From positions 448,001-512,000 of the forward strand of contig CAVTLK010000004.1 of assembly GCA_963735595.1 (NCBI GenBank): DNA of 64,000 nucleotides. Reading direction: 5' to 3'. The stretch is from an uncultured delta proteobacterium. Its GTDB lineage: Bacteria; Desulfobacterota; Zymogenia; Zymogenales; Zymogenaceae. Of this stretch, positions 1-64,000 are shown piece after piece (position 1 is the first letter of the stretch; the number at the start of each line of letters is the position of its first letter). The notes beneath the pieces were generated by a model that had not been told where the DNA came from, did not search any database, and saw only the letters and a program-made list of their open reading frames with translations. A program made the translations under genes and the position numbers.

Positions 1-1
1 C

Positions 2-712
2 CTCTTAGTCTTCGTGGTCGTGGGAGTTTCCCTTTACGAGTATTTCACCTTCATCTATCCCCAGAAGGTCAATATCCAGATCATCGCCCACACGGCCCTC
101 GGCCTCCTGTTGCCTATCACCTTCTATTTCGGGTATCCCGAGATGGTCGTCTCGGCCGTGGCCTTTATTTTTATCTTTGCTACCGCCTTTGCCCTTTTCC
201 GCGTTACCGACCCGGCCAGGAAGGCCGAGAATCTCTTTATGCGTCTGTTCGGAATTTTTTATGTGGCCTTTCTCCTCTCCTACCTCATCCTGTTGCGGAA
301 GCTCCCTCACGGAATCGAGTGGGTGGTGCTGGCGCTGGCCATAAACTTCGGCACGGACGCCGGCGGCTATTTCGCCGGAAGGTTTCTCGGCAGGCACCCC
401 CTCTATCCGGTTATCAGCCCAAAAAAGACCGTCGAGGGCGCGATCGGCGGGATTATCCTCTGCCTGGTGCTGTTGGTGATCGCCAAGTACGTCCTGATCA
501 AACAGCTGGGGTGGGCCGACGTCCTGATCCTGGGCTTTATCTCGTCGGTTTTGGCTATCCTCGGCGATATGGCCGAATCGCTGGTCAAGCGCGGCTTTAA
601 GGTAAAGGATGCGGGGGGGCTGTTACCGGGACACGGCGGATTTCTTGACCGGATAGACTCGTTTGTTTTTTCGGTCCCGTTTATTTATTACTACGCGGCG
701 TACTGTTTTTAA
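2..712 (+). CDS. cdsA: phosphatidate cytidylyltransferase (5'-truncated by window edge)
   Basis: Hydrophobic protein with SPKKTVEG and ESLVKRGFKVKDAGGLLPGHGGFLDRIDS signature. Frame is open from position 2 and lies upstream of dxr. Confidence 0.95.
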   Translation, partial: LLVFVVVGVSLYEYFTFIYPQKVNIQIIAHTALGLLLPITFYFGYPEMVVSAVAFIFIFATAFALFRVTDPARKAENLFMRLFGIFYVAFLLSYLILLRKLPHGIEWVVLALAINFGTDAGGYFAGRFLGRHPLYPVISPKKTVEGAIGGIILCLVLLVIAKYVLIKQLGWADVLILGFISSVLAILGDMAESLVKRGFKVKDAGGLLPGHGGFLDRIDSFVFSVPFIYYYAAYCF

Positions 713-715
713 TCC

Positions 716-1867
716 ATGAAAAAGGTTGCCATCCTCGGCTCTACCGGTTCTATCGGGACCCAGGCCGTCGATATCATAGAGCACAACAGGGATCGATTTG
801 CCGTAACGGCCCTTGCCGCCTACGGTAATGTCTCCCTGATCCGGCGGCAGGCAGAACTGCTCAAACCGCGAATCGCAGCTCTGTATGACGAGGGTGCAGC
901 CCGGCAACTCCGGCAGCTGCTCCCACCGGAGATAGCGGTGCTGTCGGGCGAGGCCGGGGTGAGGGCGGCCGCCGCAGAATCGGGCGCCGATATCTGCCTT
1001 ACTGCAATGGTGGGTGCTGCCGGGCTTGGACCGACGATGGCGGCCGTTGAGGCCGGTATCGACATAGCCCTGGCCAATAAAGAGACGCTCGTGTGCGCCG
1101 GACCGCTGGTGACCGAACGGGCGCGGGAAAAAGGGGTGCGGATACTGCCGGTAGACAGCGAACACAGTGCGCTCTTCCAATCGCTGGTTGGGCACGACCC
1201 GGCCCACGTCAAACGGCTCATCATCACGGCGTCCGGCGGACCGTTCTGGAAGCGGCCGATAGAGGAGCTTGGCTCGGTTACTCCCGAAGAGGCGGTGCGC
1301 CACCCCCGGTGGAACATGGGTAAAAAGATCAGCGTTGATTCGGCCACGCTCATGAACAAGGCCCTCGAGGTTATCGAGGCAAGCTGCCTCTTTGACGTGC
1401 CCCAGGAAAGGATCTCCGTCGTTATACACCCGGAGAGCATCGTCCATTCCATTGTCGAATATATCGACGGTTCAATGATAGCACAGCTTTCCACGACCGA
1501 CATGAGGCTCCCCATCGCCTACGCGCTGGCTTACCCCGCGCGAGTAGAGCGCGCAGCCGAGCCGCTGGACCTGGCCGCCGTCGGCCGCCTTTCATTTTTC
1601 GAGGCGGACGAACAGCGGTTCCGGGCCCTGACCCTGGCGCGCAGGGCGCTGAGTGTCGGCGGTACGATGCCCGCGGTGATGTCCGCGGCCAATGAGGAGG
1701 CGGTGGCGCTCTTTCTTGAAAAAAAGATAGGCTTTCTCTCGATCGTGCGGCTGGTGGATAGCGTGATGGGAGGTCACCGGCCAACGATCTGCCCGTCGCT
1801 TGGCGAGATCATTGAGGCCGACCGTTGGGCGCGACATGAAACGAATATAGTTGGAGAAGCACTATGA
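716..1867 (+). CDS. dxr: 1-deoxy-D-xylulose 5-phosphate reductoisomerase
   Basis: ILGSTGSIG, LANKETLV, LPVDSEHSA and HPRWNMGKKISVDSATLMNK motifs. Confidence 0.97.
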   Translation: MKKVAILGSTGSIGTQAVDIIEHNRDRFAVTALAAYGNVSLIRRQAELLKPRIAALYDEGAARQLRQLLPPEIAVLSGEAGVRAAAAESGADICLTAMVGAAGLGPTMAAVEAGIDIALANKETLVCAGPLVTERAREKGVRILPVDSEHSALFQSLVGHDPAHVKRLIITASGGPFWKRPIEELGSVTPEEAVRHPRWNMGKKISVDSATLMNKALEVIEASCLFDVPQERISVVIHPESIVHSIVEYIDGSMIAQLSTTDMRLPIAYALAYPARVERAAEPLDLAAVGRLSFFEADEQRFRALTLARRALSVGGTMPAVMSAANEEAVALFLEKKIGFLSIVRLVDSVMGGHRPTICPSLGEIIEADRWARHETNIVGEAL

Positions 1868-2925
1868 CGGTAGTCTATTTTATTATCCTATTGGGCGTAT
1901 TGATCTTTGTCCACGAGCTGGGCCACTTCATCGCCGCAAAATCGATGGGCGTCAGAGTTGTCACGTTTTCGCTCGGCTTCGGTCCGCGGATTATCGGCAA
2001 GAAGATAGGCGATACCGACTACCGGCTTTCAGCCTTCCCGCTGGGCGGGTACGTGAGGATGACCGGTGACGATCCCTCCCAGACGCCGACTAAAGAGGAG
2101 CAGCCCTACTCGTTTCTGGCCCAGAAGAACTGGAAAAAGATCGCCATCGTGGGGGCGGGTCCGCTGTTCAACCTGGTCTTCGCGATCGTTGCCTTGTGGA
2201 TCGTATTCATGGCAGGGGTGCCGGTTATCGACCCCGTCCTCGGTGAGCTCAAAAAAGGATATCCCGCCGAGGCCGCCGGCCTTAAACCGGCCGACCGGGT
2301 TATCTCTATAAACGGGGCGGCCGTTGACGAGTGGGAGTCGATGGCCACGATTATTACGGAATCGGGAGGCAAACCGCTCGAATTCGTTGTCATGCGGGAC
2401 AATATAGAGACAGCCGTGGAGGTTGTCCCGATATACGAGGAGGGGTTGAGCGATATCATGACCCCCCAGAAGAAGTATATGATCGGGATAACTCCATCGG
2501 GCGATTTTCACCTTGTGAACTACGGAGTGCTGTCGGCCGCAGGGAAAGGCTTTTCCGAGACCGGCCGCCTGATTTATTTGACGTTTCTGGTTATCGGCAA
2601 GATGTTCACAGGAGAGGTCGCCCTCAATAACCTGGGCGGCCCAATCCTGATTGCCAAGGTGGCCGGGGAAGCGGCGCGACTCGGGATCATGCCCTATATC
2701 CACTTCATGGCGCTCATCTCGATCAACCTTGCCGTCCTGAACCTATTGCCGGTGCCGGTTCTCGATGGGGGGCATCTCCTCTTCTTTGCGATCGAGGGGA
2801 TTATCCGAAGGCCCATCAGTCTCAAGGTCAAGGAGATCGCGCTTCAGATCGGGCTGGGGATGCTGGTGCTGCTCATGATCCTGGCGTTCTACTTTGATAT
2901 CGAGCGCCTTGTATTTTCCGGGTGA
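1864..2925 (+). CDS. rseP: RIP metalloprotease RseP (M50, PDZ)
   Basis: HELGH, PLGGYV and NLLPVPVLDGG motifs; cdsA-dxr-rseP synteny. Confidence 0.95.
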   Translation: MTVVYFIILLGVLIFVHELGHFIAAKSMGVRVVTFSLGFGPRIIGKKIGDTDYRLSAFPLGGYVRMTGDDPSQTPTKEEQPYSFLAQKNWKKIAIVGAGPLFNLVFAIVALWIVFMAGVPVIDPVLGELKKGYPAEAAGLKPADRVISINGAAVDEWESMATIITESGGKPLEFVVMRDNIETAVEVVPIYEEGLSDIMTPQKKYMIGITPSGDFHLVNYGVLSAAGKGFSETGRLIYLTFLVIGKMFTGEVALNNLGGPILIAKVAGEAARLGIMPYIHFMALISINLAVLNLLPVPVLDGGHLLFFAIEGIIRRPISLKVKEIALQIGLGMLVLLMILAFYFDIERLVFSG

Positions 2926-2928
2926 CCG

Positions 2929-3651
2929 ATGATTTGCCTGGGGATTGATACGTCGAGCATGGTCGCACGCGTGGCGGTCGCCGGGGAAGGCGGGGTCACG
3001 GCGCGGCTGACTACGGAAACAGGTAAAAACCATTCGGAGACGCTCCTTGGTGCAGTCCGTGACGTTCTTAAAACGGCCGGGATACCCATTGACGGGATCG
3101 AGCTCGTCGCGGTTGGACTGGGGCCGGGGACATGGACGGGCCTGAGAGTGGGGATTACCACGGCCAAGGCAATCGCCTACGCGCTTTCTGCCCCGATTAT
3201 CGGGGTATCGACTCTCGACGCGACGGCCGCGGGCGTTACCTGTTACGCGGGAAGGCTTGCCGTCATCGTTGACGCGCGGCGCCATGAGGTCTGCGGGAGG
3301 CGATATGACGTTGACGGGGGGGGAGGTGTGAGCGCCGAAGGGGACGTCTTTGTCACCCCGCCCGAAAGCCTGGATCGGTTCGTCGGGCCCGAATATGCGC
3401 TTGTGGGAAACGGCGTCGGATTGCTGCCGGAGACGGAGCGAATAAAGAGACCCGTTCTTTCCGATACGTTTGGGGATGTGGACGCTGGGACGATCTGCCG
3501 CCTGGCCATCGAGCGATACCACCGACAGGGCCCGGACAACCCCCGGGACGTTAGGCCGGTCTACGTACGAAAGTCGGACGCCGAGACCGGCCGTGAGAAA
3601 AAGAGGAAAGTGTCGAGAATATCTGTTGACAAGGGATATTTTATTCAATAA
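2929..3651 (+). CDS. tsaB: tRNA threonylcarbamoyladenosine biosynthesis protein TsaB
   Basis: LGIDTS, HSETLL, GPGTWTGLRVG, DARRHEV and PVYVRKSDAE motifs. Confidence 0.92.
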   Translation: MICLGIDTSSMVARVAVAGEGGVTARLTTETGKNHSETLLGAVRDVLKTAGIPIDGIELVAVGLGPGTWTGLRVGITTAKAIAYALSAPIIGVSTLDATAAGVTCYAGRLAVIVDARRHEVCGRRYDVDGGGGVSAEGDVFVTPPESLDRFVGPEYALVGNGVGLLPETERIKRPVLSDTFGDVDAGTICRLAIERYHRQGPDNPRDVRPVYVRKSDAETGREKKRKVSRISVDKGYFIQ

Positions 3652-3654
3652 AAT
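3626..3654 (+). promoter_or_regulatory. sigma-70 promoter inside the tsaB 3' end, upstream of DUF465-ilvB
   Basis: TTGACA-N17-TAAAAT. Confidence 0.7.
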
Positions 3655-3691
3655 CAACAAATTGTATTTTTTAAGAGAAGGGGGGTCGCAC

Positions 3692-3916
3692 GTGGAAGAC
3701 AAAGAAGGACTTCTTAAGAAGAGGCTGATGGAAGAGGACCCTGAATTCAAAAAACTGATGGAAGAGCACGTCGCGTTTGAGGGAATACTGGCGGGATTCA
3801 ACGAGCGCACGCATCTGACGCCGGCCGAAGAGATCGAGCGCAAGAGGATTCAGAAGTTAAAGCTCTCCGGAAAAGATAAAATGGAAGCCATCTTGGCCAA
3901 GAATCGGGAGAAATAG
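3692..3916 (+). CDS. small DUF465/YdcH-like coiled-coil protein (74 aa)
   Basis: GTG start after purine-rich SD; ...[28 protein letters not shown] pattern typical of DUF465. Confidence 0.75.
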
Positions 3917-3993
3917 GCGTATACCCGCTGCCGGGGAATTCCGCGGCGGCGGGAGCGGCCCATGTCCGGGATGGAGACCGCCTACCGAAAATA

Positions 3994-5679
3994 ATGACCA
4001 TCGAAGGAACCGACATATTCTTTAAGAGCCTCATCGACGAGGGAGTGGATACCATTTTCGGGTACCCCGGGGGGGCGGTGCTGAACCTCTATCACCGCAT
4101 GCCCGCCTACCCGATCCGGCATATCCTCGTCCGCCACGAGCAGGCGGCGGTGCACGCCGCCGACGGCTATGCCCGGGCCACGGGGAGGGTGGGTGTGGCG
4201 CTGGTGACCTCCGGCCCGGGGGCCACCAACACCGTCACGGGGATTGCGACCGCGCATATGGACTCCATTCCCGTGGTCGTCTTTAGCGGGCAGGTACCCA
4301 CCATGCTCATCGGCAACGATGCCTTTCAGGAGGCCGACATCGTGGGGATTACCCGTCCCTGCACGAAGCACAATTTCCTGGTCACAAAGACCGCCGACCT
4401 CGAGGAGGTGGTCAAGGAAGCGTTTCACATCGCCTCGACGGGACGGCCCGGCCCTGTCCTTGTTGATCTGCCCCGGGACGTGGTGGCGGGCCGCGCGAAA
4501 TATCAGCGTATCTCGGCCGTTTCTCTCAGGAGCTACCGGGTTACAACCGAGGCCGACGACGACGGCATCCAGAAGGCCTTTTCCGCCATGACGGCCTCCC
4601 GGCAACCGGTCCTTTATGTCGGCGGCGGGGTAATCAGCTCCTCGGCCTCGGAAGAGCTGATACGGCTGGCCGAGCGGCTCTCGATCCCGGTGACCTCGTC
4701 CCTCATGGGGCTGGGGGGATTCCCGGGATCTCATCCCCTGTTTCTGGGGATGCTCGGGATGCACGGGACGTACCGGGCCAATATGGCCGTCACGAACTCC
4801 GACCTCCTGATCGCAGTGGGCTCGCGGTTTGACGACCGCGTCACCGGAAAGGTCGACGAATTCGCGCCGCAGGCAAAGATCATCCATATCGATATCGACC
4901 CGTCGTCGATCAGCAAGAACATCATCGTGGATATTCCGATCGTCTCCGACGTCAAATACGCACTGGGCAGGCTCCTTTCCCTGTTCGAGACCGACGCCAC
5001 CGACTGGGCAGAACAACGGCGCGACTGGCTTGGCCAGATCGAGGAGTGGGGCACAACGCACCCGCTCAGCTACAATAGCAACGGCGGCGAAATCAAGCCG
5101 CAGTACGTGGTTGAATCGATTTATCGGGTGACGAAGGGGGATGTTATCATCTCGACAGAAGTGGGTCAAAACCAGATGTGGACCGCGCAGTTCTTTACGT
5201 TTGACCGGCCGCGGACGCTCTTGACTTCCGGCGGGCTGGGCACCATGGGCTACGGGTTTCCCGCGGCTATTGGCGCACAGGCGGCCTTCCCGGATAAGCT
5301 CGTCTTCGACATCGCCGGCGACGGAAGCATCCAGATGAATATACAGGAGCTGGCAACGGCCGTCCAACACGACCTTCCGGTGAAGATCGCCGTCCTCAAC
5401 AACGGATTTCTCGGAATGGTCAGGCAATGGCAGGAGCTCTTTTATGACCAGCACTACTCCCATACCGAGATGGAATTCTCGCCGGATTTTGTGAAGCTGG
5501 CCGAGGCATATAAGGCCGTCGGGATGAGAGTCGAAAAACCGGCCGACGTGGTGCCGGCTATCGAGGAGGCAGTCCGCGTGAGGAAGCCGGTAATCATGGA
5601 TTTTGTGGTGAGCCGGGAGGAAAACGTCTATCCGATGGTGCCGGTCGGCTCTCCTCTCGACAAGATGCTGCTGGTGTGA
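3994..5679 (+). CDS. ilvB: acetolactate synthase large subunit
   Basis: [30 protein letters not shown] and TPP motif [12 protein letters not shown]...NN. Confidence 0.96.
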
Positions 5680-5836
5680 GATAATTCGGCACGTTTGTGA
5701 TATGCCCCGCTTACGTGAGGGAACGTTCCTTTCACCGGGAGCGTAGAGACCCGCGTGGCGGGCGCCTCTCGGGGCGCCGATGCGAAATAGGACTCGGACA
5801 AGCCGTCCGTACCGATATCCACCCGATACCGTTTGA

Positions 5837-6859
<1,023 letters not shown>

Positions 6860-6860
6860 C

Positions 6861-7505
6861 ATGAAAAACAAGAAGAGTATCGTCGCGGTTGAGGGCCTGC
6901 CCTTTATCATTCCCATGCTGGTAATTACTATCGTCAGCGCCGTCCTGCTTCCGGTATGGGTTACGGCCATCTGTGCCGCCATCCTGCTGTTCGTGACGGC
7001 CTTCTTCAGGAATCCGCAAAGGAAGATCCCCTCCGACCCCAAGGCGGTCGTCTCTCCCGCCGACGGCAAGGTCATTGAGATCAAGCCGATGGATGAGCCC
7101 GGTTTTCTCAAAGGGCGGTGTATCCGCGTGTGCGTCTTCATGAACGTATTCAACGTGCATGTAAACCGTGTCCCGCTGGGAGGGACCGTGCGTAAGGTTC
7201 AATACTTTCCCGGAAAATTCCTCGTAGCAAGCCTCGACAAGGCCTCGGAGCTCAACGAGCGAAACGCGGTCCTCATCGAGGGCGCCGGAGGCGTTAAAAT
7301 CCTTGTCATACAGATTGCGGGCCTGGTTGCACGCCGCATCGTCAGCTACGTTGCGGCGGGCGATTCGGTCAATAAAGGCGATCGATTCGGGCTGATTCGT
7401 TTCGGCTCGCGCCTCGATCTTTATCTTCCCGAAAATACCGATATCAGGGTTCAGTTAGGCCAAAAGGTCAGAGGCGGAGAGACGATAATGGGGGTGCTGC
7501 CATGA
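6861..7505 (+). CDS. psd: phosphatidylserine decarboxylase (short PSD-A type)
   Basis: FFRNP, SPADG, FMNVFNVHVNR and RFGSRLD motifs. Confidence 0.93.
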   Translation: MKNKKSIVAVEGLPFIIPMLVITIVSAVLLPVWVTAICAAILLFVTAFFRNPQRKIPSDPKAVVSPADGKVIEIKPMDEPGFLKGRCIRVCVFMNVFNVHVNRVPLGGTVRKVQYFPGKFLVASLDKASELNERNAVLIEGAGGVKILVIQIAGLVARRIVSYVAAGDSVNKGDRFGLIRFGSRLDLYLPENTDIRVQLGQKVRGGETIMGVLP

Positions 7506-8392
7506 GAGAGAAGAAGATTCGGGATGGAAGAATAGGCATCTCGCGGATCAAGAGAGAGGACCTCAAGAAGGGGATCTACATCCTCCCCAATCTCCTGACA
7601 ACCGGCGCTTTGTTCATGGGCTTCTTTTCCATTGTCGCGTCTGCCACAGGCAGGATCGATCATGCGGTAGGGGCGATATTCCTGGCCGCGGTCTTTGACG
7701 GCCTTGATGGAAGGGTGGCACGGCTCACCCATACCGTGAGCGCCTTTGGTGTTGAGTATGATTCGATCTCGGATGCGATCTCGTTCGGCGTTGCCCCGGC
7801 GGTGTTGCTCTACCAGTGGGCGCTTGCCCCCTTTGCCCGGTTCGGCTTTCTGGGCGCCGCCCTCTTTGCCATCTGCGCCGCACTGAGGCTCGCCCGGTTT
7901 AACGTACAGATCAACACCGTCGAGAAACGCGTCTTCAACGGGCTTCCGTCTCCCGGCGCGGCGCTGATGCTGGCGGCTACCGTCCTTTTCTTCGAGGATC
8001 AGGCACTCTCGGTGGAGGTCTGGGGCCCGTTCCTTCTGGTGATGGTATACTGTACCGGGCTATTGATGGTCTCCAACGTAAAGTACTCGAGCTTCAAGGA
8101 ACTGGACGTCCTCAGGAAAAAACCGTTCCATACCCTGGTCCTTACGATCCTGATCCTGATACTGATTGCCACCCGGCCGGAGATGATGATATTTTCCCTG
8201 ATCTCACTGTACGTCCTATCGGGCCCCCTGTATCTCCTCTATTGGGCGATCTTTAGGCCCAAGGCGGTCGAGGCGAGCGAGGGAAAGGACCCCGGGCCGA
8301 ACTCGATAGGCCCTGCCGTCCGTCTTCAACCACTCTCGGCATCAATTACGTCGCCCGAAAGGCGGCCCGCGATGACGGGACCGGCCGGTTGA
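7502..8392 (+). CDS. pssA: CDP-diacylglycerol--serine O-phosphatidyltransferase
   Basis: LPNLLT and DGLDGRVAR...FGVEYDSISDAISFGVAP CDP-alcohol phosphatidyltransferase motif. Confidence 0.93.
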   Translation: MREKKIRDGRIGISRIKREDLKKGIYILPNLLTTGALFMGFFSIVASATGRIDHAVGAIFLAAVFDGLDGRVARLTHTVSAFGVEYDSISDAISFGVAPAVLLYQWALAPFARFGFLGAALFAICAALRLARFNVQINTVEKRVFNGLPSPGAALMLAATVLFFEDQALSVEVWGPFLLVMVYCTGLLMVSNVKYSSFKELDVLRKKPFHTLVLTILILILIATRPEMMIFSLISLYVLSGPLYLLYWAIFRPKAVEASEGKDPGPNSIGPAVRLQPLSASITSPERRPAMTGPAG

Positions 8393-8437
8393 ACGGCGGC
8401 GGTACTATATATAATTTTCTAACGCGTGATATAACAG

Positions 8438-9977
8438 ATGAATAATACGGTTATTATATTCGACACAACGCTCAGGGACGGCGAGCAATCGCCCGGCGCC
8501 AGCATGAACATCGAGGAAAAGGTCACCGTAGCCAGGCAGCTCGAGCGGCTGGGTGTTGACGTGATAGAGGCGGGATTTCCCGTAGCCAGTCCCGGCGATT
8601 TCGAAGCCGTCAAAAAGATAGCACAGACACTTGACCGTGCGATTGTGGCGGCTTTAGCCAGGGCAAAGATCAAGGATATCGACGTGGCCTATGACGCAAT
8701 CAAGAACGCCAAGCGCCCGCGGATCCATACGTTCCTGTCAACTTCCGATATCCATCTCGAGTACCAGCTCAAAAAGACGAGGGACGAGGCTCTCAAGATC
8801 GCATCGGCCTGCGTTAAACGTGCGAAATCATTGTGCCCGGACGTTGAGTTTTCGGCGATGGACGCCACCCGCAGCGACCCCGCGTACCTTGCCGACGTTA
8901 TATCGGCCGCCATCGACGCCGGGGCGACTACCGTCAACATCCCTGATACGGTGGGCTACACCGTTCCCGATGAATACGGGCATATCATCGGCTACCTAAT
9001 GGAGCACGTATCGGGAATTGAGAACGTCGTCGTTGCGGTCCACTGCCACAACGACCTGGGTCTGGCCGTGGCGAACTCTCTGGCGGCGGTGCGCGCCGGC
9101 GCCCGCCAGGTCGAGTGCACCATCAACGGCATCGGCGAGAGGGCGGGCAACACGTCCCTCGAAGAATTCGTCATGGCGCTGGTGGTCCGCAACGACCGGA
9201 TCGGGCTTTCAACCAATATCGTCACGGAGCTGATTTACCCCACCAGCCGGATGGTCTCGGCGATCACCGGCATCGTGGTGCAGCCGAATAAGGCGATCGT
9301 CGGCGCTAACGCCTTTTCCCACGAATCGGGCATACATCAGGACGGGCTCCTGAAGCAGAAGACCACCTACGAAATCATCACGCCCGAAAGCATCGGCTAC
9401 ACGCAGACAAATCTCGTCCTTGGGAAACACTCGGGCAGGCATGCATTCTCCGAGCGCGTCACGAGAATGGGCTTTGATCTTTCGGACAACCAGGTCGAAC
9501 TTGCCTTTAAGGCCTTTAAGAGACTTGCGGATAAAAAAAAAGGACGTCTTCGACGAGGATATCGCTGCCGTCATCGCCGAGGAGATCCTGAGGATACCCG
9601 ACCGATACCGGCTCATCTCGCTGACGGTAAGCTCGGGCACCGAGGCAATGCCGACCGCTACCGTGATCCTTTCCATTGACGGCAATAAGGTCAAGGACGC
9701 CGGATTCGGCGACGGCCCGGTGGACGCGGTCTACCGCACTATCGCCAAGATGGTCAAGACACGGTGCAAACTCGCCAGCTATGAGGTCAAGTCCATCACC
9801 GGCGGCACGGACGCCCTGGGGGAGGTGACGGTTCGGCTCGAAGACGGATCGGACCGCTCCATAGGGGCCGGATCGCACACCGACATCCTGGTGGCCTCGG
9901 CGATGGCCTTTATCAATGCCCTCAACAAGCTCGAAGCGGTCAAGAAAAAAGACCTGAGGACTTCCCAGACGGTCTGA
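8438..9977 (+). CDS. leuA: 2-isopropylmalate synthase, split by a +1 frameshift at the A9 run 9533-9541
   Basis: [22 protein letters not shown] and LGKHSGRHA motifs in frame 8438. The regulatory domain (KKKDVFDED...GDGPVDA...TDILVASA) continues in the 9420..9977 frame. Confidence 0.93.
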
Positions 9978-10108
9978 TCGGTCGCGGCTGCTTTTCGCGG
10001 ACACGGGAGGCGGACGGCTACTGAATCAGCCGTTATTTAGCGACCAGCCATATAACGGGAACGGTGCCCGGTCCCGGTGGATAGTGTATACCTACAGGTA
10101 GAAAGACC

Positions 10109-11374
10109 ATGGCGATGACGATAACCGAAAAGATCCTGGCGGCCCACGCCGGCAGGGAGTCCGTCTGCCCCGGCGATCTGGTAATGGCGCGGGTTGACCT
10201 TTGCCTCGGAAACGATATTACCGCGCCCCTGGCCATTGACGTCTTTGAGGAGGCGGGGGCCGACGGTGTCTTTGACGCCGATAAGGTGGTCCTCGTATGT
10301 GACCACTTTACCCCCAACAAGGATATCAAGAGCGCCAACCAGTGCCGGCGCGTCAGGGAGTTCGGCAAGACCTTCGGCCTCGCGCACGTCTATGACGGGG
10401 GATGTTCCGGGGTCGAGCACGCGCTTCTCCCGGAGCTGGGCCTCGTGGCGCCGGGCGAGCTCATCATCGGGGCGGATTCCCATACGTGTACCTATGGCGG
10501 GCTTTCGGCGTTTGCCACCGGTGTCGGGAGTACTGATCTTGCCGCCGTGATGATGACCGGCGAGGTGTGGCTTCGCGTCCCCGAGTCGATGAAATTCGTG
10601 CTTACCGGCACGCCGGGTAAATGGGTGACCGGCAAGGACTATATCCTCGCGATTATCGGCGATATCGGAGTAGACGGGGCGCTCTACCGGGCGATGGAAT
10701 TTACGGGGGATGCGGCCGGGCGCCTGCCGGTCGAAGAAAGGCTGACCGTGGCCAACATGGTCATCGAGGCGGGGGGCAAAAACGGGATATTTGCCGCCGA
10801 CGACAAGACAACCGAGTACCTCGCCGGGAAGACGACACGGTCGTTCACTCGTGCCGTAAGCGACCCGGGCGCCGAGTATGCCGAGGTCCGGGAGTATGAC
10901 GTATCCAAGCTGCAGCTCCAGGTGGCGCTTCCCCATCTCCCGTCAAACGCCGTCCCGGTAGGCGACGCGCCGGATTTGCCGATCGACCAGGTCATCATCG
11001 GCTCCTGCACGAACGGCAGGATCAGTGACCTGAGGATGGCGGCAGAGGTCCTTGCGGGCAGGAAGGTCCACGCGGACGTGCGGCTCATTGTCATCCCGGC
11101 GACGCCGGCGGTCTGGCGGCAGGCGATGGACGAAGGGCTCTTTACGATCTTTTTGGATGCCGGCGCCCTGATCGGCCCCCCGACGTGCGGGCCGTGCCTC
11201 GGCGGCCACATGGGGATACTTGGAAAGGGGGAGCGCGCCGTGGCGACGACCAACAGGAATTTCCAGGGCCGCATGGGCGACCCCGGCAGCGAGGTCATCC
11301 TGGCGGGCCCGGCGGTAGCGGCGGCATCGGCTGTCGTGGGGAAGGTCGCGGGGCCGGATAAGCTGGGTATGTGA
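10109..11374 (+). CDS. leuC: 3-isopropylmalate dehydratase large subunit
   Basis: GADSHTCTYG, IGSCTNGR, CGPCLGGHMG and TTNRNFQGRMG motifs. Confidence 0.95.
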   Translation: MAMTITEKILAAHAGRESVCPGDLVMARVDLCLGNDITAPLAIDVFEEAGADGVFDADKVVLVCDHFTPNKDIKSANQCRRVREFGKTFGLAHVYDGGCSGVEHALLPELGLVAPGELIIGADSHTCTYGGLSAFATGVGSTDLAAVMMTGEVWLRVPESMKFVLTGTPGKWVTGKDYILAIIGDIGVDGALYRAMEFTGDAAGRLPVEERLTVANMVIEAGGKNGIFAADDKTTEYLAGKTTRSFTRAVSDPGAEYAEVREYDVSKLQLQVALPHLPSNAVPVGDAPDLPIDQVIIGSCTNGRISDLRMAAEVLAGRKVHADVRLIVIPATPAVWRQAMDEGLFTIFLDAGALIGPPTCGPCLGGHMGILGKGERAVATTNRNFQGRMGDPGSEVILAGPAVAAASAVVGKVAGPDKLGM

Positions 11375-11493
11375 TGAACATGCGGCAGCACTCACTGTCT
11401 TCAATACCGCAGCGCCGGAATAGCCGTCCAACCGAGTATCGAGTGGCTGGGCTGCCGCCGGTCGCATCGGAAATAACGAGGTAAGGCCACGTC

Positions 11494-11991
11494 ATGAAAT
11501 ATACCGGGACCGTTTACAAACTCGGAGATGACGTCGATACCGATGCCATCATCCCCGCGCGCTTCCTCAACACTACCGACCCCGAGGAGCTGGGCGGCCA
11601 CGCCTTTGAGGATGCGGCCCCCGATTTCCGATCCGCACTCAGGGGAGGCGGAATCGTGGTGGCGGGTAGAAACTTCGGCTGCGGCTCCTCCCGGGAGCAC
11701 GCGCCGGTTGCGATGAAGACTGCCGGCGCCCGGATCATCATCGCCGAGAGCTTCGCCCGCATATTCTACCGGAATGCCTTCAATACGGGCCTTGCCATCC
11801 TCGAATCGGCCGACGCCGCCCGTGAGATCCGCCCCGGAGATTCCGTCGAAGTAGACGACCGGGCGGGCATCATAACAAACCTTACCACCGGGAAGACCTA
11901 CCGGGCAAAGCCGATCCCCCCGTTCATGGCAGAGCTGCTTTCGGACGGGGGTCTGATCGCGCACCTGAAAAAGAACAAAAAGAAACGGTAA
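11494..11991 (+). CDS. leuD: 3-isopropylmalate dehydratase small subunit
   Basis: [21 protein letters not shown] and SFARIFYRN motifs. Confidence 0.95.
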
Positions 11992-11995
11992 TCCC

Positions 11996-13090
11996 ATGAA
12001 ACAATATCGGATAGCGCTTTTGCCCGGCGACGGCATCGGGGTCGAGGTCGTCGCCGAGGCCAGAAAAGTCCTCGAAGCCGTGGGACGCCGTCACGCCATT
12101 TCCTTCGATTTCGTCGAATGCCTGGTGGGGGGGGCCGCTATCGACCGCTTCGGCGTGCCGCTTCCCGACGAAACACTTACACAGGCCCGCAGTTGCGATG
12201 CCGTTATCCTGGGGGCCGTGGGCGGCCCCGCGTGGGATAAACTGGCCACCGACAGTCGGCCCGAGGCGGGCCTGCTGGGCCTGAGAAAGGGGCTCGCGCT
12301 CTTTGCCAACCTGCGACCGGCTATCCTCTTTGACGAGCTGATCGGCGAGTCGGCGATCAAAGAGGAAGTTATCCGGGGGGTCGATATCATGGTGGTGCGG
12401 GAGCTGACCGGTGACGTCTATTTCGGAACCCCGCGCGGAATCGAAAAGCGGGACGGACAGCGGGTCGGGATCAACACAATGGTCTATTCCGAATCCGAGA
12501 TCAGGCGTATCGCGCATACGGCGTTTTCGGTCGCGCGGAGGCGCAGAAATAAAGTTACCTCGGTGGACAAGGCCAACGTCCTGGAGTCAATGGCCCTGTG
12601 GCGGGACGTGGTCACGGAGGTTGGGCGGGAATATCCCGACGTGGCGCTCGAACATATGTACGTCGATAACTGCGCCATGCAGCTCGTCAGAAACCCGCGT
12701 GACTTCGATACTATTTTGACAACCAATATGTTTGGTGATATAGTGAGCGATGAAGCGGCGATGCTGACCGGCTCCATCGGCATGCTCCCCTCTGCGAGCC
12801 TCGGCGAGTCCGGTTCGGTCGGGCTATTCGAGCCGGTCCACGGCAGCGCCCCGGACATCGCCGGGCGTGGCATCGCCAACCCGATCGCCTGCATTCTGTC
12901 TACGGCGATGATGCTCGACCTGTCGTTCCACGAAGAAGCGGCGGCTTACACGATAATGAGCGCAGTCCGAACGGCCGTTGCAGACGGACTGAGGACAACG
13001 GATATTTACCGGGGCGAAGGCACGCGCGTATCGACCACTGAAATGGGAGACCGTATTACCGAGATGATCGGGAAACTGAAAGGAGTGTAA
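11996..13090 (+). CDS. leuB: 3-isopropylmalate dehydrogenase
   Basis: [29 protein letters not shown] and [12 protein letters not shown] motifs. Confidence 0.96.
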
Positions 13091-13099
13091 CGCAGTACT

Positions 13100-14125
13100 A
13101 TGGCAGCGAAAAAGGAATACCGCGTGGCGGTGGCCGGAGCCACCGGCGCCGTCGGTAACGAGATGGTCAAGACACTTGAGCAGAGAAATTTCCCCGTCCG
13201 GGAGCTCGTGTTGCTGGCCTCGGAGCGGTCCGAGGGCAAGAAGATGCGTTTTCGCGGCACAGACGTCACGGTGCACACCATGACGAAGGACTCGTTTGCC
13301 GGCGTGGATGTCGCCCTCTTTTCCGCGGGCGCTTCACGAAGCCTCGAATTTGCCCCGGCCGCAGCGGCCGCAGGAGCCGTTGTCATCGACAATTCGAGCG
13401 CATTCAGGATGGAGCCGGATATACCACTGGTGGTGCCGGAAGTCAATCCGCAGGCTATAGCCGACTTCACGAAGCGCCGAATAATCGCCAATCCGAATTG
13501 CTCGACCATCCAAATGGTGGTCGTTCTCAAACCCCTGCACGACGCGGCCAGGATAAAACGCGTCGTCGTATCGACGTATCAGGCCGTCTCGGGAACGGGA
13601 AGCAAGGCCATTGAGGAACTGGACCGTCAATCGAGAGCGGTACTGGGCGGGACATCGTTCGAGAAGAAGGTGTATCCCCATACGATCGCCTTCAACTGCC
13701 TGCCCCATATCGACTCCTTTACCGATAATGGGTATACCAAGGAAGAGATAAAGATGGTCAATGAGACCAAGAAGATCATGGGGGACGACACAATTGCCGT
13801 AACCGCAACCACCGTGCGGGTTCCCGTTTTCTATTCCCACAGCGAGTCGGTCAATATCGAAACCGAGAAAAAACTGACACCCGAACGGGCGCGGGAAATC
13901 CTAAAAAAGGCCCCCGGCGTTGTGGTAGTCGACGATCCATCTCATAATATCTATCCATTGGCGCTGGACGCGGCCGGAAAGGACGATACCCTCGTCGGGA
14001 GAATCAGAGAAGATTTCTCGATACCCAACGGACTAAACATGTGGATCGTCTCAGATAATATTCGAAAGGGGGCGGCGCTCAACGCCGTACAGATCGCCGA
14101 GTACTATATAACCCACTACGCGTAG
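13100..14125 (+). CDS. asd: aspartate-semialdehyde dehydrogenase
   Basis: GATGAVG, DNSSAFRM, ANPNCSTIQ and DNIRKGAALNAVQIAE motifs. Confidence 0.97.
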   Translation: MAAKKEYRVAVAGATGAVGNEMVKTLEQRNFPVRELVLLASERSEGKKMRFRGTDVTVHTMTKDSFAGVDVALFSAGASRSLEFAPAAAAAGAVVIDNSSAFRMEPDIPLVVPEVNPQAIADFTKRRIIANPNCSTIQMVVVLKPLHDAARIKRVVVSTYQAVSGTGSKAIEELDRQSRAVLGGTSFEKKVYPHTIAFNCLPHIDSFTDNGYTKEEIKMVNETKKIMGDDTIAVTATTVRVPVFYSHSESVNIETEKKLTPERAREILKKAPGVVVVDDPSHNIYPLALDAAGKDDTLVGRIREDFSIPNGLNMWIVSDNIRKGAALNAVQIAEYYITHYA

Positions 14126-14130
14126 GGGTA

Positions 14131-16338
14131 ATGGCTCAAAACGATACAGACGCCAGGTATCTCGCCTCTCTAAAGCAGGGCACCTTCTCGAAGGAGGAGC
14201 GTCTCAAGCTTGCTCGGGGACAAACCTTCGAGGGGATCGCAACCCCCCCAAATACCCTCGCCAAACTCTGCGAGGATTCCGACCTGCTTGTTCGGGTTCA
14301 GGCAAAAAAGTCGATCCTACGGCTTGCCGAACAGGACCTCGTTCAGATCGCCGCCGACGCCGGCACATCTCCCGAGCTTCTCCTTTTCCTGGCTAAGCAC
14401 TTCCATGACTCTCAGGCCGTCGGGACCGCCATCATCGGCAATAGAAAGACTACGGAAAAGATTCTCTATTATCTCCAGGGAGAAATAGACGAACACGAGG
14501 AGGATCGCGAATCGGCCTTTGCCGGCAGCACCTCCGAACAAGATGTTGAGTTCGAGGTGGAAGACATCACGTCCCCCGGAAGAGGCCGGCAGCCCGATGA
14601 CGATATCGAAGTTACCGTCGAGCTCGACAGTAAGGAAGATTCACACGGCGGATTCTCCGAACGGGAAAGATATTCCGACGCCGACATGGAGGTCGTTATC
14701 GGTGTAGAGTCGGGTCATGAAGAAATCATCGACGAGCACCTCCTGGAGAGGAATATTATCGGCTCGGACGAGCTTTCCGGGATATTATCCGAAAAAAGAG
14801 CTGAACCGACGGGCTCCGATACCGACATTAAGGACTTCTCCTCTACGGTTGACGAGATCGAGGGGAGATTCGATGACGTCTTCCAGATTGATACGGGACG
14901 GCACGATACGACTGAGGCGGATGCCTCGACCGGCGACTTCGAGATTGGAGACATAACGGGGGGGATGGCCACCCACGAGATAGCCATAGAACCGGATAGT
15001 AAACCTGTGCGGGCCGAAACGTCCAATCAGGAGAAGCCTGGCCGCGGCCCGCGGGTTATGATGGATGAGACAAGAAGAGAGGTTGCCGTCGACACCGGCA
15101 AGTTTGTCGCCCGTCTCCCGATGGGCCGCTACTTCTATAAAGTCTCGCCACTTGAGATTCTCTCCCGGATAATACGTATCTCCGTGCCTATTGTCGCCGT
15201 CCTGGTGATCCTTACGGTTTTCTGGCTTGCCATGCCCACTACCCATCCATCGATCGAGGAGCTGGAGGGAGGCGTTAACAGGATCTTTTACTCAATCAGG
15301 ACGGACGGTCTAAACGCGAAGATCCCCGATCCTTTTCCGCCCGGATCTTCAATCGTGTCCTGGGAATTGCTAAAATCCTCGCCGGAGACGGAAGTTACAA
15401 AGGGAGGGCTCGAGAAGGCGATCGAAACCTACACCGCCGATTTTTCGGAAGAAATAGAGTATGACAATACCAAGAACGAGCTTTCTCTTCAGGAAAAGAC
15501 GTATAGAGAAAACGGGCAGCGAATTGCGGAGATCGATGAGACGATAGGTGTTCTCAACGCCGATAAAACAAAGTACCTCAGTCTCGTTTCTAACGATAAG
15601 CTGGACGCTCAATCCATCGAAGAGGAATACCAGAAGGAGGTAAAGATCTTCAAGGAGGACTTTAACACCTTCGAGAATCAGATAAAGATAATCGAACAGG
15701 ATACGGCCGACGCGAAGCGACGGATAGCCGAGTATGAAGCGGTTTATGGAAGGGGAGGTAATGACCCCGCATATAACGCCAATAAAATGGAGCTTGAGGA
15801 TCTCGCGGCCACGTACTCTCGTCTCAAGCCCCAGTACGATAAACGAAAGGCCGGTTATGACTCAAGGCTCAGGACCATCCGAGAGCAGTATCAGAATATG
15901 CTTGACGATAGGGTCTGGCTTGAAACCGTCGAGAAATATATTAAGGAGCTCCAGCAGGAAAAGATACGGCTTGTCTCCGAGAACAAGATTATCGAAAAAG
16001 AAGTAAAGCAAATCAAAGAACAGATCAAGGACCTCGAGGCCGAGCGATCCACACGCCCTAAATTGACCGGAGAAAACCTCATCATGTTCCTGCTCCTGAC
16101 TCACTATATGCGCGAGAGGGGTGTTGAGGAACTAAACGAGATCTCGATCCTGGATCGGTACAGAATCTATAAAACGGTATCCGACGTAGACGTCGGACTT
16201 GCCGAAAACGGTAAGGAAGTACAGAAGCACTATAAGCTTACTATAATGAGGCTTGAGACGGAAAAGTCCATAATCTTTTATCTGTGGAATAAGAACTCGA
16301 CAACCTGGGTCCTGACCTCTATTACCGCCGATAAGTAG
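14131..16338 (+). CDS. hypothetical bitopic membrane protein (helical-repeat N-terminus, acidic linker, one TM, long coiled coil)
   Basis: 735-aa ORF tightly packed between asd and ecfT; D/E-rich segment, TM ISVPIVAVLVILTVFWLAM and heptad-rich C-terminal half. Confidence 0.8.
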   Translation: MAQNDTDARYLASLKQGTFSKEERLKLARGQTFEGIATPPNTLAKLCEDSDLLVRVQAKKSILRLAEQDLVQIAADAGTSPELLLFLAKHFHDSQAVGTAIIGNRKTTEKILYYLQGEIDEHEEDRESAFAGSTSEQDVEFEVEDITSPGRGRQPDDDIEVTVELDSKEDSHGGFSERERYSDADMEVVIGVESGHEEIIDEHLLERNIIGSDELSGILSEKRAEPTGSDTDIKDFSSTVDEIEGRFDDVFQIDTGRHDTTEADASTGDFEIGDITGGMATHEIAIEPDSKPVRAETSNQEKPGRGPRVMMDETRREVAVDTGKFVARLPMGRYFYKVSPLEILSRIIRISVPIVAVLVILTVFWLAMPTTHPSIEELEGGVNRIFYSIRTDGLNAKIPDPFPPGSSIVSWELLKSSPETEVTKGGLEKAIETYTADFSEEIEYDNTKNELSLQEKTYRENGQRIAEIDETIGVLNADKTKYLSLVSNDKLDAQSIEEEYQKEVKIFKEDFNTFENQIKIIEQDTADAKRRIAEYEAVYGRGGNDPAYNANKMELEDLAATYSRLKPQYDKRKAGYDSRLRTIREQYQNMLDDRVWLETVEKYIKELQQEKIRLVSENKIIEKEVKQIKEQIKDLEAERSTRPKLTGENLIMFLLLTHYMRERGVEELNEISILDRYRIYKTVSDVDVGLAENGKEVQKHYKLTIMRLETEKSIIFYLWNKNSTTWVLTSITADK

Positions 16339-16346
16339 CCGTTAAA

Positions 16347-17144
16347 ATGAAATTCTTACAAGACATAACCCTCGGCCAATATATGCCGGTCGATTCATTC
16401 GTCCATCGGCTTGATCCAAGAACGAAGTTCATAACGCTCATGATACTGATGATCATCGTTTTTTTTATCACGAGACCCCTTCCGTTTCTTCTTATGGGAC
16501 TGTTCATCGCCCTGATCATCAGGCGCTCCAATATACCCATCGGCTCCGTAATGCGCGGGATTGTCCCTTTTTTCTGGCTCTTTCTCTTTGCCGCAGTCGC
16601 CCATCTTTTTTTCACCCCCGGGCGTTCCATTCCCCCCTTTCCCGTTGGATTCCTTAACGTCACCGAGGAGGGGCTGATAAACGGAGCGTTAGTATCTACG
16701 CGGATCCTTTGCGTCATCGTGCTGTCGTCGCTCTTGACCCTCACGACTACGCCGATGGAATTGACGACCGCATTGAAAAAGGTCCTGTCTCCGCTGAGGG
16801 CCGTTAAGGCCCCGATAGATGATTTCGTCATGATGATGATGCTGACCATCCGGTTCGTTCCCATTCTCCTTTTGGAATCTCAGCGAATCATCAACGCCCA
16901 GAAGTCCAGGGGCATCGACTTTGAAACGGGAGGGATATTTTCGCGGGCCAAGAAACTCGTGCCTATTCTTATCCCCCTGTTCCACCTATCTTTCAAGCGG
17001 GCCGACGAACTGGCCGTGGCCATGGTCTGCCGGGGTTACGTTACGGGTGCCGACCGGACAAGTTTCAAAGAACTCCGGTTTGCCGGTACCGATTTCCTGT
17101 CTATGGCCGTTGTCCTTCTTATGACGCCGTTCTTTTTTATCTGA
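16347..17144 (+). CDS. ecfT: ECF transporter transmembrane component T
   Basis: ITLGQY..DSFVHRLDPRTK, IRFVP, AQKSRG and AMVCRGY motifs. Confidence 0.9.
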   Translation: MKFLQDITLGQYMPVDSFVHRLDPRTKFITLMILMIIVFFITRPLPFLLMGLFIALIIRRSNIPIGSVMRGIVPFFWLFLFAAVAHLFFTPGRSIPPFPVGFLNVTEEGLINGALVSTRILCVIVLSSLLTLTTTPMELTTALKKVLSPLRAVKAPIDDFVMMMMLTIRFVPILLLESQRIINAQKSRGIDFETGGIFSRAKKLVPILIPLFHLSFKRADELAVAMVCRGYVTGADRTSFKELRFAGTDFLSMAVVLLMTPFFFI

Positions 17145-17145
17145 C

Positions 17146-17886
17146 ATGAGGAATATACGGCTGACCCTTTCCTATGACGGCACAGACTTTTCCGGGTGGC
17201 AGTACCAGCCGGATGCGAGAACGGTGCAGGGAGCGGTGGAGGAAGCGCTGGGCGTGATACTGGCCGCCCCCGTGAGAATAGGCGGGGCGGGAAGGACCGA
17301 CGCGGGCGTACACGCCCTCGGGCAAACGGCCGGTTTCAGGACTACCTCCCGCATACCGTGTCCTGTGCTCTGCCGTGGGCTCAACGCGCTGCTTGCCCCG
17401 GATGTACGTGTCCTTTGTGCCGACGAAGTCCCGGATTCCTTTGACGTGCGAAGATCGGCGATCCTACGGGTATATCGATATTTTATCTATACGGGATCGG
17501 TGATGTCCCCGTTTATGGGCCGGTATGCCTGGCATATCCCGGCGCCGCTGGGCTCCGATGCGATGAATCGGGCGGGCTCTCAGTTGGTGGGAACCCATGA
17601 TTTTGCGTCGTTTGCCTGCGCCCAGGACGAAACGATGAGCACGGTACGACAGATCGTGTCTTTTCACGTCGATGAAGTCGGCGGCGGCGTTATACAGATC
17701 GAAATCGCCGCGAATGCCTTTCTCAGGCATATGGTTCGTTCCATCGTCGGCACGATCGTGGACGTGGGGAGAGGAAAAATGAGCGTCGAGGACTTCGGCG
17801 AGATCATCCGGGCGCGCGACAGGGCCCGGGCCGGGGTGACCGCCCCCCCCCAGGGGCTCTTTTTGGTCGAGGTGCGCTACCCGTGA
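17146..17886 (+). CDS. truA: tRNA pseudouridine(38-40) synthase
   Basis: YDGTDFSGWQ, GRTDAGVHALGQ, FLRHMVRSIVG and TAPPQGL motifs. Confidence 0.96.
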   Translation: MRNIRLTLSYDGTDFSGWQYQPDARTVQGAVEEALGVILAAPVRIGGAGRTDAGVHALGQTAGFRTTSRIPCPVLCRGLNALLAPDVRVLCADEVPDSFDVRRSAILRVYRYFIYTGSVMSPFMGRYAWHIPAPLGSDAMNRAGSQLVGTHDFASFACAQDETMSTVRQIVSFHVDEVGGGVIQIEIAANAFLRHMVRSIVGTIVDVGRGKMSVEDFGEIIRARDRARAGVTAPPQGLFLVEVRYP

Positions 17887-18446
17887 GACGGCGAACCAGG
17901 ACGTTTATCCTTATATCGCTCTTCTCGGCCCTGACGGCTGCGGGCGCCTTTATCAAGATCCCCATGCCGCTGGTGCCGATGACCCTTCAGACGCTCCTGG
18001 TCTACTCGTCCGGCCTCTTCCTGGGGCCTGCGGGCGGGGCCCTGTCTCAGCTCATATACGTGACGCTCGGGCTGGTGGGTTTTCCGATCTTTTCCGGGGG
18101 GGGCGGGATTGCCTACATCTTTTCCCCCACCTTCGGCTACCTTATCGGGTTCATTCCGGCCGCCGCGGTGGCGGGCCTGCTCTCGCGAAGGGGAGGAAGG
18201 GTCTGGCCCGTATGCGGGGTTATATGCGCCGTCCTGATCGTTTATATCTTCGGGGTTCCCTATTTTATGGTTGCCGCGCACTTCTTCCTGGATAAAGAAA
18301 TCGCCCTGGTGACCGCGCTCAAGATCGGGTTCCTGTTGCCCCTTATTGGTGATTCGATGAAGGCCGTAGCGGCCCTTGCCGTCTTTTTCTCTGCGCGCGA
18401 GCGGCTCGGCCTTCCCTTGGGGACAAAGGTATGGACCGAACGATAA
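17883..18446 (+). CDS. bioY: biotin transporter S component BioY
   Basis: VPMTLQTL, LGLVGFPIFSGGGG and PTFGYLIGF motifs. Confidence 0.9.
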   Translation: MRRRTRTFILISLFSALTAAGAFIKIPMPLVPMTLQTLLVYSSGLFLGPAGGALSQLIYVTLGLVGFPIFSGGGGIAYIFSPTFGYLIGFIPAAAVAGLLSRRGGRVWPVCGVICAVLIVYIFGVPYFMVAAHFFLDKEIALVTALKIGFLLPLIGDSMKAVAALAVFFSARERLGLPLGTKVWTER

Positions 18447-19387
18447 CGCTCTTCGATGTGCCCCAGAAACGCCTCAGAGAGGTGCAAAAGGCCCTCTCGA
18501 CACTCGATCTTGCGGGCGCGCGGCTGAATATGGATGTGCTCGCCAGGCAGTACCCCGATCACCCCGAGGTAAGGCGCGAGGATATAATCGTCCGGTTTCT
18601 GGAGGAGACCTTTTCCACCATCACGAAACCGGCCCAGCTCTTCACCCACTATTCGGCCTTCAAGAAGCTCCTTAAAGAAAGCTCGTATATACCCGAATAC
18701 CTTGCCGACCTCGAACGGGCCTATTTCGGGCGCGTCGTGGACGCGGGGGGAACCGAGCCCCTCGCCCCGATTTATGGATATCCCCCGGGGTACCTTCTGC
18801 TCAAGGCCGGGCGCCTGGAGGAGGCCAAGCAGTCATTGATCGGAGAGCTCTCTCAAGCGGGAATTACTCCCAAGAAAAGGGCGCACCTTCTGGGATACCT
18901 CGGAGACGTCTTTATTGCGGGAGGAGAGATCGAAGAGGCGCGGCGGCACTACGTGGAGGCGATCCAGGCCGACACGAGCGGGATTGACGTCAAGGCGATG
19001 CTGGACGACGACACCAAGGCGTTGATCCTCGGCACGTACATCCCCGAGGGCCTGGGAGGGATCTGGGCCGCCTCCGTCGGCTATATACTCATGGTGTTCC
19101 CCGCGCCCGTATTTCGGGATTCGGACGAATTGATGGCCTTCTTTAAGGAATTTAACCGTCATCGATCGGAGCTTGGGAAGGACGATTCCGACGAGACGCC
19201 GGGCAGGGTGTTCTATCATGCGCTGGTCATGGTGGAACACGAGAAGCTGTTCCGCGCGCTCAAGGGCGCCGACATGATGGAGCTGCGAAAGCTCATGCGT
19301 ACCATCAATCCCGCCCTCTATCGTTTCTACACCAAGGCATCGATGGCGCGTAAAAACGGAGAAGACCTCTTCGAAAAGGATCAGTGA
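18431..19387 (+). CDS. hypothetical protein with a TPR-like segment
   Basis: 318-aa ORF overlapping the bioY end; LGYLGDVFIAGGEIEEARRHYVEAI is TPR-like. Confidence 0.7.
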   Translation: MDRTITLFDVPQKRLREVQKALSTLDLAGARLNMDVLARQYPDHPEVRREDIIVRFLEETFSTITKPAQLFTHYSAFKKLLKESSYIPEYLADLERAYFGRVVDAGGTEPLAPIYGYPPGYLLLKAGRLEEAKQSLIGELSQAGITPKKRAHLLGYLGDVFIAGGEIEEARRHYVEAIQADTSGIDVKAMLDDDTKALILGTYIPEGLGGIWAASVGYILMVFPAPVFRDSDELMAFFKEFNRHRSELGKDDSDETPGRVFYHALVMVEHEKLFRALKGADMMELRKLMRTINPALYRFYTKASMARKNGEDLFEKDQ

Positions 19388-19403
19388 CGAGGCACGCTCG
19401 GAT

Positions 19404-19898
19404 TTATCGAAGGATGCAGGGCTCCGGCCTCTCGGGTGAGAGCGTCCCATCGTAAAGCAGGTGTGTCACGGCCCCTCCCATCATCACCACCGCCGCTGCG
19501 ATAAGGTGCTTACGGTGGCACCGGTCCGGATCCCGTTCCGCGCACATCACGGCGCAGCGCTTCGATAAAGATAGCTCCCAAAGCCGCCGTAACCCCTCAC
19601 GAAATGACGCGCTTGCCGACGCCTCCACCCACGAGAGGGGAGGCCCTTTCGCGCGCCCTCCCGGACGGCCTCCCAGAAGATCCCCCAGGTAGCAGTATCC
19701 GATACGGGCCGACGCCAGGCTTTTTTCGAGCGCCGCCCTGTTGAACTGAGGCGCAAAACGCGAGAAGGGAACGCTCCTGACGTCAACGATCAGCTCGATC
19801 CCGGCCGCCCCGATAAGCTCGATAAAGCGGCCGATCGGGTGGTTGGAGTGTCCGACGGTATAGAGAACGGCCGCTGTCCGCCGGTTGCTATAATCCAT
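19404..19898 (-). CDS. DUF488 family protein
   Basis: LYTVGHSN, IVDVRSVPFSR, LGGR and MCAERDPDRCHR motifs; likely ATG at 19898 rather than 20123. Confidence 0.85.
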   Translation of the reverse strand: MDYSNRRTAAVLYTVGHSNHPIGRFIELIGAAGIELIVDVRSVPFSRFAPQFNRAALEKSLASARIGYCYLGDLLGGRPGGRAKGPPLSWVEASASASFREGLRRLWELSLSKRCAVMCAERDPDRCHRKHLIAAAVVMMGGAVTHLLYDGTLSPERPEPCILR

Positions 19899-20466
19899 CG
19901 TTAGCGTGTTTAATGACAAGGGAGCGAAACGATGTAAGCACGGTATCCCGGTAGGTTTCAAAGGACGCCGGGTCACAGCGAAAGACCAGGGTGACCCGGC
20001 TCTCGTCGGTGAAATAGTCCTGTATCCAGATATAGTCCGGTCCGAAGAGGGTGTTCTTCTCGGTGCCCCTTGCCAGGACCCTGACTCCCGACCATCCATC
20101 GAGATAGAGGTTTTCCTTCTCAACGAGTACGTAGTTTTCGCTCGAAAAGGCCCTCACATAGCCTCTCATTGCCTTATCGGCCCGATCCTCCGAAGAGCCG
20201 CTGCCGGAATACACCGAGAACGTGATTTTTGGGTTATGCTCCGTTGTCGGGGAAAAGGCCGTCGTGCCCCAGAAACCCCATCGAATCCACCCATTGGGCG
20301 GCATAAAGGACGCAACGCCGAGGGAATCGGTCACCAGACTACCGAGCGATACATCTCCGGCGTTCGCACGTGGGACGGCAGGAAGCAGAAAACATACGCA
20401 GACCACAACCGAAAGAATCATCAGGGGGGAACCAAACGGGGATCTCTTATCGATGCTACCGTTCAT
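19888..20466 (-). CDS. hypothetical exported protein
   Basis: Signal-peptide-like N-terminus ending ANA; overlaps the DUF488 start. Confidence 0.65.
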   Translation of the reverse strand: MNGSIDKRSPFGSPLMILSVVVCVCFLLPAVPRANAGDVSLGSLVTDSLGVASFMPPNGWIRWGFWGTTAFSPTTEHNPKITFSVYSGSGSSEDRADKAMRGYVRAFSSENYVLVEKENLYLDGWSGVRVLARGTEKNTLFGPDYIWIQDYFTDESRVTLVFRCDPASFETYRDTVLTSFRSLVIKHANDGL

Positions 20467-20548
20467 AAATAGTCCCTATGGTATAATGGTTTTGCATTAT
20501 AGCACGATGGGTTTCGCAGGTGCGATCTTTATTTATGGGCCGGGTTTA

Positions 20549-20577
20549 TTGACTTTATCGCGGCGGCGTGGTAGATT
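20549..20577 (+). promoter_or_regulatory. sigma-70 promoter upstream of the radical SAM-rng operon
   Basis: TTGACT-N17-TAGATT with extended TG. Confidence 0.55.
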
Positions 20578-20848
20578 TCATTCAGGTAACAGCGTGGCGG
20601 CGGTATTGCCGCCGGTTTTACCCGTATTTTGCAGGGGTATGAGTCTACCGTTCCGCTCGCCTCATTTTTTTACGTCAACCTCAAAAGGATCAGGCTTATG
20701 ACCGCCGCACCGGCCTCCGATCCAGCGGATCGCGCCGATCGACGGACAGATACTCTGTTGTTCGGCCGGAACGGGGTATTTCGTGAGGGATTTTCCCGAG
20801 GTGATTGATCGGGACCGGCGGGTCATTATCCGTTTTTACGTATCGACG

Positions 20849-23410
20849 ATGATTGGAAACAATGTGAACGATCATGATATCGAGGGCTTTCTGTCCCGGG
20901 TGCTTCCGGTCGTGTCCAAGCCCGGCCGCTATATCGGTGGGGAGGTAAACTCGCGGGGTGGAACACCGTCCCCCGGTGATATCCGGGTATGCCTCGCCTT
21001 CCCCGAGGTCTACGAGATCGGGATGAGCCATCAGGGGACGGCGATTATCCTGGACATCCTCAACGGGATAGACGGGGTCTTTGCCGAGCGGGTATTTGCC
21101 GTATGGCCTGACATGGAAGCCGAGATGAGGCGGGCCGGCATTCCCCTCTTTTCACTGGAAACCAGGACCCCTCTTGACCGGTTTGACATCATCGGTTTTT
21201 CGCTGATGTACGAGATGACGTATACCAACGTGGTGGCGATGCTGACGCTTGCCGGCATACCGGTTCTCGCCGCCGATCGGGACGAGCGGTTTCCCCTGCT
21301 TATCGCCGGCGGCGCCTGCGCCTTCAACCCGGAGCCTGTGGCCGAAATCTTCGACGCCATCGTGGTCGGGGACGGCGAGGTGGCAATCGCCGAGATCGTG
21401 AGCGTCCTGCGGGAAATGCCCGGCGCGGCCGGGGACGACCTGCTGACCCGGCTTGCCGCGCTTTCCGGCGTCTATGTGCCCCGGTTCTACGAGCCGGCAT
21501 ACCGGGACGGCGTCTTCTGCGGGATGGGCCATAAAAAACCCGGCCCCCGAACGATCAAGAAACGGACGGTTGCCGACCTTAATGACGCGGCGGGCCCGGC
21601 AAAACCGATCATCCCCCATGTCCAGGCGGTCCACGACCGTATCAGCGTTGAGATCGCCCGGGGATGCCGCCGCGGGTGCCGGTTCTGCCAGGCGGGATAT
21701 ATCTACCGTCCCCTCCGGGAGCGGGACGCCGATACGATCGAACGGGTCGTCGAAGGCCGGCGGCGCGCCACGGGCATGAGGGACGTGTCGCTGCTCTCGC
21801 TGTCGTCGGGCGACTACTCGGATATCGAGCGCCTCATGGCCAACCTCATGGCATCGCTTTCGGAAAAGCGGGTTGCCCTCTCGGTGCCGTCTCTGAGGGT
21901 CGATACCCTGACCGACGAGATGATCGCCCAGATCAGGAGGGTCCGCAAGACCGGGTTTACCGTCGCCCCGGAGGCGGGCAGCGCGCGTCTTCGCGCCGTC
22001 ATCAACAAAAACATTTCCCAGGCCGAGATCGAGGCGACGGTCCAGCGCGTCTTTCGCGCCGGGTGGCGGCTCATCAAGCTCTATTTCATGATCGGGCTTC
22101 CCACCGAGACTGACGAGGACATCCATGAGATCGTCGACCTGGTCACGAACATCGAGCGGATTGCCCCGGGACGCGGCAGGACGACCCTGAACGTGAGCGT
22201 CTCGACATTTATCCCCAAGCCCCATACCCCCTTCCAGTGGGAGGGCATGACGCCCCGCGCGGAGATCGTGAGGCGCCAGGAGATACTTCGGGGGGGGCTG
22301 CGCTCCGGCCGCGTCGCCCTGAAGTTCCACGACTCCCGGATGAGCATGCTGGAAGCGGTCTTTTCCCGGGGCGACCGGAGGCTGCGGCCGGTGATCGTAC
22401 GCGCCGCCGAACTGGGCTGCCGGTTCGACGGCTGGACGGACCGCCTGCGCTTCGACCTGTGGGAGCGGGCCTTCGCGGATAGCGGGCTCACGATGGAGCA
22501 GTACACCGGGTGGGCCCCGGCCGTGGACGCGCCGATGCCCTGGGATCATATCGAGACCGGCGTGGGCCGGCAGTTTTTTGTCAAGGAGCGCGAGCGGGCG
22601 ATTGCGGCGGCCTCCGCGGCGCCATGCGTCAACGACAGGCTCCTCGACGCCGGTGCGTTAGGGCAGCATTCGGAGGGGGGGCATCCGGAAAACCAGCCTG
22701 CCGGCCCCGCGGCCGGGCCGCCCGGGGACGGTGGTGCGCCGGCGGCCGGCGACCGGCTCAAGTATCTCTTCTTTTATTCCCGGACGGGCATGGTGCGGTT
22801 TCTCTCGCACCTGGAAACCGCGTCTGCCCTGGAGCGGGCGCTGGCGCGGGCCGACGTCCCGGTCAACTTCTCGGAGGGTTTTCACCCCAAGCCCCGGATC
22901 AGCTTTTCGGGGGCGCTGGCGGTGGGGGTGGAGGCTCGCCGCGAACCGTTTGTGGTCGAGCTTTCCCGTCACATCGATACGGTTGACGTGGCCGGGCGGC
23001 TCAACAAGACGCTGCCGGAGGGCATCCTGATAGAATCGATCGTCGCGCCGTCGGATAGGCAGAGTAGCCGGGAGGCGAGGATGGCCGATTGTGCCTATCG
23101 GGTGGGTTTGCCCGAAAACGGGTATGCACCGGGTGAGTTGACGGCGCGCATCGCGTCTTTTTTGGACGGGGCCGAATGTTGGTACGAGGGGACCGTCAAG
23201 GGGCAGCGCAAGCGCATCAACGTCCGTCCTTATATCAGCGATATTACATACGACGCGTCTGACGGGATGATTATGGTGATGAGGCGAATAGGCGGCTCAT
23301 CGCCCAGCCCCTATCGGGTAATCTCGGCCCTGTTGGGGATAGCCGAGGAGCAGGCCCGATCGCTCATGGTGGTCAAGGAGCCGTTGGAGCCTGAAGCGGC
23401 GACGACCTGA
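20849..23410 (+). CDS. TIGR03960-type radical SAM protein fused to a TIGR03936/DUF2344 domain (start uncertain, 20783-20864)
   Basis: KPGRYIGGE, FPEVYEIGMSH and CRRGCRFC motifs; C-terminal RFLSHLE...FSEGFHPKPRISF; adjacent to rng. Confidence 0.9.
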   Translation: MIGNNVNDHDIEGFLSRVLPVVSKPGRYIGGEVNSRGGTPSPGDIRVCLAFPEVYEIGMSHQGTAIILDILNGIDGVFAERVFAVWPDMEAEMRRAGIPLFSLETRTPLDRFDIIGFSLMYEMTYTNVVAMLTLAGIPVLAADRDERFPLLIAGGACAFNPEPVAEIFDAIVVGDGEVAIAEIVSVLREMPGAAGDDLLTRLAALSGVYVPRFYEPAYRDGVFCGMGHKKPGPRTIKKRTVADLNDAAGPAKPIIPHVQAVHDRISVEIARGCRRGCRFCQAGYIYRPLRERDADTIERVVEGRRRATGMRDVSLLSLSSGDYSDIERLMANLMASLSEKRVALSVPSLRVDTLTDEMIAQIRRVRKTGFTVAPEAGSARLRAVINKNISQAEIEATVQRVFRAGWRLIKLYFMIGLPTETDEDIHEIVDLVTNIERIAPGRGRTTLNVSVSTFIPKPHTPFQWEGMTPRAEIVRRQEILRGGLRSGRVALKFHDSRMSMLEAVFSRGDRRLRPVIVRAAELGCRFDGWTDRLRFDLWERAFADSGLTMEQYTGWAPAVDAPMPWDHIETGVGRQFFVKERERAIAAASAAPCVNDRLLDAGALGQHSEGGHPENQPAGPAAGPPGDGGAPAAGDRLKYLFFYSRTGMVRFLSHLETASALERALARADVPVNFSEGFHPKPRISFSGALAVGVEARREPFVVELSRHIDTVDVAGRLNKTLPEGILIESIVAPSDRQSSREARMADCAYRVGLPENGYAPGELTARIASFLDGAECWYEGTVKGQRKRINVRPYISDITYDASDGMIMVMRRIGGSSPSPYRVISALLGIAEEQARSLMVVKEPLEPEAATT

Positions 23411-23444
23411 TCGGGCGCCTGCCGGGCGCCGATTTGAGAGGAAT

Positions 23445-24950
23445 ATGGTAAAAGAGATCATTATCAATGCCCATCCCTGGGAAACACGGGCCGCCCTGCT
23501 CGATAACGGGGTGCTGTCCGAGTTTTACCTCGAAAGGCCCAAGGACCTGGGAGTCTCGGGCAATATCTACAAGGGAAAGGTTATCAGGGTAATGCCCGGC
23601 ATGGAGGCGGCGTTCGTCGATATCGGGCTGGAGAAGGCGGCCTTCCTCTATGCCACCGACTTCCTGGACGAGATCGACGAGATGGAGAGCCTGCTGGACA
23701 AAGTCAGCCCCGATTACTTCGAAGGCCTTGAGCAGCCCTACTCGGTCCCCGCGGCCGGCACCGTCGAGATGATGAAGCGGGGCCAGGAAGTGCTCGTGCA
23801 GGTGGCCCGGGAGCCGATCGGCTCCAAGGGCGCGCGCATCACCTCCCATATCTCGTTGCCGGGCAAATACCTGGTGCTGCTGACCATGATGGACCGGGTG
23901 GGCGTATCCCGCCGCATCGAGGATGAGCCCGAGCGAAAGCGCCTCAAACAAATCGTCGAGCAGGTGAAACCTCCCGGAGCGGGCTTCATCGTGCGCACCG
24001 CCGGACAGGGGATGAGCGAGAACGAGATCAAAGAGGACCTCGAGTTTCTCATGAAACTCTCCCGCTCGATCCTGGCCAAGAAGGAGCGGTCCGGCGCCCC
24101 GGTTCTCATCCACCGGGAGCTGGACCTGGGCCTGCGCATGGTCAGGGACCTGCTTACCCAGGACGTCGATGCGCTGATTGTCGATTCCGAGTCCGAGTAC
24201 CACCGGCTCCTGGAATTTGCCGAGTCGTTTCTGCCGCGGGTCGCGGGCTCGATCCGGCGCTACGAGCGCCCCGTGCCGATATTCGAGCACTACGGCCTGG
24301 AGATGGAGATAAAACGTGCGCTGGGCAAGAAGGTCTGGCTCAAGTCGGGCGGTTCTATCGTCATCGAGGGTACCGAGGCGCTGACGGCCGTGGACGTGAA
24401 CACGGGAAAATTCGTCGGGAAGCGGGACCTCGAAGATACGATCCTGCGAACAAACATGGAGGCCGTCCGCGAGATCGCCTACCAGCTGAGGCTTCGCAAC
24501 ATCGGGGGATTGGTAATCATTGACTTTATCGATATGGAGCGGGCCGAGAACCGGGAAAAGGTCTACAACGCGCTGGAAGAGGCGATGAAGGCCGACACGA
24601 AGAAGACCAACATCCTCAAGATATCGGAGCTGGGCATCGTGGAGATGACCCGCAAGCGCACCCGCGAAAACCTCACCCAGGCGCTGGCCGACCCGTGCCC
24701 CTACTGCGACGGCCACGGCTTCTTGAAATCAAAACGCACCGTCTGCTACGAAATCTTCCGGGACCTGATAAAAGGGGCAGGCGCAAAACATGAAAAAGCC
24801 ACGGTGCAGGTGAACCCGGACGTGGCCTCGCTCCTGTATGACGAGGAGCGGGTGTGGCTCGACGACATCGAGGAGCGGTTCGGTATCCGCGTTGCGGTGC
24901 GCGCCGCGCCGCAGTTCCATATCGAGGAGTATGAGATCGGGTGGGGGTAG
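23445..24950 (+). CDS. rng: ribonuclease G (Rne/Rng family)
   Basis: GNIYKGKV..VMPGMEAAFVDIG, DVNTGKF, RLRNIGGLVIIDFIDM and CPYCDG motifs. Confidence 0.93.
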   Translation: MVKEIIINAHPWETRAALLDNGVLSEFYLERPKDLGVSGNIYKGKVIRVMPGMEAAFVDIGLEKAAFLYATDFLDEIDEMESLLDKVSPDYFEGLEQPYSVPAAGTVEMMKRGQEVLVQVAREPIGSKGARITSHISLPGKYLVLLTMMDRVGVSRRIEDEPERKRLKQIVEQVKPPGAGFIVRTAGQGMSENEIKEDLEFLMKLSRSILAKKERSGAPVLIHRELDLGLRMVRDLLTQDVDALIVDSESEYHRLLEFAESFLPRVAGSIRRYERPVPIFEHYGLEMEIKRALGKKVWLKSGGSIVIEGTEALTAVDVNTGKFVGKRDLEDTILRTNMEAVREIAYQLRLRNIGGLVIIDFIDMERAENREKVYNALEEAMKADTKKTNILKISELGIVEMTRKRTRENLTQALADPCPYCDGHGFLKSKRTVCYEIFRDLIKGAGAKHEKATVQVNPDVASLLYDEERVWLDDIEERFGIRVAVRAAPQFHIEEYEIGWG

Positions 24951-24971
24951 GGGAATTTTAAGTAAATCCAT

Positions 24972-25019
24972 ATACAATTTGTAGTGGATACCTAATAAGA
25001 TAAACACCATATATGGTGT
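24972..25019. promoter_or_regulatory. tandem NrdR-box-like operators
   Basis: ATACAATTTGTAGTGG (24972-24987) and perfect palindrome ACACCATATATGGTGT (25004-25019), 32 bp start-to-start; NrdR consensus is acaCwAtATaTwGtgt. Confidence 0.7.
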
Positions 25020-25025
25020 TTTTTC

Positions 25026-25054
25026 TTGACTTTCTAGTTCTTTTATGCTAATAT
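25026..25054 (+). promoter_or_regulatory. sigma-70 promoter of the CBASS operon
   Basis: TTGACT-N17-TAATAT with extended TG, about 40 bp before the cap4 ATG. Confidence 0.7.
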
Positions 25055-25093
25055 AGCGATATTTAATCGAACCTATTGTTTTAGGCTATAAGG

Positions 25094-26617
25094 ATGGCAC
25101 TTCAAGTAATTCCAAGAATTGCTGGCGATGATTTTCAAGCTCGATGGTTTTGGTTTCAAGCTTGCCGACTATTTTCTATTTATAAGACCGTCGATACCGT
25201 AATCTTCGAATCAAAGGAACATGGGGGCTTCGATGATGTGGTGGTGAAGTATAGCCGGCCAATACCTGACGGAAGAGGTAACACCATAAATGCTGATTGT
25301 TATCAAATAAAATTTCATGTTAACCATGCCGGTTCTTTCACATGCGATAAGTTAAAAGACCCAAGTTTTATCGGGAGTAGTAAGGATTCAATTCTTCATA
25401 GACTTAGAGATGCTTACTTAGGAACACTCGGTAAAGAGAAATGCCTGTTTAACATAATCTCATCATGGCCGATAGATCCTAATGATTCACTTGCTACGCT
25501 TGTTGATCAGTATGATAATAAACTTAGGTTAGATGAGGTTCTATTTAATCCTAAGAAGATCCATTTCGTGGGTATTAAGGATGACTGGAAACGAGTTCTT
25601 GGCGTTGCCAATGAAGGTGATTTATACAAGATATTAAGTCAGCTCAGGATAGATACATGGCCGCCTAACCTAAAACTATTTCAAGAAGTTCTTAATACGA
25701 AATTAGAAAACGTAGGGCTACTACCTATAAGCGATGCTTCTATCGGAAGTCTTTATGACGATCTAATTTGGAAACTATACCGTAATGGACTTAATACGTT
25801 CCGGCAGGGCGATATTATAGAAATTGCCAAGAACGAGGGGTTATGGGTAGGAAATAGAATATCGAGCGAAACGAAGTTACGTTTAGGTATTCGTAGTTTT
25901 CATAAATGGGCCGAGTATTTGGAGGATGATACTAGTTCTCTCCTCTGTCTTCTGAAATACTTCGATAATAGAAAACTTAAGAAAGAATATGCATGGACTA
26001 AACACATTATACCAGAGGTCAAAGGTTTCTTGGAATCTTCCCTGAAGGACGAGAATTCTTGTGAACTCATCCTGGATGCTCATTCTTCGATCGCTTTTCT
26101 CGCGGGTTATATATTAAACTCCAAGTCTGGCAAGAAAGTGACGATTAGACAGAAAACGATAAAAGGTGGTATTGAGTTTTGGTCTGGTAGTGAAATAGAA
26201 AATAGCGATAAAAGCGAATGGTGCTGCGAAACGATCGAGAGGGATTCCGGGAAAGCTGACTTAGCCGTAGCTATCAGTATATCTAATAACACTATTGGGG
26301 ATGTGGACGACTTTGTCGGACGCTCATTGCCCGTTGGGAAGATTCTTCATTTAAAGCTTCTGTCCGGGACAAGTCAGGTAGCGATTAAAAACGGTGCCCA
26401 TGCTTTACACTTGGCACAAGACGCAATAAGATTGATCAGAGAACATTACGCGAGAAAAGGGGATAGTACTCGTGTCCATTTTTTCATTTCCGCACCTAAT
26501 GGTTTTACTTTTTTCTTTGGGCAAGCGTCTCACGTATTAGGGAAACTGGTCCTTTACGAGTATGATTTTTCGTCGGGGGTATTGGGTTCCTATGAACCAG
26601 CAGTAGTACTGCCGTAA
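25094..26617 (+). CDS. cap4: CBASS effector Cap4 (restriction-like endonuclease + SAVED)
   Basis: GDDFQARWFW, GFDDVV and YQIKFHV nuclease motifs; SAVED region DAHSSIAFLAG...HFFISAPNGFTFFFGQ...LYEYDF; closely parallels Enterobacter cloacae Cap4 as I recall it. Confidence 0.92.
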   Translation: MALQVIPRIAGDDFQARWFWFQACRLFSIYKTVDTVIFESKEHGGFDDVVVKYSRPIPDGRGNTINADCYQIKFHVNHAGSFTCDKLKDPSFIGSSKDSILHRLRDAYLGTLGKEKCLFNIISSWPIDPNDSLATLVDQYDNKLRLDEVLFNPKKIHFVGIKDDWKRVLGVANEGDLYKILSQLRIDTWPPNLKLFQEVLNTKLENVGLLPISDASIGSLYDDLIWKLYRNGLNTFRQGDIIEIAKNEGLWVGNRISSETKLRLGIRSFHKWAEYLEDDTSSLLCLLKYFDNRKLKKEYAWTKHIIPEVKGFLESSLKDENSCELILDAHSSIAFLAGYILNSKSGKKVTIRQKTIKGGIEFWSGSEIENSDKSEWCCETIERDSGKADLAVAISISNNTIGDVDDFVGRSLPVGKILHLKLLSGTSQVAIKNGAHALHLAQDAIRLIREHYARKGDSTRVHFFISAPNGFTFFFGQASHVLGKLVLYEYDFSSGVLGSYEPAVVLP

Positions 26618-26638
26618 GATTAGGGGAGGATATTATTT

Positions 26639-27679
26639 ATGGATCTACCAACCTACTTTAAGGATTTCTTGTCAAATATACGTCTTACAGATTCTCAGAC
26701 TGAAGAACTGAAAAAAGGACACGAACTTCTCAGAAATCGACTTCAAGAGTACGATGAGATATCTAGAACCGTTATCACAACTTTCTTGCAAGGTAGTTAT
26801 AGGAGAGGTACGTCAATTCGCCCCAAACCAGAATCTCTCGCTGATGTCGATGTGGTAGTCGTGACAAACATAGATAAAGGGTCCGTAACACCGGGAGATG
26901 CTCTAAAGCTATTTATGCCTTTCTTAGACAAATACTATAAGGGAAAATATGAAATTCAGGGTCGTTCCATCGGAATCGATATGAGTAAGATATCTTTGGA
27001 TCTTGTGCCTACGACGAGTATGGCTAGTAGAACGACACTAGAGTCCGGCTTTTTTAGGTCAGATAAAACGATTGAAGACTACGAATTTAAAAGACTCGGT
27101 TCCTCATTACCGCTCTTCATTCCGAATCGAGAAGTGGATAGATGGGAGGAAACGGATCCAATAGCACAAATTGACTGGACTATTGATAAAAACGCGAATT
27201 GTAATGGCCATTACGTTAATGTAGTTAAGGCCCTTAAATGGTGGCGTCAGGAAAAACAGTCGAAGCCAAAATATCCCAAAAGCTATCCATTAGAACACCT
27301 TATTGGCCAGTGCTGTCCTGACGGCATTAAGAGCGTTGCCGAAGGGGTAACTAAGTCGTTGGAGGGAATTAAAGATAAATTCGCTGCTGCCGCCCAGCAA
27401 AAAACAACCCCGTTTATTCCAGACCATGGGGTTCCAAGTCATAACGTTTTAGGGCGTGTTTCCGGTGAAGATTTCTCGGCTTTTCATACTCATGTTGGTA
27501 ATGCCGCATCTTTATCAAGAAAAGCGTTCGATTCTGCTGATCTAGAAGAAAGCTTAGAACTATGGGGACAACTGTTCGGAGATAATTTTCCCGATTCAGG
27601 TAATGGCGGTGATAAAGGCGGTGGCTATACAGAACGGAAAAAGAGTACAAATATAGGGGGGAGTCGCTGGGGGAAATAG
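26639..27679 (+). CDS. cdnD: CBASS cyclic oligonucleotide synthase (CD-NTase, CdnD-like)
   Basis: TFLQGSYRRGTSIRP...DVDVVVVTN, QGRSIG, LDLVP, NGHYVNVVKALKWWR and YPLEH motifs. Confidence 0.93.
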   Translation: MDLPTYFKDFLSNIRLTDSQTEELKKGHELLRNRLQEYDEISRTVITTFLQGSYRRGTSIRPKPESLADVDVVVVTNIDKGSVTPGDALKLFMPFLDKYYKGKYEIQGRSIGIDMSKISLDLVPTTSMASRTTLESGFFRSDKTIEDYEFKRLGSSLPLFIPNREVDRWEETDPIAQIDWTIDKNANCNGHYVNVVKALKWWRQEKQSKPKYPKSYPLEHLIGQCCPDGIKSVAEGVTKSLEGIKDKFAAAAQQKTTPFIPDHGVPSHNVLGRVSGEDFSAFHTHVGNAASLSRKAFDSADLEESLELWGQLFGDNFPDSGNGGDKGGGYTERKKSTNIGGSRWGK

Positions 27680-29484
27680 AATATAAGACTATAAGTAAAG
27701 AGCTCCTGGATGGCAGAAGAGCAATAGACGGCATATATGGAGCCATGATACTAGAAGACTGGTTGTGGTATCCGTCAGTTTCAAAATGGGCTTTACATTG
27801 TCGTTTAAGTATCCCAGTAGTTACATCGGACGAGGTACTTGCCGTAACCGATTGGTATTTCCTTGTTGATGAAATATACCCGTGGGGTGATGTAAAGGTT
27901 CATCCCGCAAAAATAAATGGTATCAGCCGAACATACCAACACCAAATATATAATAGTTATGGCGATAATGATGAACCATGGAGAAACGGTAATATTTGTG
28001 TAAACAACAGCACATACATACTTGGCCGCGGTTATAGTAATGAACCTTATGAATCTCGCGAAAGGTTAGCGTGGAATGTAAAACGAACTATTGATTGGCT
28101 AATTGACGCAAAAAACGGGACCTTAATAAAGCCGGGCGAACCTTTCGAGCTCCCTTATCCCCCCTCCCGCGTAAATGTACCTAGAGTGATCTTTTGCGAG
28201 GACGAAAGTACTTTTAAACTATGGAATACAAAGCACGATACTTTTCTTGGACTTGTATATTTCTTTATATCGTCCACCATTAAAGACACCCTTCTTGTGG
28301 ATCGTTTCTGTGGTTCTAACGGGCAAGAGATATTTAGAATTGATTGGGGGGCAAATTTTGAAAGTAAAAGAAGTAACCCCCTTATAGGTATCTGGTTAAG
28401 ATTTAATGAGCCATTAGTACTTCCACCTTGGCAAGTCCCTTTTAATTGGGGTGAAATCTCAACTGCAGCAGACGCTCAAGGGATAGATTTTCTAGGAGCC
28501 ATACGCAAGATTGCCAGTCATCTTCGTGATGGTAAACCACACGTTCTTCTAATCGGTTTCCCCATACCAGAATTCGTTGGCGATAAACAAGTTAGAATGC
28601 ATTGGCAATCTATCGAATTCCCAATACTACGGCCAGGGAAGAGTTCAATACCAAAAGGTTTTAGAGATAACGAGTCGGGTTGCTGGCAACGAGACAAAAC
28701 ACAAATATTTAGAAACTCCAATTCAATTGGCTGGCTAAGGACGGAAAACTGGAACAGCAGCGAAATCAGGAGCAGGGGCCAATTAGCGAATTCAATCTTG
28801 TCAGAAAGGGTACTTCTTATTGGAGCAGGAGCGGTAGGCTCAGTTATAGCTGAGCTTCTTGTTAGAGGAGGAGTTAAGGAATTAACTATTCTTGATGATG
28901 ATAAAGTAGAGATTGGGAATCTAGTACGGCATAGTCTATCAATGGAGAGTATTGGTAGATCCAAGGCGGAGGCTCTAGCGGATAAGCTTACTAACCTATC
29001 TCCGCACCTAAAGGTAAAAGGCTTTATCAAGAAGATAAAGAGCATGGACGGCGAAGTTATTGATTTGGTTGGAAACTCGGGTATTATCATAGATTGCTCT
29101 GCGTCGGATGATGTACTATATATACTTTCAACGTATAGCTGGCCTTCCAAACGATTTTTCTTTTCTATTTCAATTGGACTCCAGGCAAGAAGAACCTTCA
29201 TGTATAGTTCGTTTTCAGTAAACTTCCCGCATAACAGCTTTATGGAAGAAATGAGTAAATGGCATGAAAAAGAAAGAGAAGAGTCTAAGAATGTTCCTTT
29301 TCCTATGGAGGGAATTGGATGTTGGCATCCTGTCTTCCCCGCTCGCGCTGATGATATATGGTTAACCGCTTCCGTTGCTGTTAAGTACATAAACGAGATA
29401 CTAACGAAACCAGCAGGAAACCAACTAGTGGTTTTCGAGCATATTGGGGATATAGGCTGTTTCGCGGGAATTAGAAGAATATAG
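27667..29484 (+). CDS. cap2: CBASS Cap2 (E2-E1 ubiquitin-like conjugating enzyme); first ATG at 27745, probable true start upstream (CTG 27667)
   Basis: E2 TYQHQ...WRNGNIC; ThiF LIGAGAVGS, GNLVRH, IIDCS; E1 Cys in GCWHPVFPARADD. Confidence 0.92.
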   Translation: MGEIEYKTISKELLDGRRAIDGIYGAMILEDWLWYPSVSKWALHCRLSIPVVTSDEVLAVTDWYFLVDEIYPWGDVKVHPAKINGISRTYQHQIYNSYGDNDEPWRNGNICVNNSTYILGRGYSNEPYESRERLAWNVKRTIDWLIDAKNGTLIKPGEPFELPYPPSRVNVPRVIFCEDESTFKLWNTKHDTFLGLVYFFISSTIKDTLLVDRFCGSNGQEIFRIDWGANFESKRSNPLIGIWLRFNEPLVLPPWQVPFNWGEISTAADAQGIDFLGAIRKIASHLRDGKPHVLLIGFPIPEFVGDKQVRMHWQSIEFPILRPGKSSIPKGFRDNESGCWQRDKTQIFRNSNSIGWLRTENWNSSEIRSRGQLANSILSERVLLIGAGAVGSVIAELLVRGGVKELTILDDDKVEIGNLVRHSLSMESIGRSKAEALADKLTNLSPHLKVKGFIKKIKSMDGEVIDLVGNSGIIIDCSASDDVLYILSTYSWPSKRFFFSISIGLQARRTFMYSSFSVNFPHNSFMEEMSKWHEKEREESKNVPFPMEGIGCWHPVFPARADDIWLTASVAVKYINEILTKPAGNQLVVFEHIGDIGCFAGIRRI

Positions 29485-29497
29485 AACTAAAACGAGC

Positions 29498-29995
29498 ATG
29501 GAAGAGTATAACGAGTTTTGGTCAAGAGATAGGAAATACGGCTTAAATATTTCCAGGATACTCGTAAGGGAAATTTATGAATATTGTAATGAGTCCGGTT
29601 ATCTGGAAACGGGTGGAACACTAATCGGCTACTATAATCGAAGCCGTGATTGTGCATTTGTTACAGCTATAACTCCCGCGCCTAGTGATTCAAGAAGTGG
29701 GTATAGTCGGTTCTATCGAGGTTTTGAAGGTTTACAACATTTGTTAGACCGCTTTTGGGTGGATAAGAGGGAGTATTATCTTGGTGAATGGCATTATCAT
29801 CCGGCATGTCAATCTGATCCAAGTGGATTAGATAATAGTGAAATTTTGCGTATTTCTAGAGATAGGAATTACAATTGCCCGGAGCCAATTCTTATTATTG
29901 TAAGTAGGGCAAAGAATCGTGGTATGAATATAAGAGCGTACGTAGTTTCGAGAGAACTTTCTTTACAGAAACTCCTGAAACGCTATTCTAAATAA
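29498..29995 (+). CDS. cap3: CBASS Cap3 JAB/MPN isopeptidase
   Basis: ETGG.LIGYY and JAMM motif YLGEWHYHP...PSGLD. Confidence 0.93.
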   Translation: MEEYNEFWSRDRKYGLNISRILVREIYEYCNESGYLETGGTLIGYYNRSRDCAFVTAITPAPSDSRSGYSRFYRGFEGLQHLLDRFWVDKREYYLGEWHYHPACQSDPSGLDNSEILRISRDRNYNCPEPILIIVSRAKNRGMNIRAYVVSRELSLQKLLKRYSK

Positions 29996-30090
29996 CGTAG
30001 ATATCGCGAGTTAATATGAGGTATTCTAAGATATATGAACAAATAGTCTTATAATCTCACACTATCTTCCCTTATAACCCCATACCGCCC

Positions 30091-30119
30091 TTGCCATATA
30101 CCAGATCATGCAGTAGTAT
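30091..30119 (+). promoter_or_regulatory. groESL promoter
   Basis: TTGCCA-N17-TAGTAT immediately before CIRCE. Confidence 0.6.
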
Positions 30120-30123
30120 TATA

Positions 30124-30150
30124 TTAGCACTCACCTCTGTCGAGTGCTAA
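30124..30150. promoter_or_regulatory. CIRCE element (HrcA operator)
   Basis: Perfect TTAGCACTC-N9-GAGTGCTAA upstream of groES. Confidence 0.97.
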
Positions 30151-30341
30151 CGTTTTTGGTCCGGAAATGTATGCGTTATTCATTATTTCCTCCGGCGCGG
30201 CCGCCCGCCTGCGGCGTCCCGGCCTGTTGTGCTACCGTTCCATTGTGTCATTTCGTCATTGCGCCATTGAGATATAGAGGCAACAGCGCCGCGCGAGCGG
30301 CCTATGGTTTTATGTAACACTAAATAAGAAAGGAGTGGGCT

Positions 30342-30632
30342 ATGAAGATCAGACCACTGCAGGACCGCGTCATTGTCAAGCGGGTCGAGGAGGAAGAGAA
30401 GACCAAGGGAGGCATCATCATCCCCGATAGCGCGAAGGAAAAGCCCGTCGAGGGCCTGGTTATGGCCGTCGGCAAGGGCAAGGTCCTTGAGAACGGCACA
30501 AAGCTCGATATGAGCGTCAAGGTCGGCGACCGGATTCTCTTTTCCAAGTACGCCGGAAACGAGGTCAAGATCGACGGCGTCGAACACCTCATTATGCGAG
30601 AGGATGACATCCTCGGCATCATCGAAAAGTAA
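30342..30632 (+). CDS. groES: co-chaperonin GroES
   Basis: [23 protein letters not shown] and REDDILG motifs. Confidence 0.98.
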
Positions 30633-32288
<1,656 letters not shown>

Positions 32289-32299
32289 TCGTCCCTGTC

Positions 32300-32331
32300 A
32301 AGGCCCCGTCAATGACGGGGCCTTTCTTTTT
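32300..32331 (+). terminator. intrinsic terminator after groEL
   Basis: AAGGCCCCGTC-AAT-GACGGGGCCTT followed by TCTTTTT. Confidence 0.85.
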
Positions 32332-32525
32332 CCCAAAAAGACCCGCCTATTAGCCAATGGACTATTGACTATTAGACCATTAGACTATCCCCGGTACGGC
32401 TACCATAGGTCGTGCCGGTGCCCCGGCAAAAATGAGGAATTACGCCGTCAGATATTTGTGGTATACTGCAAGAATTCTCTTGCGAAGTGTCTTATTTGCC
32501 TTAAACCATTAGGAAGTGAGTTTCT

Positions 32526-33071
32526 ATGAAAAAGACGGTTTGGTTTGGACTTTTCATGATGATGATAGCGTTCTCGGCGTACCTGGCGCGCGCGGCCGAG
32601 GGGCCGACCTATATGGAGCAGATCCAGGCCAGGAACACGATCATTGCCGAGGCTACCGAGCGCATCAAAAAGGACAAGGAGGATATCGACGCGTATTACG
32701 CGAGGGGCAGCGCCCATCGTGAGCTCGGCCAACTTTATATCCTCATGTACGGCGGGGTTTCCACGGATCAGAATTCAGTGATCAAGACGGAGTTCGAGGC
32801 GGCGGTTACCGACCTGACGACCGCCATCGACCTGAAGCCTGATTTGGTCAACGCATATATCAGCAGGGGGATGGCCTACGGCCAGCTGGGATTGTCCGCG
32901 GCGGCTATAGCCGACTTTACCCACGTCATCGACATCGATCCGAAAAATTCAGGCGCCTATTACGTGCGGGGAAGGGAGTATTGGGAAGCCGGGGACTACC
33001 TCAAGGCCAAGGAAGACTACGACAAGGCGGTTGAGCTGGATCCTCAGTGGAAGGATAATTTCTATAGATGA
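32526..33071 (+). CDS. exported TPR protein
   Basis: Signal peptide; AYYARGSA, AYISRGMAY and AYYVRGREY TPR repeats. Confidence 0.85.
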   Translation: MKKTVWFGLFMMMIAFSAYLARAAEGPTYMEQIQARNTIIAEATERIKKDKEDIDAYYARGSAHRELGQLYILMYGGVSTDQNSVIKTEFEAAVTDLTTAIDLKPDLVNAYISRGMAYGQLGLSAAAIADFTHVIDIDPKNSGAYYVRGREYWEAGDYLKAKEDYDKAVELDPQWKDNFYR

Positions 33072-33204
33072 CCGGACGCTCCTGGCTCTCGGACCTCTGG
33101 ATGTACGGCGGCAACGACCGGTCGGCGGGATTTGCGGGCGTACCCGGGGCCGTCTCACATATAACTGCGGGCGCGCCTATCCGCGGCCCGACGAGATCGG
33201 CCGG

Positions 33205-33597
33205 TTAATAGTTTCTGTCCAGCTCCAATTCAATATAGCGGAAGAGATCGTCGAGATCCATGCTATAGCCTGCGGTCGAACCGGGTATGAACTGGGGCGG
33301 GACGTCCTTGTTCATATCAACCCACGTGTTTCCCCCCTCTTCCCGAAACGTGAGGATAACGGCAATCGGCATTCCGGGAATCGTCGCGCCTTTTATGGCC
33401 CTGATAAAATATTCGGTCATGTTGATCTCGGTGATCTCGTAGTCCTGCTCGATGAGCACCGTTTTTGCGGCGGCGAGGACTTCCTTGGGGGGGTGGGCGT
33501 AGTACATGCTGCGAACGCCGCGTTTTCCGGCGGGGCCGTGTGCGCACGAGGAGAGCACCATAATGACCGCGATGAAAAAGAGAAGTGTCTTTCTCAT
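33205..33597 (-). CDS. hypothetical lipoprotein
   Basis: MRKTLLFFIAVIMVLSSC lipobox. Confidence 0.75.
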   Translation of the reverse strand: MRKTLLFFIAVIMVLSSCAHGPAGKRGVRSMYYAHPPKEVLAAAKTVLIEQDYEITEINMTEYFIRAIKGATIPGMPIAVILTFREEGGNTWVDMNKDVPPQFIPGSTAGYSMDLDDLFRYIELELDRNY

Positions 33598-33669
33598 ACC
33601 GCCCCTCACACGATGAATCCAGCTAAATAGCGTCGGCCTCTACTCCCGCCCGCACCGTACCCGCGGGCG

Positions 33670-34461
33670 TCAGTCTTTAAAATTGAGATTCTCCTCGAAT
33701 ACTTTATAGTCCGCCTTTTCCTTCATTTCCTCAAGGTAGCTGTTGACCAGATCGTCCCGCTTTTCGGTGGTAAATTTCTCCATCAGGCGGTCCTTATCGA
33801 CCAGCTCGATAAGGTGAAAACCGAACTGGGTCTGGACGATAGGGCTGATATCACCCGGTTTCGTGAGCTCAAAGGCGGCCTTGTCGAATTCCTCGACCAT
33901 ATCTCCCCGCTTGAAGTATCCGAGGTCTCCCCCTTCCGACGCGGTGGGGCAGATGGAGTTCTCCCGGGCCAGTTTCGCGAAGTCTTCGCCGTCGGCGAGG
34001 AGCTTCTGGATCTTCTCCGCCTCTTCCTTGGTCTTGACGAGGATGTGCCGTACCCGTATGGTCTCGGCATTGTCGAAGGCGTCCTTATTCTCTTTATAGA
34101 AGGCGTCTTTTTCTTCGTCGGCCGGAGACAACCCCCCTTCAACCTTGCGCTGGAGGAATTCCTCGATTACCACCTTCTTTTTTGAGTCCTCTATCCGGTT
34201 GAGGATGACGGGCTCCTTAGTAATACCTTCCTTTTCGGCCTCGTGGTAGATGATTTCCCTCAGGACCAGCGAGTCAAGGTAACGCTTCTTACCTTCCGGT
34301 GACGCAACGAACGGCGTTGCGTCGGGAGGCAGCGAATCGTACTTCTCGCGAAACTCCTTGGCCGATATGGACCACCCATCCCCCTCCGCCACCTTTTTTG
34401 AACAGGAGACAGAGAAGATCAACGTAACGGCTGCGACAAGCAGGATAATATTTCGTACCAT
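33670..34461 (-). CDS. PpiC/PrsA-type peptidylprolyl isomerase lipoprotein
   Basis: Lipobox SVSC; RVRHILV, GGDLGYF and QFGFHLI rotamase motifs; ATG at 34461. Confidence 0.9.
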   Translation of the reverse strand: MVRNIILLVAAVTLIFSVSCSKKVAEGDGWSISAKEFREKYDSLPPDATPFVASPEGKKRYLDSLVLREIIYHEAEKEGITKEPVILNRIEDSKKKVVIEEFLQRKVEGGLSPADEEKDAFYKENKDAFDNAETIRVRHILVKTKEEAEKIQKLLADGEDFAKLARENSICPTASEGGDLGYFKRGDMVEEFDKAAFELTKPGDISPIVQTQFGFHLIELVDKDRLMEKFTTEKRDDLVNSYLEEMKEKADYKVFEENLNFKD

Positions 34462-34555
34462 GGTGCTTTCTCCTTTCCCGGCAAGTGTATCCGGGATACG
34501 GCACGATGTCAAGGGTATAGTAGGACGCGGTGCCGCCGGCCCGCCTACCTGCGTC

Positions 34556-34584
34556 TTGACACAGCAACGTAAATGCCCTACACT
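34556..34584 (+). promoter_or_regulatory. sigma-70 promoter of hpt
   Basis: TTGACA-N17-TACACT. Confidence 0.7.
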
Positions 34585-34648
34585 GATATAAAGCGTTCCC
34601 GGGATTGAGGAGTTTAGTGTAAGGCCACGGACGATTTCGAGGATCGAT

Positions 34649-35182
34649 GTGACGATGAGCAAGAACATCCTGTTTTCCCGGCAGGCCATCGAAGAGGCGA
34701 TTACGGATCTGGCCCGGCGGATTAACGCGGATTACCGCGGGAAGCCTCTTGTTTTGGTGGGGATACTCAAGGGGAGCTTTGTCTTTTTGGCCGACCTCAT
34801 CCGTAAGCTTGACCTGGACGTAACGGTGGATTTCGTGGTACTGGGTTCCTACGGCTCGGGCACCACGACCTCCGGCGAGGTCAAGATGCTCAAGGACCTG
34901 TCGGCCCCCATCGAGGGGAAGGACGTGTTGGTAGTGGAGGATATCGTCGATACGGGCATTACCCTTACATATTTCATGGATATCCTCAGGCGGAGACGAC
35001 CGGCGTCCCTGGCGATCTGCGCGCTGATAGATAAGAAGGCCCGGCGCGAGGTTCAGATCGACGTCCAATACGTGGGCATTGAGATGGAAGACGGGTTTAT
35101 TGTCGGGTACGGCATCGACTGCAACGAGCAGTATAGGAATCTCCCGGATATATGGGTCCTCCGGGATCAGGAAGGCAGTTAG
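34649..35182 (+). CDS. hpt: hypoxanthine phosphoribosyltransferase
   Basis: GILKGS, VLVVEDIVDTGITL and FIVGYGID...YRNLP motifs. Confidence 0.95.
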   Translation: MTMSKNILFSRQAIEEAITDLARRINADYRGKPLVLVGILKGSFVFLADLIRKLDLDVTVDFVVLGSYGSGTTTSGEVKMLKDLSAPIEGKDVLVVEDIVDTGITLTYFMDILRRRRPASLAICALIDKKARREVQIDVQYVGIEMEDGFIVGYGIDCNEQYRNLPDIWVLRDQEGS

Positions 35183-35221
35183 TTAGGGCCGTTGGGCTCG
35201 GGACGGCGAGAGGCGCAGTAT

Positions 35222-35782
35222 ATGGATATCGTTAAAACCCCCGATGGGCTGACTATTTGCCCGAAATGCGCCGCCGCCGTCCCCGAGGGCGCAAACGACT
35301 GTCCCTCCTGCGGCGCGCCGCTCATTGTCGGGCGTCGTCTTCCCGGCGCTATGGCGGGGCCGAAGGTGGGATTTGAATACAAGAGCCCCTTGACCATTTA
35401 TGGATGGCCGCTGATCCACGTCGCCTTTGGGAAGGACGAGAGCGGGAAGTTCCGTATTGCCAAGGGGATTATTGCCGTCGGCCAGTTCGGGATCGGTCTT
35501 ATTACGTTCGCCCAGATAGGGCTGGGGATTCTCTTCGGCTTTGGCCAGCTTACGGCGGGGCTTATCGCCGTGGGGCAGATGGCGCCGGCCGCCATTTTCG
35601 GGATCGGCCAGTTCACGACGGGCCACATAGCCATAGGCCAATTCGCGATCGGGGACTGGGTCCTGGCCCAGATCGGCTTTGGCGTCCATACCTGGACGTC
35701 GATGTCACGCGACCCGGAGGCGGTGGCATATTTTACCGGAATGTGGGAGTCTATCAAGGGAATCATCTATTCTGTTTTTTAA
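35222..35782 (+). CDS. zinc-ribbon protein with Gly-rich membrane repeats
   Basis: CPKC...CPSC; GWPLIHVAFG; repeated (I/V)GQF-like units. Confidence 0.75.
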   Translation: MDIVKTPDGLTICPKCAAAVPEGANDCPSCGAPLIVGRRLPGAMAGPKVGFEYKSPLTIYGWPLIHVAFGKDESGKFRIAKGIIAVGQFGIGLITFAQIGLGILFGFGQLTAGLIAVGQMAPAAIFGIGQFTTGHIAIGQFAIGDWVLAQIGFGVHTWTSMSRDPEAVAYFTGMWESIKGIIYSVF

Positions 35783-35794
35783 CGGGAGGAAGAG

Positions 35795-36172
35795 ATGGCG
35801 CGAGAAAAGAAATCAAAGGAGAAGAAGGCCCTGCGTATCGCTGCCGCGACGATTCTCGGGGCCGTTGCGGGGATCGTCTGCTGGCAGCTGGGAAAATCCA
35901 GCGACAAGATTACGCTCGATCTCCCCATGATCCTGGGCATCATCGCCAACCGGACGTTACTCGGCTTTATTATCGGAATTTCGGGCCTCAGGGGCCTCAA
36001 CTACCTGGCGCACGGCGTGATTATCGGCCTCGTCGCCACGATCCCGATGTCGATCTACCCGCTGGCCGGCGGAGACGTGGCATCATTCGCGCTTCTGGAG
36101 GCCGCCGGGGCAGTCTACGGGCTTCTGATAGAGCTGGTCGTCACCAAACTCCTGAAGGCCCCGATGGCCTGA
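35795..36172 (+). CDS. hypothetical 4-TM membrane protein
   Basis: SD GGAGG; four hydrophobic segments. Confidence 0.75.
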   Translation: MAREKKSKEKKALRIAAATILGAVAGIVCWQLGKSSDKITLDLPMILGIIANRTLLGFIIGISGLRGLNYLAHGVIIGLVATIPMSIYPLAGGDVASFALLEAAGAVYGLLIELVVTKLLKAPMA

Positions 36173-36218
36173 CGGGCGGGTTAAACCGGACAATCTTATA
36201 TTTAGTACGGGAGACAAG

Positions 36219-36410
36219 ATGTCGGACGATTTACAGGCAACGGGCCCGGGGCCGGCCGAGGGCGGCAGTGAGCCTCAGCAGAAGAAGCGCACGTGGCTGG
36301 TGTGCTGCTGCATCGGCTGTTCTGTGGCGTTTCTCACGCTCGTTGTGGTTTCACTTCTCTATGTTTCTCTTCTACCGGCGTTCCTTCGCGAGCTTATCGT
36401 GCCCAAGTAG
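36219..36410 (+). CDS. small single-TM protein (63 aa)
   Basis: SD GGGAG; KKRTWLVCCCIGC followed by a TM helix. Confidence 0.55.
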   Translation: MSDDLQATGPGPAEGGSEPQQKKRTWLVCCCIGCSVAFLTLVVVSLLYVSLLPAFLRELIVPK

Positions 36411-36508
36411 CGCCATGTGAGAGGCCAGAGGCAGGGTGGACCGCAGTCTCGTCGGTCTGCTGGAGCTTCCGACGTGCAGCAAGGCAGAACGGCCTCCGCA
36501 AGGAAGGC

Positions 36509-36545
36509 AAAAAAAAGACCGGACGCGTAAGCACGCGTCCGTTTT
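36509..36545. terminator. bidirectional intrinsic terminator
   Basis: A-tract, CGGACGCGT-AAGC-ACGCGTCCG, T-tract. Confidence 0.65.
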
Positions 36546-36565
36546 GTTATGAACGGGCCCTTTTG

Positions 36566-36676
36566 CCAGCGGTACCTTCCGTATTTCCGCACGCACCTGA
36601 TCATCATCTTGAGGTTCTCGGGCTTCGTGTTTGGCGGAGTCTCGAAACCGGAGGAGAGAATAAATCCGCCCGCCGG
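36566..36676 (-). pseudogene. 3'-terminal relic of a URO-D family gene
   Basis: Encodes GGFILSSGFETPPNTKPENLKMMIRCVRKYGRYR, near-identical to the C-terminus of 37630-38730; stop TGA replaced by TGG. Confidence 0.85.
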
Positions 36677-36770
36677 CCCTGGCGTAAGGGCATGATCGCC
36701 GGGACTTTGGCCTGGCTGTAATGATCTCGGACATCGGCGCAAACAAAATCACGCCGCGTCAGAATTACCC

Positions 36771-36799
36771 TTTACACGAACGAGATTTTAAAATAGAAT
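36771..36799 (+). promoter_or_regulatory. sigma-70 promoter of the V4R gene
   Basis: TTTACA-N17-TAGAAT. Confidence 0.6.
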
Positions 36800-36952
36800 A
36801 TGCCAGTAACTAACTAATATCGTTAGCATATTAGGCCGAGGGCATATCGCTAATGCCTTCATGTGTCTGCTTGTCAGCGATAGATACATCCAGATTCTTC
36901 CGAATGCACTCATTATGACCGACACCTACCGTTTAGACAAGGAGAAAGACAC

Positions 36953-37543
36953 ATGACAGACGACAAGAAAATGGCAACATGTATTGCGATCAGAGCTACT
37001 GTGGACGGTATCGTCGAAATTCTGGGAGATAACGGCGCCAAGGTTGTTTTGCGCACCTCGGGCCATCCCGAGTTTTCCGATCAACCACCGCCGTATACCT
37101 GGGACCCCTGTATTACGGTCAAGGAACAGTCCGAGCTCTATTACCAGGTGGCCAAGCTCGTAGGTATCAACGGCGCTATCGGTATCTGGCGGCGTATCGG
37201 TTATACTGCCTTTCGCTACGCCGATGAAAAGGGTCGCGGTCTCGATAACCTGAAGGGACTTGCGCCCGGCGAGCTTTTTAAGAAGGGAATGGAGCTCTAT
37301 TCCGCCGCGACCGGCAGGGGAAAGGTCATCGATAAGGGCGACGACCCGGCCGATTTCGACGTATATAACTGTACGCTGTGTGAGCGGTTTAAAACAGACC
37401 GGGCCATCTGCACGGGATTCGGGGGGGTAATGCAATATATGGCCGACCGTGCCTACGGTAAAGGCGCCTTACTGGTACGGGAGACGGAGTGTATGGCCAG
37501 GGGAGATAAGACCTGCTATTTTGTCCTCGAACCGGCTCAATAG
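36953..37543 (+). CDS. V4R (4-vinyl reductase) domain protein
   Basis: EILGDNGA, CTLC...IC and ETECMARGDKTCYF motifs. Confidence 0.85.
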   Translation: MTDDKKMATCIAIRATVDGIVEILGDNGAKVVLRTSGHPEFSDQPPPYTWDPCITVKEQSELYYQVAKLVGINGAIGIWRRIGYTAFRYADEKGRGLDNLKGLAPGELFKKGMELYSAATGRGKVIDKGDDPADFDVYNCTLCERFKTDRAICTGFGGVMQYMADRAYGKGALLVRETECMARGDKTCYFVLEPAQ

Positions 37544-37559
37544 CAGAATAGCATAGGCG

Positions 37560-37594
37560 AACGCCCTGCCGGTTTACCCGAGCAGGGCGTTTTT
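37560..37594 (+). terminator. intrinsic terminator between convergent genes
   Basis: AACGCCCTGC...GCAGGGCGTT followed by TTT. Confidence 0.65.
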
Positions 37595-37629
37595 GGTATT
37601 CGGTGGGTGGCCCGATCGTCAACAGGCCG

Positions 37630-38730
37630 TCAGCGGTACCTTCCGTATTCCCGAGCGCATTTTATCATCATTTTAAGGTTTTCGGGCTTCGTGTTGGGCG
37701 GGGCTTCGCACCCGGATGACAAAATAAAGCCGCCCCCCGGCGCGCAGTCATCGATGAACTGTTTGCACTCCCGCTCTACCTCGGCCGCCGTTCCCGTCGC
37801 CAGCGTCAGTGGGCCCACCATCCCCTTGATGCACATGATATGCCCCACCGTTTTCTTCGCAAGCTTCATATCCGTCACGTCAAGCTCCATGACGTATTTC
37901 TTCGGCGTCAGGTCGGTAAAGTGACCAAGCAGCGGCCCCCAGTTGCCGTCCAGGTGGAGCAGCACCTTGAATCCTGCGGCGGTAAAAGACTCCGCCATCT
38001 CTTTATACCAGGGCCACTGGATCTTTTCGAAAATCTTCGGATTCATGAAGCTCGTCGAAAACTTCAATGACGGCATGAAGATAAACTCAGCCTTGAGCAG
38101 CTTTGCCAGCTGGATCGACCGTGCAATGAAGACCTTGTTGTATTTCTCGTTGAGCTCGATGAGCTTTTCGGGACGCTTCCTGATGTCGATGAAGCCCTGG
38201 TTGGCCCTCAAGAACAGCATGATCTCGGCCGGGGTGTAGCAGACCATGTCCCCGAAGGGGACGACATCCCAGTCCCTTCTAACGATTTTCATCCAGCGCA
38301 TATACTTCATGACGTCAAGGGTCAGGTTCTTGACGACACGGCCCAGGCCGATCCTGCCAAATGTCCGCACCGCCGAAAACCCCTTTGTGAGTATCGTGTC
38401 GTACAGGGTTTCGTCACCCTGGGTGACCTCGAAGAACTGGGGTATGGTATCTTCCGGAAAGCGCCAGTCAAAATAGAGCGCGGAATAGAGGACGGGATTG
38501 ATATTCGAATAGGCCAGCATCATCGGGGCGAGGTTCATTACGTCAAGCCCGTTGTCGTAAAACTCAAGGGTCTTCTTGTTGGCCCGAAAGCAGGTATCCA
38601 CGTCCCAGGCGTAATCGCTGATTCGGACGCCCGCCGTAACGGCGTTATGCCAGATCATAAACGGCCCGACCGGAACACGATCCGGCTCCTGGAGATTGAT
38701 TGCGGTTTCGACCCGCTGCCGTGCGTTCAT
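37630..38730 (-). CDS. uroporphyrinogen decarboxylase family protein (corrinoid methyltransferase-like)
   Basis: RVETAINLQEPDRVPV, LHLDGNW, CIKG and GGGFILSSGCEAP motifs; ATG at 38730. Confidence 0.88.
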   Translation of the reverse strand: MNARQRVETAINLQEPDRVPVGPFMIWHNAVTAGVRISDYAWDVDTCFRANKKTLEFYDNGLDVMNLAPMMLAYSNINPVLYSALYFDWRFPEDTIPQFFEVTQGDETLYDTILTKGFSAVRTFGRIGLGRVVKNLTLDVMKYMRWMKIVRRDWDVVPFGDMVCYTPAEIMLFLRANQGFIDIRKRPEKLIELNEKYNKVFIARSIQLAKLLKAEFIFMPSLKFSTSFMNPKIFEKIQWPWYKEMAESFTAAGFKVLLHLDGNWGPLLGHFTDLTPKKYVMELDVTDMKLAKKTVGHIMCIKGMVGPLTLATGTAAEVERECKQFIDDCAPGGGFILSSGCEAPPNTKPENLKMMIKCAREYGRYR

Positions 38731-38788
38731 TGTGTTAGTCTCCCGATTGGAATAAAAGCAAGGCGGGGAAGGGGCGCTGCCGTATTGA

Positions 38789-39853
38789 TTAGTAATCGCT
38801 GGCCCATGTGGTTTTGGCAAGGGAAATGCCGTCCCGGAAGGTATTCTTTACCTGGTACATGGCTTTATCGGCCTCGCCGATGAGCTCCTGGTAATTCGAA
38901 GCGTCCTCGGGTATCGAGGCGATACCGTAGCTGGCCGTCAGCTTTATGTTGAGCCCCTCTATCGTCAGGAATCTCTTCTCCTTGATCTTTGATCTGAGAC
39001 GCTTGGCTATCTCATAGGCCTTGGCCTTATCGGTCTTTGGAAGAATGATAACAAACTCATCGCCGCCGTACCGGATACCCTTCTGGGTGGAGTTCAGGTT
39101 TCCCTTGATAACCTCCCCCAATTCCCGAAGCGTCTTACTTCCGATCAGGTGGCCGAACTTGTCGTTAATGTTCTTAAAGTAGTCCAGGTCAATGAAGATC
39201 ATTGAGACCTGGCTCAAGTCCTTGAGCTCATCTTCACCTTCTCCGTTGAGGAGCTGGTGGAGGTAGCGGGAGTTATAGAGGCCCGTTAACTCGTCGGTCA
39301 GGATGAGCCGCCTGGCAAGCTCGTAGTAACGGGCGTTATCAAGGGCTATCGCGGTATAGTCCGCCAGAATCGACAGGATTCTCAAGTCATCCTGCGTGAA
39401 CTCCTTGTCGTCGCAGTAGTTAACCAGTTCAATGACGCCGATGGTTTTATCTTTACTGATGACCGGTACGCAGACAATGGATTTCGTCTTGAACTGGGAC
39501 AGTTTATCGGCCTTCGGTGAAAATCTCGTATCCTTGGAAACGTCCTGTACCAGCACCGGCGTACCGTGCTCTGCAACCCATCCGGCAATCCCCTCGCCGA
39601 CTTTAAGCCTAAGATCGCGGATCTTTTTGGTGTTGTCTCCGACGATTATCTCAAAGTAAAGCTCGCTCCTATCCTCGTCCACGAGCAGGAGCGACCAGTT
39701 TTTCGGATGGAGGAGAAAACTGATCTGCTGCATGATGATAGACAGGATCTCTTTGAGATCGAGGCTCGAGGTAAGGGCGCGTCCAATTTCATTAATGGTA
39801 GACAGCTCTTCATTTCTTTTCTTGATCTGTTCCCAGAAGCGCGAATCTTCCAT
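38789..39853 (-). CDS. GAF-GGDEF diguanylate cyclase
   Basis: GAF (GEGIAGWVA); DELTGLYN, DLDYFKNIND.FGH and RYGGDEF motifs. Confidence 0.93.
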   Translation of the reverse strand: MEDSRFWEQIKKRNEELSTINEIGRALTSSLDLKEILSIIMQQISFLLHPKNWSLLLVDEDRSELYFEIIVGDNTKKIRDLRLKVGEGIAGWVAEHGTPVLVQDVSKDTRFSPKADKLSQFKTKSIVCVPVISKDKTIGVIELVNYCDDKEFTQDDLRILSILADYTAIALDNARYYELARRLILTDELTGLYNSRYLHQLLNGEGEDELKDLSQVSMIFIDLDYFKNINDKFGHLIGSKTLRELGEVIKGNLNSTQKGIRYGGDEFVIILPKTDKAKAYEIAKRLRSKIKEKRFLTIEGLNIKLTASYGIASIPEDASNYQELIGEADKAMYQVKNTFRDGISLAKTTWASDY

Positions 39854-40020
39854 AACCGGCCGCTTGCCCTATAAGACTGGAATATTTCTCACAAAATTAT
39901 ATCCTCGAACTATTTGAAATACAAGCTTATATCATCGGCAGGGGTATTTTTGCTTGTAATACTCCATCCGGGTGATATAATTGACGCACCGAACCGATTA
40001 GATTAGGAGAGGGAGACCCC

Positions 40021-41364
40021 ATGATTGTTGAGTGCTCCCATTGCCAGACCAAGTTTAACCTCCCCGACGACAAGGTCAAGCCGGGGGGCGTTAAGATCCG
40101 GTGTACCCGCTGCAAGAACGTCTTTGACGTCTCGCCCCCGGCGGACAGTCCCGCCATGGATGATTCGTTTTCCGCCGGCCTTGACGACGATCTTTCAGGA
40201 TTTGACGAAGGCGCTTCCGATCTTTCTTCGGATGGCCGGCTCGATTCAGATATCCCGGGAGACCTGGATGGGGACATTGGGGGGGACGATCTCGATCTCG
40301 ATACGGGAGATTCGGACTTCGGCCTGGATTCCGATCTCGACGTAGGCTCCGATAGCGGGAAGACTGCGGATTCGGATTCTCTCGAGTTCGATATGGACGA
40401 CCAGGAGGAAGGCGCAGCCGGCCCCGAGCGGGCGGCAGGTCTGTCCGAACCGGGGGGCGGCCGGTCAGCCGCGGACAGCGACTTTACCCTCGAAAAAGAG
40501 CTGGACGGCGACCTGGGTGATCTGGACCTATCGTTTGATGACGGCCCGGCGCCGGCAGGTAAGAAAGCAGCCGCTGAGGCCGGCAGTGATTTCGATCTCT
40601 CCTTTGGGCCGGAGACTGCGCCGGTAGGCGCGGACATTTCTCCCGCCCCGACGGCACAGCCCGCCGCCCCGGGAGATATCCCCGATGATTTTGAGATCGG
40701 CGGCGCTGCGCTCCCGGGCGGTAAGAACGATATCGGTTTCAGCGACTCTATCGGAATCGATTCGGTCGGCGATCCCTTCGCCGATATCGGAGGGCCGGCC
40801 CCCACATCCAGAGCGAAGAAGAAGACGGCCCGCAGGAGCCCGCTGACGGTTGCCCTTCTCATACTCTTGTTCCTGCTGGCCGCGGGATACTGGGCGTATT
40901 CGACCTATTTCAGCGAGGGATTTGATCCCGAAAAGGTCCTTACCCTCTTTTCCAGTAACGAGGACCCCCTGGCGAATCTCGAAAACGCCGAGCTGAAGAT
41001 GCACTACTACTACGTCATGAACCAGCAGCTTGGTAAGGTCCTGATCCTGGAAGGCGCGGTCATCAACCATTCTTCAATTGAAAAGGGGCGTATCAAGGTA
41101 CGGCTGAGCCTGTATGACAAGAGTGGGAATGAAATAGGGAAGTCAGAGTCCTACTGCGGCAATGTCCTTGAATTATCTGAGCTTGAAACGCTGTCCAAGG
41201 CCGAGATTACGAAACTACTCTCCCTTGAGGCCGGTAAGAAATTCGACAACGCCCATATAAAACCCAATGGGTCCATACCGTATATGGTGGTCGTTTTCAC
41301 GGTCCCGGACGCGACCGACGGTTTTGTCGTCACGATAATAGAGGCACAGAACGTGGGCGAATAG
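40021..41364 (+). CDS. zinc-ribbon (MJ0042-type)/acidic linker/TM/DUF3426 protein (ZitP-like architecture)
   Basis: CSHCQTKF...IRCTRCKNVF; D/G-rich linker; TM LTVALLILLFLLAAGYW; C-terminal DUF3426-like domain. Confidence 0.8.
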   Translation: MIVECSHCQTKFNLPDDKVKPGGVKIRCTRCKNVFDVSPPADSPAMDDSFSAGLDDDLSGFDEGASDLSSDGRLDSDIPGDLDGDIGGDDLDLDTGDSDFGLDSDLDVGSDSGKTADSDSLEFDMDDQEEGAAGPERAAGLSEPGGGRSAADSDFTLEKELDGDLGDLDLSFDDGPAPAGKKAAAEAGSDFDLSFGPETAPVGADISPAPTAQPAAPGDIPDDFEIGGAALPGGKNDIGFSDSIGIDSVGDPFADIGGPAPTSRAKKKTARRSPLTVALLILLFLLAAGYWAYSTYFSEGFDPEKVLTLFSSNEDPLANLENAELKMHYYYVMNQQLGKVLILEGAVINHSSIEKGRIKVRLSLYDKSGNEIGKSESYCGNVLELSELETLSKAEITKLLSLEAGKKFDNAHIKPNGSIPYMVVVFTVPDATDGFVVTIIEAQNVGE

Positions 41365-41649
41365 CTGCCCGCGAGCACCCGTCGTTTCGGGATAGTAATC
41401 CGTTGTTGCAGGCGCGGCGCTGCCGGATTCTTCCGACGGCTTGTCAGCGAACTTCCTCTCATCTCGGCCGCATAAACACTCAGGCGCTCCGTTATGCCCG
41501 TACCGGGCACGCAACTCCCATCGATAATAGTATTCCCTTCGTCCACGACGGATACGAAAACCGCGTGCGTCAATACCCGATACACCGCCGGACGTACCGC
41601 GCGGCCTTCGAAATATCGGGGACCACGATATCTCCTACAGCTAAACTAG

Positions 41650-41678
41650 TTTACTTTACGTCGCCTCGGTGGTATACT
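41650..41678 (+). promoter_or_regulatory. sigma-70 promoter, probably leaderless transcript
   Basis: TTTACT-N17-TATACT with TG extension; ATG follows 6 nt after the -10; no SD. Confidence 0.65.
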
Positions 41679-41684
41679 ACACCA

Positions 41685-43421
41685 ATGCTTTCCGAGAGAG
41701 CGACAAGACCGAAGGAAGACCTCCGACGGACGCTTACGAGGATAGACCGCAAGGGCTATAAGGCCTATGGCGATATCCGCGGCGTCTATGATTTCGGGTC
41801 ATATACTCTTTCGGTCGATCACGTCCAGGGAGACCCCTTTGCGTCACCCTCCCGATTGAGCCTTCAGGTGCCCCGCAGCGCATCCGGTTTTGGCGCCTCC
41901 CTCTTTTCCAATTCCATTCGAAAGACGGCTGCCGCGGACTTCCTGACCCGGCAATTCGATCGGGCCGTTACCCGGTGTGTCAGGGGGCGCCGGGGGATGG
42001 GAACCAGCGGGTTGGTAGCCGTTGAAGCGGGCGGCCAGGAAATCCTCCTCAGGAACTCATGCGTCATCGACGACCGGTTCCTGGAGATCCGATTTATCGT
42101 GGGACTTCCCGCCGCCGGCAGGAGCGTGTTGGCCCACGAGGCGATTGAAATCTTTTTTACCGAAATCCCGGCCGTTGCGGCCGAATCGCTGTTTGCCGAC
42201 CGTGTGGAAGGCGGGGCGTTCGCTCATCACGTCGATACGGTTGAAGACTACCATCATTTGCGGGCGTCTCTCCGCGATCTCGGCCTGGCGGCATTCGTGG
42301 CTGACGGATCGCTCCTGGCCAGGAACAGCGGTGTTGATGACCGGCCGCTGGCGAACGGCGGCATACCATTCGTGTCACCGCCGTCGCTTTCCGTCACAGT
42401 CACTCTTCCCCATCGGGGAAGGATCACCGGTATGGGGGTCCCCCGGGGAGTAACCCTTATCGTGGGAGGTGGCTTTCACGGCAAATCTACCCTGCTTTCG
42501 GCACTCGAACGGGCGGTCTACCCCCATGTTCCGGGGGACGGCAGGGAGCTGGTTGCTAGCGATCCCACCGCCGTCAGTATCCGCGCCGAGGACGGCAGGT
42601 ATATTCAGAAGGTAGATATCAGCCCGTTCATCACGAACCTTCCCCTTGGCAGGGATACCGCCAACTTCAGTTCTGAAAACGCGAGCGGCTCCACGTCACA
42701 GGCCGCCAGTATCATCGAGGCCCTTGAAGCCGGCTCAACGCTCCTGCTTATCGACGAGGATACCTCGGCCACCAACTTCATGATCCGGGACGAGCGAATG
42801 CAGCAGCTGATTACCAAAGATAAAGAGCCTATCACGCCCTTCGTGGATAAGGTCGGAAAGCTTTTCATCGATCACGGGGTTTCCACGATACTCGTCACGG
42901 GCGGAAGCGGGGACTATTTTGACGTAGCCGATACGGTAATCGCAATGGACACCTACCTCCCGCAGGACGTGAGCGACAGGGCAAAGGAGATCTCCGAGAG
43001 GCACCGCGCCTCGCGTAAAGACGAAGGGGGCGCGCGTTTCGGAGCCGTTACCAAACGCACGCCGGACCCCTCTTCGTTTGATCCGTCCCGCGGGAAGCGG
43101 GAGGTCAAGATCGACGCACGGGGACGAAACAGGATCGTCTATGGGACGCTCGAGATCGACCTTGACGGCCTGTCGCAGCTTGTCGATACGGGACAGACCC
43201 GGGCGGTCGGGACCGCCATCAACCGGTATGCGACCAGGTATGCCCCCGGCGGGTCCGGACTTATCGACGGATTGACCCAGGTGATGGACGACGTGGAAAA
43301 AAACGGGCTTGATATCCTCGTCCCCGGTAAAACGGGCAATCTGGCCTGTCCCCGTCTGTTCGAGACGGCGGCCGCCGTAAACAGGATGAGAACGTTGATT
43401 GTTCGGGAGAAGCGATCATGA
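41685..43421 (+). CDS. predicted ABC-class ATPase (ABC_ATPase/MRB1590-like family)
   Basis: YKAY, DHVQGDPFASPS, GGGFHGKSTLL, ASGSTSQAA and LLIDEDTSATNFMIRD motifs. Confidence 0.88.
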   Translation: MLSERATRPKEDLRRTLTRIDRKGYKAYGDIRGVYDFGSYTLSVDHVQGDPFASPSRLSLQVPRSASGFGASLFSNSIRKTAAADFLTRQFDRAVTRCVRGRRGMGTSGLVAVEAGGQEILLRNSCVIDDRFLEIRFIVGLPAAGRSVLAHEAIEIFFTEIPAVAAESLFADRVEGGAFAHHVDTVEDYHHLRASLRDLGLAAFVADGSLLARNSGVDDRPLANGGIPFVSPPSLSVTVTLPHRGRITGMGVPRGVTLIVGGGFHGKSTLLSALERAVYPHVPGDGRELVASDPTAVSIRAEDGRYIQKVDISPFITNLPLGRDTANFSSENASGSTSQAASIIEALEAGSTLLLIDEDTSATNFMIRDERMQQLITKDKEPITPFVDKVGKLFIDHGVSTILVTGGSGDYFDVADTVIAMDTYLPQDVSDRAKEISERHRASRKDEGGARFGAVTKRTPDPSSFDPSRGKREVKIDARGRNRIVYGTLEIDLDGLSQLVDTGQTRAVGTAINRYATRYAPGGSGLIDGLTQVMDDVEKNGLDILVPGKTGNLACPRLFETAAAVNRMRTLIVREKRS

Positions 43422-44296
43422 GCGACCGGGATACGAAATTCTTTGAAACTCTGGCGGAAAACCTCGAGAGCAGCATACGTTTTGTGGATGCGGAAAAGCG
43501 GATTCTTTATATCAATCCGTACGGCGAGCGGCTCCTCGGGCATTCGATGGCGGAAGTAGCCGGCAAGCAATGCGCCGATTTCTCCCCGAGGCACACCGAT
43601 GCAACGGGGGTCAGCCTGTGCGAAACAGAATGTTTGCTGGATTGGTCTCTGAAGAAGGGGAAGATCTACGAGGGCCGTAACTTCTTTCGGGACAAAAAGA
43701 GTAACACCTTTCCCGTCGAGATCAGGGTGCTGCCGGTCAGTAATTCGAAGGGCGACGTGATTGGGGTGGTTGAGATCATGCGGGACGACCGGCCCCGCCT
43801 TGAACTCGAAGAGCTCAGACGGGATATCCAGCGGATGATCCCGGTAGACCTTCTGACCGGCCTCTATACCCGCCACAAGATAATGGAGTATTTCGAGGTG
43901 AAGGTCGAAAACGCCGTGCGATACGGTTCACCCCTTGGGATATTGAACGTCACCGTATGCGAGCTGGATTCTATTAAGAAGGAGTTCGGCGGCAAAAAGG
44001 CCGAAGAGGTAATGCAGCGGGTAGGTTATCTGTTCAGGATGAACATGCGGCGGGGTGATATCAGCGGACGGTTGGGCCCCGGACAGATACTCATTCTTCT
44101 GCCGAATACCAAGGAAGAGGAAACCCGCGCCGCCTCGGAAAAGATGAAGCGGGTCATCGAGGAAGATTCAAACCTCGTCATTCCGAAAAGGGTGCGTATC
44201 GCGATCGGCACGGCCCAATACGTACAGGACGATACCGTTGCCACCCTCCTCGATCGGGCCCAAAAAGACATGCTTGCGGATCAAGGCAAGACGTAA
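43418..44296 (+). CDS. PAS + degenerate GGDEF domain protein
   Basis: PAS with Cys motif; DLLTGLY; RRGDISGRLGPGQ replaces GGDEF. Confidence 0.85.
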   Translation: MSDRDTKFFETLAENLESSIRFVDAEKRILYINPYGERLLGHSMAEVAGKQCADFSPRHTDATGVSLCETECLLDWSLKKGKIYEGRNFFRDKKSNTFPVEIRVLPVSNSKGDVIGVVEIMRDDRPRLELEELRRDIQRMIPVDLLTGLYTRHKIMEYFEVKVENAVRYGSPLGILNVTVCELDSIKKEFGGKKAEEVMQRVGYLFRMNMRRGDISGRLGPGQILILLPNTKEEETRAASEKMKRVIEEDSNLVIPKRVRIAIGTAQYVQDDTVATLLDRAQKDMLADQGKT

Positions 44297-44534
44297 CGCC
44301 CCCCGCGCCAAGGCGACAGTCGCGGCGGGTCTGTCCGTGTCGGCAATTGCCTGCGGCGAACGCGGGCCGAAGCCAAGCCTGCACGACCCCGTGTAATGCC
44401 CGGATGGCTGAAAACCGGCGATAAAGTACCGAGCCCGTTTCCGTTGGCGGAAACAAAGAGACAAAATCGTTGATTTTTTAGCGATACGATGGTATCAGTT
44501 TTAAGGAATCCCCCCATACCCACCCACGAAAAGG

Positions 44535-45599
44535 ATGGCACCCGTGAGTACAACCGGTATCGTCAAAGACCCTATCTACCTCGAACATAAGCCCGGCTAT
44601 CTCCACTGGGAGAGCCCACAGCGGCTGGAAGTCCTCTATGAGATGCTTGCGGAAGAGGGCATAGCCGGCACATTTGAGGCGATCCAGCCCCGGAAGGCAA
44701 CGCGGGAAGAGATTGAGCTTATCCACGATCATAGATATTACGGCTACGTTGCTTCAACCGCCGGGAAATCCCATTTCTCCCTCGATTCCGACACGCAGAC
44801 CTCCGAACTCTCTTTCGAGGCGGCGCTGTTTGCCGCCGGCGGCCTGCTGGTCGGCCTTGACAAGATCATGGGAGGCGAGCTCAATAACGTCTTCGGGCTT
44901 GTGCGCCCCCCCGGCCACCATGCGGAGGCGGGCCAGGGGATGGGCTTTTGCCTCTTTAACAACGCGGCGATTGCCGCCGCCTATGCGATCAAACACTATA
45001 AGCTCTCGCGGGTTCTTATTATCGACTGGGACCTCCATCACGGCAACGGTACCCAGCATTCGTTCTATCGTGACCGGCGGGTCCTCTACTTTTCCACCCA
45101 TCAGTATCCCTACTATCCGGGGACGGGCGCCTTCGGCGAGGTGGGCGAGGGAGAGGGGAAGGGATTCACCGTCAATATCCCTTTGTCCATGGGTCACGGT
45201 GATGCGGAGTACTACAAGATTTTCAAGAAAGTGCTTCTCCCTATTGCCCTTGAGTATAAGCCCGAGATGGTGATAGTCTCGGCGGGATTTGATACCTACT
45301 TCAAAGATCCGCTCGGGGGGATGGAGGTGACGTCGGCGGGGTACGCAACAATGACCCAGGTGATCCTGGATATCGCCGAGGCGTGTTCGGACGGAAAGCT
45401 CCTCATTACCCTGGAGGGGGGCTATAACCTTGGCGGGCTCAGGGATGGGGCCAGAAGCGTCATTAAACAGCTATCGGGCCAAGACGCCGCCGACGAGGAA
45501 CTCCTCGGAAGAGACCTGGACGGCATCGGCAGGACCGCCGACAATACCATAACCAGGGCGGTTGGAATCCAGAAGGAATACTGGAAATGCTTCGGGTAA
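44535..45599 (+). CDS. histone deacetylase family protein
   Basis: RPPGHHA, GFCLFNN, DWDLHHGNGTQ, SAGFD and LEGGY motifs. Confidence 0.93.
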   Translation: MAPVSTTGIVKDPIYLEHKPGYLHWESPQRLEVLYEMLAEEGIAGTFEAIQPRKATREEIELIHDHRYYGYVASTAGKSHFSLDSDTQTSELSFEAALFAAGGLLVGLDKIMGGELNNVFGLVRPPGHHAEAGQGMGFCLFNNAAIAAAYAIKHYKLSRVLIIDWDLHHGNGTQHSFYRDRRVLYFSTHQYPYYPGTGAFGEVGEGEGKGFTVNIPLSMGHGDAEYYKIFKKVLLPIALEYKPEMVIVSAGFDTYFKDPLGGMEVTSAGYATMTQVILDIAEACSDGKLLITLEGGYNLGGLRDGARSVIKQLSGQDAADEELLGRDLDGIGRTADNTITRAVGIQKEYWKCFG

Positions 45600-45801
45600 C
45601 ACCGGGGCGTTCCCGTTTCCATATAACGCAGTTGCGGCTTTTTCCACGCACGGCAAAGCGACAATGATCGCCTCCCCCGGCCGGGATCTTGTTCCGGATC
45701 TCCGTGTCGCGTAAAGCCGTCCACGACCGACGGTGCCGCCGGCCGTTCGCCCACCAACGTGCGGCGAAGCCATAAATACACAACCCTTCCGGAGGAGCGC
45801 G

Positions 45802-47599
45802 ATGACCCACCACAATACCCTTAGTTCCGTCTTTACCCGAAATGCAGAACAACTCTCCGGCGACGTCATCATCAAATACAAGAAATCCAAGGGGGCGCCC
45901 TATTCCGACCTTACCTGGGGCGAGCTTTTCGGCCGCGCCGAAGCGGCGGCAATCAGGGCTCATTGCCGCGGGCCTGAAGCCGGGCGACCGGCTTGCCATT
46001 CTCTCGGCAAACCGCATCGAATGGATCATCGCCGATCTGGCGACGCTGCTCGCCGGCGGCGTTGACGTCCCCATCTATCATACCGGCACCGCCGAGCAAT
46101 GCGCCTACGTCCTTTCCGATTCCGGGTGCCGCTTTGTGGTCGTGGAGGACCCCGGCCAGCTTGCAAAGGTTGTCGAGAAGAGATCGGAGCTGAAAAAGCT
46201 TGAACGTATTTTCATTATCGAGGGCGCGGCGCCCCAAAAGGACGCGGCCGTCACGCCGTTTGCGCGGCTCGAGGAGACCGGACGGGCGCAAAAAAAAGCC
46301 CTCGGCGACCAGCTCACAAAAAGGATACAGGCGGTCAAGCCCGACGACCCGGCCACTATTGTCTATACCTCTGGCACTACGGGCCCGCCCAAGGGGTGCG
46401 TCCTCTCCCACCGGAATGCTATTTTCGTCCTTAACTCCATCAAAGACATTATCCATATCGACGGGCGGTCAAACCTTTCGCTCATGATATTACCGATTTC
46501 GCACTTCTACCCGAGGGTCTCGGGATATTACTATAATCTCTTCAACAATATCCCCTTTGCCATCGCGGAATCGCTCGATACCCTGGCGGCCAACATGCTG
46601 GAGGTGCACCCAACCTATTTCACGAGCGTCCCCCGTATCTTCGAGAAGGTCTACGCACGGATCACGGCGTCGGCGTCGGCGGGATCGGCTGTCAAGCGCC
46701 TCCTGTTTAGATGGGCGGTATCGGTCGGCAGGCGGCGGAGCCGGCTTCTCAACGGTCATAAGCCGTTACCGATGACGCTCAGGCTCGCGTTTGCCGTGGC
46801 CGACGCCCTGGTCTTCAAGAAGATACGCGCCGCCCTGGGCGGCAGGCTCACCTTTGCCCTGTCGGCGGGAGCGCCCCTCTCGGCCGAGGTCGGCGAGTTC
46901 ATCCACAGCGTCGGTATACAGGTGCTCGAGTTTTACGGACTGACCGAGACTGTCGGCGGCACGATGACGACCTTTGACGCGTGCAGGTACGGCACTGTCG
47001 GCAGGTCGATGCCCGGCTTTGAGGTGAAGATCGCCCCTGACGGCGAGATCCTCATACGGGGCAATAACTTCCTTGGCTACCACAACAGGCCGGACCTGAC
47101 GGCACAGGCCATCAAGGAGGGATGGTGCTATACCGGAGATATCGGCAAATGGGACGAAGACGGCTACCTCGTGATCACCGACCGGAAGAAAGACCTCATC
47201 ATTACCTCGGGCGGCAAGAACATCTCTCCGGCTAATATCGAAAACCTCCTCAAACAGATCCCGCTGGTATCTCTGCCGATGGTCTACGGAGACAACAAGA
47301 ACTATCTGACGGCTATCGTGACCCTTGATCGGGGAGAGGCCGAGGCCTACGCCCGACAGCACGGCATATCGTTTTCAAGTTTTGAAGAGCTGACAAAACA
47401 CCCGAAGATCGTTGAGGTAATCACCGGCGGAATAGACACGGTAAACGGGAAGCTCGCGAAGTTCGAGACGATCAAGAAATTCGCGATACTGCCCCGTGAA
47501 TTTTCCCAGGAGGAGGGCGAGATTACGCCGACGCTCAAGGTAAAACGGAGGGTAATCACCGACCGTTACCGTGAACTCCTCGAATCCCTTTACGTGTAG
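45802..47599 (+). CDS. long-chain fatty acid--CoA ligase, +1 frameshift near 45951
   Basis: SD GGAGGAG with ATG 45802; removing one A at 45951-45952 gives EAAASGLIAAGLKPGDR; YTSGTTGPPKG, YGLTE, TGDIG and TPTLKVKR motifs. Confidence 0.9.
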
Positions 47600-47604
47600 C
47601 AGCG

Positions 47605-50600
47605 ATGGCGTACCTGGTTACCGGTTCATCGTTTACGCACCTGGAGGGCCGTCTCCAAGGCGAGATCGCCGCGGCAAAACGGGAGGACCCGTTTCTCCCG
47701 GTGGCCGTTATCGTCCCCACCCGCGCCCTCAAACGCCGCCTCCAATCGATCCTCGCGAGTGAGGGTTGCCGGGTAAACATCCACTTCTTTACCTTTTTTG
47801 AGCTGTCGCTATGGCTGTTGAAAGCCGCCGGGCGGGAAGTTCGGCCGACCGTACCGGAGCCGGTCACGTTGCTGCTGCTCAAACAGGTCATCGAATCCGG
47901 CCTGCCCCAAAACGAGCACACGGCCTACTTCCTTTCGTATAACAACTCCCTCAAGCGGCTTCTTGGTCTCTTTTCCCGTTTCACCTCTTATCGGGTTACA
48001 CCGCCGGCTGATCCCGTCGGGATCGAGAAGACCGTCTTCGCCATCTATCGCTCGTTTTGTGATAGAAAGCGCGAGCTGGGAATACGGGACGCCGATGACC
48101 TGATCGACGAGGCGGCGCGCCTGCTTTCAGCCGATATTCCCCCCGATGTGCCGAAAGGCGTTTTCCTCTACGGATTTTACGATCTCAACCCGGTCCAGGC
48201 CGATATTGTCCGGTCTCTCGATGCGCGAAGCGACCTCACGATCCTTGCCGCCGGGGGATTTTCGGCCGGGGCCGAGGAGTTTTTCGAAAGGACGGCTCAG
48301 TTATATCGGGAACTGTCCGGGTCTGCGGCCGGTCCCCTTAAGGCGGTTGAGGCCGAAAGCGATTCGCTCGTTATCTCTATCGCCCGGGAGCTCTTTTCAG
48401 CCCCCGGAACGGCCCGCCGCGAGGCGGGCGGAAGCATCGAGCTGGCAACCGCCTCGGGCGTCAGGGGAGAGGCCCGCGCGGTGGCGCTTTCCATTATCGG
48501 CCTGATGGAAAAAGACCCATCCCTCGGGTGGCGCGACATCGCCGTGACCATGAGGGAGCGCGCCAATTATACCGGCGCGCTGGCGGATGTCTTTGCCGAC
48601 TATTCACTACCGGCCGTCTTTGACGGCGGACGTCCCCTCTCGTCAATACCTGAGGTCGGCTACTTCCTGGTGCTCATAGCCGCTCTCCGGCGAGGGCTTG
48701 TCCGGGACGATGTCCTGTTCCTCTTATCATCGGCCCTGTTTGCCTGGCCGGGCCTCGCGGCCGACGACGAGCCCCGGGTTCGGGACAGCGCGTACCTGCT
48801 GGCCGAATTCGCCGGGTTCTATCGGGTTATCTCGGGCGTGCGGGAGTGGGAAAACGCTTTCAGCAAGCACCGGGACCGCACCGCGGATAGTGGTTCGGCC
48901 GAAGATGAGCCGGGCGGTCCGGCCGCCGACGACCCGCCTCAATCGACGAACCGATATATCCAGACCGTGCAGCCGATCGTCGGTGGATTTCTCTCGGCGC
49001 TCGCCGAAATCCCCGCAGAGGCGCCGCCTGTCGAATACCGGGATCGCCTAACCTCGCTCATCGATACCTATATCCGCCCGACTCATGAGGAATCTCCGGG
49101 CATCGGGTACCTGAAGGAAATCCTGGAGACGCTGACGGCCGTATCATTGATCCGGCCCCGCATTACGCGGGATGATTGCCTGGTTATCATTGAGGACGCG
49201 ATCTCCCAGTCAAACGCGCCGTCCCCCGACGATATCGACGGGGTCTTCGTCTCCGACGTCATGGGCGCGCGTTTGCTCCCCCGAAAAGTCATCTTTCTGA
49301 TGGGGATGAACGAAAAGGTTTTTCCGCACGTTGCGGGCCGCGACCCGTTTCTCACGGACGAGACCGGCGCGGCTATGGGGCTTCGCACGGCCTCTTCGCG
49401 CCTCATGGAGGACCGCACCCTCTTTGCTCTGACGGTCGCCTGTGCGCGGGACCTGATCGTCGTATCCCGTCAGCGCAGCGACGACGCGGGAAGGACCGTC
49501 TCTCCCTCGCCGTTTCTGGAAGAACTCATCTCGCGGATAACAATCGGAGGAGATGAGGTCTCTCTAACGGGCGGAGCGGCCGGCCGCGACTACCCCCGTA
49601 TTACGGCGACCGATCGGGAGCTCTCGCGCCACCGCGAGCAGGACACCCGCGCCTTCCTTTGCCTCGGATGGCCCAACGAGGCGGACCTTAGCGCCGTGCG
49701 CGGCGTCGTTTCCGATACGCCGTTTCTCACGGGCGGCCTCACGGCTATTGACGAGCGGGCGTCCAACAGGCCCTTCTCGAAGTACGACGGCCTGATCGGC
49801 GGCGTGGACGGCCTCGTTGATATGATCGCGCCGCTGTCGGCGCAGAAGCTGGAGACCTACGCCGCCTGCCCGTTTGACTTCTTCATGCGATACATACTTT
49901 CGGTCGGGGAGTACGAGGCGGTCGAAGAAGAGCTGGACGTGGAGCCCCGTGAACTGGGCAACATCTACCATCGGGTCCTCTCCCGGCTGTTTCCGCTTCT
50001 CGTGGAGAAGGGGCTCTTGAGGGCCGCGGCCGATCCCGAAGTCGTCGGTCGGCTGGTTGACGCCCAGGTTACCAAAGAGACGTCGGGCAGGCTTTCGGGA
50101 CGCATCCCCGCGCTGATCCTCAGGGCGCGGGGATACCATACCGCCCGGATCGTGGACAGGCTCATTGAGCGGGAGCGGAATAGTAGCATATCGGGATTCG
50201 TTCCTGCCCGCTATGAGGTAACATTCGGTCCCCGAAGAGACGGGGTGATCGAACACCCGGCGCTTACTCTCTCGATCGGTCCGCGCGATATAGACTGCGT
50301 CGGCAGGATCGACCGGATCGACATCAACGAGTCCGCGGCGGCCTTTTCGGTCATCGACTACAAGCGGAAGAAGGGGTCGGGGGCGCGCAGGCTTAAGACC
50401 GAGATCATGGCCGGTCGCCATTTTCAGCTGCCGATCTACCTGTTGGCGGCCGAACGCCTTATATCCAATGGGCACTATCGGCCGGGGGAAGGCGCACTCG
50501 TCTATCTGGAGGCCGAGGACGGGGCCGATCATCGCGAGACTATCTCGGGGGAGGAATTTGCGCAAACCCGTGATACCGTCATGGAGAGAATCGGCGCGTT

Positions 50601-50775
50601 GATAGACGCGATCGCGGCGGGGGAGTTCACACCCGGGAAAGGTGCATCGTGCCGGTTCTGTGCGCACGGGGACCTCTGCCGCAGTGAGAGCACGTCAGTC
50701 GACGCCGCCAGGCGGCAGAAGACGGCCGACGGCAGTAACGCCCCCGGGGAGGATGACGATTCCGATGAGCCATAA
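47605..50775 (+). CDS. addB: AddB-like PD-(D/E)XK nuclease subunit
   Basis: YAACPFDFF, GNIYH, GRIDRID, IDYK, QLPIY and CRFC...C Fe-S cysteines. Confidence 0.85.
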   Translation: MAYLVTGSSFTHLEGRLQGEIAAAKREDPFLPVAVIVPTRALKRRLQSILASEGCRVNIHFFTFFELSLWLLKAAGREVRPTVPEPVTLLLLKQVIESGLPQNEHTAYFLSYNNSLKRLLGLFSRFTSYRVTPPADPVGIEKTVFAIYRSFCDRKRELGIRDADDLIDEAARLLSADIPPDVPKGVFLYGFYDLNPVQADIVRSLDARSDLTILAAGGFSAGAEEFFERTAQLYRELSGSAAGPLKAVEAESDSLVISIARELFSAPGTARREAGGSIELATASGVRGEARAVALSIIGLMEKDPSLGWRDIAVTMRERANYTGALADVFADYSLPAVFDGGRPLSSIPEVGYFLVLIAALRRGLVRDDVLFLLSSALFAWPGLAADDEPRVRDSAYLLAEFAGFYRVISGVREWENAFSKHRDRTADSGSAEDEPGGPAADDPPQSTNRYIQTVQPIVGGFLSALAEIPAEAPPVEYRDRLTSLIDTYIRPTHEESPGIGYLKEILETLTAVSLIRPRITRDDCLVIIEDAISQSNAPSPDDIDGVFVSDVMGARLLPRKVIFLMGMNEKVFPHVAGRDPFLTDETGAAMGLRTASSRLMEDRTLFALTVACARDLIVVSRQRSDDAGRTVSPSPFLEELISRITIGGDEVSLTGGAAGRDYPRITATDRELSRHREQDTRAFLCLGWPNEADLSAVRGVVSDTPFLTGGLTAIDERASNRPFSKYDGLIGGVDGLVDMIAPLSAQKLETYAACPFDFFMRYILSVGEYEAVEEELDVEPRELGNIYHRVLSRLFPLLVEKGLLRAAADPEVVGRLVDAQVTKETSGRLSGRIPALILRARGYHTARIVDRLIERERNSSISGFVPARYEVTFGPRRDGVIEHPALTLSIGPRDIDCVGRIDRIDINESAAAFSVIDYKRKKGSGARRLKTEIMAGRHFQLPIYLLAAERLISNGHYRPGEGALVYLEAEDGADHRETISGEEFAQTRDTVMERIGALIDAIAAGEFTPGKGASCRFCAHGDLCRSESTSVDAARRQKTADGSNAPGEDDDSDEP

Positions 50776-53700
50776 GGACGAGAAGCAGCCCTTCGGGCTG
50801 GCCGGGGGGGTAAATACGGCGGTCATCGCCGGGGCGGGCACGGGCAAGACCACCCGGCTGATCGGGGAGATCATCGCCTTGATCGAGCGCCGCGGCGTGC
50901 CCATCGAGCGGGTCCTGGCCGTTACCTTCTCCGAGTCGGCCGCCGCCGATATGAAGGAAAAACTAAGGGACAAGCTCTTTGAGAGTTTTACCGAGACCGG
51001 CGATCATCGGTTCCTGACGGCCGTTTCTTCGCTTCCCCGGGCACAGATCAGCACGATACACTCGCTGGCCCGCAGGATACTGGTGGAAAATCCCTTCGAG
51101 GCGGGGATCGACCCCGAATTCACCATCCAGGAAGAGTCATCGGATGTCCTGCTGACCGACGAGATCTGGCGGCTGTGGGCAAAACAGGTATTCTGGGGCG
51201 GAACCGAATTTGACGATGACCTGATGATGCTCCTTGGCCACATGAGCGTCGAGGGTCTCAAGAAGGCCGCCCTGACCCTGGCCTCCCGCCCCGACCGCCT
51301 CGAAAACTATGGATCGCTCAGGATCGATCCCGGGGTCGAGAAGGAGCGTGTCGAACAAAAACTCCGCGAGCTTTCGGAAACGCTTTCGGGGATCGACCCT
51401 TCCGCCGACGACGGGGACCCCCTGTATAAGAGATTGCTCCGCGTCAGGGAGATACTCGCGCTCCGTGATCTCACGGCGATTTGCGAAGCGCTCAAACAAA
51501 CGTCCTTCAGGAGATCGGGCGGAACACCGAAGAGATGGCGCGATCCCGGGCAGTTTGAGACCGTGAAACGGCTCATCGACGGGCCGGGCGGCGCGATCGA
51601 TACCCTCAAGGAGGCGGAGACCTTTCCCCGGGCGCTCGAACAGGATGCGGTTGTCCAAACCGCGATCCGCGTGATCTCCAATTTTGTCGATTTCTTCCGG
51701 GCCGAAAAGCGGCGGCGCGGCATACTCTCGTTCTTCGACCTGATCTGGGAAGCAAAGCTGCTCCTCGAACGGGACCGTTCCATCCGGAGGCGGTACCAGA
51801 ATGAATTCGACTATGTACTCGTGGACGAGTTTCAGGATATCGACCCGATCCTCGGAGACATCGTCCTTCTCCTTGCCGAAGACGGCGCGGTATCCCGGCG
51901 GCCGCACGAGGTCCGGCTGAAGCCGGGAAAGCTCTTTATTGTCGGGGACCCAAAGCAATCGATCTACCGCTTTCGGGAGGCCGATATCGGGGTCTTCTTT
52001 TCGGTTATGAGAAGGATCGAGGAATCGGGAGGACGGATCGACCGGCTCGGGCACAACTACCGGAGCCAGCGGCACCTCATCGCCTTCCAGAACGCCTTTT
52101 TTGACGACTATATACGCCACATGGACGATCCCTATACCATCCGGTACGACGCGCTTGACGCGATCGTTTCGGACGCCGCCGCGGCCGACCGCGCTCCCGC
52201 CGTCCGGATTGTCGATTCTGATCCCGGTTGCGTAATGTCGGCCGAGGAGGTCCGGCGGGCGGAGGCTGATTTCATCGCCCGGGAGATATGGGAGATGGTT
52301 GAGGAAAGGGTGGAGGGCAGGGTTATCCGAAGCAGCCGGGGCGGCGCCCCCGGGCAATACCGGGATATCGAGTACCGGGATATCGCCGTCCTGTTCCGGT
52401 CGCTGGGGGTATCTTCCTTCTACGAGGAGGCGTTCAAACGGTCAGGTATCCCCTATTTCGTCGTAGGGGGCAGAGGGTACTTCCAGCGCCAGGAGATCTA
52501 CGACATTGCCAATATCCTCAGGGCGGTCTTCAAACCCGCCGACCGTCGGTCGCTCGTCGGCGCATTGAGGAGCCCCGCCTTCGGTATCGACGACCTGACC
52601 CTCTATGAGGCCGCCCGGGGCGGAGCGCTGTCCTACCTGGCCGAAGGGAAGGAGGGTCCGGCGGGTGAGGCATTAGCGGCACTGAGGCGCCTTCACGCCT
52701 CGGCCTTTCGGCTGAGCCTTTCCGAGCTCCTCACGGAGATCTATCGGTCCATCCCGATCGTCGAGGTGAACGCCTTCGGTCCCGGGGGGGCGCAGCGGGT
52801 CGGCAATCTCATGAAGATCCAGGAGACCGCCCGCGCCCTCGAATCGAAGGGGCCGCTGACGCTGCCGGCCTTCCTGAAGCTGCTCACGGCGCTCTCCCTC
52901 GAGCGCGAGGACGAGGCGGAGGCCGTGGTGACGGAGGAGGGGAAAAACGCCGTGCGCATCATGACGATCCACGCCGCCAAGGGGCTCGAGTTCCCGGTCG
53001 TGTTCGTCGTCGACCTGGGCAGGGAAAAGAGGCAGTGGGACCGGGAGGGAGTATTCGTCGACCGGTCGGGTTCTGCCGTCTCGGGCGCCCGGCTGGGCCC
53101 CGCGGCCGATTTCGGCTACGCCGCGATCCGCGCCCGCGAGGACCGGAGGTTCGCGGCCGAGGAACGGAGGCTCCTCTATGTCGCCGCGACCCGGGCGCGG
53201 GACCGTCTGATACTGGTCGGCTCCGGGAAGGAAAAGACCGGCCACCAACGTGCGCTGTTGGAGTTCGCGGCTTCCCCCGTTAACGGTGATCGGCCGCCGG
53301 TGACTCCGGGGGGAATCGACCATACGGGGGATGGGAAATACTCGGTCGTGAAACGGCCGGCTCATATCAGTGGCCTCTTCTCGGGTCCTGCAGACCCAAC
53401 CCCCCTTGAGCAGGCCCGCAAGGCAGAGGCCGGTCGGAGCGCCGAGTACGAACGGGCGGTCAACCGAAAGTTCTTCGGCTCTGTCACCGGGGGAAAAGAC
53501 CAACAGCCGCAGACGGTAGGCCCGGCCGTTGCCTCCGATCCCGAGGGGATCGGCAGGCTCGTCGGCACGCTCGTCCACGAGGTGCTGTCTGTCGTCGACC
53601 TCCAGGGCGGCGGCCTTCCCGTCGGGCTCATCGAGCGCGCGGCGGCCGGAATGGGCCTTGCCGCCGATGTTGCCGAGTCAGTCATTGGCGAGGCGAGGCC

Positions 53701-54025
53701 TCTTGTCGATCAATTCCTCGGCTCCAGGATGGTAAAGGAGATCGGATCGTCGCGCATTATCGGGAGGGAAGTCCCCGTCCTGGCGAGCAGGGACGGGGTG
53801 ACATTGACCGGGCGGGTCGACATTATTTACGAAACACCGGGTGCAATCGTCGTGTTGGACTACAAGACCGACAGAGTAAGCCCGGAAACCGCGGCCGATG
53901 CGGCCCTCCGCTATAAGGATCAGATCAGAGCCTATGTCGAAACCTTGACAAATGCGGTCAAGCCTGATACATTTGTTAAGGGTGGTGTCTATTTTATCCG
54001 TCCGGGAGTTTTCGTCCAGCTTTAG
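50753..54025 (+). CDS. addA: AddA-like UvrD helicase/nuclease (start 50753 or 50765)
   Basis: AGAGTGKT, STIHS, VDEFQD, VGDPKQSIYRFR, TIHAAKGLEF, LYVAATRA and GRVD...DYKTD motifs. Confidence 0.9.
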   Translation: MTIPMSHKDEKQPFGLAGGVNTAVIAGAGTGKTTRLIGEIIALIERRGVPIERVLAVTFSESAAADMKEKLRDKLFESFTETGDHRFLTAVSSLPRAQISTIHSLARRILVENPFEAGIDPEFTIQEESSDVLLTDEIWRLWAKQVFWGGTEFDDDLMMLLGHMSVEGLKKAALTLASRPDRLENYGSLRIDPGVEKERVEQKLRELSETLSGIDPSADDGDPLYKRLLRVREILALRDLTAICEALKQTSFRRSGGTPKRWRDPGQFETVKRLIDGPGGAIDTLKEAETFPRALEQDAVVQTAIRVISNFVDFFRAEKRRRGILSFFDLIWEAKLLLERDRSIRRRYQNEFDYVLVDEFQDIDPILGDIVLLLAEDGAVSRRPHEVRLKPGKLFIVGDPKQSIYRFREADIGVFFSVMRRIEESGGRIDRLGHNYRSQRHLIAFQNAFFDDYIRHMDDPYTIRYDALDAIVSDAAAADRAPAVRIVDSDPGCVMSAEEVRRAEADFIAREIWEMVEERVEGRVIRSSRGGAPGQYRDIEYRDIAVLFRSLGVSSFYEEAFKRSGIPYFVVGGRGYFQRQEIYDIANILRAVFKPADRRSLVGALRSPAFGIDDLTLYEAARGGALSYLAEGKEGPAGEALAALRRLHASAFRLSLSELLTEIYRSIPIVEVNAFGPGGAQRVGNLMKIQETARALESKGPLTLPAFLKLLTALSLEREDEAEAVVTEEGKNAVRIMTIHAAKGLEFPVVFVVDLGREKRQWDREGVFVDRSGSAVSGARLGPAADFGYAAIRAREDRRFAAEERRLLYVAATRARDRLILVGSGKEKTGHQRALLEFAASPVNGDRPPVTPGGIDHTGDGKYSVVKRPAHISGLFSGPADPTPLEQARKAEAGRSAEYERAVNRKFFGSVTGGKDQQPQTVGPAVASDPEGIGRLVGTLVHEVLSVVDLQGGGLPVGLIERAAAGMGLAADVAESVIGEARPLVDQFLGSRMVKEIGSSRIIGREVPVLASRDGVTLTGRVDIIYETPGAIVVLDYKTDRVSPETAADAALRYKDQIRAYVETLTNAVKPDTFVKGGVYFIRPGVFVQL

Positions 54026-54115
54026 CGCATCACCACGCATCACCACAGCGAGAGAATAAGCCCACCGCGAAAAACGCCCCCCACTATGCGCATAGTCCCT
54101 ATGCAGGAGTACGCT

Positions 54116-55258
54116 ATGAAGAAACTGATCGTATTTTCCCTGACTGCCGTATTGCTGGTTTTTGCTCTCAACTGCCTTGCCGCGGAAACGAAATACATCT
54201 CGGGGGAATCCTACCTCCTCAAGCAGGGTGAGACCGTGGACGGCGACCTGTTCGTCTCCGCCAGCTCCATCCGGATCGAGGGGGTCGTCACGGGGGAGGC
54301 GTTCCTCTTCGGAAGCTCCGTAACGGTGCCCGGGGAGATTGCCGGGGATGCCTTTGTGATCGGCGACAACGTGGACCTCTCCGGCCACTTCGTGACCGAC
54401 GTGAGGGTGCTCGGAAACAGCGTCGACCTGACCGGAACCTTTGACGGCGAGATAAGCGCGGCCGGACGGCACGTCGAGATCACGGGGACGGTTGCGGGCG
54501 TGGTAAACGCGGCCGGCGAGACCGTGAACGCCGGGGGGGCGTTCGCCGACAAGGTAAACATCCACGCGAGGAGGGCCCAGCTGTTACCGGACGCGCGGTT
54601 TGCCAAGGATGTTTCCGTCACGGCCGAGGAATTCATTAAGGCCGACTCCGTGGTAATCGCCGGAAAGCTCAACCAGCTCGTTGGCGAGGGGCTCGCCCGC
54701 GTAAAGGAAAAGGAAGAAGCGGCCGGGTGCTGGGTGGCCCCCATCTTCTGGTTACTCACGCTGTGCGGGATCATCGTCGCCGGCCTCGTCATGCGGGCGC
54801 TCTTCCCGAATCTCGTGGGGAAGGCGGCGGAGCAGGTCTATCACCATCCCCTCCAGGACCTCGGGTGGGGCGTGCTGACGCTGGTGCTTGCGCCTATCTT
54901 TATCCTGCTCCTTGTCGCGACGCTCATCGGGATACCGCTGGCGCTCCTCGTGATCCTGGTCCTCATCGCCGGGCTCTATCTCGGCAAGCTCTTCGTGGCC
55001 GTGGCCGCGGGCGGATTCGTACTGTCCCGCCTGTCCAAGAAGGAGACGTCCTTCTGGGTGAGGCTGGTCGTCGGGGCGCTGCTGGTCTACCTGATCCTGG
55101 CGATACCGGTCCTCGGATGGTTCCTGGCGGTCCTCGTCTACTGTCTCGGCGTGGGGGCCATCGTGAACCTCTTCGTGACATCGCGAAAGAGGCCCGCGCC
55201 CGCGCCGACGAAGGCCCGCGTTGCCACGACCCGTGCGCCCAAAAAACCGGGCGCGTAG
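54116..55258 (+). CDS. polymer-forming (bactofilin-like beta-helix) membrane protein
   Basis: Signal peptide, repeated I/V-x-G-x-V-x-G-D/E units and several C-terminal TMs. Confidence 0.75.
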   Translation: MKKLIVFSLTAVLLVFALNCLAAETKYISGESYLLKQGETVDGDLFVSASSIRIEGVVTGEAFLFGSSVTVPGEIAGDAFVIGDNVDLSGHFVTDVRVLGNSVDLTGTFDGEISAAGRHVEITGTVAGVVNAAGETVNAGGAFADKVNIHARRAQLLPDARFAKDVSVTAEEFIKADSVVIAGKLNQLVGEGLARVKEKEEAAGCWVAPIFWLLTLCGIIVAGLVMRALFPNLVGKAAEQVYHHPLQDLGWGVLTLVLAPIFILLLVATLIGIPLALLVILVLIAGLYLGKLFVAVAAGGFVLSRLSKKETSFWVRLVVGALLVYLILAIPVLGWFLAVLVYCLGVGAIVNLFVTSRKRPAPAPTKARVATTRAPKKPGA

Positions 55259-55286
55259 TTCCTTGTAATTTAAGAGATATAACGCC

Positions 55287-55312
55287 GACGGGGGTGATTG
55301 ATCACCCCCGTT
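55287..55312. repeat. REP-like palindrome, copy 1
   Basis: GACGGGGGTGATTGATCACCCCCGTT. Confidence 0.85.
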
Positions 55313-55350
55313 CAGACTGCTGCCAAACCCTATTGCATCAATATGAGTAC

Positions 55351-55472
55351 TGTCATTGCGAGGGAGCGTCAGCGACCGTGGCAATCTCGGACGCTGTAAC
55401 TACCAAAAATCACGTTAGTATATAGAACAGTGTCCGAGATCGCCACGCCCCCTTCGGGGGCTCGCGATGACA
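55351..55472. repeat. palindromic MITE/REP-like element
   Basis: TGTCATTGCGAG...CTCGCGATGACA outer arms; CGTGGCAATCTCGGACGCTGT / ACAGTGTCCGAGATCGCCACG inner arms. Confidence 0.8.
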
Positions 55473-55504
55473 ATCCTTTGGGATTTTTACTTTATCAATA
55501 CACT

Positions 55505-55530
55505 GACGGGGGTGATTGATCACCCCCGTT
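55505..55530. repeat. REP-like palindrome, copy 2 (identical, same orientation)
   Basis: GACGGGGGTGATTGATCACCCCCGTT. Confidence 0.85.
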
Positions 55531-55606
55531 GTTTTTCAGCGTCTTCCGGGCGTTGCACCCCCGGCCATGTCCTACCTGTTAAGGGGAGAAACCGCCTACC
55601 AGTCAG

Positions 55607-56905
55607 TTACGGATATATCCGCCCCATCATCCGCGGAAACGGGATGGCCTCCCGCAGGTGTTCAAGCCCGCAGATCCAGGCCACCGTCCGCTCTATCCCC
55701 AGCCCGAACCCGGAGTGTACTACCGAGCCGTATTTCCTCAGCTCGAGATACCAGCCGTATGCCTCTTCCGGCAGCCCCTCCTCCCGAATCCGGCTCAGCA
55801 GCCGCTCATAGTCGTCTTCACGCTGGGAGCCGCCGATGATCTCGCCGTATCCCTCGGGGGCAAGGAGGTCGGCGCAGAGAACCACGTCTTCCCGCTCGGG
55901 GTGGGCCTTCATGTAGAAGGCCTTCGCCTTTTTCGGGTAATTGATCACGAAGACCGGGCGGTCGAACAACGACGTCAGGACCGTCTCGTCCTCGCCGGTG
56001 AGGTCCTCCCCCCAGACGGCGGGCCTTCCCTTGTCCTTGAGGAGCCGAATCGCGTCGTCATAGGAGATCCGGTCGAAGGGCGCCCTCACGGTCTCCAGGG
56101 GCTTTGTATCACGATCGAGCCTCGCGAGGTCTTCGGCACGGTGTTCGAGGACCCGTCCGACGATATACGAGACGAACTGCTCCTGGAGCCCGATGTTATC
56201 CTCGTTGTCATAGAAGGCTTCCTCGGCTTCCACCATCCAGAACTCAGTGAGGTGGCGGCGGGTCTTGGACTTTTCCGCCCGGAAGGTGGGGCCGAAGCAG
56301 AAGACCTTCTCGAAGGCATAAATCGCCGCTTCGAGGTAGAGCTGGCCCGTCTGGGAGAGGTAGGCCTTGCCGAGGTCAAAGTAGTCGGTGGCAAATAACG
56401 TCCCGGCGCTCTCGCCGATAGCGCCCGTGAGGATGGGGCTGTCGATGTTGATGAAGTCGCGCTCGAAGAAGAAATCCCGGATCGCCCGGATCACCTCGTC
56501 GCGTATTCGCAGGATCGAAAGCTGCCTGCGGGACCTGATCCAGAGATGACGGTTTGAGAGGAGAAAGTCGATGCCGTGGGACTTCGGGCTGATGGGAAAA
56601 TCGACGGAGTCGGATATGACGGCGAGGCTGTCGACGGTAAGCTCCACGCCGCCGGGGGATCGGGGCTCTGAGCGCACCGTCCCGGATATCGTCAGGGCAG
56701 ATTCCTGGCCGATGTGCCCGGCCAGGGCGAAGGCCTCGTCGCCTACGCGCTGGTGCTCCACGACGCACTGCACGATCCCGCTCCCGTCCCGAACGACCAG
56801 AAACCGGACGTTGCCCGTCCCCCGGGTGTTCATCAGCCAGCCGTGAATCGTGACAGTCGTGCCGACATTCTCCGCAAGCGTTCTGATAGGCGTATGGTTC
56901 AGCAT
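55607..56905 (-). CDS. asnS: asparagine--tRNA ligase
   Basis: FLVVRDGSG, RHLWIRS, YLSQTGQLY, FRAEKSKTRRHLTEFWM and GFGLGIER motifs. Confidence 0.95.
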   Translation of the reverse strand: MLNHTPIRTLAENVGTTVTIHGWLMNTRGTGNVRFLVVRDGSGIVQCVVEHQRVGDEAFALAGHIGQESALTISGTVRSEPRSPGGVELTVDSLAVISDSVDFPISPKSHGIDFLLSNRHLWIRSRRQLSILRIRDEVIRAIRDFFFERDFINIDSPILTGAIGESAGTLFATDYFDLGKAYLSQTGQLYLEAAIYAFEKVFCFGPTFRAEKSKTRRHLTEFWMVEAEEAFYDNEDNIGLQEQFVSYIVGRVLEHRAEDLARLDRDTKPLETVRAPFDRISYDDAIRLLKDKGRPAVWGEDLTGEDETVLTSLFDRPVFVINYPKKAKAFYMKAHPEREDVVLCADLLAPEGYGEIIGGSQREDDYERLLSRIREEGLPEEAYGWYLELRKYGSVVHSGFGLGIERTVAWICGLEHLREAIPFPRMMGRIYP

Positions 56906-56982
56906 GGGGTTCTCCTCGTAACTGGAGAGATTATAGAAAAAGCCGCGGACAAAATCAAGAAACAAATCCCCAACTAAGTTGT

Positions 56983-57011
56983 TTGACATGGGGGCCGTCC
57001 TTTGATAGAGT
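56983..57011 (+). promoter_or_regulatory. sigma-70 promoter of the two-component operon
   Basis: TTGACA-N17-TAGAGT. Confidence 0.65.
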
Positions 57012-57076
57012 AAGTGCCGTTTCTTTTCGATTACCGGGCGTTGATTTTTCCTTTATCAAAAATGCGGAGAGCAGTC

Positions 57077-58202
57077 ATGGCGCAAAAGGCCGGCGGCCGG
57101 CGGCTATCCAACGAGTCGGAAAAACTTACGAAATCCCTCGAAGATCTGGGTAACTTTACCGAGAGCATCGTCGAGATCGTCCAGGACGGGCTGATCACCG
57201 TCGATGATAGCGGTAAGATCCTCTATTTCAACTCGGCGGCCCAGGATATCCTCGGGTATGATCGGAAGCGGGTGATCGGAAAGAATATCGGCACGATCTT
57301 CGGCAAAGAAGACGTCGAGCGAATACTCGCGGGGCGGTTTCGGGCGGGCGAGGCACGGGTAGGTAAGGAGACGACGGTCAAGAAATCCAACGGCGATATG
57401 ATCTCCATCGGGACGAGCACCGCCATCTTTAGCGACAAGGACGGAAACATCCAGGGGCATATTATTACCTTCAAGGACCTCACCGAGATTCACCGGATGC
57501 AGGAGGAGATCCTCAGGATGGACCGCCTGGCCTCCCTCGGCGAGATATCGTCCGGCATTGCCCATGAAATACGCAATCCGCTGGCCGCCATCAAGACAAC
57601 CGCCCAGGCCCTGGAAGAAGAGATGGAGCCGGAAGACCCCAAGCGGGAATTCCTCTCCCGGATTGTAAAAGAGATCGACCGCCTCGATACCATGTTGAGG
57701 ACCTTCTTCTCCTTTGCCAAGCCGAAACGGCCGATGTACATCCGCTGCGACATCAGGGACGTCGTCAAGGAGGTACTCCTGCTGCTCGGCAAAGACATCA
57801 CGAAGAATAAGATCGAGATCGTTGAAAAGTACGCCCCGGATTTACCGGCGGTCCACGGCGATTTCCAGCAGCTGCAGCAGGTTTTCCTCAACCTCTTGCT
57901 CAACTCGGTCGAGTTCATGGAACCGGGCCGCGAGAAAAAGATCTTTATCACCGCGTGGGGAAAGAAAGACAGCCATAAGAAACGAGTTTTAGAGATTTCC
58001 CTTACCGATACCGGCGCGGGTATTGACGACGAGCATATCAATAAAATCTTCGATCCCATTCTTTACCACAACCGCCAAGGGGACCGGCCTGGGCCTCTCG
58101 ATTACGTACCGCATTATCCAGAGGCACGGCGGGTCCATCACGGTAAAGAGCAAATTGGGCCAGGGCACGACGTTTATTATCAATCTACCAACGATCGACT
58201 GA
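57077..58202 (+). CDS. PAS sensor histidine kinase, +1 frameshift at 58055-58057
   Basis: [17 protein letters not shown] and DTGAG motifs; deleting one C restores [22 protein letters not shown]...HGG to stop 58202. Confidence 0.9.
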
Positions 58203-58203
58203 T

Positions 58204-59556
58204 ATGACGGTAAAGCCGCGGGTTCTTATAGTCGAGGACGATTCGCTGGTGGCCGATTCCATCGGCCGCGTCCTTATCAGACAGGGATATGACGCGTCGG
58301 CCGTCTCGCAGGGATCGGAGGCAAGAAAGATCCTTGAAGAGAGCGCCGTACACCTGGTGATCCTCGATATTCGCCTGCCCGACATGAACGGCCTGGACCT
58401 GCTGCGGGCGATTCGTGAGGTCGAGCCGGATATCCCGGTGATCGTCATGACCGCCTATACGGACGTGAAGGTTGCAGTGGACGCCATGAAGGCGGGGGCC
58501 ACGGACTACCTCCAGAAGCCGTTTGAGCTTGACGAGCTTAAGGTTATCGTCTCACGGGCGCTCGAAAATTCGCGGCTCAAGGTGCAGCTTACGACCCTGA
58601 AACGAGAGCGCCAGAAGGAGACCCACGATATTGTCGGGACAAGCCCCCAGATATCGGCGGTCAGAGAGCTTATCTCTATTGTGGCCAAGACCCCCCGCAC
58701 CCCGGTACTGGTCACGGGAGAAAGCGGGACGGGAAAGGAGCTGGTAGCCGACGCCATCCACCGGGCGTCGGACCGGGCGGACTGGCCCATGATCAAGATA
58801 AACGTGAGTGCCATCCCCGAGCACCTCATCGAGTCGGAGTTCTTTGGGTATAAAAAGGGGGCCTTTACCGACGCAAAAGAGAACAAAAAGGGACTCTTTG
58901 AGCTGGCTGCCGCGGGTACCCTGTTTCTGGACGAAATCGCGGAGATGAAGCTCTTGCTTCAACCGAAGCTTCTCCGTTTCCTTGAGACGCAAACCTTTAA
59001 TCCGGTCGGAGGTGTGAAGGAAATTGCGGTGGACGTCCGCGTTATCGCGGCCACCAACAAGGACCTCAACCGTCTGGTGGCCGAGGGCAAGTTTCGGGAC
59101 GATCTCTACTATCGCCTCAAGGTTATGGTGATCGAGATGCCGGCGCTGCGTGAGCGCAAGCAGGATATCGAGCTGCTCATCAAGCTCTTTCTCGCAAAGG
59201 CCAACGGGGAGCTGCGCAAGAGCGTCCGGTCTGTCTCGCGGGAGGCTATGGGTATCCTGATGGAGTACGACTGGCCGGGTAACGTCCGTGAGCTGAAAAA
59301 TATGATCGAGAGGGCCGTTATCCTGACCGAGACGGACACGGTGGAGGTATCGGCCCTTCCTATGGAGCTTGTACGGGATACGTCCGTGTTGGGACTGAGG
59401 CAGATCAAGACGCTGGCAGATCAGGAGCGGGACTATATTGTACGGGTTCTCGTATCGGTCTCGGGCAACCGATCCGAGGCGGCACGGCTTCTGGGAATAT
59501 CCCGATCGACGTTGATCGAGAAGATCAAGCGGTACCGGATTGAAAGCGGTGTATGA
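58204..59556 (+). CDS. sigma-54-dependent response regulator (NtrC/AtoC family)
   Basis: REC domain, GESGTGKE, GAFTDA, LFLDEI, WPGNVREL and Fis-type HTH. Confidence 0.95.
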   Translation: MTVKPRVLIVEDDSLVADSIGRVLIRQGYDASAVSQGSEARKILEESAVHLVILDIRLPDMNGLDLLRAIREVEPDIPVIVMTAYTDVKVAVDAMKAGATDYLQKPFELDELKVIVSRALENSRLKVQLTTLKRERQKETHDIVGTSPQISAVRELISIVAKTPRTPVLVTGESGTGKELVADAIHRASDRADWPMIKINVSAIPEHLIESEFFGYKKGAFTDAKENKKGLFELAAAGTLFLDEIAEMKLLLQPKLLRFLETQTFNPVGGVKEIAVDVRVIAATNKDLNRLVAEGKFRDDLYYRLKVMVIEMPALRERKQDIELLIKLFLAKANGELRKSVRSVSREAMGILMEYDWPGNVRELKNMIERAVILTETDTVEVSALPMELVRDTSVLGLRQIKTLADQERDYIVRVLVSVSGNRSEAARLLGISRSTLIEKIKRYRIESGV

Positions 59557-59703
59557 TTATAGGACACCCGAAGTGTACGATATTCGGTCACCTTATCAAA
59601 CTCACTTCCGGATAAGGTGCGAACAATTGTTATCATGCCACGTATTATACCGGATTTATTAGTATTTTCTTTAAGGGCCTCCGGGCCAATACGATGCCCG
59701 GCT

Positions 59704-59719
59704 TGGCACTCATCTTGCA
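59704..59719 (+). promoter_or_regulatory. sigma-54 -24/-12 promoter
   Basis: TGGCAC-TCATC-TTGCA, 28 bp upstream of ATG 59747. Confidence 0.8.
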
Positions 59720-59746
59720 ACTAACATTTATAGAGAGGAGCTTTCG

Positions 59747-60664
59747 ATGGCTGATATAGATAAAATTCTCATCGTCGATGACGAGGAAACGCTCACTTGG
59801 AGCATGTCAAAAAGCCTCTCCAAGGATAAGGATAAGTTCGAGGTAATCGTTGCCAACAGTGGGGAAGACGCCCTTAAGGTACTGGAGAAGGAAAGAATCA
59901 GGCTTGTAATCACCGATATCAGGATGCCCGGTATCTCCGGCCTGGATCTCCTCTCCAAAGTCCGCCGGGAATATCCCGATGTGAAGGTCATTATCATGAC
60001 CGCATACGGATCACCCGACGTTCAGAAGGACGCAAACGTCAGGGGATCGCTCTACTACATCGAAAAGCCGTTTGAGATAAAGGAAATCAGGGAGATGATT
60101 TTGGATTCTCTCAAGGACGAGCGAAAAGGATTCGAGGGACAGCTTCAAGACCTGCTCTTGACCGACGTCATCCAGATGAATTGTCTCGGCAAGGCCCACG
60201 CGTCCCTGACTATCAGGAGCGGCGCCCGGGAAGGAAAGATCTATTTCAAAGACGGCAATATCATACATTCCGAGACCGGCGATATAACGGGTGAAGAGGC
60301 CTTCTACCAGATACTTACCTGGCCCGAGGGAACGTTTTTGGCCAAACGAAATGAGTCCCCCAAGAAGCGCACGATCACCAGCGACTGGCAGTTCCTCATC
60401 ATGGAAGGACTGAGAATCGCCGACGAGGCCTCTCGAACCTCGCACGAGACCGGGGGGGCGGCAGGAAAGATCAGCGAAGAGGTCAAGGAAGATTTTTTTA
60501 TCCACTTTGACCAGGGTTTTCAGTTTCTCCGTGAAAACAAATATAGTAAGGCGCGGAAAGAGTGGGAAAGGGCCCTCGAGATTCAGCCGGATAATGAGAT
60601 GGTAAAGTTTAATCTCAAGAAACTGGCCGAACGGGAAGAGAAGGCCAAGCAGAAGACTGACTGA
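59747..60664 (+). CDS. response regulator with DUF4388 (PATAN-like) domain and C-terminal TPR
   Basis: REC domain; GFEGQLQDLLLTDVIQM...GKIYFKDGNIIHS...GEEAFYQILTW; WERALEIQPDN. Confidence 0.88.
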   Translation: MADIDKILIVDDEETLTWSMSKSLSKDKDKFEVIVANSGEDALKVLEKERIRLVITDIRMPGISGLDLLSKVRREYPDVKVIIMTAYGSPDVQKDANVRGSLYYIEKPFEIKEIREMILDSLKDERKGFEGQLQDLLLTDVIQMNCLGKAHASLTIRSGAREGKIYFKDGNIIHSETGDITGEEAFYQILTWPEGTFLAKRNESPKKRTITSDWQFLIMEGLRIADEASRTSHETGGAAGKISEEVKEDFFIHFDQGFQFLRENKYSKARKEWERALEIQPDNEMVKFNLKKLAEREEKAKQKTD

Positions 60665-60728
60665 AGCGGGACATCCCGCTTGAAACACGATATTTAGTTC
60701 GTGAGATACGACTTAAAAGGAGGCAAAT

Positions 60729-61097
60729 ATGGCCAGCAGGACCGAATCGATGACGAAGATATTGAAAGAACTGCAGAAAGGGACACCCGATATTGAGGCG
60801 TCGGCCATCGTGAGTGTCGACGGCCTGATCATGGCGTCGGCGCTCCCCCAGGACGTGGAAGAAGACCGTGTCGCGGCGATGAGCGCGGCGATGCTCTCCC
60901 TTGGCGAGCGTACCGCTCAGGAGCTCAACCGGGGAAAACTCGACCAGGTCTTTATTCACGGGGTAGACGGCTACGTGCTGCTGATGAACGCGGGCGAGGA
61001 CGCCGTGTTGACCACCCTGGTTACCAAGGATGCAAAACTGGGGCTTATCTTCCTGGACATGAAACGTGCAGTAGACGAGCTGGAAAAACTGGTCTAA
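60729..61097 (+). CDS. roadblock/LC7 (MglB-like) protein
   Basis: IEASAIVSVDGL, EEDRVAAMSAAMLSLGER and KLGLIFLDM motifs. Confidence 0.92.
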   Translation: MASRTESMTKILKELQKGTPDIEASAIVSVDGLIMASALPQDVEEDRVAAMSAAMLSLGERTAQELNRGKLDQVFIHGVDGYVLLMNAGEDAVLTTLVTKDAKLGLIFLDMKRAVDELEKLV

Positions 61098-61201
61098 TTT
61101 CCCATCCGATGGGACTATCGGGCACGGTTATTCCGTCCCCGTCAGGATCGGCAACCGGGCGTGTACCGATCGAGTTCACAATACGGCGCGGATACGCGCA
61201 T

Positions 61202-61232
61202 AAAAAAGAGGTCTATTCGGCCTCTTTTTTTT
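61202..61232. terminator. bidirectional intrinsic terminator
   Basis: AAAAAAGAGG-TCTATTCGG-CCTCTTTTTTTT. Confidence 0.75.
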
Positions 61233-61377
61233 CGGCTGCATCCCCCGGCGAGGCTGAGGATTGTGACACGCGCTGAAGCCGCCCAGACGGCAATACTCGT
61301 GGTTGGGGGTGCGTTGGCATCGCACGGCAGGCCGTTTCGCCCGGGATTTTTGTTCCGCCGTCGCCTGACGGTAAGCC

Positions 61378-61406
61378 TTGACATGCGCACGGCGACGTCA
61401 TATCAT
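61378..61406 (+). promoter_or_regulatory. sigma-70 promoter
   Basis: TTGACA-N17-TATCAT. Confidence 0.7.
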
Positions 61407-61448
61407 TTAAACTGTACACTATGGGCCGTCCTCATCGGCCCGGGCGGC

Positions 61449-62330
61449 ATGGATATGACCGAGCGAAAAAATATCGGGATCATCGGGGCGGGAAAAGTCG
61501 GCACCGCCGTCGGTGTGCTCCTTGGCCGGGCGGGTTATACGATTGCCTTCGTGCACGATATTGATCCCGCGCGTGCCGATGAGGCGGGCCGCGCGATGGG
61601 CGGTGTTACGCCCGTCCTGGACGCCGCCGCCGTAAGCCGGGACGCGGATATCCTCTTTATCACCACGCCCGACCGGCTCATCGGCAAGGTCGCCGACGAT
61701 ATTGCCGGACGGGGCGGTATCAGGGCGGGCCATATCGTCGTGCATATGAGCGGTTCCCTTACCTCGGACGTTCTGGGATCGGTCCGCGATTACGGGGCCG
61801 CGGCCGCGTCGCTCCATCCCCTTCAAAGCTTCGCCGATTTCACTCAAGCCCTCAAGAATATTCCCGGTTCCGTCTTCTGCCTCGAGGGGGATGAGGATGC
61901 GCTCCCCGAGTTGAGGAAGATGGTCACGATATTCGACGGGGTGGAGATCTCGATACCGAAACAAGATAAGGCCCTCTACCATGCAGGCGCGGTAGTTGCG
62001 TCGAATTATCTTGTTACGCTTTTATGGAGCGCGGTCATGCTCCTGGAGTCGGTCGGCATGAACGACGCGACCGCCCTCAAGGCCCTCATGCCGCTCGTGG
62101 AAGGGACGCTCAGCAACAGCAAGGCGCTGGGAGTTCCCGCGGCCCTCACCGGTCCCATTGCCCGGGGAGACGCCACGACGATCGCGGATCATATAGCGGT
62201 CATGAAAGAAAAACGCCCAGACCTCCTCGAGTTTTATCGGGTCATGGGAAGGCTTACGGTAGATGCGGCAAGAAAGAATAAGAGCGCCCCGGAAAGCCTC
62301 CTGAAACAGATCGAGGAGATCCTCGGGTGA
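61449..62330 (+). CDS. Rossmann-like + DUF2520 oxidoreductase (PanG-like)
   Basis: IGAGKVG, VHMSGS, SLHPLQSF, LYHAGAVVASN and LTGPIARGD motifs. Confidence 0.88.
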   Translation: MDMTERKNIGIIGAGKVGTAVGVLLGRAGYTIAFVHDIDPARADEAGRAMGGVTPVLDAAAVSRDADILFITTPDRLIGKVADDIAGRGGIRAGHIVVHMSGSLTSDVLGSVRDYGAAAASLHPLQSFADFTQALKNIPGSVFCLEGDEDALPELRKMVTIFDGVEISIPKQDKALYHAGAVVASNYLVTLLWSAVMLLESVGMNDATALKALMPLVEGTLSNSKALGVPAALTGPIARGDATTIADHIAVMKEKRPDLLEFYRVMGRLTVDAARKNKSAPESLLKQIEEILG

Positions 62331-62518
62331 ATAGGGCGGCCTGACGCCGATACGCCCCGGGAGGACGGGATCTTACCGAAAGAGAGTCTCGGGTCGGGCA
62401 ATAGCGCCCGACCGGCGCTCGCCATCGGGAATGCAGCGACGCCGGGTAGTCCGGATCTCTTCCCGTAGAGACTAACACAGACGTAACAGAGGCGGGGCAC
62501 CGGTCTCCTATTTTATAT

Positions 62519-64000
62519 ATGCACAGAATTCACAAAAGGCTTCGTATCGGTATAGAGACGATCATCCTTGTCCTTCTGATAGGACTGGTTGCCTTTATCA
62601 TCGCGGTCTCGTCCATCGATCTGGAAAACTATCGAAAACAGATCATCACCACCTTAAATGATTCTTTAGGCGGGGAAGTCCGGCTCGATAGTATCGAATT
62701 CTCGCTTTTCCCGTATTTCGGCGTTAGAGGGCGGAATTTTCATCTCACCGGAGATCGGGACACCCCTGTCGTACGGGCCGATGAAGTGGTCATCGGTGTT
62801 AATTTCCTCCCGCTCTTCGTGGGTAAGGTCGTTCCGAGGAAACTCAGGGTAATTTCCCCCGCGGTTCTCATCACCCTCGAAAAAGATGAACTCCTGATCG
62901 ACAAGATCGTAAAGACCATCAACCGGGCCGCTCCCACGGAGGGCAGTGAAATTACCCTCCGGGAACTGGTGATTCACGACGCTTCATTAAAGGTCACTGA
63001 TACGCGTTTCAGCCCGACAAAAGACTATACAATTTTTCTCACTTACGGCTGGTTCAAAGGGGATCTCAAAAAAGGCCCCCTGAGATATTCCCTCCTGCTG
63101 GTGCCTCCGGGCGGCCGGGGAACAATTAAGTCCAAGGGTCAGACACGGCCCGATGGGGGGCTTTCCGCCCGCGTATCGCTTGATACGGTAAGCCTTGACC
63201 CGGCCAACTTGGTTTTCATTGACTACGGACACGTCTCAATCTCGGGCATGGTGAGCGGCTCCGCCGCACTTACCTACTACGATCCCCATAACATGAGTAC
63301 CGAGGGCCGTATCGTTGGAACGAACCTCCGACTTACCGGAAGCCCCGCGTATCCCGACGGCCTCGCAATAGACCGGATCGACATTTCCGGAGTGCTTTCG
63401 CTAACGCCTGCCGGCGTAGAGATCCGCGACGCCATAATCTCGCGGGGACCCCTCGACGTCCGGGGGGACTTCGCGTATAAACGGGTATTGCATCGAAACG
63501 GCTATTCCCCCGACCTGGCGGTGATCGCGAATATCAGGGGATTTGATCTTTCCAGAGACCTGGCGCTTATCCCCTTCGGGTTCCTGGGGGAGGGGGCGAA
63601 GGGGGATGCGGCAAAGCTCCTTCAAAAAGGAAGAATCGGCGCCCGCGTGGACATCAAGGGCGACCCATCCCTCCTCGGGACAAGGGCCGCCCGATTGGAG
63701 GCGACCGGAAGGCTCACGGGAGGCGCGTTCGACCTGGGCGGTATCGTCGTTTCCGGTGTGAACGCCGACCTTTCGGTCTCGGCCGATGAGATAACGGTCA
63801 AAAACGTTACTTTCTCCGATCCGCCGGGAAAGGTGAAGGAACTCCGCTGGCGGGTCGAAAACACCTACCGGGCACCTTACCTCCGGGACCTCATGGTCAC
63901 CGTGGACGACATGGCCTTCGAGGACGTCAAGGACATCCTGGCCTCGGAAGTGGTTGCCGCCGTTCCCTTCTTGAGCGAGACCGAGGGGACGGGGAGGGTC
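62519..64000 (+). CDS. AsmA family protein (runs off the window end)
   Basis: My translation: MHRIHKRLRIGIETIILVLLIGLVAFIIAVSSIDLENYRKQIITTLNDSLGGEVRLDSIEFSLFP...; absent from the ORF track, consistent with no stop in the window. Confidence 0.75.
   Translation, partial: MHRIHKRLRIGIETIILVLLIGLVAFIIAVSSIDLENYRKQIITTLNDSLGGEVRLDSIEFSLFPYFGVRGRNFHLTGDRDTPVVRADEVVIGVNFLPLFVGKVVPRKLRVISPAVLITLEKDELLIDKIVKTINRAAPTEGSEITLRELVIHDASLKVTDTRFSPTKDYTIFLTYGWFKGDLKKGPLRYSLLLVPPGGRGTIKSKGQTRPDGGLSARVSLDTVSLDPANLVFIDYGHVSISGMVSGSAALTYYDPHNMSTEGRIVGTNLRLTGSPAYPDGLAIDRIDISGVLSLTPAGVEIRDAIISRGPLDVRGDFAYKRVLHRNGYSPDLAVIANIRGFDLSRDLALIPFGFLGEGAKGDAAKLLQKGRIGARVDIKGDPSLLGTRAARLEATGRLTGGAFDLGGIVVSGVNADLSVSADEITVKNVTFSDPPGKVKELRWRVENTYRAPYLRDLMVTVDDMAFEDVKDILASEVVAAVPFLSETEGTGRV

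Follow-up and report, generated by a model that had tools for sequence, protein, structure and literature searches.

A tandem NrdR-type box pair as a candidate operator in the leader of a type II CBASS operon

The CBASS operon and its site of insertion

The window, which is the whole 64-kb stretch of DNA analysed here from an uncultured delta proteobacterium, contains a low-G+C type II CBASS operon (cap4-cdnD-cap2-cap3) whose four plus-strand genes form a single run inserted between the host genes rng and groES (Table 1). The G+C content drops from about 60 % to 35–47 % across positions 25000–30200, and identity with the related genome G003 ends at about 24956 and restarts near 30000; the boxes described below thus belong to the insert, the first of them beginning about 16 bp inside its left junction. 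The same four genes are present in the same order in the type II CdnD/Cap4/Cap2/Cap3 systems of PDB entries 7ljl, 7to3 and 7yib, which we take to be of Enterobacter cloacae origin, and the cyclase (7e-95) and Cap4 (4e-62) match the solved proteins. The window cyclase is shorter than most of its homologues, with about 30 mid-protein residues missing relative to most of them (about 350–390 aa), and a few homologues of 350–359 aa are also short. The two enterobacterial plasmid relatives examined (L404 and L405) differ from the window in having no box pair. When the genome collection was scanned for close orthologues of the cassette with cap4 alone, only three distant loci (32–38 %) were returned, and a scan of metagenomes gave 80 loci with 45–54 % cyclase identity, with no pair in their leaders. 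An inverted repeat at 30124–30150 in the groES leader is presumably of the CIRCE type.

Table 1. Features of the CBASS insertion and its flanks, in window coordinates
Feature	Position	Strand	Basis or remarks
rng (RNase E/G family), host gene left of insertion	23445..24950	+	Pfam RNase_E_G 1e-104; 96 % identical orthologue in G003
AT-rich leader, part of insertion	24951..25093	+	29 % G+C; G003 identity ends at about 24956
NrdR-type box 1	24972..24987	.	C4, A6, T9, T11 and G13 present; middle TT, not AT; 12.1 bits
Linker	24988..25003	.	16 bp; published spacing 15–16 bp
NrdR-type box 2	25004..25019	.	six of six conserved positions present; core of palindrome 25002–25021; 18.4 bits
Predicted sigma-70 promoter	25026..25054	+	TTGACT-N17-TAATAT, extended -10 TG; consensus match only
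cap4-like effector, PD-(D/E)XK nuclease + SAVED, 507 aa	25094..26617	+	Pfam SAVED; PADLOC endonuclease effector 9e-150; PDB 7yib Cap4 4e-62
CdnD-like CD-NTase, 346 aa	26639..27679	+	SMODS; PDB 7ljl 'cyclic AMP-AMP-GMP synthase' 7e-95
cap2 (E2-E1), 579 aa	27745..29484	+	ThiF; PADLOC E1-E2 3e-198
cap3 (JAB), 165 aa	29498..29995	+	Prok-JAB; PADLOC JAB 2e-47
Host groES leader	30000..30341	+	homology to relatives resumes; right end of insertion

The leader contains two NrdR-type boxes, box 1 (ATACAATTTGTAGTGG) and box 2 (ACACCATATATGGTGT), whose starts are 32 bp apart and of which the second sits within a perfect 20-bp palindrome, all as first described. The original prediction also placed them just before a TTGACT-N17-TAATAT promoter driving cap4; the motif and the cap4-like gene are both present, and the promoter remains a consensus match (9 of 12 positions) that begins 6 bp past box 2. 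Three promoter-like sites are seen in the region where 1.0 would be expected, and the promoter call taken alone is weak. As a refinement of the original observation, the boxes end upstream of the predicted -35 and do not overlap it.

No regulator gene lies beside the operon, which is flanked by rng and groES, and no WYL-family match was found in the genome (the assembly is 93 % complete), in agreement with the earlier statement that neither CapW nor CapH/CapP is encoded here. The region that follows rng was compared in seven relatives. Six of these (G003, G002, G005, G006, G007 and G009) have rng followed by the start of groES within about 350–520 bp, and in G008 rng is followed by the same groES leader up to the contig end; neither an nrd gene nor a box pair was seen behind rng in any of the seven. 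The alternative that the boxes are the relic of an nrd gene once located behind rng found no support and is scarcely credible in the light of this comparison, and the only ribonucleotide reductase (RNR) gene found in the genome, nrdJ, has a box pair of its own elsewhere, on C2. Several frameshifts split the nrdJ gene (G000:C2:526608-529126), and smc is broken likewise in G002 and G003, a pattern that points to errors of sequencing in these assemblies and not to pseudogenes.

Scores of the box pair and the rules of NrdR binding

An independent, symmetric matrix was built from 30 RNR large-subunit loci in 26 of 31 genomes, using 17 box pairs chosen by consensus score; 12 loci with no clear pair and the window's own genome were left out, such that only the nrd promoters of relatives contributed. 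With this matrix the window pair scores 30.4 bits and ranks first in the 3.63-Mb genome, above the genome's own nrdJ operator, which comes next with 26.7 bits, and it falls within the range of the leave-one-out scores of the 17 training pairs (16–38 bits). Box 2 is the second-best single box of the genome by the same matrix; with the consensus used in the original prediction, box 2 is the top single site and the pair the top tandem. Only three pairs of at least 20 bits are found in the genome at spacings of 31–32 bp, and none at spacings of 17–29 or 35–44. The third-ranked pair (G000:C4:363723-363770, 24.0 bits) lies 5′ of a small TPR-like gene, and its linker contains what we take to be a DnaA-box-like motif, TGTGGATAA.

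Dinucleotide shuffling of the 143-bp intergenic region, repeated 20 000 times, gave no score of 30.4 bits and two that reached 20, and the genome-wide maximum with 40 column-permuted matrices was 23.5 bits as against 30.4; on the window leader itself, 4 of 1000 permuted matrices reached 30.4 bits. The NrdR regular expression printed in PMC13584703 matches once in the 64-kb window, at the site of the box pair, and 52 times in the genome. Perfect palindromes of at least 20 bp number one in the window and 40 in the genome, and such a palindrome is by itself not rare.

These figures bear on a reading in which the palindrome is an intrinsic terminator for read-through from rng, or a decayed REP-like repeat, and box 1 a chance occurrence in AT-rich DNA. 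The palindrome can form a hairpin of -9.3 kcal/mol that is followed by a U-run and is flagged as terminator-like, but the hairpin has only three G-C pairs and no hairpin like it is found behind rng in the relatives. A REP-like origin is suggested by four repeats in the genome, GGACACCAyATrTGGTGTCC, that resemble box 2; however, their GG..CC and CCCTAC flanks are absent at box 2 and the repeats have no partner box. A chance pair is likewise argued against by the shuffles and, across the genome, by the permuted matrices, which do not produce it. We regard this reading as very improbable, although the palindrome may double as a weak terminator. The REP-like repeats (G000 C2:629604, C2:654483, C4:288823 and C4:321215) have a core like a single NrdR box, scoring 16–17 bits.

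The published rules of NrdR binding can be compared directly with the window pair. According to PMC13584703, both boxes are required and the length of the linker counts while its sequence does not; C4 and G13 are critical, A6 and T11 important and a TT middle is tolerated, and at least 63 % A+T is needed between C4 and G13. The window boxes have C4 and G13, 8 bp apart, in both boxes, A6 and T11, and a 16-bp linker, with A+T contents between C4 and G13 of 88 and 75 %. Box 2 carries C5 and G12, a combination reported there to weaken binding 5–10-fold when it is present in both boxes together. The same source states that NrdR occurs in 77 % of bacteria and that the NrdRs of different hosts bind one another's sites. 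According to PMC9110341, NrdR tetramers loaded with dATP and ATP bind two boxes separated by 15–16 bp, with the DNA turned through 180 degrees, no binding is seen with ATP alone or dATP alone, residues D15 and R17 lie near the bases in the structure, and NrdR blocks the access of polymerase. The original prediction presupposed an nrdR gene in this genome, and one is indeed found, above the family cut-off and with both D15 and R17.

The pair thus has much in common with the NrdR operators of RNR operons, as described in the same two reports for Escherichia coli nrdAB, nrdHIEF and nrdDG and for S. coelicolor nrdAB and nrdRJ: two partly palindromic 16-bp boxes with a 16-bp linker, the C4/A6/T11/G13 pattern, an AT-rich centre, an adjoining sigma-70-type promoter and nrdR in the genome. 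It differs in preceding a horizontally acquired defence operon and in stopping 6 bp short of the predicted -35, where those operators overlap their promoters.

Box pairs before other CBASS operons and before other genes

Within the phylum, SMODS was matched in 24 of 401 genomes; 24 other loci were fetched and the operon start was resolved for 21, the remaining three having no pair of at least 14 bits anywhere in the fetched DNA. Two of the 21 leaders carry a pair of at least 20 bits (L141, 27.4 bits; L191, 27.5 bits), and that of L147 scores 16.7 bits. With permuted matrices, 20 bits was reached on average by 0.058 of the same leaders, and by two of them with 6 of 1000 matrices; twelve other spacings gave none at 20 bits. 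Directly 3′ of the CBASS operon of G394 there is a second, very strong pair (L191:8510-8556, 39.6 bits) with no clear adjoining gene.

Further cases lie outside the phylum. Two of the three loci returned for cap4 (L017 and L018, Rhizobiales) are type III operons with TRIP13 and HORMA genes, and have a pair 83–85 bp 5′ of the first gene. The Rhizobiaceae type III clade, whose members are related to one another, was followed further once boxes had been noticed in it; a pair of 21–25 bits is present in four of five of them (L017, L018, L149 with 21.2 bits and L272 with 24.3 bits; none in L150), at varying positions in the leader and with linkers of 15 or 16 bp. A Klebsiella plasmid operon encoding patatin, a DncV-like cyclase, Cap2 and Cap3 (L411) has a pair of 21.9 bits across its predicted -10, the only pair among the 15 plasmid CBASS loci read (of 22 and 128 records matched), and an E. 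coli relative of it has one box only. In L149, L272 and L411 one box each is without C4. The recurrent pairs lie no more than about 130 bp from the first gene, and nrdR is present in all six chromosomal hosts tested (G403, G404, G298, G394, G273 and G1457).

Tandem pairs therefore recur before other CBASS operons, as the original prediction would have it, but they are missing from the closest cyclase clade, where none of 63 leaders (35 non-redundant, from the 80 metagenome loci) has one. Nor was a pair found in 34 Pseudomonadota CBASS leaders (36 loci fetched, two weak or unresolved ones omitted), in eight distant type III leaders (two more were unresolved and had none at 14 bits) or, at 31–32 bp, in six further Rhizobiaceae loci. 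A few percent of CBASS operons carry the pair, and the link is sporadic and not general to CBASS. The cyclases of the boxed operons are only 21–27 % identical to that of the window where they can be aligned, which means that the operator has been gained several times. To judge from its sequence, the window pair is a real, well-formed NrdR-type operator on a CBASS leader and one of several independent cases.

Three 33-bp pairs before DUF2188 genes (L273, L275 and L278; 17–19 bits) were rejected, the second box being inside coding sequence, as was the L222 pair, which precedes an RNR-like gene and not the weak SMODS match. A Desulfosarcina plasmid (L400:2438-3310) carries an operon with a cyclase of the same clade as that of the window and a divergent WYL gene, with no NrdR pair.

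Seven of the eight distant type III leaders that lack the pair have a divergent HTH/XRE gene. Mutual exclusion of the pair with CapH/CapP is nevertheless not claimed, since L141 and L149 have both, with ImmA/IrrE-type genes nearby as well as boxes. These two loci, together with the adjacent CapW, CapH/CapP or CapK/CapS genes that often control CBASS according to PMC13373217, are what favours the view that some other regulator with a similar palindrome, for instance a defence repressor encoded in trans, binds in the window. We consider this highly improbable, given that the operon has no regulator gene next to it and the genome no WYL match, and that the 31–32-bp phase and the C4/G13 pattern are those of NrdR.

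NrdR-type pairs are by no means confined to RNR and CBASS genes. A strict pair pattern occurs in 171 of the 401 genomes of the phylum, at about 245 sites as against 14 for the reversed control. Seventy of the 76 listed sites were read, and about 26 of them stand in front of an RNR gene, confirmed by Pfam in 6 cases and recognized from matching N-termini in the remainder. The genes behind other sites include dnaE, CdhD, a PHP-UvrD gene, a DNA methylase, Yip1-domain genes and regulators, and it is thus common in this phylum for such a pair to stand before a gene other than nrd. This makes the capture of such a pair by a defence operon plausible, and it equally feeds the rival view that the operator is real but a passenger, derived either from an NrdR-controlled promoter of the donor or from a mobile element's end, with no selected role in defence. 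The position of box 1 so near the left junction fits a passenger, as do the many viral contigs with such pairs and the second, stronger pair just 3′ of the CBASS operon in G394. However, the right end of the insert has no partner pair (the next-best pair in the island scores 14.4 bits), the operator has been gained repeatedly before CBASS operons of three cyclase groups, and the window boxes are intact and adjoin the only good promoter candidate before cap4. A passenger origin therefore seems to us quite unlikely.

Several of the strict pairs (L240, L241, L246, L174-L180, L251, L253 and L255, with dnaE, PHP-UvrD, Yip1-domain and CdhD genes) point to a regulon wider than RNR. In L258 (2098-2138) a pair lies 76 bp before a DNA methylase gene that is followed by a gene for a 249-aa product, possibly a restriction-modification system under NrdR. 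The smc leader (G000:C5:107093-107140, L416; also L415, L417 and L418) has a strong box and, after a 16-bp linker, a degenerate one that lies 5–6 bp before TTTACA, a layout kept in four of four genomes of the family, and smc is a candidate for NrdR control.

Sign of regulation and possible role in defence

The original interpretation, namely tandem NrdR-type operators placing CBASS under dNTP-responsive control, is supported: each computational check put forward with it came out in its favour. Binding by NrdR, repression and an effect on defence are inferred. The box pair is probably a working operator of the host NrdR, which would keep the CBASS operon repressed as long as dATP is abundant and free it once DNA synthesis lowers dATP. 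The host NrdR, loaded with dATP and ATP, would bind the window pair and repress by blocking the stretch just upstream of the -35. Synthesis of DNA, as in phage replication, would deplete dATP and cause NrdR to leave, and the levels of Cap4, CdnD, Cap2 and Cap3 would then rise such that the system is primed, although the cyclase would still require its own trigger. Boxed CBASS operons would thus be expected to show little expression in resting cells, given high dATP, and more when DNA synthesis surges.

The sign of the regulation was considered through the geometry of 41 nrd leaders, 28 of which have a promoter call: the boxes overlap the promoter in 22 of these, lie upstream of the -35 in four and downstream in two. 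The window pair has a gap of 6 bp to the -35, close to that of L191 (8 bp) and of the nrd promoter L248 (7 bp). At other boxed CBASS loci the boxes overlap the predicted promoter (L141, L149 and L411) or lie downstream of it (L017 and L018), both of which are repression layouts. Repression from the window position is likely, because NrdR makes the DNA turn through 180 degrees and denies polymerase access to it. Activation is conceivable because the boxes stand upstream of the -35, as an activator site would, and because NrdR activates topA of Pseudomonas aeruginosa through a box (PMC4409342); the same upstream layout is, moreover, conserved before smc. Were NrdR to bind the pair and activate or merely tune the promoter, CBASS would rise as dATP accumulates, through breakdown of host DNA or stalled replication. 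We think this unlikely, since topA has a single box and two-box sites repress in PMC13584703 and PMC9110341, and the layouts at L141, L149, L411, L017 and L018 are those of repression.

A repressing operator released during infection would be in keeping with observations in Streptococcus pneumoniae, where, according to PMC6755750, lytic infection has induced the transcripts with NrdR sites in front of them by 10 min, and at later times no host genes are induced more than the RNR operons. SPD_1594-1595, induced in lytic infection, has like topA and the window operon an NrdR box before a non-RNR gene; unlike the window, topA has one box and is activated, and neither topA nor SPD_1594-1595 is described as an anti-phage system in the parts of PMC4409342 and PMC6755750 available. 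The closest functional parallels to the proposed NrdR control are CapW/BrxR, CapH with CapP and CapK with CapS (PMC13373217), which also impose a transcriptional restraint on a toxic immune operon that is lifted under stress. The genes of these regulators adjoin the operon and their products respond to single-stranded DNA, whereas NrdR is a host core gene product acting in trans that senses dATP and ATP; NrdR goes unmentioned in the available portion of that account.

More generally, CBASS operons might repeatedly have captured NrdR operators and so use the host's dATP sensor to detect foreign DNA replication with no dedicated regulator gene, a generalization that we put forward tentatively. 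If true, this would amount to a third route of immune-operon control: abortive infection would be armed just when the synthesis of phage DNA uses up precursors or titrates NrdR, and defence would share its switch with the many phages whose own promoters appear to contain it. An NrdR operator would offer a way in which toxic immune operons that lack a neighbouring regulator could be silenced and then induced. The regulators known to date respond to single-stranded DNA and are transferred together with the operon. Through an NrdR operator CBASS would be linked to nucleotide metabolism; such control would still work in a new host, since one NrdR binds the boxes of another, and it would supply a concrete reason for CBASS induction during lytic growth. 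NrdR operators and CBASS are each known; as to the link proposed between them, and in keeping with the original remark that it was not known to have been described, no account of an NrdR-CBASS or NrdR-anti-phage link was found in the literature searched, most subscription papers being outside the reach of the search.

We note finally that viral contigs (L279-L358) contain at least 121 stretches with a strict 31-bp pair. No CBASS gene was recognized by eye at the 80 of these 121 loci that were read; the pairs precede varied phage genes, and some contigs carry them repeatedly.
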